The position numbers and the translations under genes were made by a program. From Eledone cirrhosa (lineage: Eukaryota): 64,000 nucleotides of DNA. Location of the stretch: contig OZ024748.1 of assembly GCA_964016885.1 (NCBI GenBank), positions 17,112,001 to 17,176,000 on the forward strand, in the 5' to 3' direction. Below the pieces are notes generated by a model. That model saw only the letters and a program-made list of their open reading frames with translations, was not told where the DNA came from and did no database searches. Below, piece by piece: positions 1 through 64,000 of this stretch (its first letter is position 1; every line of letters starts with the position of its first letter).

Positions 1-389
1 CAAACCAGCTGTAATCGGCCACACATACTGATGTTAAGGTATTATTCTCAAAATAAATAATATCAAAATCTCATAGATTAGATATTATGTCAGATAATCA
101 TGTGAGGTAAAGACTTTACCATGAAAATATAATAATAAATATAGAGTAATATAAATTGGCAGTATCGGTAGAGGGTCGGACGCCATGCTTTCCAGCATAG
201 TTACGTCCCTTTACGATCTGAGTTCAAATCCTGCCGAGGTTGACTTTGCCTTTCATCCTTACGGGGTCGATAAAATAAAGTACCAGTAATGAACTGGGTT
301 ATTGCTGCCCTTGTGCCTAAAGTAGAAACAAATATAAATGCCATGAAAATATAATAGTTTATAGAGTAATATAAATGCTAAAGAGTTAA
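1..389 (-). mobile_element. piggyBac-type MITE family P1 (cut by window edge), interrupted by a SINE
   Basis: Reverse complement of the body at 2121-2471; ends TAAATGCTAAAGAGTTAA; ccatgaaaatataat...agagtaatataaat is present on both sides of the SINE (about 119-156 and 341-376). Confidence 0.75.
156..331 (+). mobile_element. tRNA-derived SINE family A (Nin/Deu-like central domain)
   Basis: A-box-like TGGCAGTATCGG, B-box GTTCAAATCC, core GCCTTTCATCCTTACGGGGTCGATAAAATAAAGTACCAG; more than 15 copies in the window. Confidence 0.85.
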
Positions 390-540
390 AGGTGATGTAT
401 TGGGTGAGTAAGGCAGTGAATTGGCAGAGTCATTAGATAATCTTATATTCATTTTCCCTTAAAAAAAAGGCACTAGAGCTTATTTTGGGGCGTAGGGTTT
501 ATATTTTTACACAAAATATAGCAGCTCAAGAGTTTGATAA

Positions 541-880
541 AATTGGCAAATTGGCAGGGTTGTTAGAATGTCAGATGAAATGCGTTGCAGTATTCGTTCT
601 GGCTCTCTGCTCTCTGAGTCCAAATCCTACTGAGGTTAACTTTGTCTTTCATCAATTCAAGGTCGATAAAAAAAGTACCAGTCAAATACTAGGATGGATT
701 CTTCCTCTGTATGTCTTTTTCATTTGCATTCTTTCATTCACTCTCTCTCTCTTTATACTTTTCTGGAAGAAATCTACTATCTTCAGGCCTGGAAAGGAGA
801 TGGACTCTGCCAGGTTTAAAAATGCCATATGTCAATGTGGTGCTCCTAAGACTTCCACAGGAGTTACAGGACCATGCAGG
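541..880 (+). mobile_element. Old SINE A-like copy with a long alternative 3' region
   Basis: Degenerate head and core up to about 690; the following 200 bp recur inverted at 1866-2073. Confidence 0.55.
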
Positions 881-1865
881 CATTGGGTGAGTCATTAGGG
901 CATTGGATTAAAAATATCTCAACTTGTTTTGGCTCACCGCTATTTGAGTTCAAATCCTGCCATGATCAATTTTGTTTTTTTAAATTTTATCCTATTGAGG
1001 CCAATAAATAAAATACCAGTTATATACTGGGGTTCTGACGGGGTTAATTCTTTTATATTTCTTTTGCTCTCTCCTTTTATCTCTTTCTCTCTGTGCTTAG
1101 ACATCTGGTTTAAGGTCTTTACTTGTCACAAATATTAGATGTTTCAATAGTCTCTTTTGAAGCATCTCATCAGAGTGTTCGTTCCAGGGATAGGTTTTGG
1201 TCCAGGTTCCAGGGATAGGTTTTGGTCCAGGTTCCAGGAATTAACAAATTAAATATTTTCTGCTTTTTGCCTTGGTATCCAGCAATTGGAGATGGTTGTT
1301 TCTAATAGGAACCACTAGGAGTGTTTGAGGACTCTGGCCCTCACGACCCTCTCAGGAATGTGGGTGAAGAATAAGAATAAAACTAAAGAATTACAGGATA
1401 TAAAGAGTTAAGCAGCTTGAAAGATTTACTTCCAACAGGGAATTGCAATGCTGATCTATGTCCTGATTTCTCAAGAGTTTACTGTCTATACAATAATCTT
1501 TATATTCTATGTCTAATAGTGAATATTTTCAGTGTTAAATATTTAATAAGTAAACTTGTGAGTTTTATTTTACTACTAAATAATTAACGTCTTAATGTGT
1601 TAGCCAAATTCTTCTGCTAATACCTGCCAGATTCCTTTAAAGTGGTTTTCAATAGCTAATATATGGCTTATTATTCTTTTATAATCTGCCTAGTAAGAAT
1701 TAAAAATGTTCTTAGGAAACTTTGGATGGTGAAGTCTCCTCGCTGAAAGTTTGATTGCTGGTGATGTTTAAAAAAAAATAATAAAGAAATAAATTTTCAG
1801 TGAAAAAATATAATTCTCACCCTGGGGTCATTTCTCAGCTTAAAGGAATGTAAACCTATGGATTC

Positions 1866-2073
1866 ATGCATGGTTCTGTAACTCCTGAGGAAGTCGTAGA
1901 GGTCCCGTATTGACATACAGTGTTTCTTAGGCATTTTTTAAAACCTGGCAGAATCCTTCCCTCTCCAGGTTTAAATACAGAAGATTTCTTTCAGAGAATG
2001 ATTGAAAGAGTGAAAGAAAGGAAGTGAGAAAGATATAAAGGAAGAATCAACCTCCAGTACTACACTGGTACTT
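1866..2073 (-). mobile_element. Inverted diverged copy of the 676-880 SINE tail
   Basis: gcatggttctgtaactcctg, ggcattttttaaaacctggcaga and ctggtactt match the reverse complement of 676-880. Confidence 0.6.
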
Positions 2074-2120
2074 GTGGATTATTGATGGACAAATTTTACA
2101 GCAATGTAAAATGTTTCTGT

Positions 2121-2471
2121 TTAACCCTTTAGCATTTACATTACTCTATATATACTCTATATATACTATATTACATTACTCTATATATACTATATTACAT
2201 TACTCTATATTACATTACTCTATATATACTATATTACATTACTCTATATATACTATATTACATTACTCGATATATACTATTATATTTTCATGGTAAAGGC
2301 TTTATCTCACATAATTATCTTACATAATATTGAATCTATGAGATTTTGATATTATTTATTTTGACAACAATACTTTAACACCAGAATGAGCAGTTGATTA
2401 CAGCCAGTTAGAACAGAAAGAGGTGAGAGAACTGTGGCTGGATATGACCTGTTTAAATGCTAAAGGGTTAA
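2121..2471 (+). mobile_element. piggyBac-type MITE family P1 with an internal 24-bp tandem expansion
   Basis: TTAA-CCCTTTAGCATTTA ... TAAATGCTAAAGGG-TTAA terminal inverted repeats; ttactctatatatactatattaca-type repeats at 2141-2283. Confidence 0.85.
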
Positions 2472-2728
2472 TACATTTGGAAGTATATGAATCCTCAGTG
2501 GAAGTTAACTGGTGGTGGTGGTGGAGGAGGTGTCTATGATAGTTTTGTGGAAGATAATGGAAGTATATTTCTTGGGTTAAAACTCTTTAGCTAACGTTTT
2601 GCAATGGATAACACCTCAGTGAAAATCCTCATTGAAAGATTTCTTTCTTTTCCCCCATTTATACCTGGGAGGGTCATGAAAGCAGAGTCCTCAACTTCTA
2701 CTTCCAGGAGGTCCTGTCAGAAGCTGTC

Positions 2729-2952
2729 TTAATCCTTTAGCATTTATATTACTCTATATATGCTATTGTATTTTCACGGTAAGGCTTTACCTCACATAAT
2801 TACTTCACAGAATATCAAATCTATGAGATTTTGATATTTATTTTCAGAACAATATTTTACGTCAGTATGAGTAGCTAGTTACAGCTGGTTTAAACAAAAA
2901 GAGGTGAGAGAATTATGGTTGGATACAGCTGGTTTAAATTCTAAAGGGTTAA
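2729..2952 (+). mobile_element. piggyBac-type MITE family P1
   Basis: TTAATCCTTTAGCATTTA ... TAAATTCTAAAGGGTTAA with the same internal body. Confidence 0.8.
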
Positions 2953-3589
2953 ATTCACAGGTGATAGTTTAACAATGCAACAATATTCCCCACTTAAAAG
3001 ATCCAGATTAAAAAACTCCACAGCAAAAAATATTTTTAATCCCAAACTGCTTAATGAACACTTTGCAAAAGAATTTTATATGAAATCAGTTAATATTGCA
3101 AACATTTTGCATTGTAAAACACTTCAGTGAATGTGTTTCTCTATAAAACTTTTTAATCAAAAGATTTACAACCTCAGTTACCATTAACAGCTTAACCCTT
3201 TCATATTTTTAATGAAAAATGCTGTGAATAATTTTGAAAATCAAGAATTTTGAGATATTTAGTAATTTATCTAAAGGGCAAAGACACTCTTCAGTGACAA
3301 ATGATCACAAAATTTGCCCTTAGTTCTCCTCTGAGGTAATTTTCTGGGCAAGGTTGCTTGTGGATGACCAGAAATCACCCACATAATATAACTAAATTTC
3401 TCATTATCAAGTTGGATTTTGTAGCATAACTTAGAAATATATTCTTACACAAATTTGTATAAGATTTGCTGAGATTAATATAAACACTTTAAAATAACCA
3501 GTTTTGCATCGTAGAATGAGGATGGGGAGTTGCAGATGGTTGCATATCAAAAGGGATATCCAAATCCAAATCCTTCTCACTCATGTTGG

Positions 3590-4050
3590 AGGAACCCTTC
3601 CCTGGTTGATCTCCATCACTTCCTATCTCTGACCATACTGGGCCATGTGAGAGCGAAGGTATCTGGTTAGATCATCATACCATCTTGTCTTTGGCTACCC
3701 TCAAGTTCTTTCGACTGCTTCGGTGTCGACTCTGTTACTCTAATAGTCCACCTTTTGTCTCTGAGACAAGAAACAAAACCAAAAGGAATGGCAATGTAGA
3801 AATTCCTCACTTCAGAAAAAAACCATTTAGCAGTTCAACAAAATGGGAATGTGGTTAGAATGTTTCTGGAAAGAATCGCTGGACAGATTTTACGGGCAAA
3901 ACCAACCAGCAAGAGACCCAGGGGTAGACCCCGAGCAAAATCGTTGGATAACATCCATGAGCTTGATACAGTTGTTTCTGACAGGACCCGCTAGAAGGAG
4001 TGTTTGAGGTCTCTGTCCCTACAACCCTTTCAGGAATAAGTGGGCAAAGA
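3590..4050. mobile_element. RTE-clade LINE 3' fragments (minus about 3590-3760, plus about 3850-4050)
   Basis: 3850-4050 is the inverted homologue of 10285-10530 and encodes a decayed KPTSKRPRGRP...RW-type RT C-terminal motif. Confidence 0.6.
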
Positions 4051-4789
4051 CAAACAACAACAACAACAACAGCATCATCAAAGAGAGAGATCAATAAAAT
4101 AGATACCAGAATTATAAAAAATATCTATTGGTGGGGTCGATGTAATCAACAAAATCCTCTTCAAGATGGTGTACAAAAATGGCTGCAGTGTAATGACTAA
4201 AATCTGTGGCGGAAAAAAAACAAACTATTTTACAGTCTAAAACTTTGTTCCTGGAAAATTTAGTGATTTAATAGAAATATTTGCACTTTATGTCTGCTTA
4301 ACATTAATTCCATTTTTGGTTTCTGTACATTATAGTATTTTTATTGTAACAGTATTTTCAAAGGATTAAGCAGGCTTATAAATATTAAATCCATTTGTTT
4401 CCAATCTTTTATTTTTATTATTTTGTTTATTTCATTCTTCTTCTTCTTCTGATCATTCCTCCACCTCTTCTTCTACCCAACCCCTCTACCACTTTTTAAA
4501 CCTCCTCCGTTTTTGTTTTTTTTGCTATTGTTTGTCAGATTAATAGTTTTCCAAGTCTCATTTTTTATTTTTTCATTTTTTGTTTGTTTAATTTTTTTAT
4601 TTTCTCATTATTATTATCAAATGTCCCTCCAAAGTCTCCCCCCTATTGGGGAATTTTTCATTGTTATTTTTTTGTTACATCCTCTGTTTTTGTTTTTTAG
4701 ACGCAGAAATGCCCATTAGTACCGTCCTGTATTGTCCTGCACTGTCCTTAATGTCTACTTTATGTAAACCCTTGTGGTTAATAAAGAAA

Positions 4790-4823
<34 letters not shown>

Positions 4824-4860
4824 CATGACCAATAAAGAAAGAATTATCATTATTATGTAT

Positions 4861-5046
4861 TGGATTGGCAGTATCGGTAGAGGGTCGGACGCCATGCTTT
4901 GACGCATAGAGTTACGGCCCTTGCCATTCTGAGTTCAAATCCCGCCGAGGTTAACTTTGCCTTTCATCCTTATGGGGTTGATAAAATAAAGTACCAGTAA
5001 TACACTGGGTAATTGCTGGCCTTGTGCCAAAAGTAGAAACAATTAT
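4861..5046 (+). mobile_element. SINE family A
   Basis: Full head, B-box, core and the tail gtagaaacaatta. Confidence 0.85.
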
Positions 5047-5049
5047 TAT

Positions 5050-5522
5050 GTATTTGTATATATTTATATATACACACACCCACACACACATATATATATA
5101 TATACACACACACACACATATATACATGTGTGTATATGTGTGTATATATATGTGTGTGTGCATGTATGCGTGTGTGGGCATGTATATGTGTGTGTGTGTG
5201 TGCATGTATATGTGTGTGCGTGTATATGTGTGTGCATGTATGTGTGTGCATGTATGTGTGTGTGTGCATGTATATATATGTAGATATGTGTGTATATATA
5301 TGTATATATATGTAGATATGTGTGTATATATATGTGTATATATATGTACATATATGTGTATATATGTGTATATATAAGTATATATATGTGTATATGTAAG
5401 TATATATATGTGTATATATATGTATATATATATGTGTGTATATATATATGTGTGTATATATATATGTATATATATGTGTGTGTATATATATATGTATGTG
5501 TATATATATATATGTATATATA

Positions 5523-5575
<53 letters not shown>

Positions 5576-5596
5576 GTGTGTGTGTATATATATATA

Positions 5597-5638
<42 letters not shown>
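5050..5638. repeat. (TA)n/(TG)n/(CA)n compound microsatellite
   Basis: Direct reading. Confidence 0.95.
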
Positions 5639-5639
<1 letters not shown>

Positions 5640-5817
5640 TACTGTCTTTCATATGTAAATTTTTATTTCCTCTTCTTTTTTTTCATATATTTTTGTTGTT
5701 GTTTATTTTGATTATCCAGTAAAGAAGGGGAGGCAACCTTTGTTGTGACAACAGCTATTGCTATTGTTTATTCATAATTAATTATTTGTTCCATTGATTT
5801 TTGCTGATTGTTGGTAA

Positions 5818-5821
5818 CCAT

Positions 5822-5852
<31 letters not shown>

Positions 5853-6535
5853 CACATTTCCACTATTGTCATTATCATTGTAGTCATCATTATCATCATC
5901 TTCATCCTTATTACCATTGTCATTAGTGTCATCATCATCATCACCACCACCACCATTGTCATCATAATCATCATCATTGTCATCATAATCATCATAATCA
6001 TCATCATCCACATCACCACCGTCATCATAATCATCATCATCATCACCATCATTGTCATCATAATCATCATCATCATCACCACCATTGTCATCATAATCAT
6101 CATCATCATCACCACCATTGTCATCATAATCATCACAATCATCATCACCACCATTGTCATCATAATCATCATCATCATCACCACCATTGTCATCATAATC
6201 ATCATCATCCACATCACCACCATTGTCATCATAATCATCATCATCATCACCATCATTGTCATCATAATCATCACCATCATCATCACCACCATTGTCATCA
6301 TAATCATCATCATCATCACCACCATTGTCATCATAATCATCACCATCATCATCACCACCATTGTCATCATAATCATCATAATCATCATCACCACCATTGT
6401 CATCATAATCATCATAATCATCATCACCACCATTGTCATCATAATCATCATAATCATCATCACCACCATTGTCATCATAATCATCATAATCATCATCACC
6501 ACCATTGTCATCATAATCATCATAACTACCATCAT
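5818..6535. repeat. (CAT)-based 33-39 bp minisatellite (caccaccattgtcatcataatcatcat...)
   Basis: Direct reading; explains the D-rich, M-rich and I-rich ORFs. Confidence 0.9.
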
Positions 6536-6587
6536 TTTTGACAATCTCCATTTCCTAACAATCATTTCATTATCATTATCATCATCA

Positions 6588-6770
6588 AGGTTGCAGAATC
6601 GGTAGAACGTTGGACACCATGCTTTGGAGCATAGAGTTATGGCCCTTTACGGTCTGAGTTCAAATCCCGCCGAGGTTAACTTTACCTTTCATCCTTATGG
6701 GGTCGATAAAATAAAGGACCAGTAATGCACTGGGGTAATTGCTGGCCTTGTGCCAAAAGTAGAAACAATT
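6588..6770 (+). mobile_element. SINE family A
   Basis: Head, B-box, core and tail. Confidence 0.85.
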
Positions 6771-6872
6771 ATCATCATCATCATCATCATGAACATCACT
6801 ATTATAATGATACCAGGCTTCAAAACTTCATTATTCTACAAACTCCAACATATCTTCTTTCTTTTTCTCCCC

Positions 6873-6943
<71 letters not shown>

Positions 6944-6944
6944 T

Positions 6945-6997
<53 letters not shown>

Positions 6998-7174
6998 TTC
7001 TCCTCCTTTGTTACCCCATCCTCTTTCAGTTTAATGATATAGCTGAAAACATCTCAATAACAGGTTTGTTAATTCAAATGTTTATAATATTCCAATGGTG
7101 GACAGATCATTGTGAACATTTACAGAATCAGTTTAAAAACTTTACTATGTTATGTGATGTTGTCTTATTGGTGT

Positions 7175-8560
7175 TTTGTACATTTCAACAATGTTTTGAT
7201 AATGTAGCACAGCCTTAGTGATGTTTGTACATTTCAACAAAGCTTTGATAGTATGGTGCAGTCATAGTGATGTTTGTACATTTCAACAAAGTTCTGATAG
7301 TGTGGTGCAGTCATAGTGATGTTTGTACATTTCAACAAAGTTCTGATAGTGTGGTGCAGTCATAGTGATGTTTGTACATTTCAACAAAGTTTTGATAGTG
7401 TGGTGCAGTCATAGTGATGTTTGTACATTTCAACAAAGTTTTGATAGTGTGGTGCAGTCATAGTGCTGTTTGTACATTTCAACAAAGCTTTGATAGTGTG
7501 GTGTAGTCATAGTGCTGTTTGTACATTTCAACAAAGCTTTGATAGTGTGGTGCAGTCATAGTGCTGTTTGTATATTTCAACAAAGTTTTGATAGTGTGGT
7601 GCAGTCATAGTGCTGTTTGTACATTTCAACAAAGTTTTGATAGTGTGGTGCAGTCATAGTGCTGTTTGTACATTTCAACAAAGCTTTGATAGTGTGGTGC
7701 AGTCATAGTGATGTTTGTACATTTCAACAAAGTTTTGATAGTGTGGTGTAGTCATAGTGATGTTTGTACATTTCAACAAAGTTTTGATAGTGTGGTGTAG
7801 TCATAGTGATGTTTGTACATTTCAACAAAGTTTTGATAGTGTGGTGTAGTCATAGTGCTGTTTGTACATTTCAACAAAGTTTTGATAGTGTGGTGTAGTC
7901 ATAGTGATGTTTGTACATTTCAACAAAGTTTTGATAGTGTGGTGTAGTCATAGTGCTGTTTGTACATTTCAACAAAGTTCTGATAGTGTGGTGCAGTCAT
8001 AGTGATGTTTGTATATTTCAACAAAGTTTTGATAGTGTGGTGTAGTCATAGTGCTGTTTGTACATTTCAACAAAGTTTTGATAGTGTGGTGTAGTCATAG
8101 TGCTGTTTGTACATTTCAACAAAGTTCTGATAGTGTGGTGCAGTCATAGTGATGTTTGTATATTTCAACAAAGTTTTGATAGTGTGGTGCAGTCATAGTG
8201 CTGTTTGTACATTTCAACAAAGTTTTGATAGTGTGGTGCAGTCATAGTGCTGTTTGTACATTTCAACAAAGTTTTGATAGTGTGGTGCAGTCATAGTGAT
8301 GTTTGTACATTTCAACAAAGTTCTGCTAGTGTGGTGCAGTCATAGTGATGTTTGTACATTTCAACAAAGTTCTGCTAGTGTGGTGCAGTCATAATGCTGT
8401 TTGTACATTTCAACAAAGCTTTGATAATGGGGTGCTGTCATAATGCTGTTTTGCACATTTCGACAATGCTTTACTAAAGTGGTTCAGTGCTAGTGCTGTT
8501 TTGTACATTTCAACAATATTTTGATAGTGTGGTGCAGTCTAAGTGCTGTTTTATACATTT
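7175..8560. repeat. 49-bp minisatellite, about 28 copies (tgtacatttcaacaaagttttgatagtgtggtgcagtcatagtgatgtt)
   Basis: Period 49 (gtcatagtga at 7261 and 7310); degenerate edge units. Confidence 0.95.
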
Positions 8561-9124
8561 CCTCAACTATATGGTAATGTGGTTTCATGTGGTATATTAA
8601 ATGTTAATTGTATCCCTGCCCCACGTATCAAAAACCAATCTTGTCCCTGACAGAGAAATCATTATTAGTTGTATTTCAGTACTCTTATTTATACTGTGTA
8701 GTGTCACCGCATTACTAAATGCAGCTGTGTTTCTGCCCTTGTTACAAATATTTAGTGTGTAAAACATGGACTGTTCCATTTAGGAGAAACCATTCTCATG
8801 ATTTCTTATGAATGAAACAGTTCTAGTCCTCTAGAAATGATTTCTATAATAAAATAAATATGCCTATACTCTATTAATGTATTGAGTACCTTTTTTAAAC
8901 TGTAGTCACCTCTCAGTATATATCAGGAGTCCACGTGTATATATATATATGTTCATTTATGTTTAGTTGTTCACCACTAAATAAAACTGATCATTCCATT
9001 TAGTTAACCATGATGTAATAGTAGGAAAAGTACTCTACGTTACGTAACTCATCCAATGTTGACGTTGAATCCTGTGGTTGGTGATAGAATAGGGTTGAAT
9101 ATCAAACCAATATATATATATATA

Positions 9125-9313
9125 TAATTGTTTCTACTTTAGGCACAAGGCCAGCAATTATCCAGTGCATTACTGGTACTTTATTTTATCGACCCCGTAA
9201 GGATGAAAGGCAAAGTCAACCTCGGCGGGATTTGAACTCAGATCGTAAAGGGACGTAACTATGCTGGAAAGCATGGCGTCCGACCCTCTACCGATACTGC
9301 CAATTCACCGCCC
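9125..9313 (-). mobile_element. SINE family A (young) inserted in (TA)n
   Basis: Near-identical to the reverse complement of 12967-13155. Confidence 0.9.
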
Positions 9314-9334
9314 TTATATATATATATATATAAT

Positions 9335-9365
<31 letters not shown>

Positions 9366-10284
9366 TCAAAATAAGGGACACACATGACTAAAGTCTTAGT
9401 CATGCGGGCTATTTTTGAAACTATATATATATATATACACTCACACACATACATAAATATGAATAAAATTCATTTAATGTCTGTTTTCCGTGCTAGCAAA
9501 GGTAGGATGAGGCATCACAAACCAAGTCTGTATTTAATAGATCTTCATAGATAGGCCAGGTGCCACATCTGTTACAGACATTCCATCACTATACTGAGTG
9601 TATTTTGTATTGTTTCATCAGCTCTATGGAGGTTGTCATAAGCTTGACACAACTGAAGATGTCTCTCAAATCTTTGTTGGGCAAGTTTTTTGGGGCTTTT
9701 TCTTTGGCTGGAGATATATATTGAAACAAATCATTACTTAACTGAAGTTGTTATTGAAGTGTTGAATAAAATCGACAGCTACTCATTTTAAAAATTTCAA
9801 ATTAATCTAGTAATGCTTGTTTATGAGAATGGTAAAAAAAACAAATAGATTGAGGGATAGAGAACTAATCTTCTGGCTATGAAATACTGAACAAAAATCT
9901 GATGCTAGAGGAGGTGCATGGAAACAAGTAACCTTTCTATATGGCACCAATTTGTAAAGTTGAAGAAAAAAATATTGAAAATGTCTCATTAAATGACATC
10001 GCTGTAGAATAGACCTGGAGCTGTTCACTCACCAAATCTGTTTTAGTAACGACGTCGAAGAAATATTGCTGTTAAGTTTTTTTGAAATTTCTTCAAAACG
10101 GCTTCAGAGGAAATACAACTTTAAGAAAACTATATTATTTTCGATTTTTGCCATAAATTTCTCCATTGGCAAATATTTATCATTTTTAAAGTTAACTTTT
10201 CTCCTATTCTTATTACCTTGATTGAATGGGTTTGATAAACCCACAAATTCCAGGTTCTATTTTTGTATGTAATTTAAATTATAA

Positions 10285-10790
10285 TCTTCTTCTTTGCCTA
10301 CTTATTCCTGAGAGGGTTGTGGGGACAAAGTCCTCAAACACTCCTTCCAGTGGGTCCTGTCAGAAACAACCATCTCTAACTGATCTGGCTGGATCCTCAA
10401 GTGAAACCAGCCAAACCCATGGATGTTATCCAACCATCATGTTCAGGGTCTACTCCTGGGTCTCCTACTGGTTGGTTTTGCCCATAAAATCTGTCCAGCA
10501 ATTTGTTCCTGAGACATTCTAACGACATTCCATAGTATTGTAGCTGAGCTCTCTCAATTTGGAGAAGTAGCAGCTCTACCTGGAGTGACTCTCTGATCTC
10601 TGAGCTATGCTCTCTATTAAGTAATATTCCTCTAAAGACCCTTTGCAAGAACCCAATTTTGGCCGCTCGTGTTCACAATCATATTCTTTCATTCATGACC
10701 CTAGATTCATGACCCTAGATTCATGGCCATAGTTAAGGGTTGGCATGAATACTGAATTGAAGATAGCGAGTTTGGCCTTTACACTTACCT
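10285..10790 (-). mobile_element. RTE-clade LINE 3' fragment (decayed RT C-terminus)
   Basis: ORF 10397-10648 contains SSEIRESLQVELLLLQIERAQLQYYG, then a frameshifted KPTSRRPRSRP segment, typical of RTE ORF ends. Confidence 0.75.
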
Positions 10791-11100
10791 CCCTTCTTCT
10801 GATTCCTGAATGCTGAAGCTGACACATTACTGCAGGGATGAGTCTTGTAGTCCTAGACACTTCATGCCTTGGAAACCAGGGTAAGTACCGGCCTGATAAG
10901 CATCTAAACTTGAGACAAACTTTAGACTTTTGTTTTTAGATGTATTGGATAGATTGTCATAGTTGAAAACCTGACATGTCAGATTGACCTTATCTTGCTC
11001 TTGTGAGATCTATTTCATATACTCTTCATATACCATCTGCTCTCTTCTTTGATGATCATCCCCATAGATTAAATTTTGATCTATTTCAAGCTCCATGTGG

Positions 11101-11136
<36 letters not shown>

Positions 11137-11728
11137 CTATTGCAGATTTCTTTACTGTTAAATATTAACAATTCTCAGATTGCTTCTGTTTGAAACTTAT
11201 GTGTTTTACTTAAATTTATGATGTCAGCTTCTCAATCATAAAACCTTTGGATTTTGTTTTTGGAATGTTGGAGAATCTCTAAGGAACAGACATAAATTCT
11301 TTTGATTTTTAAACAACCATAACTTTGGAAGATTCTAAAGAACTGTAAATTCTTAAAAAATACAACAACAAAAATACAAACAAATATAAGACAAAGAAAA
11401 AACAACATTGATGCTTTAACTATAAAAAACGTTTTAAATAGATAAATTGCTGCACCATAGCAAATGTCATTTGATAGCTGATCTGTAATAATAGATAATG
11501 GTAAACTGAAAGAGTAAATGATCAATAATCAATACCATACCGGAAATAATTCTTTCACTGTTTTGTTATATCCCTTTATGAATGCACCTAGTACACTCTG
11601 TAAGATGTTAGTGGTCATGTCATGATAAGATGCAGCTAGTATAATCTGTAATGTAGATGATATTAGTATGAGCATTGAACCAGAGAAATCTTAGCTAAAT
11701 ATGAAACATGTGGTATATCTATGGTGTC

Positions 11729-12080
11729 TTAACCCTTTAGCATTTACATTACTCTATATTTACTATTGTATTTTCATGATAAAGGCTTTACCATTCATAA
11801 TTATCTCACATAACATCAAATGTCATGAGATTTTGATATTATTTATTTTGAGAACAATACCTTAACGAAAGTATGAGAGGCTGGTTACAGCTGGTTTGAA
11901 CAGAAAGAGGTGAGAGAATTCTGGTTGGATATGGCAGGTTTAAATACAATGAGATTTTGATATTATTTATTTTGAGAACAATACCTTAATGTCAGTATGA
12001 GTGGCTGGTTACAGCCTGTTTGAACAGAAAAAGGTGAGAGAATTCTGGTTGGATATGGCCAGTTTAAATGCTAAAGGATT
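11729..12080 (+). mobile_element. piggyBac-type MITE P1 with an internal duplication of about 123 bp
   Basis: TIRs present; atgagattttgatattatttattttgagaac occurs at 11825 and 11949. Confidence 0.8.
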
Positions 12081-12264
12081 GAGCTGTGACATCATCACTG
12101 CTAGGTAACATAATGACTCTAAAGTTTGTTTATTATTCATAAAAATATTGTATATGTTTTCATAAATGTCTCTGTTAATTAATATCTGTCTGTCTCTCTG
12201 TTTATTCATCTGTCCATCAGTCTATCTCTCTATCCATATATCCCTGTGTTTATAGTAACAATAA

Positions 12265-13155
12265 TAATGCACTGGGGTCGATTTAATCAGCTTTCCCCTT
12301 CTCTTCAAACTGCTGGCCTTGTGTAGAAACAATTATCATCATTATTATTATTACAAGGGCGATGGATTGGTAGTATCGGTAGAGGGTCGGACGCCATGCT
12401 TTGACGTATAGTTACGGCCCTTGCCATCCTGAGTTCAAATCCCGCCAAGGTTAACTTTGCCTTTCATCCTTTCGATAAAATAAAGTACCAGTAATGCACT
12501 GGGTAATTGCTGGCCTTGTGCCAAACGTAGAAACAATAATTATTACTATTATAAACGGTGGTGAATTGGCAGAGTTGTTAGAACGTCAGAATGTTTTACG
12601 GCATTTGTTCCTGCTCTCTGCTCTTGGAATTCAAATCCCGCCGAGGTCAACTTTGCCTTTCATCCTTTCGAGGTCGATAAAATAAAGTACCAGTAATGCA
12701 TAGGGATAATTGCTGGCCTTGTGCCAAAAAGTAGAAAACAATTATCATTATTATTATCTAACCCATTGTCTAACCCATGCTAGCATGGAAAGTGGACATT
12801 AAACGAAGATGATGATGATGATGATGATTTATATGGGGTCAATAAAATAAAGTACCAGTAATGTACTGGGGTCGATTTAATCGACTTTCCCCTCCCCCCA
12901 AATTACTGGCCTTGTGCCTATACTAGAAATCATTATCAAATAAAAAAACCATTGTTATAATTATTAGGGCTGTGGATTGGCACAATCAGTAGAGGGTCGG
13001 ACGCCATGCTTTCCAGCATAGTTATGTCCCTTTACGATCTGAGTTCAAATCCCGCCGAGGTTGACTTTGCCTTTCATCCTTACGGGGTCGATAAAATACA
13101 GTACCAGTAATGCACTGGGTAATTGCTGGCCTTGTGCCTAAAGTAGAAACAATTA
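12265..13155 (+). mobile_element. Tandem cluster of SINE A copies and fragments plus one RTE-type tail
   Basis: Copies at about 12357-12537, 12556-12742, 12832-12932 and 12967-13155, joined by (ATT)n. Confidence 0.85.
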
Positions 13156-13970
13156 TTATTATTAGTATTAGTAGTAGTAGTAGTAGTAATTTTAAGAATG
13201 GATTAGTAAAACTTAAAACTAAACTGTTTTAGAATGTAAAGTTCTGGTGAACTTCATCGTATTTTCTGGGTTATTTTGTATAATTTATAAGAATTCAATT
13301 TTCTAATGCTTCTCTTTAAAATATACCAATTACTCTCTCGATTTCTCTCTCTCTCTCTCTAGATGTTTCTGTTTCTTTATTTTTAATTATTAAATAAGAC
13401 TTCTCTTCTCTGAAAGTCAGGATGTTTGGCAGATATGCAATAATTAAAGAGAAGATCAAGTGGCCTATGTATAGATACAGAGACTAAGTGTCTCCGAATT
13501 TCGAAAATTATTGTTTAAAACAAAATGTAAAAAAAACAAAACAATTGATGACATTTTAAAAACAAACTCACTAAATTGATAAAATTTTCCAAAAAAAAAA
13601 AAGAAAAAGATTACATATATTATATTTTTTCGTTGTTTTGTTTTTGTTGTTGAGTTTTTGTATTTTATTTTTTATTGTTTTCTATTTTTATTTTTTGTAA
13701 ATTTATTCTTTAAATTCATCTGTTTGCTAAGATAGCTTGTTATGTCAACAGCAAACAGACAATGTTTCTCATTACTTTTTCCAGGTTGGCATAAATTTAG
13801 AGAATTTTAGATGATAGGTGCCAGTAGTGGTGGTGGTAGTGGTGGTGGTGGTGATGATGGTGATGATGGTGATGTTGAATAATCTGGGAAGTGAATTTAC
13901 TATAAATTATATAGCAAATCTGTGTGACACAGCTTTATTTCATATTCAACTTAGCTTCTACTTATCAGCA

Positions 13971-14014
<44 letters not shown>

Positions 14015-14089
14015 CTTGTGTGTGTGTGTGTGTGTATATATATACACACATACACGCATGAATACACACACACACACACACACAAACAC

Positions 14090-14352
14090 ATAAAGTGAGT
14101 GGTTGTGTAGGTGTCAACAAAAAACTCCCAGTCCACACTGTAAAGTGGTTGTGTAGGTGCCACAGTAAAAAAAACACCCAGTACTCACTGTAAATGAGGT
14201 TGGTGTTTGGAAGGGCATCTAGCTGTAGAAACCGAGCCAAAATCAGTTCTGTATGAGCAAGACAGGGTCACCTGACCTGGCATTGCCTACAACAGGATAA
14301 CCCGTCTAACCCATGCAAGCATGGAAACATTGACGTAAAACAGTGATGATGA

Positions 14353-14356
<4 letters not shown>
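14090..14356 (+). mobile_element. SINE family C (Meta-like domain plus RTE tail)
   Basis: ggttggtgtt..gaagggcatc.agctgtagaaa, and the tail aacccatgcaagcatggaa...gatgatgat shared with the RTE 3' end at about 14660-14705. Confidence 0.7.
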
Positions 14357-14384
<28 letters not shown>

Positions 14385-14387
<3 letters not shown>

Positions 14388-14467
14388 TGTAATAAACAGC
14401 GTCAGACAATTATTCCATTTACCAAAGGTTTCACAAAGACAGACGAGCTCAACACAGACGTCTGAAA

Positions 14468-14470
<3 letters not shown>
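14385..14470 (-). ncRNA. 3' half of a type I hammerhead motif (family of 26530-26722)
   Basis: Minus strand reads CAGACG..CGTCTG tctttgt GAAAC CTTTG GTA AATGGAATA; the 5' core is lost into a (GA)n tract. Confidence 0.5.
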
Positions 14471-14513
<43 letters not shown>

Positions 14514-14519
14514 ATCCCA

Positions 14520-14705
14520 GTCGACGGAAGCCATAGAAGAGGAGGCCCAAGAAAGACTTAGGCAGAGGTTGTGAGAGCAGACCTCAAATCACTAAAACTG
14601 GCAGAGACGATGATGAAGGAACACGACAAGTGGAAAGATGCCATGCTGAGAAGGACCCGTCCAACCCATGCAAGCATGGAAAAGCAAGTTTAAAAGTGAT
14701 GATTA
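14520..14705 (+). mobile_element. RTE LINE 3' end
   Basis: Encodes RRGGPRKT*AEVVRADL, followed by the aacccatgcaagcatggaaaa tail. Confidence 0.65.
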
Positions 14706-14712
14706 TATATAT

Positions 14713-15050
14713 GGAGGCACATGGCTTAGTGGTTAGAACATTGGCCTTGCAATCGAAAGGTTGTGAGTTCAATTCTCGGACCGGGTGATGTGTTGTTTCC
14801 TTGAGCAAGACACTTTATTTCACATTGCTCCAGTTTACTCAGCTGTAGAAATGAGATGATAGGGACTGGGGTCCCTATTATTCCACTGCAAAGTGGTCAT
14901 GGAGGTGACACAGCAAAAAAGCACCCAGCACTCACTGTAAATGAGGTTGGTGTTAGGAAGGGCATCCAGCTGTAGAAATCAAGCCAGAATCAGTTCCCGT
15001 CCCACCCTTGCAAGCAGGGAAAAGTGGACGTAAAATGAAATGATGATGAT
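14713..15050 (+). mobile_element. Composite SINE B+C (tRNA head, CORE-like domain, Meta-like domain, RTE tail)
   Basis: tggcttagtggtt/gagttcaattc boxes; ccttgagcaagacactt; same layout at 40639-40970 and 27080-27337. Confidence 0.75.
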
Positions 15051-15309
15051 GATTATGATATATGAATGTATGTACAGTATATTTGGCAATATACTGTATG
15101 TTTAATTAAAAATATTTAGAAGACCATTCACTATGAGTTTTAAAGTAGTGACTATGTCACTTACTTATTATGGTTGTCTTCAACATACAAATGTTGCTAC
15201 CTCTGATTTCAAACACTAGATTGTGCAGTTGCATGATACATGCGACACTGTCTTTCAGGCAACCAAAGTTAAAAATATAAATACATTAGTAAAGTGTAAA
15301 GATCAATAT

Positions 15310-15435
15310 TTAATATAGATATTGCTTCTACAGGACTAGAACTGCTTCATTCATGTGAAATCATCAGGAGTGCTTTCCTGATGATTTCACATGAATCAAA
15401 TAGTTCTAGTTCTGTAGAAGCCATTTCTATATTAA
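15310..15435. repeat. Imperfect palindrome with about 60-bp arms and a 6-nt loop
   Basis: attcatgtgaaatcatcagga-gtgctt-tcctgatgatttcacatgaat, with outer arms also pairing; one arm is homologous to about 8790-8855. Confidence 0.85.
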
Positions 15436-15444
15436 TTAAAGATA

Positions 15445-15509
<65 letters not shown>

Positions 15510-15512
<3 letters not shown>

Positions 15513-15662
15513 GGCGCATTGGGCTTGCAATCGAAAGGTTGTGAGTTCAATTCTCGGACCGAGTGATATGTTGTTTCCTTGAGCAAGACACTTTATTTCA
15601 TGTTGCTCCAGTTTACTCACCTGTAGAAATGAGATGATAGGGACTGGGGGGTCCCTATCATT
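15510..15662 (+). mobile_element. SINE B (CORE-like), partial
   Basis: Matches 14713-14880. Confidence 0.75.
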
Positions 15663-16174
15663 AAAATTACCCAAGACACCTCCAATGAGATATACCTTGG
15701 AGGAGGCCAGCTAAACCTGCATAGGTGTGAGCTGTCACACATACACACACACATATATAGAGAGCGAGAGTGAGATTGTAATGTCCAGTTACTGTCCTTA
15801 CCACAACGGAGGTCCAATGAGCGAGGTGTATTGGCAGTACCTGACAACCTCTCTAGTGTTGGTGCCATGACAATAGGTATTTAGTACATTCTGTAAAGTT
15901 GTTGGCATTAGGAAGGGCATCCAGCCATAGAAACTATGCTAAATAAGGAAATGTGTAAACAAGAGGAGGTCTCCCTGACCCATCTAGTCTCAGCTTGTGA
16001 CAACACAAGCCATGCTAGCATAGTAAGCAGTGGTTAAGATGCTGATGATGATGATGATAAAAAGTCTGTTTAAAATGAAAATTAGTTCATTACAATTGTA
16101 GACAATTTATTCATAAATAAAATACAACAAATTCCACAAAGCTTGAAGGATGTTTCATTTAATGATGTTAGAGA

Positions 16175-16494
16175 AATATATATATATATATGTGTGTGTA
16201 AGTATATATATATGTGTGTATGTATATGTATATCTATATATATGTGTGTATGTATGTATGTATATATATATATATATATGTGTATGTATATATATGTGTG
16301 TATGTATATATATATGTGTGTATGTATATATATATATGTGTGTGTGTGGATGTATATATGTGTATGTATATATGTGTATGTATGTATATATATATATATG
16401 TGTATATATATATATATGTGTATATATATATGTGTATATATATATATGTGTGTGTGTGTGTATGTATGTATGTATATATATATGTGTGTATATA

Positions 16495-16582
<88 letters not shown>

Positions 16583-16697
16583 GTGTGTGTGTATGTATAT
16601 ATATGTGTGTGTGTGTGTATATATATGTGTGTATGTATGTGTATGTATATATATGTGTGTATGTATGTGTATATCTATATAAATGCATATATATAAA
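16175..16697. repeat. (TA)/(TG) compound microsatellite
   Basis: Direct reading. Confidence 0.95.
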
Positions 16698-17039
16698 CTA
16701 AACAAAGATATAAAAATGCACACAAATATCAGTTCAAACATTATGAATAAATTTGCATCTCATTAATAGATATATGTTAATTTCACCTTATGTTTGTTTA
16801 AAGTTTGCTCAGTTTAAATGTAGATGTATTCCAAAATTAATGGTAACTATGTTATGTGGAATGTGATGTGAAATGTAGGGCAAGTTGAATATAAGTTGAG
16901 GAGTAGGTGACCCCAAAAAATCGTTGGTAAAATTTGGGGGTTTGGCTTATTCGTATATGCCATCTAAACAATGTGTTGATTAGCAGCCTCAGATTATAAA
17001 CGGGTTTTGGGTTTTTATTTGTTTTTTTGTTTGTTTTTT

Positions 17040-17212
17040 GTTGGTAGAGCATCAGACACCATGATTTGTAGCATAGAGTTATGGCCCTTTGCATTCTATG
17101 TTCAAATCCCGCAAAGGTTAACTTTGCCTTTCATCCTTACAGGGTCAATAAAATAAAGTAGCAGTAATGCACTGGGGTAATTGCTGGCCTTGTGCCAAAG
17201 TAGAAAGAATTA
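17040..17212 (+). mobile_element. SINE family A
   Basis: B-box, core and tail. Confidence 0.8.
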
Positions 17213-17256
17213 TATCAGGGTCAGCTTATATTTGGATCAACTTTTATTCAAGAATA

Positions 17257-17369
17257 TACAGGTTGTCCCCCAAAAATGTATATACATACACTTTAACAGC
17301 ATTCTAATAAATATTGCTTGTACAGGTAATTAAAGTATGTATGTATTTTTTGGGGGGGAACATCCTGTA
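17257..17369. mobile_element. Tc1/mariner-type mini-MITE
   Basis: TA-CAGGTTGTCCCCCAAAAA ... TTTTTTGGGGGGGAACATCCTG-TA; partial second copy at 17726-17815. Confidence 0.65.
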
Positions 17370-17644
17370 TATATATATATAAATATATATAAATGAGAGG
17401 TATAGAGATTGTTTTAGCAAGAAGCTAACGGCATTCTATAACATATATGCGACTATAACGTCAAGATGGGAAAAGTAGTTAACGAAAGATTTAGGAAAAA
17501 TAACTCAAACTCATCTCAAAAGAGAATCGGGATATAAATTCATCCACAGAATTTAGTAAAATACAGGGAAAAATCTATAGACCTTTAACTCATGATAAAA
17601 TAAAGTTTGAAACACTTATCCTTCAATTTGGAATAACATCAAAT

Positions 17645-17725
17645 GCTCTGTATAGTCTTAAAAGACTATTTCATGAAAACTTTCAGTGGAGATGGTCACG
17701 GTTGGATTTCATTCATCAGCAGAGC
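17645..17725 (-). ncRNA. Type I hammerhead ribozyme (canonical core)
   Basis: Minus strand: GCUCUG-CUGAUGA-AUGAAA(28 nt)UUUCAU-GAAA-UAGUCU UUUA AGACU-AUA|CAGAGC. Stems I, II and III all pair; predicted cleavage is between 17651 and 17650. Confidence 0.8.
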
Positions 17726-17819
17726 TACAGGGTTTTCCCCAAAAATATATACACATATACTTCAACAGCATTCTAATAAATATATATACAAGTAATCAAA
17801 GTGTATATATATTTGTTGA

Positions 17820-18130
17820 TGCCTGTGTGCGAAGTGCGATGCTTCTTGGTAGTGAAACATGAGCAGTGACTGCAGAGGACATGCGTAGGTTGGAGAGAAA
17901 TGAAGCAGTCATGCTTCGTTGGATGTGCAATGTAAATGTGAGAGAACGGCTGAGCCTGGTTGAACCGAGGGAGCATCTGGATTTATGAGGAATGAGAAGT
18001 GATGAGCAAAAGGGAAGACTGCATTGGTATGGGCATTTGATGTGCATGGATGACTATCATTGGCTGAACTGCTAGGAAAAAAGTGCATGGAAAAACAGAC
18101 ATAAAACGATGATGACGACAATGATGATGA
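17820..18130 (+). mobile_element. RTE LINE fragment
   Basis: Translates as AMLLGSET*AVTAEDMRRLERNEAVMLRWMCNV ... LHWYGHLMCMDD, with an RTE-type (GAT)n tail. Confidence 0.75.
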
Positions 18131-18221
18131 TTTATATAGTATTGTAATTCATATGAATCATAAGTTAGCTGTGTTTATATATAGAACACTCTTTTGTTGA
18201 TATTCTACACACACGCACACG

Positions 18222-18263
<42 letters not shown>

Positions 18264-19151
18264 CGCATGTGTGCACACTCACACACACACACCTACAAGC
18301 ACACGTGTATGCACACACCTACAAGCACACATGTGTATGCCGACCCTCACACACACCTACAAGCACACATGTGTATGCACACCCTCACACACACCTACAA
18401 GCACACATGTGTCTGCACACCCTCACACACACCTACAAGCACACATGTGTATGCACACCCTCACACACACGCATATATATATAAGAAGCCATATATGAGA
18501 TCCACTAATTCAGACAACATTTCTAAGGTTTTGTAGTAAACAGGTTTAGTTATGGAGGGATAGAATTCTATTATATCACATTGTATGAATTCTATTGTAT
18601 TAAAGTGTCTGAATTTGAAATGATGCTTATACTTGCTTACGGTTCACCTACTTTATTACAGAAACACTATTATATTATAAAAGAAGAAAATAGTATTTTT
18701 GTGTACATGCATGTGTGTACGTACTTGCCAATTGAATCTAGGTTCTAGTTGCTGACTACACCAAAAGTACTTTTAGAGTAGTTAATTAAACTAATTTTGA
18801 GCTTACATTGTGTTTATGATCTTTGAAAGTAATATAGGTTATATTTAAAACAAAATGTTTCACCCTGTTTTCTATTTTAAGGTTAATGATTATATCATTG
18901 TCTTCAACATTTATGGATTATAAATAGCAATTGTAGTTACGACTGTTTTTCATTTATTTGTGTGGTTTTATAATCTTTTTGTCTGCATTAATATGGTTAG
19001 AAAATAATCTATATTCTGTATTGTGTATACATTCTATATAGATATGTTCTAGTCCGATTAAGCAGGAATATTTATAGAATTTTTAAGTTTTCCAGCATGT
19101 TCTTCAAAGAAGTTTGAAATTCTTAATCTAAAACTTAATTTGTTTTGCAGA

Positions 19152-19328
19152 TTAACCCTTTAGCATTTACTTTACTCTATATTTGATAAGTAAAGGCTTT
19201 ATCTTACATAATTATCTCACGTAATATTGAATCTATGAGATTTATTGTTAATTTTGAAAACAATTACTGAACATCAGTATGAGCAGAAAGAGGTGAAAGG
19301 ATTCTGGCCAGATATGATCGGTTTAAAT
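19152..19328 (+). mobile_element. MITE P1, deleted/partial copy
   Basis: Left TIR TTAACCCTTTAGCATTTA and part of the body. Confidence 0.7.
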
Positions 19329-19589
19329 CAGTCATAGGCAATCTGCGGCCCTCAAAGCTTTGTGAATGGTATACCAAGTCACCTAAGTGAAATCTTTCTG
19401 ATTTTTTTTACCCCAATTTTTCAGTAGTAATTTATCTTTCATTTTTACAATCGAGGAAAATGTGTACGAATTCTTAAGAAACAAATTAAAACAACCTGAG
19501 TTACCACCCTTTTTTTTAATGTAGGCATGAATGTAAATTAGTGCTTGTGGCCCGCCTGATGATGTGCCATATCTCATGTGGCCCACTTC

Positions 19590-19902
19590 ACATACATGCA
19601 CTCATATACATGTACTCATATACATGCACTCATATACATGCACTCATACACATGCACTCATACACATGCACTCATACACATGCATGCACTCACATGCATG
19701 CACTCACATGCATGCACTCACATGCATGCACTCACATGCATGCACTCACATAGATGCACTCACATAGATGCACTCACATACATGCACTCACATAACTGCA
19801 CTCATACACATGCACTCACATACATGCACTCACATACATGTACTCACATACATGCACTCGCATACATGCACTCACATACATGCACTCACATACATGCATG
19901 CA
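19590..19902. repeat. 14-bp (tgcactcacataca)-type tandem repeat
   Basis: Direct reading. Confidence 0.9.
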
Positions 19903-20485
19903 CAATATGAAATAAAGGTGATGGTGATGACATACATAATTTAGATAGTGATCATTGACTGGCTGTTTAGATGACAAGTTAGAGCAGTCATCTGGTATCT
20001 GAAAGATGTGAAGTTCAATTCTCCATGGCAACCACTGACCAATTTACTCCATCTAAAAGAGGTCTTTATCGATCTCAACTATTTATAACATTCAACTCTA
20101 TTTAGTTATTTTTCATATCTTAGTTTTCTATATTTTCTATGAACCTCATATATTTGTGTACATGTATGTATGTATATTTGTATGTATGTATGTATATATA
20201 TATATATATATATATGTATATACTAAAAAGTCACACTCGTTCAGCGCATTGGTAGGAGTTCTCCTACATGGATATAAAGTAGTGGCCGTACTCGAAAACG
20301 AGTTGGCAGCCACCATATGTATTTATATGTATATATATATATATGTTTGTGTGTGTGTATATGTATATATATATATGTATATATATGTATGCATATGTAT
20401 ATGTATGTATATATGTATGTATATGCATGTATATGCATGTATGTATATATATGTGTGTATATGTATATATATATATATATATATA

Positions 20486-20724
20486 TCATCATTTTATGTC
20501 CGTTCTTCCACGCTAGCATGGGTTAGACGGGTTATCCTGTTGTGGGCAGTGTCCGGTCAGCTGACCTTGTCTTGCTCATATGGGAACTGATTCTGGCTTC
20601 ATTTCTACAGCTGAGTAAACTGGAGCAATGTGAAACAAAGTGTCTTGCTCAAGGAAACAACACATCACTAGGTCCGAGAATTGAACTCACAACCTTTTGA
20701 TTGCAAGCCCAATGCACTAACCAC

Positions 20725-20727
<3 letters not shown>
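20486..20727 (-). mobile_element. Shortened composite SINE B+C
   Basis: The CORE-like end is fused directly to the post-Meta segment at cagctgtagaaat. Confidence 0.7.
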
Positions 20728-22410
<1,683 letters not shown>

Positions 22411-22411
<1 letters not shown>

Positions 22412-22708
22412 ACGATATTAACAAATGGAAACTATATTTATAAAACAATATTTATTTCATTAAACATATTTCAAGGACATCAAGTTAAATTATGGTGTGC
22501 TTTCATCAGATAAAATATAATATAGAGGAGTTTTATAAATAAATATTGACATACCCTTAAAAAATGCAACCATTACTTATTTATAAAACTGCTCTATATT
22601 ATATTTTATCTGATGAAAGCACACCATAATTTAACTTGATGTCCTTGAAATATGTATAATGAAATAAATATCGTTTTATAAATATAGTTTCCATTTGTTA
22701 ATATCGTA
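22411..22708. repeat. Palindrome (about 132-bp arms, about 35-nt spacer) with a hammerhead motif in each arm
   Basis: Arms are reverse complements with few mismatches; the right arm continues to about 22798 and is homologous to 35700-35850. Confidence 0.9.
22602..22666 (+). ncRNA. Type I hammerhead motif
   Basis: UAUUUUAU-CUGAUGA-AAGcACAcCA...UGAUGUcCUU-GAAA-UAUGU-AUA|AUGAAAUA. Confidence 0.6.
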
Positions 22709-22911
22709 TTTTTACTCCAATTATTTGTTGAGTGCTTTATATCAGTTATAAAAATCTTTGCTTGTTGTATCCCACAAATTTAAATAGAACTTTTACATAT
22801 ATTTATATATATGTATATATATATATATATATGTGTGTCTTATGGTAGCTAAGATGCTTCCATAGGCGGTATGCCGGTTGAGCACTGTGTGCTCTTACAG
22901 AGCAGAGTGTG

Positions 22912-23233
22912 ATAGAATAGAAAAGGAAAAATCAGTGATGCTTCTGAACTCAATTTATTGTGTGTTACAATTGTTTCGCTGGCGGACAGCTCGAGACGCG
23001 ATCATTGTGTGGATCTGTCTGATTCTGGGCCCGCAGGCTCGATGGACACGTCTAATGATTTTGGAGCATATTCATATGCTCCAAAATCATTAGACGTGTC
23101 CGTCGAACCTGCAGGTTCAGAATCAGACAGATCCACACAATGATCGCATCTCGAGTTCTCCGCCAGCGAAACAATTGTAACACACAATAAATTGAGTTCA
23201 GATGCATCACTGATTTTTCGTTTCCTATTCTAT
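22912..23233. repeat. Long palindrome (about 159-bp arms, 4-nt loop TTCA at 23071-23074)
   Basis: About 11 mismatches by manual alignment; produces the mirror ORFs 22958+ and 23002-. Confidence 0.95.
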
Positions 23234-24168
23234 TCTATTCTATATATATATATATATATTAGGGATGTAGCTGGATCAATTGGAGCTGGTTGCTTCTGAT
23301 AGGATACTCTAGAATGTGTATCTAATAACCCTGCACCCACGATTCTCCCAGTAATAAGTGAGAGATGTAGGAGGAGTAGAAGGAAGGGGAGGAGGAGTAG
23401 AAGAAGAGATATTGTCATGTCTAGAATGCCAATAATCAAATGTTCACTGAATCAGATCTAGTTTGAGTCTAAAGAGCACTATCTTTACATGTTCAAGATT
23501 GAGAGAATTTAACTCAAGAATTGATTTAAATTCAGAACTTGAAATCTCCAATTGAAAACATTTTTATTCAATCACACAATATAAAGTAATAAGTACAACT
23601 TGAACATATTATCCATTGAAATCGATTTCAATACATCTTACTATATGGTTTCCATTCATATATCTCTACAAGGCTTTTCATTATCACTAATTTTGACAAA
23701 AGACGTTATCTTTTGTATTTTAAGAGATAATACATTCCAGACACCAATAAGTTGTTGTGGATTTATGAAAGGAAAACTTTACGTTTCATCTGATAAAAAC
23801 AGTTTCCACTTAAACTTAAAATTTATTACTTCTTCGCTGCAAATATTACATACACAGGTCTCCTTCCTATTCCATTCCATCTCTCCATCTCAGTCTTTCT
23901 GTTAGTTGAAATCTCATATATAAAGTTACTGATCTCTCTCTCTCTCTCTCTGTATATATACACACGTTTATATATATATATATACATACACACATCTATA
24001 TATATATATATACACATATCTATCTATCTATATTTATATATATACACATGTCTATAGATATATGTATATATATATACACGTCTATATATATATTTATATA
24101 TATACACATGTCTATAGATATATGTATATATACGTCTATCTATATATATATATATATGTATATATACA

Positions 24169-24326
<158 letters not shown>

Positions 24327-24501
24327 CACACGTCTATCATATATATATATATATATACACACGTCTATCTATATATATATATATATACACACGTCTATCT
24401 CTATATATATATATATATACACACGTCTATCTATATATATATATATATGTATACACACACGTCTATATATGTATATATATATAGACACGTCTCTCCCCCC
24501 C

Positions 24502-24536
<35 letters not shown>

Positions 24537-24923
24537 AGGTTTCCAAAACTTGACTATTGCTCTCTACATCATTCAAATATCAATTAATGTCTCCTCTCCT
24601 TCAACAGTGAAAATTTTGAATTACTGTCTACTTGAACACATTAAAATTTAAACCATAAAAGTATTATCATTATCATTATTATTCAACATAAACAAATACA
24701 ATTTTTCAATGCTAGAATTGGTTCAATGTTTATATATATTATATATATATATATTATATATATTATATATATATATTATATATATATATTATATATATTA
24801 TTATATAATATATATATATAATATATATATATATATAATATATATATATAATATATATATTATATATATATATATATATTATATAATATATATATATAAT
24901 ATATATATTATATATAATATATA

Positions 24924-24952
<29 letters not shown>

Positions 24953-24956
<4 letters not shown>

Positions 24957-25176
24957 GGAAAGAAGTCAGGACCGCAACGGCTGAGCTCCGGCTGTTTCGA
25001 CAACTAGATCAATACTGGTGGCTTAGTTCGGATATAGCTGTTGAAATGGCAGGAGCTCAGTCGTCGGGGTCCTGACTCTTTTCCTATTACCCACTCTACT
25101 ACCCTAAGTATTGAGTACTCTGGTTACTCTGGTGCGTTATGGTCCACCTGGTATCTTACCACATCTTCTTTGTTTT
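24953..25176 (+). mobile_element. TA-embedded fold-back element family F (diverged copy)
   Basis: Inverted arms 24953-25087 plus the tail ttacccactctactaccctaagtattgagtactc...; homologous to 30184, 35444 and 46829. Confidence 0.8.
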
Positions 25177-25419
25177 ATATATATATATATATGATAGTCC
25201 TATACAAGCGAGACACTTTCACCCAACCAATCTTGCCTCAAGTGGGACAACTACCATCTAACCCATGCTAGCGTGGAAGATAGACATTAAACGATGATAG
25301 TATATATATATATATACCATTGTCTAACCCATGCTAGCATGGAAGAATGGACATTAAATGATGATGATTATATATGTATGTATGTATGTGTACATACATA
25401 CATACAGAGTATGCAAAAT

Positions 25420-26093
25420 TTTTCAGTTATTGGTAGTTCCAATAAGAATTCTTCCACATATGAAACCATGGTAAGGAAATCTATTGGATCGTTAAGTATG
25501 AAATTTGTAGACATTTGTTTTTGTTCTACAAATTTCATACTTGACGACCCAATATATATAAGCGAGGTTAAATAGAATATTTTCTTGTCTATCTTGTTTG
25601 TACTCCCATAATCAGTTTGTTTCATTTAATTTTAATATAATATTGCCTCCTGAGAAATTTCTCTAATTGAGATGTTTAAGTATTAGAGACTAATTAACCT
25701 TTAATTAATATTAAACTGCTCTTTAATTTGTTGAGCTGTAACAGACAGTCTTTTGGCTGCTATTTCTAGCGATATTATAAGACTGTCAAATATATTAGGA
25801 AATTTTGATAACGAAACACTACTAGTGTTTTTATTTCACCGTGTTGTCTCAGTAAATGAAACAGTATGTATTATATCTTGTTCAATTTCTTTTAGCTCTT
25901 GAAGAAGTAAACTCTCCTGAAGCATATGTGGATTCTTCAAATATTGGTAGTTTCAATAAGAATTCCTCTCCATATGAAACCATGGTAGGGAGATTTATAT
26001 GTAACCTAGGTTATATAGGATAATTCTTTTGTCTATCTTGTTTGTTCTCCCAGAATTAGAATTTTTCGTCACTTAATTTTAATATATAATATT
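25420..26093 (+). mobile_element. Retrozyme/Penelope-pLTR-like unit bounded by direct repeats carrying hammerhead motifs
   Basis: About 25426-25645 is repeated at about 25941-26093; CATAT-GAAAC-CATG-GTA with GAAAC at 25462 and 25976. Confidence 0.6.
25912..25992 (+). ncRNA. Type I minimal hammerhead motif (A9C variant, palindromic stem III)
   Basis: CUCUC-CUGAAGc-AUAUG...CAUAU-GAAAC-CAUG-GUA|GGGAG. Confidence 0.55.
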
Positions 26094-26159
26094 ATTTTTC
26101 TCATCCACGGGTACAAGCCGAAGCTGAAGCATATAGACAATATGCCTCTACCCCCTCCC

Positions 26160-26450
26160 ACTACAAAGTGGTGGTCATGGAGGTGCCATGGCAAAAAAGC
26201 ACCCAGCCTACACTGTAAAGTGGTCGTGGAGGTGCCATGGAAAAAAAGCACCCAGCACTCACTGTAAATGAAGTTGGTGTTAGGAAGGGCATCCAGCTGT
26301 AGAAATCAAGCCAAAATCAGTTCCCGTATGAGCAAGACAAGGTCAGCCGACCTAACATTGCCCACAACAGGACAACCCGTCTAACCCATGCTAGCGTAGA
26401 AGAATCGACGTAAAACGGGGATAATGATGATAATGATGATGATGATGATG
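26160..26450 (+). mobile_element. SINE family C
   Basis: Meta-like domain plus RTE tail. Confidence 0.75.
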
Positions 26451-26529
26451 ATATGTATGTAAAGGAAAGAAGAATGCTCCATGTATAGTACAGAGCTATT
26501 TAATTATATAATAAAGAACACAATATAAT

Positions 26530-26722
26530 TATTCCATTACACAAGGTTTCACGAAATTAGACAATTCTAACAGAAACGTCTAGTTCGTTTATCAGATGAA
26601 ATATTTATGTTATGGATATAAGATTTGAAATTAAAATCTAATTTCAAATCTTATATCCATAATATAGATATTTCATCTGATGAACAAACGAGACATTTCG
26701 TGAAACCTTGCGTAATGGAATA
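26530..26722. repeat. Head-to-head palindrome with a hammerhead motif in each arm
   Basis: Centre tttgaaatta-aaatc-taatttcaaa; the left arm has about 19 extra bp in stem II. Confidence 0.85.
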
Positions 26723-26723
26723 T
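26668..26723 (+). ncRNA. Type I hammerhead motif
   Basis: AUAUUUCAU-CUGAUGA-ACaAA...UUCGU-GAAAC-CUUGC-GUA|AUGGAAUAU. Confidence 0.65.
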
Positions 26724-27079
26724 GTATATATGAATGCATGTATGTATATTTTGTGAAGGCGTATGGCTGAGTGGGTAGAGAATTGTATTGACAATCGTGA
26801 GGTTGTAATTTTGATTCCCCGACCAGGTGATGTGTTATATCCTTGAGCAAGACACTTTATTTCACATTATTCCTTCTGCCTGGAGTTGTGATCGACAGAT
26901 AGTATTAGCAATTGGAAAGACCAATGGAAAGATTGTTTCCTCAATCTAATTTGATGAGCTCCACCCCACTCGTTAAGCAAATAAGGTCTGGGATCTTGCT
27001 AATCGACTGTCGATGTATTTATATATCTATGTATGTATGTGTGTATGTATATGTATGTATGCATGTGTGTATATATCTC

Positions 27080-27337
27080 ATCATCATCATCATTTTACGT
27101 CCGCTTTTCCCTGCTTGCAAAGGTGGGACGGGAACTGATTCTGGCTTGATTTCTACAGCTGGATGCCCTTCCTAACACCAACCTCCTTTACAGAGAGTGC
27201 TGGGTGCTTTTTTTTGGCACCTCCACGACCACTTTGCAGTGGAATGATATGGACCCCAGTCCCTATCATCTCATTTCTACAGCTGAGTAAACTGGAGCAA
27301 TGTGAAATAAAATGTCTTGCTCAAGGAAACAACACAT
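27080..27337 (-). mobile_element. Composite SINE B+C, head truncated
   Basis: Reverse complement of 40715-40970. Confidence 0.8.
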
Positions 27338-27954
27338 ATATATATATATGTATCTGTGTAAATATGTGTGTGTGTGTGTTATCCTTCTTGTTGACTTTCT
27401 TGCTACATAGATACATATTTACACACACACAAACACACACACATATATATAGGAATAGGTGGGTTTAATGGGAATTGAATGCAGCATGAAAAGATAGAAA
27501 GTTTTATATAAGATAAAAGTGCTCCATGTTTCAAGTAAATGCAACATGTTATAAAGGATAACATGGGTCAAAGATGATATGGAACAAAATTGTTGAATAA
27601 TGATCACAAATAACTAAAGATGACACTGAGGTGAGCTGCTGGGTGAGATGATATAATGCAAATGACTCACTCATCTCTGCAATAATTATAACATAATAAT
27701 GAAATTATTGTGTAAAGTGCTCAGGTGCACTACAACTCGTCAAAGGTGTATGTATAGTACATAGAATAATACACAAATGTCAGGGAAGTACATGTGTGTG
27801 TGTGTGTGTGTTAGCTGTAGTGTTGGCAGATCTCGGGAAGCATGGAGGCCTTAAAGGATGCAGTGTCTCGACAGCTAACAACTGATGCAGGTAGTGATTA
27901 AGTTTCAGAAAGCTAGTACAATGTAGCAGAAATATATAATGGCAAAGGATGACA

Positions 27955-28233
27955 AATAAAATAAAACAAAACAATGTAATGTTTTATCCAGTATATTTCA
28001 ACATATTTCAGGACTAAACCCCCTTTTCAAATGTGAAAGGAAAATGGTTCAAAACAAAAATCAACGGTCAACAAATTCTTTCCTAACTCATCTAAGTGCA
28101 ATTAGAGAACACCACATCGATCGTTTGTCTTTGTTTTGAACTGTTTTCATTTTGCATTTGAAAAGAGGGTTTTAGCCCTGAAATATCGTGTTGAAATATA
28201 CTGGGTAAAACATTGTTTTGTTTTTTTTTATTT
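27955..28233. repeat. Old diverged inverted repeat (about 110-bp arms)
   Basis: ccagtatatttcaaca / tgttgaaatatactgg, cttttcaaatg / catttgaaaag, gttcaaaacaaa / tttgttttgaac. Confidence 0.75.
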
Positions 28234-29399
28234 CCTATTATTCTATGAATTTTAATACACGCGCGCTTCAAACTCGATCTTTGAGATAACTTTATATATA
28301 TATATATATATATGATATAGATAGTGATAATAATCATAATGGTGATAATGATGATGATGATGATGATGGTGTTGCTGGTGGTGTTAGAAGTGAAAATGAG
28401 GAGGATGTTGAGAGACATATATATATATATATATATAATGTGTGTTTGTAAATATACATACATGTATACGTGTATAGTGTGTTTGTGAGGCCATCTTCTA
28501 TGGCAGTCAAATGATGATGACAATGATTCTATGATAAGTTTTATTACAAATGATTTATTAGAATCATTTTCACGGATCTCAAGAAATGTTTAGCAGAACC
28601 GATGGCAGATTGAGACAATCAGAACCATGAAATATATCAGCAGAGAAGTGGTTAAAGTGCCATGAAAGAAAGAAAAAAATAAAAGAATTGTGGGAATATA
28701 ATAGATACAAGTGAGGGAGAATTATAATCGGAATTCTATATACCTATAGACATTCTGGTATATAATTCTTCTTAGAAAATGAATAGCAAGTGCTCAGCTG
28801 TATGAGATATAATAGAACGACTATGCTTAACTATTTCAGAATAACATGGAATTCTAAAGAGTTTTATAAAGAACGCAAATGAAAAAGATAAGGATAATAT
28901 TAAATAAAAACACACACATACACACACACACACACAAAGCCAAAAAAAAAGAACACATTTAACATCATTTCAGGTAGGTTTGAAAATGTAGTTCTGCCCC
29001 GCAGCAAAAGACTTTCATGTTTTAGATTATTTGTTTCTAAATCTTGTTGCCTGTGTTTTTTATTTTTTTGGTTCTTTTATTTATTCTTTGTCCAATGACG
29101 TAAAAATATGAATAAGTTGTTCAGTGGAAAAAAAAAAAAAATCTTTTCCACCAGATAGAGAAACGCAAAGATTTCTGGAGATCTGAAAATAGATTCATGC
29201 TTAAGGCAAAGACAATTGAAAGAAACTCATTGAGACAGTGGTTAAGATGATTCCATTCTAAGACATTCTATCTCAACTTACATTTACAGTTGACACTTCT
29301 CTGTACATGTACATGTACACGTATACGCCAATACGCTCATTTAATCATGGAAAAACAGACACATGAAAAAAATATGTAAACATCTTTTTTTTATTCTTT

Positions 29400-30144
29400 A
29401 TGCATATATATAATATATATATATATATACACATACATATATATATATATGTGTGTGTGTATGTATATATTTGTGTGTGTGTATATATTTGTGTGTGTAC
29501 ATATATATGTCTGTGTATGTATATATATATGTGTGTGTGTATACATGTATACATATGTGAGTGTATGCATTTGTGTGTATATATATTATATATATGTGTA
29601 TGTGTATACATTTGTGTGCATACATGTATACATATGTCTGTGTATGCATTTGTGTGCATATATATATGTATTATATATATATGTGTGTGTGTGTATATAT
29701 ATATATATGCGCATGCATGTATATATATATATATATATATGCGTGTGTGTGTATGTTTGTGTGTGTATATGTTTGTGTATATATATATATATATATATGC
29801 GCGTGTGTGTGACATATATACACACAAACATATATATATACACACACACACGTGCATATATATATATATACACAAACATATACACACACATATACACACA
29901 CAAACATATATACACACAAACATAAATATGTGTGTGTATATGTGTGTGTATGTGTATATGTGTGTGTGTATGTATATGTGTGTGTGTGTATATATATGTG
30001 TATGTATATATGTGTGTGTGTGTGTATGTATATATATATGTGTGTGTGTATGTATATATTTATGTATGTGTATGTATATATTTATGTATGTGTATGTATA
30101 TATATGTATGTGTATATATGTATATATGTGTGTGTGTATATATA

Positions 30145-30183
<39 letters not shown>
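29400..30183. repeat. (TA)/(TG)/(CA) compound microsatellite
   Basis: Direct reading. Confidence 0.95.
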
Positions 30184-30189
<6 letters not shown>

Positions 30190-30375
30190 AAGGAATTGTG
30201 GTAAGGAACCAGATGGACCATAACGTACCAGAGTACTCAATACTTAGGGTAGTAGAGTGGGAAATAGGAAAAAGTATGACCCCGACGGCAGAGCTCAAGC
30301 CGTTTCGACGGCTATTTCTAGAAATAGTCGTCGAAACGACTTGAGCTCTGCCGTCGGGGTCATACTTTTTCCTAT
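30184..30375 (-). mobile_element. Fold-back element family F
   Basis: Palindrome 30264-30375 with no loop (tttctagaaa) plus an 80-bp tail; (TA)n on both sides. Confidence 0.85.
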
Positions 30376-30796
30376 ATATATATATATACATATATGTGTG
30401 TGTGTGTATGTGTGTGTGTATATGTAGATACATGTATTCTTTATCTCTTTTGGTAAAATTCCTCCAAGAACATGAAGCCAGTTGTCTCCATTGTAGAAAT
30501 GGAGTGTTGCTTCAAATTACTTTTTTTGTGTTGTTTATGAGATATTGGGAAGATGTAGATGCATACACATTAAAGCCGAAATATTGGAATTAGTTCATCT
30601 GGCACTGCTTGTATCATAGGTTCTTCTAGTGATGATTAATCTTCTATGAGATTTGATGATGAACATTGTCATTCGATCAAATGTACATCTATCTCATAAA
30701 GTAATGCATAAGTTTCTTGAATATTCCTCTGATATATGTACCCTTTACCCTTTTGGGAGCAATCTATTGGTCCTAAAATGGCCTTGGTTTGGTTTT

Positions 30797-31155
30797 ATAA
30801 CCCTTTAGCTTTTACATTACTTTATATTTACGCATAGTTACGTCCCTTAACGATCTGAGTTCAAATCCCGCTGAGGTTGACTTTGCCTTTCATCCTTACG
30901 GGGTCGATAAAATAAAGTACCAGTAATGCACTGGGGAATTGCTGGCCTTGTGCCAAAAAGTAGAAACAATTACTTTATATTTACTATTATATTTTTTAGG
31001 TAAAGTTTTTACTTCACATAATATTGAATCTATGAGATTTTGATATTATTTATTTTCAGAACAATACCTTAATGTCAGTATGAGTGGCTGGTTATGGCCA
31101 GTTTGAACAGAAAAAGGTGAGAGAATTCTGGCTGGTTTAAATGCTAAAGGGTTAA
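30797..31155 (+). mobile_element. MITE P1 containing a 5'-truncated SINE A (30832-30968) with a 16-bp TSD
   Basis: TSD attactttatatttac at 30816 and 30969; right end TAAATGCTAAAGGGTTAA. Confidence 0.85.
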
Positions 31156-31296
31156 CCATTTAGTTTCCAACCCAGCCAAAGCTTGTAAAAAAACCCACCC
31201 ATTTTAAACGTTTCCAATTTCAATTAAAATCTTCCAACATAATTCTATATAAGAACCTAACATTAAGATATTATCTCAGCATAGAAATAATAATTT

Positions 31297-31435
31297 CAGC
31301 ATAGTTACTTCCCTTTACGGTCTGAGTTCAAATTCCGTTGAGGTTAACTTTGCTTTTCATCCTTACCAGGTCGATAAAATAAAGTACCAGTAATGAACTG
31401 GGTAATTGCTGGCCTTGTGCCAAAAGTAGAAACAA
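31297..31435 (+). mobile_element. 5'-truncated SINE A with a TSD of about 27 bp
   Basis: attatctYagcatagaaataataattt flanks both sides. Confidence 0.85.
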
Positions 31436-31490
31436 TTATCTTAGCATAGAAATAATAATTTTAGTAAATCCCTCAAAATTTTTCATTAAT

Positions 31491-31858
31491 TACCATATTT
31501 CCTGGCGCTGAAGACGCTTCTTCCCTGAGGACACACCCTAATTTTTTACAACCAAAAATTTGAGAAAATATAATTGTTTCTACTTTAGGCACAAGGCCAG
31601 CAATTACCCAGTGCATTACTGGTACTTTATTTTATCGACCCCGTAAGGATGAAAGGCAAAGTCAACCTCGGCGGGATTTGAACTCGGATCGTAAAGGGAC
31701 GTAACTATGCTGGAAAGCATGGCGTCCGACCCTCTACCGATACTGCCAATCCACCGCCGAGAAAAAATAATAAACAAGCTTCGGCCTTCAGGACGCACGG
31801 TAGGTTTTTGAGACTTATTTTAGGAAAAAGTAGCGTCTTCAACGCTGGGAAATACGGT
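31491..31858. mobile_element. Tc1/mariner (pogo-like) MITE with SINE A (31572-31760, minus) inserted
   Basis: TA-CCATATTTCCTGGCGCTGAAGACGCT ... AGCGTCTTCAACGCTGGGAAATACGG TIRs. Confidence 0.75.
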
Positions 31859-32694
31859 GATTAAAATAGTGTATTCCATTAGAAATGCGGTCATTTATAT
31901 TTATCTGAACACCTTCCTTTAAATAAAATAGGTGCATGATAGTGAAAGGGTTAGCCTCTCTTGCTATATAGTAATTGTATCACTGATTTAATGCATTATT
32001 TGTATTAATCTCCTGTGTCTTACAATTAACTTGTTAATAATTTCTATTTACAGGTTAATTGTATAAGAAAATTTTAAAACCACTCGGTTGAGAATTTATT
32101 CGATTTGTGCTATTTATGCTATTTTTTGCATGATTTACACTTACTGAATTACTTTGCCAAAATCTGGGGTTATTCTCCTTGTGATTTCCACACGTGGTTT
32201 AACTTACCACCATGTCATTCACTTATTTGGTACAGAGCGAAATACCTGTTGATAACGTGATATTCCTTGTTCGATCATTATACCCAAAGCTTATATTTTT
32301 AAGCAGACTGTATTTTGATTTAGGTGTCACAGAAACTCTACATCGGATTTTTACAGCAATTCCGGGAGTCCAAGTCTGGTTATCATTTATTTTTTATCAT
32401 TTATTTTGTTTTGACCTGTTTAGCTTGATTTAGTTTTTGGCTTGGGTGGTTAATGCCTTCTTGACCACCTTTCCAGTTTTGTATGGCTTCTTAACACATT
32501 GTTTAGCTCTGGTTTTTAACTATTGAGCACTTTGCCAGTATCATTTCTGATTTTTGTGTTTCACTTCGCTTTTCCTACCCGCCGAAATGCGATTCTCGCT
32601 GAATCTTTATTTGTATATACCCTTGCAAGCAGGGAAAAGCGGACGTAAAATGATGATGAATGATGATGATATATATATATATATATATATATAT

Positions 32695-32817
32695 GTAACA
32701 AAGGAAGTGCAGTAAGGAACCAGATGGACCATAATGCATCAGAGTACTCAATACAGGTCCAGAAATAGCCGTCGAAATGGCTTGAGCTCTGCCGCCGGGG
32801 TCTTGAACATTTTCCTA
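32695..32817 (-). mobile_element. Family F copy with one palindrome arm deleted
   Basis: The tail jumps from gagtactcaatac directly to gtccagaaatagccgtcgaaa. Confidence 0.75.
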
Positions 32818-32831
32818 TATATATATATGTA

Positions 32832-32862
<31 letters not shown>

Positions 32863-33026
32863 TATAAATCTCTTGCACTCTTATAAATATAATATTCTGT
32901 CAGTTAAATATGCCTAATTTCTTTTATTTCAAAAGTGAGGTAAAACATGTTGAAATGTAGGTTATTATAAATGTTCAAGACATAGTATATATACATATAT
33001 CATTTATATAAATATATATAATATTT

Positions 33027-33056
<30 letters not shown>

Positions 33057-33058
<2 letters not shown>

Positions 33059-33213
33059 TGTCAACATTTATTCTACTTGATACTTTGTTATGTCTTTACT
33101 AAGATATATATAATATATATTTATATATATGTATATAATATATATATATATAATATATATATCTCTTAGTAAAGACATAACATAAAGTATCAAGTAGAAT
33201 AAATATTGACAAT
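33057..33213. repeat. Inverted repeat with about 50-bp arms around a (TA)-rich loop
   Basis: attgtcaacatttattctacttgatacttt-gttatgtctttactaaga pairs with 33164-33213. Confidence 0.9.
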
Positions 33214-33529
33214 TCCTATAACCTGAAACTGAAAACTGAGACAGGAAATAATAATGTTTGTGTTGGTGTTTTTACCGTAATAGCTTTTTTAAAAATTTCA
33301 AAATGAATATCGTTCGTTAAATATAAAATAAATAGAAGTTTTTATATTTAAAATAAAATGAAAAGCTTGTTTTAATAAATATCGTTTGTCGTATATCATT
33401 CTTTCTTAAACAAAATAAATATTTTTCATTATATCATTACCATCAGCATCATCAACATCAGCCATATATAATGTCTGCTATATGTTATATATATAAAATA
33501 ATTATTTTTTAATAAATAGTGCTTTTCAC

Positions 33530-33570
<41 letters not shown>

Positions 33571-33622
33571 ATATATATATGGGTGTGTGTGTATATATAT
33601 ATGTGTGTGTGTGCGTGCGTGA

Positions 33623-33656
<34 letters not shown>

Positions 33657-34399
33657 ATGAATATATGTGTGTATATGTGTGTGTGTATGAATATGTGTGT
33701 GTATATGTGTGTGTGTGTATATGTGTGTATGTATGTGTGTGTGTGTATATATATATATATGTGTGTGTGTATATATATATATATATATGTGTGTGTGTAT
33801 ATATATATATATGTATGTGTGTGTATATATATATGTGTGTGTGTGTGTGTATATATGTGTGTGCGTGTATATATATACATATATATGTGTGTGTGTGTAT
33901 ATCTATATGTGTGTGTGTGTGTATATCTATATGTGTGTGTGTGTGTGTATCTATATGTGTGTGTGTATATATGTATATATATTTTTTTAAATAAAACATA
34001 TATTGATTGTTGTTTAACATTTTTTTTTTTAAGCTACCAGCTGAAATTTAATTCTATATTAGACTTTTTATAGAATATTTCCAGTCTTGCAGAAAAAAAC
34101 CGTAAAGAGAAAAATAAAAAAAAAGTTAACCAAGCAAAATAATAATAATAATAATAATAATATTAAAAATTACCAGAGCAAAACAAAAAAACTAAGGAAT
34201 GATGCCAATGAATCGTGTTTGATTTTCAACCAGTGTTTTTTTAATATTGTCAGAAATAGTGCTTGGACAAAGAGTTTTATAATTATTCTATAATTGCTCC
34301 CAGCAATAATTATTGCTAATCAAAAGTATGTTTGCCTGTTTGAAATAGAACAAACATTTTTCTTAATAGTACACACATGCATACACACACACACACATT

Positions 34400-34668
34400 A
34401 TCATCATCATTTAATGTCCGTTTTCCATGCTAGCATGGTTTGGACATGTTGTCCTCTTGTGAGAGATCCAAGTCAGGGGACCGTGTTTGCTCACACAGAA
34501 TTGATTTTGGCTTGGTTTCTACAGCTGGATGCCCTTCCTTATTCCAACCTCATTTACAGTGTGTACTGGGTGCTTATTATAGTGAAACATAGTCAACCAC
34601 TTTACAGTGTGGGCGGGACGCTTTTTATCATGACTCCTACATGACCACTTTACAGTGTGGGCTGGGTG

Positions 34669-34710
<42 letters not shown>

Positions 34711-35000
34711 TCAGTAGGCCTCTCTTAACCCAATATACACCCCACCCACACATCCTAGCCATTCTCCAATTTCCGTCCACTGGAAAATGGTTGTGTAGGA
34801 GACACGGTAAAAAAGGATTCCATTTCACACTGTACATGTGGTTGGTGTTAGGAAGAAGGCATCCAGCTGTAGAAAACCTGCCAGGGACAGTTCTGTACAA
34901 GTGAGACACGGCCTCCCGACCAATCTCGCCTCAAGTGGAACAAAACTATCCAACCCATGCTAGCCCGGAAGATGGACGTTAAATGATGATGATGATGGTG
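34400..35000. mobile_element. Two SINE C copies in divergent orientation (34400-34670 minus, 34780-35000 plus)
   Basis: Meta-like domain and RTE tail in each. Confidence 0.65.
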
Positions 35001-35025
35001 ATTATATATATATATATATATATAT

Positions 35026-35216
35026 AATTGTTTGTACTTTTTGGCACAAAGCCAGCAAATACCCAGTGCATTACTGGTACTTTATTTTATCGACCCCGTA
35101 AGGATGAAAGGCAAAGTTAACCACGGCGGGATTTGAACTCAAAACGGCAAGGGCCGTAACTCAATGCGTCAAAGCATCGCTTCCGAGCCTCTACCGATAC
35201 TGCCAATCCACCACCC
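35026..35216 (-). mobile_element. SINE family A
   Basis: Reverse complement of the family consensus seen in the window. Confidence 0.85.
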
Positions 35217-35443
35217 TTTGTGTGAATATAAGTGCAGTGATAGCTGTGTGGTTAAAGAGTTTGTTCCACAACCACAGCTTTCTGGGTTCAGATCCACTGC
35301 ATAGCACCTTTTGCAAGTATAATCTATTGTTGCCTCGGGCTGACCAATACATTGAGTAGTATTCAATAGACACTAACTAAAAAAGCCCATTATGTGTATA
35401 TCTATAAGAACTAGCCCCGACATTTTATAATATATATATATAT

Positions 35444-35659
35444 ATAGGAACGAGTAGGACCCCGACGGCTGAGCTCAAGCCGTTTTGACGGCTAATTCTG
35501 GACTAAAATCGTCCAGAATTTTAGTCCAGAATTAGCCGTCGAAACGGCTTGAGCTCAGCCGTCGGGGTCCTACTCGTTCCTATTACCCACTCCACTACCC
35601 TAAGTATTGAGTACTTTGGTGCGTTATGGTCCACCTGGTTCCTTACCACATTTCCTTTG

Positions 35660-35661
<2 letters not shown>
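35444..35661 (+). mobile_element. Fold-back element family F (young copy)
   Basis: Palindrome 35444-35583 plus tail, embedded in (TA)n. Confidence 0.85.
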
Positions 35662-35694
<33 letters not shown>

Positions 35695-36009
35695 ATGATA
35701 TATAATAAAATAATTATGGTTTTATAAATATGGTTTCCATTTATTAATATATTGAATATTTACTCCAGTAACCTGTGGAGTGCTTTATATTAGTTATAAA
35801 ACTTTTAAGCGTGTTGAATCCCAACAAATTAAATATAACTTCTGCATATATATATATATTATAAAATGTCGGGACTAGTTCTTGAAATGGCAAGAGCTCA
35901 GCCATCGGGGTCCTAACTCTTTATAATATAACCATACTCTACTACCCCATGTATCGAGTACTCTGATGAGTAATGGTCCAACCAGTTTCAAACTGGTTCT
36001 ATCCTGATT

Positions 36010-36051
<42 letters not shown>

Positions 36052-36052
<1 letters not shown>

Positions 36053-36300
36053 TGAAGGCGCATGGCTTAGTGGTTAAAGCATTGGGCTTGCAATCGAAAT
36101 GTTGTGAGTTCAATTCTTGGACTGGGTGATGTGTTGTTTCCTTGAGCAAGACACTTTATTTCACGTTGCTCCAGTTTACTCAGCTGTAAAAATGAGTACC
36201 AGCCTGCCCGCCCAGCCAGTGGCATGGTGTTATCTTATGGCTAAAACAGCACGACGTGCTGTGACCAGCGGCGCCCGACAGACTCGTCGTTCAAGGTGAT
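36052..36300 (+). mobile_element. SINE B (CORE-like) with its own 3' tail
   Basis: Head and core as at 14713, with a different tail after cagctgtaaaaatgag. Confidence 0.75.
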
Positions 36301-36784
36301 ATATATATATATATATATATATATTTCGTCTGCGACTTCACAAAACTTACGTTTACTGAATTCGTAGAACAGACCCCTTTATCTTCTTCTTCTTCTTCTT
36401 CTTCTTCCTCTTCTCTCCTTTTTCTCTCTCTCTTCCCCCCCCCCCCCGTCAAACTTGGGCGAAATTCTTTCCTTGCTCACATTTCAACCAGGTTTGATGG
36501 TCTTTTGTCTCTTGTTCACGATTTCACAGAGTTTATATTCATAGAGATCTGGGACTTGTCTATTTCTACTCACTTTCCGTTGCTAAAACTTTTTTGTTGT
36601 TACTCTGGCGTCCCCCTTTATTTACGTGTCCCAACGACTTTTTTTAGCCGTTGTTCGCACCAACCCGAGGCATATGGCCCTTAAAGCGATGAAATGCCCA
36701 GGACGGTTGGAGGGTCACTGATGAAGGACTCACTTTTTCATATGTATCCCATTTGCAACGCCGCAGCTCCATTATTATCATATT

Positions 36785-36833
<49 letters not shown>

Positions 36834-37484
36834 CCACATGGAAAAGGAAGCAACAAACCAAATGAAGTAGATTAGTTTTATGCTTAATGTAGTAGGAAAA
36901 AAGCCTTAACATTTTAGACACTAGTATTTCATTAGAAGATAGAATGAGATGTAAACAATGAAATATAAAGATGAAATACACACACGCATGCACACTTGTG
37001 TGTGTGTTTGTTTTATACCTTAGTGATTCAACATGAAAGAGATTGAGAAAATGAGTTTCAGACTTGAAAAAAAAGTAATTCCTAGGGTTTATATGATTGA
37101 CTAAATTAAGTCCTAGCTACAGTCTAATGACTAAAATAAGTCAAACTAATAGATAACAAAAATAAAAGATTCTACTTGTTTACTTGAACAGTTGTTTTAA
37201 TAATTTTCGAAATTAAATGAAATGTTGCAAAACACATAATTTGAATTTCTTTTTTCTTTTGAAATATAATTTTTTATTTTTTTATTTTGAGGGATTTTAT
37301 TTTTTTCTTCATCATTTTCACAATTTTTCTGTCAAATTGCTGCATCTTCATGAAATGAAGCAGAAAATTGAAAGGATGCGACAACAACAATTTATTAAAG
37401 AATTAATCAACATAAACAACACTGTCAACATAATTTCAAATTTTTAGTTTTATATTTTTAGATTGGTTTGTTTGGAGGAGTTTA

Positions 37485-37835
37485 TATAGTACAGTGCAGT
37501 TCATTATTGTACAATATCATATAGTACAGTAGAATAGAGTATAGTTCAGTATAGTATAATACAGGAGAATATAGTATAGTATAGTATAGTATAGTACAGC
37601 ACATTACAGCACAGTTAATTACAGTATAGTACAGTACAGTTCATTATTGTACAATATCATATAGTACAGTAGAAGAAGTATAGTTCATACAGTATAATAT
37701 AGTACAGTAGAATAGAGTATAGTATAGTACATTACAGTACAGTATAGTATAGTACAGTGCAGCACAGTACATTTCACTACAGTACAGTACAATAGAGTAC
37801 AGTAGAGAAAAATACAGCAGAGTACAGAACATTAT
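37485..37835. repeat. (TAGTA/CAGTA) pentamer repeat
   Basis: Direct reading. Confidence 0.85.
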
Positions 37836-38052
37836 AGCATTCTTTTAACCTTTACCACGCTAGTAGTTTTTATATGTTGTTTCCCTTGACACTGCATTAT
37901 ATATTAAGGAGAGATTACTCATATCGTGCCATGTGTCACCCTCAGTGTGCTGAAGATTAAATAAATGAGGTAGTTGGCTGTGAAAAGGATGGAAATAACT
38001 GGCCTAGAGGCTCATTAGTCCAAAGCCAGTCCTGGGTTTATTGGCCGCATCT

Positions 38053-39343
38053 CTTTACCATTTACATTACTCTATATTTACTATTATATTTTCATGGTAA
38101 AGGCTTTACCTCACATACCATTTACATTACTCTATATTTACTATTATATTTTCATGGTAAAGGCTTTACCTCACATACCATTTACATTACTCTATATTTA
38201 CTATTATATTTTCATGGTAAAGGCTTTACCTCACATAACATTTACATTACTCTATATTTACTATTATATTTTCATGGTAAAGGCTTTACCTCACATAACA
38301 TTTACATTACTCTATATTTACTATTATATTTTCATGGTAAAGGCTTTACCTCACATACCATTTACATTACTCTATATTTACTATTATATTTTCATGGTAA
38401 AGGCTTTACCTCACATACCATTTACATTACTCTATATTTACTATTATATTTTCATGGTAAAGGCTTTACCTCACATACCATTTACATTACTCTATATTTA
38501 CTATTATATTTTCATGGTAAAGGCTTTACCTCACATACCATTTACATTACTCTATATTTACTATTATATTTTCATGGTAAAGGCTTTACCTCACATACCA
38601 TTTACATTACTCTATATTTACTATTATATTTTCATGGTAAAGGCTTTACCTCACATACCATTTACATTACTCTATATTTACTATTATATTTTCATGGTAA
38701 AGGCTTTACCTCACATACCATTTACATTACTCTATATTTACTATTATATTTTCATGGTAAAGGCTTTACCTCACATACCATTTACATTACTCTATATTTA
38801 CTATTATATTTTCATGTTAAAGACTTTACCTCACATAACATTTACATTACTCTATATTTACTATTATATTTTCATGGTGAAGGCCTTTCCTCACATAATA
38901 TCTCACATAACATTTACATTACTCGATATTTACTATTATATTTTTATGGTAAAGGCCTTTCCTCACATAATATCTCACATAACATTCACATTACTCTATA
39001 TTTACTATTATATTTTCATGGTAAAGGCCTTTCCTCACATAATATCTCACATACCATTTACATTACTCTATATTTACTATTATATTTTCATGGTAAAGGC
39101 CTTTCCTCACATAATATCTCACATACCATTTACATTACTCTATATTTACTATTATATTTTCATGGTAAAGGCCTTTCCTCACATAATTATCTCACATAAT
39201 ATTGAAGTTATAAGATTTTGATATTATTTATTTTGAGAACAATACCTTAACATCAGTATGAGCAGTTGGTTATGGCCAGTTTGAACAGAAAAAGGTGAGA
39301 GAATTCTGGCCGGTTATGGCCTGTTTAAATGCTAAAATGTTTA
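38053..39343 (+). repeat. 60-bp (later about 72-bp) minisatellite expanded inside a MITE P1
   Basis: Exact 60-bp period over 38053-38880; the unit equals the P1 5' body; the P1 3' half and TIR follow at 39180-39343. Confidence 0.95.
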
Positions 39344-39849
39344 ATCATTTCATCATTAGCCTAACACCCCACCTCCAGTCGTAGCTGGTATTGTTTTGTT
39401 TTATTCATGCTGGGGCCACATAAACTGAAGTGCTTTGCTCAAAAATACAAAAGGTGTTGCCCAGTCGTGGACCTGGAAAGCAGAATATTATAATCGGGAG
39501 CCCAACACTCTAACCACTAAATTGGGTACCATTTCTTCATCTTGATCATATCCAAATACAAACCATCCCTCGTTATACAGCAGGAATGAACTAGATAACT
39601 GAAGAACTTAGAGATAGCAATTAATTCAGTCATGGTTCGTTAAGTTGACTGGAAAGCATTATTCAAATGTCAGAAATAAAAATTAAAAAATATTAGGATA
39701 AGATATTTAAAAAACTGAATGCTTTCATCCTTTGTGAGAATGGAAATATTTTGGGGCATTATTTTATCGCACTATTTCAAACAGGCTTTGTCAGTCTTTG
39801 TGATGAAAGATTAAAGGATGACTTTAAACTACTGCAATAAAAACTATTG

Positions 39850-40403
39850 CTGTTGCTGCTACTACTACTGCTGCTATTTCTGCTGCTACTACTACTGCTG
39901 TTGCTACTGTAGCTACTACTACTATTACTACTACTATCACTATTACTACTACTACCACTACTATTAACACCACCACCAGTACTACTAATACTATTACTAC
40001 TATCACTACAACCAGTACTACTACTACTACCACCACTACTTACTACTAGCACCAATACTACTACTATCACTACAACCATTACTTCCACTACTACTACCAC
40101 TACTACTAGCACCAATACTACAACCACCACCAATACTACTACTACCACCGCTACTGCTAGCACAGATACTACTACTACTATTACTACTGCTACTATCTCT
40201 ATTACTCCTACTACTTCCATCACCACCAACAGTACAACTACTACGACTACCACTACAACCAGTACTACTACTAGCACCAATACTATTTCTACGACCACCA
40301 CTACAACCAGTACTACTACGACTACCACTACAACCAGTACTACTACTACTACAACTACCACTACAACCAGTACTACTACTAGCACCAACACTACTACTAC
40401 GAC
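39850..40403. repeat. Degenerate (CTA/CCA)n repeat
   Basis: Direct reading. Confidence 0.9.
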
Positions 40404-40520
40404 AAAGTTTGGGCTCCAGAATCTTTGACCATACATACAAAAAAAAGTCTGGCAAATTTTGGAGGAAGGGAAAGTTGATCTAATCAACACCAGAACTATG
40501 AGGTTACATTGACTTGTGTG

Positions 40521-40970
40521 CAAATCCCACCGAGGTTAACTTTGCCTTTCATCCTTACGGGGTCTATAAAATAAAGTACCAGTAATGTACTGGGTAATTG
40601 CTGGCCTTGTGCCAAAAGTAGAAACAATTATATATATATGGAGGCACATGGCTTAATGGTTAGAGCATTGGTCTTGCAATCGAAAGGTTGTGAGTTCAAT
40701 TCTCAGACCGGGTGATGTGTTGTTTCCTTGAGCAAGACACTTTATTTCACATTGCTCCAGTTTACTCAGCTGTAGAAATGAGATGATAGGGACTGGGGTC
40801 CCTATCATTCCACTGTAAAGTGGTCGTGGAGGTGCCACGGCAAAAAAGCACCCAGCACTCACTGTAAATGAGGTTGGTGTTAGGAAGGGCATCCAGCTGT
40901 AGAAATCAAGCCAGAATCAGTTCCCATCCCACCCTTGCAAGCAGGGAAAAGTGGACGTAAAATGAAATGA
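40521..40970 (+). mobile_element. Partial SINE A followed by a full composite SINE B+C (40639-40970)
   Basis: Matches other copies in the window. Confidence 0.8.
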
Positions 40971-40984
40971 TATATATGTATTTA

Positions 40985-44550
<3,566 letters not shown>

Positions 44551-44699
44551 TGTATCTGTTTTCCAGATTGGCATAGATTGGACAGGTTGTCATCTGAGAT
44601 TAGACTCTTCAGAATATCACATCTTACATATATGTTAGCTCCATTTTGGCATAGTTTCTGTGGCTAGAATGTCCTTCACATTACCAAGTTACTAACTGC

Positions 44700-45735
44700 T
44701 TTACAGAGTGTACTGGGTATATTTTATTGTGGTACCAACACTACCACTTTACAGAGTGTACTGGGTATATTTTACTGTGGTACCAACACTACCACTTTAC
44801 AGAGTGTACTGGGTATATTTTATTGTGGTACCAACACTACCACTTTACAGAGTATACTGGGTATATTTTATTGTGGTACCAACACTACCACTTTACAGAG
44901 TGTACTGGGTATATTTTACTGTGGTACCAACACTACCACTTTACAGAGTGCACTGGGTATATTTTACTGTGGTACCAACACTACCACTTTACAGAGTGTA
45001 CTGGGTATATTTTATTGTGGTACCAACACTACCACTTTACAGAGTGTACTGGGTATATTTTATTGTGGTACCAACACTACCACTTTACAGAGTATACTGG
45101 GTATATTTTATTGTGGTACCAACACTACCACTTTACAGAGTGTACTGGGTATATTTTACTGTGGTACCAACACTACCACTTTACAGAGTGTACTGGGTAT
45201 ATTTTATTGTGGTACCAACACTACCACTTTACAGAGTATACTGGGTATATTTTATTGTGGTACCAACACTACCACTTTACAGAGTGTACTGGGTATATTT
45301 TATTGTGGTACCAACACTACCACTTTACAGAGTGTACTGGGTATATTTTACTGTGGTACCAACACTACCACTTTACAGAGTGTACTGGGTATATTTTATT
45401 GTGGTACCAACACTACCACTTTACAGAGTGTACTGGGTATATTTTATTGTGGTACCAACACTACCACTTTACAGAGTGTACTGGGTATATTTTATTGTGG
45501 TACCAACACTACCACTTTACAGAGTGTACTGGGTATAATTTATTGTGGTACCAACACTACCACTTTACAGAGTGTACTGGGTATATTTTATTGTGGTACC
45601 AACACTACCACTTTACAGAGTGTACTGGGTATATTTTATTGTGGTACAGGCACTACTGCATATTGTGGTACAGGCACTACTGCATATTGTGGTACAGGCA
45701 CTACTGCATATTGTGGTACAGGCACTACTGCATTT
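44700..45735. repeat. 48-bp minisatellite (about 20 copies) followed by a 24-bp sub-repeat
   Basis: Unit ttacagagtgtactgggtatattttattgtggtaccaacactaccact; period 48. Confidence 0.95.
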
Positions 45736-46304
45736 GACCAAAAGAGTTTATTGAGAAAACACAAAGGTTGCAGACACTATAATCCAAATCAACATTTAAT
45801 GTTCATTTTCTATGCTTGCATGGGTTAGATGGGTTGTCATATTATGAGATAAGTTTAGGCAAGTGACCATGTTTTGCACATATGTATCTGTTTGGGGCTT
45901 GGTTCCTATGGCTTGATGTCCTTCCTAATGCCAACCTGGTTACAATGAAGGCAGGAAGACGTTTTTGAAACCAAACTGCCTGAACAACCTCTGATTAGAT
46001 GAAACAATTGTCCTTTTTAAGGAGTACATACTTATATCAAAACATACCATCAAAGTAGTATTTTAAAATATTTTTGTTAAATAATGTTTCAAACATTAGC
46101 TTAAAAAAAAAAGGTCAGATATTTAATTAAATTCTTCTTCCTCACTGACTTATTCCTTTGAAGATGCTGTCAGAAGCAACCATCTGCAATTGATAAAATC
46201 TTTCTAACAGCATGACTGTAATATCACAGCTGTGATCTCTCAATTCGGAGAAGTAGCAGCTCTAACTGAAGCGACTCTCTGATCTCTGAGCCATTCACCC
46301 TGTC

Positions 46305-46545
46305 ATCATTATCATCATCATCGTTTAACGTCCATCTTCTACGCTAGCATGGGTTAGACGGGAGTTGTCCCACTTGAGGCAAGGTTGGTCGGGTGACCAT
46401 GTCTCGCTCATGTAGGACTATCTGGCAGGTTTTCTACGGCTGGATGCCCTTCCTAACACCAACCACACTTACAGTGTGGAACTGGGAACTTTTTACAGTG
46501 TTATCTACACGGCCACATTACAGTGTGGACTGTGTGTTTTTTTAT
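46305..46545 (-). mobile_element. SINE family C
   Basis: RTE tail plus ggatgcccttcctaacaccaacc. Confidence 0.75.
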
Positions 46546-46828
46546 TCAAATAATGTTATTTCAAAAAACACTTTAGAGGAACCCCATTTCAGATGCCTGT
46601 ATTTGCAATCCTATTCTTTTGGTCATTACCACAATTTATAATTATTTTCAAGATTAAATGAAACAAGCTAGCTGTATATTTCATTAGAAATATAGTAAGA
46701 AAAAGGTTAACCAGTTCAAGAATAAATAGACATGATAAATATTAGAATATATATAGTATGTAAAACAACTTTATGATAAACATAAAATATATATAAGATA
46801 TATACAGGTATATATATATATTTATATA

Positions 46829-47032
46829 TAACGAAGGAAATGTGGTAAGGAATCAAATGGACCATAACGCACTAAAGTACTCAATACTTAGGGTAGTAGA
46901 GTGGGTAATAGGAATGAGTAGGACACCGACGGCTGAGCTCCAGCCGTTTCGACGGCCAATTCTGGACGGCTAATCCAGAATTAGCCGTCGAAACGGCTTG
47001 AGCTCAGCCGTCGGTGTCCTACTCGTTCCTAT
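46829..47032 (-). mobile_element. Fold-back element family F
   Basis: Palindrome 46908-47032 plus tail; TA flanks. Confidence 0.85.
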
Positions 47033-47052
47033 ATAACTTTGAATAACTTTGA

Positions 47053-47084
<32 letters not shown>

Positions 47085-47097
47085 CATATATATATAC

Positions 47098-47212
<115 letters not shown>

Positions 47213-47269
47213 CATATATCTATATATATATATACATACATATACATACATATATATATATAAATACAT

Positions 47270-47302
<33 letters not shown>

Positions 47303-47489
47303 CATATACATACATATACATATACATATATATATATATATACATATAAATACATATATATATATATATATACATATAAATACATATATATATACATATA
47401 TATATATATACATATACATATATATATATATACATATATATATATACATATATATACATATATATATATATACATATATATATATACAT

Positions 47490-47530
<41 letters not shown>

Positions 47531-47621
47531 ACTATCATCAGTTGTGAAAACACTGTTTAAATTTTTCTAGAACTAAATTATTACATTTTCTCAGGAAATC
47601 AATAAAACAACTGTGTGTGTA

Positions 47622-47705
<84 letters not shown>

Positions 47706-47778
47706 ATGAACATATACGCACGTGTAAGTATATACATATACATATAAACATGTGTATGTATATATATATTTATTTATT

Positions 47779-47821
<43 letters not shown>

Positions 47822-48279
47822 ATGAACATATACACACGTGTAAGTATATACATATACATATAAACATGTGTATGTATATATATATTTATTTATTAACATA
47901 TATAAATATCTATATAAATATATATAAACATACACATAAATATATTTATATATATTCATATACATATATAAATATATATATAAACATACACATAAATATA
48001 TTTATATATATATACATAAATACATATATATATATATATAATTGTATGTGTGCTGTGTGTATGTATACACACATCACACATATATTTGAATTCATTCAAT
48101 CATATAAATACACTTCCCTTTACAAAACAAATGCATTACACTGAGGTAAAAAAAATTCCAAGAACATGATAAACTCAAACATAAACTAAATCAATAGTCT
48201 ATAGATAGAAATGGTAATGCCACTTAGAATATATATTACTTAATATTCTATTGCCTTATATATTTCAGAAAAGTATCAC

Positions 48280-49560
48280 CTCTGTCTGTGTATGGAAATA
48301 CACATGGACACAGACACATTTATGTGTGTGTCTGTGTGCGTGGACATACACAGAAAGTGTGTGTGTCTGTGAGTGTGTGTGTTTTTGTGAATGTGTTTGT
48401 GTCTGTGAGTGTTGAAATACACATACACACACACACGCGTGTGTGTATGTGAGAGTGTGTGTGTTTTTGTGAATGTGTTTGTGTCTGTAAGTGTGGAAAT
48501 ACACATACACACACACACACACGTGTGTATGTGAGAGTGTGTGTGTGTCTGTGAGTGTGTGTGTTTTTGTGAATGTGTTTGTGTCTGTAAGTGTGGAAAT
48601 ACACATACACACACACACACACGTGTGTGTATGTGAGAGTGTGTGTGTGTCTGTGAGTGTGTGTGTGTTTTTGTGAATGTGTTTGTGTCTGTAAGTGTGG
48701 AAATACACATACACACACACACACACGTGTGTGTATGTGAGAGTGTGTGTGTGTCTGTGAGTGTGTGTGTGTTTTTGTGAATGTGTTTGTGTCTGTAAGT
48801 GTGGAAATACACATACACACACATGTGTGTGTATGTGAGAGTGTGTGTGTGTGTGTCTGTGAGTGTGTGTGTTTTTGTGAATGTGTTTGTGTCTGTAAGT
48901 GTGGAAATACACATACACACACACACGTGTGTGTGTGTGAGAGTGTGTGTGTGTCTGTGAGCGTTGAAATACACATACACACACGCACGTGTGTGTCTAA
49001 GTGTATGTGTGTCTGTGTGAATGGAAACACGCATACACATAAACGTGTGCATGTATGTTTGTGAGTTTGTCTGTGGGCATGGAAATACACTCACTCAGAC
49101 ACACACATACTCACACTCTCTCACACTCACACACACTCTCACACACACGTGTGTATGTGTCTGAGTACTTGGAAATACAGATGTGTGTGTGTGTGGGTCT
49201 GGGGGCATGGAAATACACTCACTCTCACACACACACACACATGTGTGTATGTGTATGTGTCTGAGTACATGGAAATACAGATGTGTGTGTGTGTGTGTCT
49301 GTGTGTGTACATGGAAATACACATACACATGCAGACACAAACACACATGTGTGAGTCTGTGTGTGTGTGTGCACATGGAAATACACATACGTGCACACGT
49401 GTGTGTATGTGAGTGTATGTATGTGTGTGCACATGGAAATACTCATGCACACACACACACACACATGTATATGTGTGTGTCTGTATCTGTATATATGTAT
49501 ATGTGTGTGTCTGTATCTGTATATATGTATATGTGTGTGTCTGTATCTGTATATATGTAT
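48280..49560. repeat. CA/TG compound minisatellite anchored on ggaaatacac (about 110-bp units)
   Basis: Direct reading. Confidence 0.85.
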
Positions 49561-49769
49561 ATAAAAGAACAATAACAACAACAACATTACATGGTATATA
49601 TATAAAATTGTTTCTATGTTTGGCACAAGGCCAGAAATTACCCAGTGTATTACTGGTACTTTATTTTATTGACCCCCGTAGGGATGAAAGGCAAAAAGGC
49701 AATATATATAAAATGTGAGGTTTGTGGTTTGTATATGTGGCTGGTGGTGAAACAAACAAAAACAATTGA

Positions 49770-52700
49770 TAGAAACATATGTAAAGGTGTGGTATGACTG
49801 ATGGATGTCTGATGAAACATGTGTAAAGGTGTGTGGTGTGATTGATGGATGTCTGATGAAACATGTGTAAAGTTGTAGTGGGACTGATGGATGTCTGATG
49901 AAACATGTGTAAAGGTGTGTGGTGTGATTGATGGATGTCTGATGAAACATGTGTGAAGGTGTGTGGTGTGATTGATGGATGTCTGATGAAACATGTGTAA
50001 AGGTGTGTGGTGTGATTGATGGATGTCTAATGAAACATATGTAAAATTGTAGTGGGACTGATGGATGTCGGATGAAACGTGTAAAGGTGTGTGGTGTGAT
50101 TGATGGATGTCTGATGAAACATATGTAAAGTTGTAGTGGAACTGATGGATGTCTGATGAAACATGTGTAAAGGTGTGTGGTGTGATTGATGGATGTCGGA
50201 TGAAACATGTGTAAAGGTGTGTGGTGTGATTGATGGATGTCTGATGAAACATGTGTAAAGTTGTAGTGGGACTGATGGATGTCTGATGAAACATGTGTAA
50301 AAGTGTGTGGTGTGATTGATAGATGTCTGATGAAACATGTGTAAAGTTGTAGTGGGACTGATGGATGTCTGATGAAACATGTGTAAAGGTGTGTGGTGTG
50401 ATTGATGGATGTCTGATGAAACATATGTAAAGTTGTAGTGGAACTGATGGATGTCTGATGAAACATGTGTAAAGGTGTGTGGTGTGATTGATGGATGTCT
50501 GATGAAACATGTGTGAAGGTGTGTGGTGTGATTGATGGATGTCTGATGAAACATGTGTAAAGGTGTGTGGTGTGATTGATGGATGTCTAATGAAACATAT
50601 GTAAAGTTGTAGTGGGACTGATGGATGTCGGATGAAACATGTGTAAAGGTGTGTGGTGTGATTGATGGATGTCTGATGAAACATGTGTAAAGGTGTGTGA
50701 TTGGTGGATGTCTGATGAAACATGTGTAAAGTTGTAGTGGGACTGATGGATGTCTGATGAAACATCTGTAAAGGTGTGTGGTGTGATTGATGGATGTCTG
50801 ATGAAACATATGTAAAGGTGGGGTGTGACGGATGGATGTCTGATGAAACATGTGTAAAGGTGTGTGGTGTGATTGATGGATGTCTGATGAAACATGTGTA
50901 AAGGTGTGTGGTGTGATTGATGGATGTCTGATTAAACATATGTAAAGTTGTAGTGGGACTGATGGATGTCGGATGAAACATGTGTAAAGGTGTGTGGTGT
51001 GATTGATGGCTGTCTGATGAAACATGTGTAAAGTTGTAGTGGAACTGATGGATGTCTGATGAAACATGTGTAAAGGTGTGTGGTGTGATTGATGGATGTC
51101 TGATGAAACATGTGTAAAGTTGTAGTGGGACTGATGGACGTCTGATGAAACATGTGTGAAGGTGTGTGGTGTGATTGATGGATGTCTGATGAAACATGTG
51201 TAAAGGTGTGTGGTGTGATTGATGGATATCTGATGAAACATATGTAAAGGTGGGGTGTGACGGATGGATGTCTGATGAAACATGTGTAAAGGTGTGTGGT
51301 GTGATTGATGGATGTCTGATGAAACATGTGTAAAGGTGTGTGGTGTGATTGATGGATGTCTGATGAAACATATGTAAAGTTGTAGTGGGACTGATGGATG
51401 TCTGATGAAACATGTGTAAAGGTGTGTGGTGTGATTGATGGATGTCTGATGAAACATGTGTAAAGTTGTAGTGGGACTGATGGATGTCTGATGAAACATG
51501 TGTAAAGGTGTGTGGTGTGATTGATGGATGTCTGATGAAACATGTGTAAAGGTGTGTGGTGTGATTGATGGATGTCTGATGAAACATATGTAAAGTTGTA
51601 GTGGGACTGATGGATGTCTGATGAAACATGTGTAAAGGTGTGTGGTGTGATTAATGGATGTCTGATGAAACATGTGTAAAGTTGTAGTGGGACTGATGGA
51701 TGTCTGATGAAACATGTGTAAAGGTGTGTGGTGTGATTGATGGATGTCTGATGAAACATGTGTAAAGGTGTGTGGTGTGATTGATGGATGTCTGATGAAA
51801 CATATGTAAAGTTGTAGTGGGACTGATGGATGTCTGATGAAACATGTGTAAAGGTGTGTGGTGTGATTGATGGATGTCTGATGAAACATGTGTAAAGTTG
51901 TAGTGGGACTGATGGATGTCTGATGAAACATGTGTAAAGGTGTGTGGTGTGATTGATGGATGTCTGATGAAACATGTAAAGTTGTAGTGGGAGTGATGGA
52001 TGTCTGATGAAACATGTGTAAAGGTGTGTGGTGTGATTGATGGATGTCTGATGAAACATGTGTAAAGTTGTAGTGGGACTGATGGATGTCTGATGAAACA
52101 TGTGTAAAGGTGTGTGGTGTGATTGATGGATGTCTGATGAAACATGTAAAGTTGTAGTGGGACTGATGGATGTCTGATGAAACATGTGTAAAGGTGTGTG
52201 GTGTGATTGATGGATGTCTGATGAAACATATGTAAAGTTGTAGTGGGACTGATGGATGTCTGATGAAACATGTGTAAAGGTGTGTGGTGTGATTGATGGA
52301 TGTCTGATGAAACATGTGTAAAGTTGTAGTGGGACTGATGGATGTCTGATGAAACATGTGTAAAGGTGTGTGGTGTGATTGATGGATGTCTGATGAAACA
52401 TGTAAAGTTGTAGTGGGACTGATGGATGTCTGATGAAATATGTGTAAAGGTGGGGTGTGACGGATGGATGTCTGATGAAACATGTGTAAAGGTGGGGTGT
52501 GACGGATGGATGTCTGATGAAACATGTGTGAAGGTGTGTGGTGTGACGGATGGATGTCTGATGAAACGTGTAAAGTTGTAGTGGGACTGATGGATGTCTG
52601 ATGAAACATGTGTAAAGGTGGGGTGTGATGGATGGATGTGTGATGAAACATGTGTAAAGGTGGGGTGTGACGGATGGATGTGTGATGAAACGTGTAAAGG

Positions 52701-52890
52701 TGGGGTGTGACGGATGGATGTCTGATGAAACATGTGTAAAGGTGGGGTGTGACGGATGGATGTCTGATGAAACGTGTAAAGTTGTAGTGGGACTGATGGA
52801 TGTCTGATGAAACATGGGTAACGGTGGGGTGTGACGGATGGATGTGTGATGAAAAATGTGGAGGTGTGTGACGATTGATGGATGTTGAAT
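49770..52890. repeat. 42-44 bp minisatellite with a constant core and three alternative variable segments
   Basis: Core gatggatgtctgatgaaacatgtgtaaag followed by gtgtgtggtgtgatt, ttgtagtgggact or gtggggtgtgacg. Confidence 0.95.
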
Positions 52891-53123
52891 AAAACCACAA
52901 AAGTAACATGGTATTAATAAATAAAAAGAAAAAATGAAGGGAATAAAAACAGCAAAATAACTATTGGGTTAGAAAAAATACAGAATTTTTGGATCGTCTC
53001 ATGTTTTCAGAAAATGTTTCATGAAGAGTTGCGTCTATGGATTTAGTTTGTGGAGATGTAAAACTTTGCCTCTTTCTCTCTCCCACCCTCTATCTCTCTC
53101 TATACACACACACACAAAGCTAG

Positions 53124-53176
<53 letters not shown>

Positions 53177-53272
53177 TGTATGCACACAGCTGTCCACACA
53201 AATATGTGGGTAGATAAATATATATATGTTTGTTTGTATGTGTATATATATATGTGTGTGTGTGTGTATATG

Positions 53273-53304
<32 letters not shown>

Positions 53305-53976
53305 TGTGTATATATATATATATATGTGTATATATATATATATATGTATGTGTATATGTATATATATATATATGTGTATATATATATATATGTGTGTATG
53401 TATATATATATGTATATATATATGCATATATATATATATATGAGTGTGTGTGTGTGTATATATAATATATATATATATATAGGAAAAATCCATAAATATT
53501 TAGATTTATATATTCTATATGTAAGCCCATACTGTATATACCAGCTGTTCTCTTTATAGTCTATAGCTGTATACATATCTTTATACATCCGTATGTTTAT
53601 ACATACATTCACATTTCAACGATGTATATGTGAGGCCTCATCTATAATATATTTCTTTCTTGAATGGATCATATATATATCTACATGTGTTTGTAATATC
53701 TCTCTCTATCTTTCTCTTTCTCTCACTCACTCTCACACTCTCTCTCTCTCACTCACTCTCACACTCTCTCTCTCTCACTCACTCTCACACTCTCTTTCTC
53801 TCACTCACTCTCCCACTCTCTATCTCATTCTCAGTCTCTCACTCTGTCTCTCTCACTCTGTCTCTCACGCTCTCTCTCACTCCCTCTCTCCCTCTCTCTA
53901 TGTATATATGTATTTGTGTGTGTATATCAGAAATATATATGTATGATGATGATATATCACATATATACATACGCAG

Positions 53977-54045
<69 letters not shown>

Positions 54046-54364
54046 TGTATACGTATGTATATGTATGTGTATATATATATATAGATATATATATACACAC
54101 ACATGTATACGTATGTATACGTATGTATATGTATGTATACATATGTATATGTATGTATACATATGTATACATATGTCTTCTATAATTTTGTCAATTTTCT
54201 CCTGTCAATCTATATTCTATAGCAGCAATCAATATATATCTTATTGATACATTGATTAGGTGATTTACTGATAGAATTGTCATTGATTTACTTTCACTTT
54301 TCAATGGATCACTGCTGCCCCTCCCCGCCCAACACTCTTACTTTGTTTCATTGACAATTTGATA

Positions 54365-54960
54365 TATGGTAGTGTGGGTTGGTGTGTGGTAGGTGGGTTG
54401 GTGTGTGGTAGTGTGGGTTGGTGTGTCGTAGTGTGGGTTGGTGTGTGGTAGTGTGGGTTGGTGTGTGGTAGTGTGGGTTGGTGTGTGGGTAGGTTGGTTG
54501 GTGTGGGTAGGTGGGTTGGTGTGGGTAGGTGGGTTGGTGTGTGGTAGTGTGGGTTGGTGTGTGGGTAGGTTGGTTGGTGTGTGGGTTGGTGTGTGGTAGT
54601 GTGGGTTGGTGTGGGTAGGTTGGTTGGTGTGTGGTAGAGTGGGTTGGTGTGTGGGTTGGTGTGGTAGTGTGGGTTGGTGTGGGTAGGTTGGTTGGTGTGT
54701 GGTAGTGTGGGTTGGTGTGGGTAGGTTGGTTGGTGTGTGGTAGAGTGGGTTGGTGTGTGAGTAGGTGGGTTGGTGTGTGGGTAGGTGGGTTGGTGTGTGG
54801 GTAGGTGGGTTAGTGTGTGGGTTGGTGTGTGGGTAGGTGGGTTGGTGTGTGGGTTGGTGGGTTGGTGTGTGGGTTGCCTTGTGTGTGTTGGTGTGTATGT
54901 ATGTTGGTGTGTGTTGGTGTGTGTGTATGTATGTTGGAGTGTGTGTGTGTTGGTGTGTGT
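54365..54960. repeat. G/T-rich (gtgggttggtgt) repeat
   Basis: Direct reading. Confidence 0.9.
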
Positions 54961-55090
54961 CATGATCTCTATGTGGATATGTGTTGTCATGTTTATATAA
55001 GTGTGTGTATGTCTGTTGTCATCTTTATATATATATATATATGTGTGTGTGTTTTGATCTATATATGTATGTGTTCAGCGTTGTAATCTA

Positions 55091-55142
<52 letters not shown>

Positions 55143-55593
55143 TATATCTGTGTAAGTGTACTTTTTGTGATCTATATGTGTGTATATCTGTGTATTGTGA
55201 CATAAGTATATATGCATGTGTGTATGTTGTGACATATGTATGTGTGTTGTGATGTATGTGTGTATGTGTGTTGTGATGTATGTATGTGTGTGTGTTATCA
55301 ATAGATGTATAAATCCAGGTGTCTATATATCCATACCTTTACATATCATATGAGATATATGTGTGTCTATGTGCATGTGAGTGTGGCAGGATCTGTGTGT
55401 GTGTGTGTGTAAGGGAGAGAGAGTATGTGTATGTGTGAGAGAGAATGTGAGTGAGAGAGAGAGTATGTGTGTGTGAGAGAGAGTATGTGTGTGTGTGAGA
55501 GAGAGAGAGATTGTGTGTGTGTGTGTGTGAGAGAGAGAGAGTATGTGTGTATATGTGAGAGAGAGTATGTGTATGTAGAGGGTATGAAAGGGG

Positions 55594-55663
<70 letters not shown>

Positions 55664-55706
55664 TTGGATATATGTGTGTGAAAGAAGAATGTGTGTACGC
55701 AATTGA

Positions 55707-55770
<64 letters not shown>

Positions 55771-56180
55771 GGTGAGAGTGAGAACGGTGTGCATGTGTCT
55801 GTGTGTATGTCTTTGTGTTTGTTTGTATGTATGAGTGTGTGCAGATGAGAGAAATGACTGTGTGTGTGTGTGTGTGTGTGTACAGCTGTGAGAGCGAACT
55901 GTGTGTCTCTGTGTATGCGCGTATGTGTTTGTGTTTATATGTATGTGTGTGTGCAGGTGAGAGAGAAAGAGAAGATGTGTGTGTGTGTGTGTAAATGTGA
56001 ATGTCAGGGGGAGGAAGTTATCCAGCTATACTGCTATAGGCATTATATCGATGTCTTCTAATAATTCTTTATTTCATAATAATAATAATAATTTCATTTA
56101 TTGGCCACAAGGGCCGACATATAGGGGACAATACAAAGACAGGGACAGTGGGGCTTTTACACAAACATTGAGTTTAATAA

Positions 56181-56582
56181 TGGTTTCTGAGTTAGGTACA
56201 AGGCCAGCAATCTGAAGGGAAGGGAAAAGTCAATTAAATCAACCCCCGGTACATTACTGGTATTTTATTTTAACGATAAAAGGTAAAGCAAGCCTCAGTG
56301 GGATTTGAACTCGCAATGTAAAGGGCCATAAATCTATGCCAAAAAGCATGGTATCTGACGCTGTACTGATACTGCCAATCTTCCACCCTCCAATAATAAT
56401 TGTTTCTACGTTTGGCACAAGGCCAGCAAATAACCCAGTGTATTACTGGTACTTTATTTTATCGACCCCAGTAAGGATGACAGGCAAAGTTAACCTCGGC
56501 GCGATTTGAACTCAGAACGTAAAGGGCCATGACTTTATGCTGCAACGCATGGTGTCTGACACTCAACCGATACTCCCAATCC
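56181..56582 (-). mobile_element. Two tandem SINE A copies
   Basis: Reverse-complement copies at 56181-56390 and 56399-56582. Confidence 0.8.
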
Positions 56583-57284
56583 TAAGAATAATAATAATAA
56601 ACATTAAAAAAAAACTATAAAAACATGGTAAACAACATAAAACAGCCTACCATGACACAAGGAGAGGATCGATAGAGAAAGAATATTTCTAGCAAAGAAC
56701 TTTGTCAATATATCTCTGCTTGAAGCCACCCCCATAAATGGTGGGGTAGAAGTTAGAGGGAGAAAGAAGAAGTAGAAGAGAAAGAAGGGGGAGTGGGGAG
56801 GGTTTTTAGGGATTTCTATTTTTAATTAATTTTATTTTTACTTATTTATTCTTGAATAAGGTGATAGGTATGAAAGGTTTAGAAATGAATAAAGCAAGGT
56901 TGGTGGGAAAAATAAAATCCTTCTTCTTCCTTCAACCATTTATTCCTAGGAGGGATGTTGGGAATATGAAATCCAATAACTTTATTCAAAGACTGCTTTT
57001 TTTTATTTGTTTGTTTATTTTATTTATTTTTTTTTTTTAATTCTATTTTTATTATTTTCTTTATTTTTCTCCTTTTTTATTATATTTTATTTATTTTTTT
57101 TTTTTGTTTATTATTTTTTGTTTTTGGTGAAATAATTTAATGGCACAATATCGAAATTTCATGACATCCATTCTTCACAGATTTTGAGTTAAAATATTTC
57201 AGTCTGTGGAGGTCAGTTGGTACATTTTACTTGTTTTTTTTTTCTTGAAATAGGAAGAGATTGAATAGATTTATTACATTGTGA

Positions 57285-58240
57285 TACACCACCACTACCA
57301 CGAACACCACCACCCCATCCAACACAACAACCTCCTCCAACACCACCACCCCATCCAACACAACAACCTCCTCCAACACCACCACCTCCTCCAACACCAC
57401 CACCTCCTCCAACACCACCACCTCATCCAACACCACCACCACCTCCTCCAACACCACCATCCCTCGAACACCACCACCTCATCCAACACCACCACCTCAT
57501 CCAACACCACCACCTTATCCAACACCACCACCACCACCACAACCACCAACACTGCCAACAACACCACCACCACAACCACCACCACCACCAACACCACCAC
57601 CAACACCACCACCACAACCACCAACACTGCCAACACCACCAACACCACCACCACAACCACCAACACTGCCAACAACACCACCACCACAACCACCACCATC
57701 ACCATCACCAACACCATCACCAACACCACCACCAACACCACCACCAACACTGCCAACACCACCAACACCACCACCACAACCACTATGTGTACCATCACCA
57801 TCCTCAACACTGCCACCACACCCATCTCCACCACTACTGACATCATCAATTCAATACCACTATCCCCACCCCCACCACTATTGACACCACCACCACCACC
57901 ACCACCACCAGCAATGCCACCACCACCACCACCACCACCAATGCCACCACCACCACCACCACCAGCAATGCCACCACCACCACCACCACCAGCAATGCCA
58001 CCAACACCACCACCACCACCAATGCCACCACCACCACCACCACCACCAATGCCACCACCACCACCACCACCACCAATGCCACCACCACCACCACCACCAC
58101 CAATGCCACCACCACCACCAGCAATGCCACCACCACCACCACCACCAATGCCACCACCACCACCACCACCAGCACCAATGCCACCACCACCCCCACCACC
58201 ACCACCACCAATGCCACCATCCCCTGATGACACCACCATC
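57285..58240. repeat. (CCA)n-based repeat (explains the poly-His/Thr/Pro ORF)
   Basis: Almost entirely CCA/CAA triplets. Confidence 0.9.
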
Positions 58241-59337
58241 ATTACAAATCATACACAACATTAGTTCTTCTCTCTCCCTCTCTCTTGTTCTTTGACTCTG
58301 TTTACCTGTGGGAGAAGTCAGCCATGTTCTAAACCAATGGATGATTGGTGGCACCAAGTTTAATTGTCCATAAGATACATTTTAAGTCACGATGGCGGCG
58401 CTAGGACTCTATCAAAAGTTAAGGGCCCATCACATGGCATATGCTTTTCTATATGCACAAGCTTTCAAGTATATTTAGTGTATTTATGTGAATGCATCTG
58501 CATTTAGATATACATGTGCATTTTTTATGGTGCTGCATGTTTTTATGTGCATACTGGTTTTACCTGCATTAATTTGTGTGTGCATATGTATACAAGTATG
58601 CATATGTATACATGTGTGCATATGTATATATATGTGCATATGTATACATGTGTATACATGTATCTATGTATATGTGCATATGTATACATGTATCTATGTA
58701 TTTGTGTGCATGTGCACGTGTTCTTATATGCGTGTATTTAGATTTTTTATAAGCATGTCCTTTTTGCTGCATGTATGTTTTGTATGTGCATTTTTTGCAA
58801 GTGTATCTATTTTCTTCAGAGATGTGCATATATTTGCATATATTACCGCATGTAATATATGCATATATATTACCGCATGTGTATGTGTTTGTATGAATTG
58901 GACTGTGTGTGTGTTCACATGTATGCATCTGTATGTTTGTATTTGTGTGTGTGTGTGTGCTTGTGTAAACATCTGTGTGTGTGAGTAAACGTGTGTGCGT
59001 GTGTGTGTGTGTGCTTGTGTAAAGATCTGTGTGTGTGAGTAAACGTGTGTGCGTGTGTGTGTGTGTGTGCTTGTGTAAATGTTTATATATATGCATATTC
59101 AAGTTTATATGAATGCATGTTTGTATGTATCTGCATGTGCATGTATGTGCATGTGCTTGTTTGTGTCTGTGTCGGTATATATATATATATATGTGTATAT
59201 ATATATATACATATATATATGTATATATATACATATATATATACATATGTGTGTATGTGTGGGTGCATATATATGCATATATATATATACATATGTGTGT
59301 ATATGTGTGTGTATATATATATATATATGTGTGTGTG

Positions 59338-59407
<70 letters not shown>

Positions 59408-59635
59408 CACATGAGTGTGTGGATGTATATATATGTATATATATATACATATATGTGTGTGTATATATATATATACACATATATATATATATGTGTATAT
59501 ATATATATACATATATATATGTATATATATACATATATATATACATATGTGTGTATGTGTGGGTGTATATATATGCATATATATATATACATATGTGTGT
59601 ATATGTGTGTGTATATATATATATATATGTGTGTG

Positions 59636-59703
<68 letters not shown>

Positions 59704-59749
59704 CACACGAGTGTGTGGATGTATATATATGTATATATATATACATATA

Positions 59750-59906
<157 letters not shown>

Positions 59907-60029
59907 TTATCAGAGCCTAAGAAACAAATACAAGACAAAATATAAGTAAATATCATTTGATATTCATATATTGCCATGTTGCATTGAAATTTATATTTGC
60001 GTGTCTATGAATAAATGGAGAAGATGGTG

Positions 60030-60346
60030 ATAATAATAATAACAACAACAACAACAACAACAACCACAGTAATAACAAGAATAACAACAACAGCAACAAC
60101 AAGAACAGTAATAACAACAACAGCAAGAATAATAATAACATAATAGTAATAATAACAATAGCAACAACAACAACAACAACCACAGTAATAACAAGAATAA
60201 CAACAACAGCAACAACAAGAACAGTAATAAGAACAACAACAGCAAGAATAATAATAACATAATAGTAATAATAATAATTGGAAACAAAACTGAAGGAAAA
60301 GGAAAAAAACACAAACAACAACAGCAGCAACAATAATAATAATAAT

Positions 60347-60387
<41 letters not shown>

Positions 60388-60722
60388 TTTCTTCTTCTTG
60401 TGTAGCACAGTTTGCAATATATGCACATCTACATCTACTTTTCAAAATTGCATGCTGCAGATCTTAGCTGTACAGCCACTACCACTACCACCTCCTCCTC
60501 TGCCACTTCTAACCTTCTTTTACTGTTTTTTTCTTTTTTCTTTTTTCTTTTTCTTTTTTCTTTTTTCTTTTTTCTTTTTTCTTTTTTCTTTTTTCTTTTT
60601 TCTTTTTTCTTTTTTCTTTTTTCTTTTTTCTTTTTTCTTTTTTCTTTTTTCTTTTTTTTTTTTCTTTTTTCTTTTTTCTTTTTTCTTTTTTCTTTATTCT
60701 TTTTTCTCATTTTTTTTTTCTC
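60030..60722. repeat. (AAC/AAT)n block with a 117-bp duplication, followed by a (CTTTTT)n tract
   Basis: caaccacagtaataacaagaat at 60061 and 60178; polypyrimidine tract at 60526-60722. Confidence 0.9.
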
Positions 60723-60780
60723 TTCTCTATTTTGCTGCAAACAAATGAAGGTCAGTAACTTCAAGTATTTCCACTCAATT

Positions 60781-63700
60781 ACGACCACCACCATCACCAC
60801 CACCACCACAAACACCGTCATCACTGCCATCACTAGCAATACCAACACCACCACCACCACTGCCATCACTAGCAATACCACCAACATCACCACCACCACC
60901 ACAAACACCGTCATCACTGCCATCACTAGCAATACCACCAACACCACCACCACCACAAACACCGTCATCACTGCCATCACTAGCAATACCACCAACACCA
61001 CCACCACCACAAACACCGTCATCACTGCCATCACTAGCAATACCACCAACACCACCACCACCACAAACACCGTCATCACTGCCATCACTAGCAATACCAC
61101 CAACACCACCACCACCACGAACACCGTCATCACTGCCATCACTAGCAATACCACCAACACCACCACCACCACAAACACCGTCATCACTGCCATCACTAGC
61201 AATACCACCAACACCACCACCACCACAAACACCGTCATCACTGCCATCACTAGCAATACCACCAACACCACCACCACCACAAACACCGTCATCACTGCCA
61301 TCACTAGCAATACCACCAACACCATCACCACCATCACCACCATCACCACCATCACCACAAACACCGCCATCACTCCATCACTAGCAATACCAACACCACC
61401 ACCACCACTGCCATCACTAGCAATACCACCAACACCATCACCACCACCACAAACACCGCCGTCACTGCCATCACTAGCAATACCACCACCACCACCACCA
61501 CAAACACCGCCATCACTCTATCACTAGCAATACCACCAACACCACCACCAACACCATCATCACCACTGCCATCACTAGCAATACCACCACCACCACCACC
61601 ACAAACACTGCCATCACTCTATCACTAGCAATACCACCAACACCACCACCAACACCATCATCACCACTGCCATCACTAGCAATACCACCACCACCACCAC
61701 CAACACCATCATCACCACTGCCATCACTAGCAATACCACCACCACCACCACCACCACAAACACCACCATCACTCCATCACTAGCAATACCACCAACGCCA
61801 CCACCAACACCATCATCACCACTGCCATCACTAGCAATACCACCACCACCACCACCACCACAAACACCACCATCACTCTATCACTAGCAATACCACCAAC
61901 ACCACCACCAACACCATCATCACCACTGCCATCACTAGCAATACCACCACCACCACCACCACAAACACCAACATCACTCCATCACTAGCAATACCACCAA
62001 CACCACCACCAACACCACCATCACCACTGCCATCACTAGCAATACCACCACCACCACCACCACCACAAACACCACCATCACTCCATCACTAGCAATACCA
62101 CCAACGCCACCACCAACACCACCATCACCACTGCCATCACTAGCAATACCACCACCACCACCACCACCACAAACACCACCATCACTCTATCACTAGCAAT
62201 ACCACCAACACCACCACCACCACAAACACCAACATCACTCCATCACTAGCAATACCACCAACACCACCACCACCACAAACACCAACATCACTCCATCACT
62301 AGCAATACCACCAACACCACCACCAACACCACCATCACCACTGCCATCACTAGCAATACCACCACCACCACCACCACAAACACCACCATCACTCCATCAC
62401 TAGCAATACCACCAACACCACCACCAACACCACCATCACCACTGCCATCACTAGCAATACCACCACCACCACCACCACAAACACCACCATCACTCTATCA
62501 CTAGCAATACCACCAACACCACCACCAACACCATCATCACCACTGCCATCACTAGCAATACCACCACCACCACCACAAACACCACCATCACTCTATCACT
62601 AGCAATACCACCAACACCACCACCAACACCATCATCACCACTGCCATCACTAGCAATACCACCACCACCACCACCACCACAAACACCACCATCACTCCAT
62701 CACTAGCAATACCACCAACGCCACCACCAACACCATCATCACCACTGCCATCACTAGCAATACCACCACCACCACCACCACAAACACCGCCATCACTCCA
62801 TCACTAGCAATACCACCAACACCACCACCAACACCATCATCACCACTGCCATCACTAGCAATACCACCACCACCACCACCACAAACACCAACATCACTCC
62901 ATCACTAGCAATACCACCAACACCACCACCAACACCATCATCACCACTGCCATCACTAGCAATACCACCAACACCACCACCAACACCATCATCACCACTG
63001 CCATCACTAGCAATACCACCAACACCACCACAAACACCACCATCACTCCATCACTAGCAATACCACCAACACCACCACCAACACCATCATCACCACTGCC
63101 ATCACTAGCAATACCACCACCACCACCACCACAAACACCACCATCACTCCATCACTAGCAATACCACCAACACCACCACCAACACCATCATCACCACTGC
63201 CATCACTAGCAATACCACCACCACCACCACCACAAACACCAACATCACTCCATCACTAGCAATACCACCAACACCACCACCAACACCATCATCACCACTG
63301 CCATCACTAGCAATACCACCAACACCACCACCAACACCATCATCACCACTGCCATCACTAGCAATACCACCAACACCACCACCACCACTATCATCACCAC
63401 TGCCATCACTAGCAATACCACCAACACCACCATCATTGCCATCACTAGCAACATCACCATCATAACCATCATCACTATCAAACATTACCACCACTGCCAT
63501 CATCATCACTGTCATCACTAACATCACCACCACCACCATCACCAACACTACTACCACCACCACCATCAACATTACCACTGCCACCACCGCCACCAACACA
63601 CACTACCACTACCACTACAACAACACTACTACCACCACCACCACCAACACCACGACTACAACACTACCACCACCACCACACACTACCACTAACACCACCA

Positions 63701-63900
63701 CTACAACACTACTACCACCACCACCAACACACACTACCACTAACACCACCACTACAACAACACTACTACCACCAACACACTATCACTAACACCACTACTA
63801 CAACACTGCCACCACCAACACACACTACCACTAACACCACCACCATTACAAAAGAGACTACTGCTACCACTACCACCACAACAACCAGTACTACTACCAC
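60781..63900. repeat. 54-bp CCA-rich minisatellite changing into a two-unit higher-order repeat
   Basis: Period 54 at 60961/61015; the anchor ccatcactagcaatacc is present up to about 63450, then degenerate (CCA/CTA)n. Confidence 0.95.
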
Positions 63901-64000
63901 CTGCTCCATCTGATTGTAATATATTACTAAAGTATCATGAAAAATATCATTAGCAACAACAACAACAACAGCAACAAATCCCCCACAGCAACAACAATAG

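Follow-up and report, generated by a model that had tools for sequence, protein, structure and literature searches.

A type I hammerhead motif in the Eledone cirrhosa genome marks an abundant 630-bp repeat family with features of a non-LTR retrozyme

What kind of element carries a single hammerhead motif in a long stretch of DNA, and how did that element come to be there? We analysed 64,000 nt of the Eledone cirrhosa genome (assembly GCA_964016885.1, contig OZ024748.1, positions 17,112,001 to 17,176,000), here called the window. An earlier note on this DNA had described a fully canonical type I hammerhead on the minus strand, at the head of a short element with a non-repetitive tail. The features of the locus are given in Table 1.

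The motif itself is present as that note described it. It is a minus-strand type I hammerhead with stems of 6, 6 and 7 bp, a whole core and an AUA triplet; stem III is counted with A15.1-U16.1 and closed by a 4-nt loop. The bases follow the core rule of C3 U4 G5 A6 N7 G8 A9, G12 A13 A14, A15.1-U16.1 and H17. A descriptor scan found one match in the window and none in 200 locally shuffled windows. When a 91-nt piece was folded, the hammerhead was both the minimum-energy and the centroid form (-19.7 kcal/mol, z -2.69; a single one of 200 shuffles did as well). In this fold, loops cap helices II and III, and helix I is open. A longer piece of 146 nt, with more flank, kept the hammerhead fold with a z of only -0.85. 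The fold, together with the invariant core across subfamilies and the compensatory pairs described below, backs the prediction that the motif has a true stem III and folds as a monomer.

Table 1. Positions of the hammerhead motif, the repeat copy and adjoining elements in the window.
Feature	Position	Strand	Basis
Type I hammerhead motif	17725-17645	(-)	Sequence, fold, alignment, descriptor scan
Stem I, 6 bp	17725-17720 with 17650-17645	(-)	
Core C3-A9	17719-17713	(-)	
Stem II, 6 bp, loop 28 nt	17712-17707 with 17678-17673	(-)	
G12-A15.1	17672-17669	(-)	
Predicted cleavage site after AUA triplet (A17 = 17651)	17651/17650	(-)	Sequence, standard hammerhead numbering
Small hairpin (stem 5 bp, loop 9 nt) immediately 3' of stem I	17626-17644	(-)	Circular fold, alignment
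5'-truncated unit copy, unit positions 291-630, subfamily A	17387-17726	(-)	Alignment to unit copy L013
Fixed 3' end into (TA)n tract (target site; overlaps last unit bases)	17368-17390	(-)	Sequence, insertion anatomy
Predicted hairpin just 5' of fixed 3' end	17401-17440	(-)	Predicted fold; alignable in subfamilies A, B and C
MITE-like hairpin element, TA-bounded, 110-bp, outside the retrozyme	17259-17367	.	Inverted repeats, fold z -5.57
MITE-like element, second copy (partial), at the 5' junction	17726-17818	.	81-88% to the first

"Fully canonical" was nevertheless too strong a description. The covariance-model check that the note proposed gave no Rfam hammerhead family at the gathering score and none among the 21 matches at E<=10; the miRNA-like Rfam matches near the motif correspond to the flanking hairpin element. 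The miss is probably due to the long stem III and loop II, and the ribozyme appears to be an architectural variant that Rfam does not capture. In type I hammerheads the pair 10.1-11.1 is a purine-pyrimidine pair, usually G-C. Here it is A-U, and among 15 aligned copies it is A-U in 4, G-C in 1 and unpaired in 10 (mostly U.U). An unpaired 10.1-11.1 may lower ribozyme activity. Loop II is strongly conserved, and inspection by eye gave no established partner for a contact between this loop and stem I. The small hairpin 3' of stem I keeps its stem arms in the three subfamilies introduced below (A, B and C), while its loop varies.

We searched the 3.0-Gb genome for this sequence and obtained 1,633 candidates, the best 40 at 99-100% identity, many matches lying in tandem at a spacing of 628-631 bp. 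The repeat unit is 630 bp long, has 33% GC and carries one type I hammerhead. Its six-frame translation gives short frames only, with no long reading frame. Exact patterns place at least 1,904 core-intact motifs (core, stem III arms and triplet) and at least 4,158 3' ends running into TA across the genome; the reversed-pattern control was 0 in both cases. The 630-bp period is common to three subfamilies, of which B is ~77% and C ~82% identical to A. No LTR architecture was found at the insertion junctions. With copies that are 99% identical, the family appears to be young as well as abundant, and very probably a retrozyme-type non-autonomous retroelement. Our search for a published description of the family, in which subscription papers were scarcely covered and repeat libraries lay outside, found none; a repeat catalogue may already contain it.

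The tail that the earlier note took to be non-repetitive is thus part of a high-copy repeat, and the apparent start of the element at stem I does not hold either. The window copy (L001) is cut short at unit position 291, and full units continue for a further 290 bp upstream. It comprises 340 of 630 bp (0.54 unit) and, over 344 bp, is 99.4% identical to unit copy L013. That it begins at stem I is due to chance truncation. With a single ribozyme and 290 bp of the unit missing, the window copy is likely an inert dead-end product, unable to yield a circle, which could at most cut a read-through transcript. Upstream of the ribozyme in fuller units (L013 ~1376-1385 and the matching places in B and C), a palindrome that we take to be CRE-like is kept in five of six aligned units. 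This candidate internal promoter element is absent from the window copy.

Two further groupings were considered and rejected. A separate 50-bp tail-only element proved to be short truncations of subfamily C, for which there are 654 longer matches. An active ribozyme-less subfamily was suggested by 66 matches; most lie ~30-50 kb apart in one C28 region or on small contigs, and we read them as one decayed copy carried along by a larger duplication. That region (L215-L229, G000:C28 124.7-126.5 Mb) is a tandem duplication with a period of ~30-50 kb; at least 46 copies share one orientation, and a single decayed ribozyme variant marks the duplication.

Has the ribozyme been kept for its function? 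Five units from A, B and C are identical at all 12 fixed core bases, compared with 391 of 611 other positions (Fisher p=0.005). Non-core differences reach 27-28% between A and B and ~20% between A and C, yet 0 of 12 fixed core positions differ in four comparisons; N7, the sole free core position, varies between U, G and C. Core conservation in homologous copies, on which the earlier note had staked its claim, was found in 91 of 95 A copies and 31 of 38 B copies. In an alignment of 15 copies chosen by hand (2 A, 5 B, 8 C), 92.7% of cells are paired compared with 25-52% in slid controls, although this covariation reflects few subfamily splits, not independent events, and relatedness alone can beat the shuffles. 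Four pairs changed on both sides, namely the core-proximal stem I pair (G-C to A-U) and three stem II pairs; stem III has no double change. These alignments argue that the hammerhead motif is real and under constraint. Since the core is conserved across subfamilies 20-28% apart, cutting would seem to matter to the copies that spread.

The insertions themselves record how the copies were made. Merging of overlapping loci left 102 regions, of which 72, the window copy among them, belong to subfamily A; these are top-scoring matches, biased to young copies. Nearly all A insertions (71 of 72) end at unit 629-630, which lies 264 nt downstream of the predicted cut site, with TA at the 3' side in 70 and at the 5' side in 52. 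Subfamily B has the fixed 3' end in 20 of 29 complete copies. The 5' ends of the A insertions are scattered and none of the 72 falls at unit 360-374, which is at odds with a short ribozyme-headed element followed by a unique tail. Four of the 72 lie at unit 378, and there may be a mild excess of 5' ends just downstream of the cut site. From 100 of 190 genome-wide pattern matches, 20 distinct TA-to-unit junctions near the cut were read by eye; 3 lie upstream, 14 downstream and 3 are ambiguous through TATA microhomology (p=0.09), with no clear pile-up of 5' ends at the cut site among these 20. One A insertion of 72 (L212) has an inverted 5' piece, as in Penelope-like elements (PLEs).

The least biased sample consists of 33 A insertions retrieved by a query restricted to the 3' part. 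Of these, 27 extend across the cut site and 16 are more than one unit long; 4, of 1.5-1.9 units, cross the cut site twice. From a cut linear monomer no more than 264 nt could be copied, and most of the insertions span the cut site; the template was therefore a circle or an uncut multimer. The cut monomer, which would pile 5' ends at the cut site, was also rejected on the absence of such ends from unit 360-374.

Units within one insertion resemble each other. In 20 of 22 cases their six subfamily markers match; of the other two cases, one is a region that holds two separate insertions (L232) and one is an alignment edge (L239). Unit differences amount to 0.62% within insertions (34 insertions, without L232, L239 and the inverted L212) and to 0.89% between them, so the short multimers already arose as multimers. 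The long arrays have a different history. In four of them (L240, L269, L270 and L272) the interior follows an ABAB or ABB pattern whereas the end units are unlike, and these arrays grew partly by later local duplication of units. The length of arrays of 5-13 units is therefore no evidence for rolling. Dimer circles with one dead ribozyme were considered as a source of the ABAB arrays, two of which had been chosen for their alternation, and were rejected: the patterns are internal, the end units do not follow them, and some arrays have two core-intact or two broken units. One old array (L269 1430-9500) has at least 13 units ~7% apart and holds an internal, near-identical ABABAB block in which intact and broken ribozymes alternate.

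Could such duplication account for the whole family? It would then be a dispersed minisatellite spreading at the DNA level, with the hammerhead as an inherited relic. Local duplication is visible in the long arrays, and local amplification has been proposed for tandem retrozymes (10.64898/2026.07.22.740005). However, thousands of TA tracts hold copies with one fixed 3' end and random 5' ends, which is the pattern of retro-insertion. Unequal crossover from less than one unit cannot make insertions of 1.04-1.9 units, which do occur. In addition, the differences within insertions are close to those between them, and the ribozyme core is constrained. We consider a minisatellite origin highly improbable.

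Whether a circle or an uncut multimer served as template is the main doubt. In the second case, linear multi-unit transcripts from source arrays would be copied uncut by the same PLE-type insertion, with no circle and a slow or late ribozyme that would serve to trim or turn over the RNA. Such transcripts account equally well for insertions that span the cut site. The first stem II pair is weak, and for a PLE of Anolis unprocessed RNA is described as the dominant substrate, with ribozyme mutants still inserted in vitro (PMC11167929). Full conservation of the core across the diverged subfamilies speaks against an uncut template, and the 7-bp stem III would favour monomeric cutting. The markers shared by units of one insertion look as if they came from one circle, although homogeneous source arrays would give the same result. 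Taken together, the uncut multimer is possible but rather unlikely.

What enzyme might have copied the units? Among 10,596 GIY-YIG candidates in the genome, we scored 150 and inspected 44 loci. Pfam recognised both a reverse transcriptase (RT) and a GIY-YIG domain in five of nine long frames scanned, and these include intact ORFs. The L064 frame resembles RT/HTH_animal/GIY-YIG clusters and carries a cysteine linker, a trait of Neptune and Nematis PLEs (PMC8557442). The L064 and L071 PLE families have minimal hammerheads and end in (TA)n. In two subfamily B copies (L155 and L171) the neighbour is an L064-family PLE, adjoining with no TA tract. It was that PLE which led to L155, however, and a common preference for TA targets can account for both adjacencies. 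These adjacencies and the inversion in L212 are weak hints of a partner.

Several other observations concern the PLEs of this genome. Autonomous families with minimal hammerheads and (TA)n ends include L064, L065, L068 and L074 (3' of the ORF) as well as L071, and several of their copies have inverted 5' pieces. The first stem II pair of the L064 family is also U.U. Uninterrupted PLE-type frames were found at L061 2809-5622 (-), L062 2488-5019 (+) and L063 1775-5062 (+), encoding 938, 844 and 1096 aa. In the L061/L062 family the 3' region is long and repetitive, and its first 900 bases contain no hammerhead core.

The units could also be PLE sequence outright. The copies would then represent the pLTR and tail of an unsampled autonomous PLE, and the short copies its ordinary 5'-truncated insertions. 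PLE pLTRs do bear type I hammerheads, form partial tandems and prefer (TA)n (PMC8557442), and the loci scored and inspected here are a sample of the GIY-YIG candidates. Within that sample, the unit does not resemble the repeats at the 44 loci; the one strong match is a separate subfamily-C stub. In 127 regions, copies that extend beyond the 3' end continue into another 630-bp unit and never into an ORF, and no RT/GIY-YIG ORF continues from the unit. The lack of a long reading frame and the 630-bp period kept by three subfamilies also argue against this origin, which we regard as improbable.

The reading we favour, with a probability of roughly 0.6, is a non-LTR retrozyme whose multi-unit transcripts would be cut, likely form 630-nt circles and likely be copied by a PLE into TA microsatellites. 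Its base is the set of traits described above: tandem units with one hammerhead each, no ORF, a fixed 3' end, scattered 5' ends and TA targets. As the conservation of the ribozyme suggests, multi-unit transcripts would be cut into monomers. A host ligase, as in other animals, would close each monomer into a 630-nt circle; the unit folded as a circle reaches -128.4 kcal/mol (z -4.1 compared with 40 shuffles) with the hammerhead formed. A PLE endonuclease would nick the (TA)n tract, and the PLE reverse transcriptase would start internally beside the hairpin, 264 nt downstream of the cut site. An internal RT start is known in a PLE (PMC11167929), and the hairpin just 5' of the fixed 3' end is a candidate signal for it. 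Reverse transcription would then cross the joined cut site and stop at random, resulting in 5' truncation. Afterwards, units were duplicated locally in some long arrays.

The unit has a TA-rich stretch at the RT start point, where a few bases of pairing between unit and target are possible; in the Anolis PLE the start site is described as not homologous to the target (PMC11167929). We hold a more specific version only tentatively, at less than even odds. Here a Neptune-type PLE would start at one hairpin on the ribozyme-made 630-nt circle and roll over the ligated cut into (TA)n, and the retrozyme would have been active recently.

The family has the testable features of non-LTR retrozymes and, judged by its sequence, appears to be a new member of that class. 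The animal retrozymes of mussel, coral and axolotl (Cervera and de la Pena 2020, PMC7229834) also have one type I hammerhead per unit and are tandem and non-coding. They are likewise low in GC (criterion <45%), number thousands of copies and are predicted to form a self-paired circle in which the ribozyme is free to fold. A U.U at the base of helix II is described for one of them, the weaker axolotl ribozyme HHR_Amex2. Their units measure about 170-400 nt (criterion 150-450 bp) compared with 630 bp here, which is long for an invertebrate, and helix III has ~1-2 bp there and 7 bp here, with a loop II of 28 nt in our family. A helix III of 1-2 bp is given as usual for metazoans (PMC4209133). The strict (TA)n targets and single fixed 3' end of our family have no evident counterpart in the main text of PMC7229834, where the word "microsatellite" is absent. 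Those retrozymes are expressed as RNA, both linear and circular, whereas ours is described here from genomic DNA.

Vertebrate non-LTR retrozymes, described as non-autonomous PLE derivatives (Li, Clavereau, Pollet 2026, 10.64898/2026.07.22.740005), likewise occur together with PLEs. Their unit range of 51-972 bp includes 630 bp, and they too form monomers, dimers and multimers and amplify arrays locally. The short insertions of our family differ in pointing to multi-unit templates at insertion, not only to later local amplification. In Xenopus, 24 of 57 families match known elements, nearly all of them PLE termini, whereas the 630-bp unit has no pLTR similarity among 44 loci. The same report describes 8 of 9 Xenopus retrozymes as lacking cleavage in vitro.

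Neptune-type PLEs (PMC8557442; PMC4209133; Anolis PAc, PMC11167929) share a type I hammerhead upstream of the tail and (TA)n targets with our family, and their insertions have a fixed internal 3' end, 5' truncation, partial tandems and an occasional inverted 5' piece. All of these marks are present here, the inversion in 1 of 72. Unlike such PLEs, the unit has no RT or GIY-YIG ORF. Its full stem III also contrasts with the minimal hammerheads that metazoan PLEs carry, among them the L064 and L071 families found here.

For the mobilisation of animal retrozymes, circular templates and PLE partners have both been proposed in print (PMC7229834, 10.64898/2026.07.22.740005). This family is young and abundant, with one exact copying start, one target type and intact PLE frames in the same genome, which makes the choice between circle and multimer, and the question of the partner, directly testable. 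If the circle-templated reading is true, the family would provide genomic evidence for circle-templated retrotransposition in an animal, along with a hammerhead variant of long stem III and long loop II that Rfam misses. The value lies in the mechanistic record left by the family's insertions, not in the single window copy.

The surroundings of the window copy are rich in repeats. The copy sits in TA between two MITE-like copies, the first of which is repetitive in DNA contigs. This flanking repeat, spaced by 469 bp, was considered as a target-site duplication and rejected, as its two copies are 81-88% identical. In a search for a host gene, none of 133 scanned frames (of 234 listed) matched Pfam, and the window copy is possibly inside an intron. 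A very high-depth repeat lies at 17087-17200. On the plus strand at 17830-18070 there is a decayed stretch, repetitive in DNA contigs, that, judged by eye, resembles the C-terminal part of what we take to be an RTE-type LINE frame. A weak partial tRNA match (30.5 bits) at 40649-40706 (+) is likely the head of a tRNA-derived SINE. Minisatellite arrays with periods of 49, 60/72 and 48 bp occur at 7175-8561, 38056-39203 and 44699-45647, with 94-98% identity.
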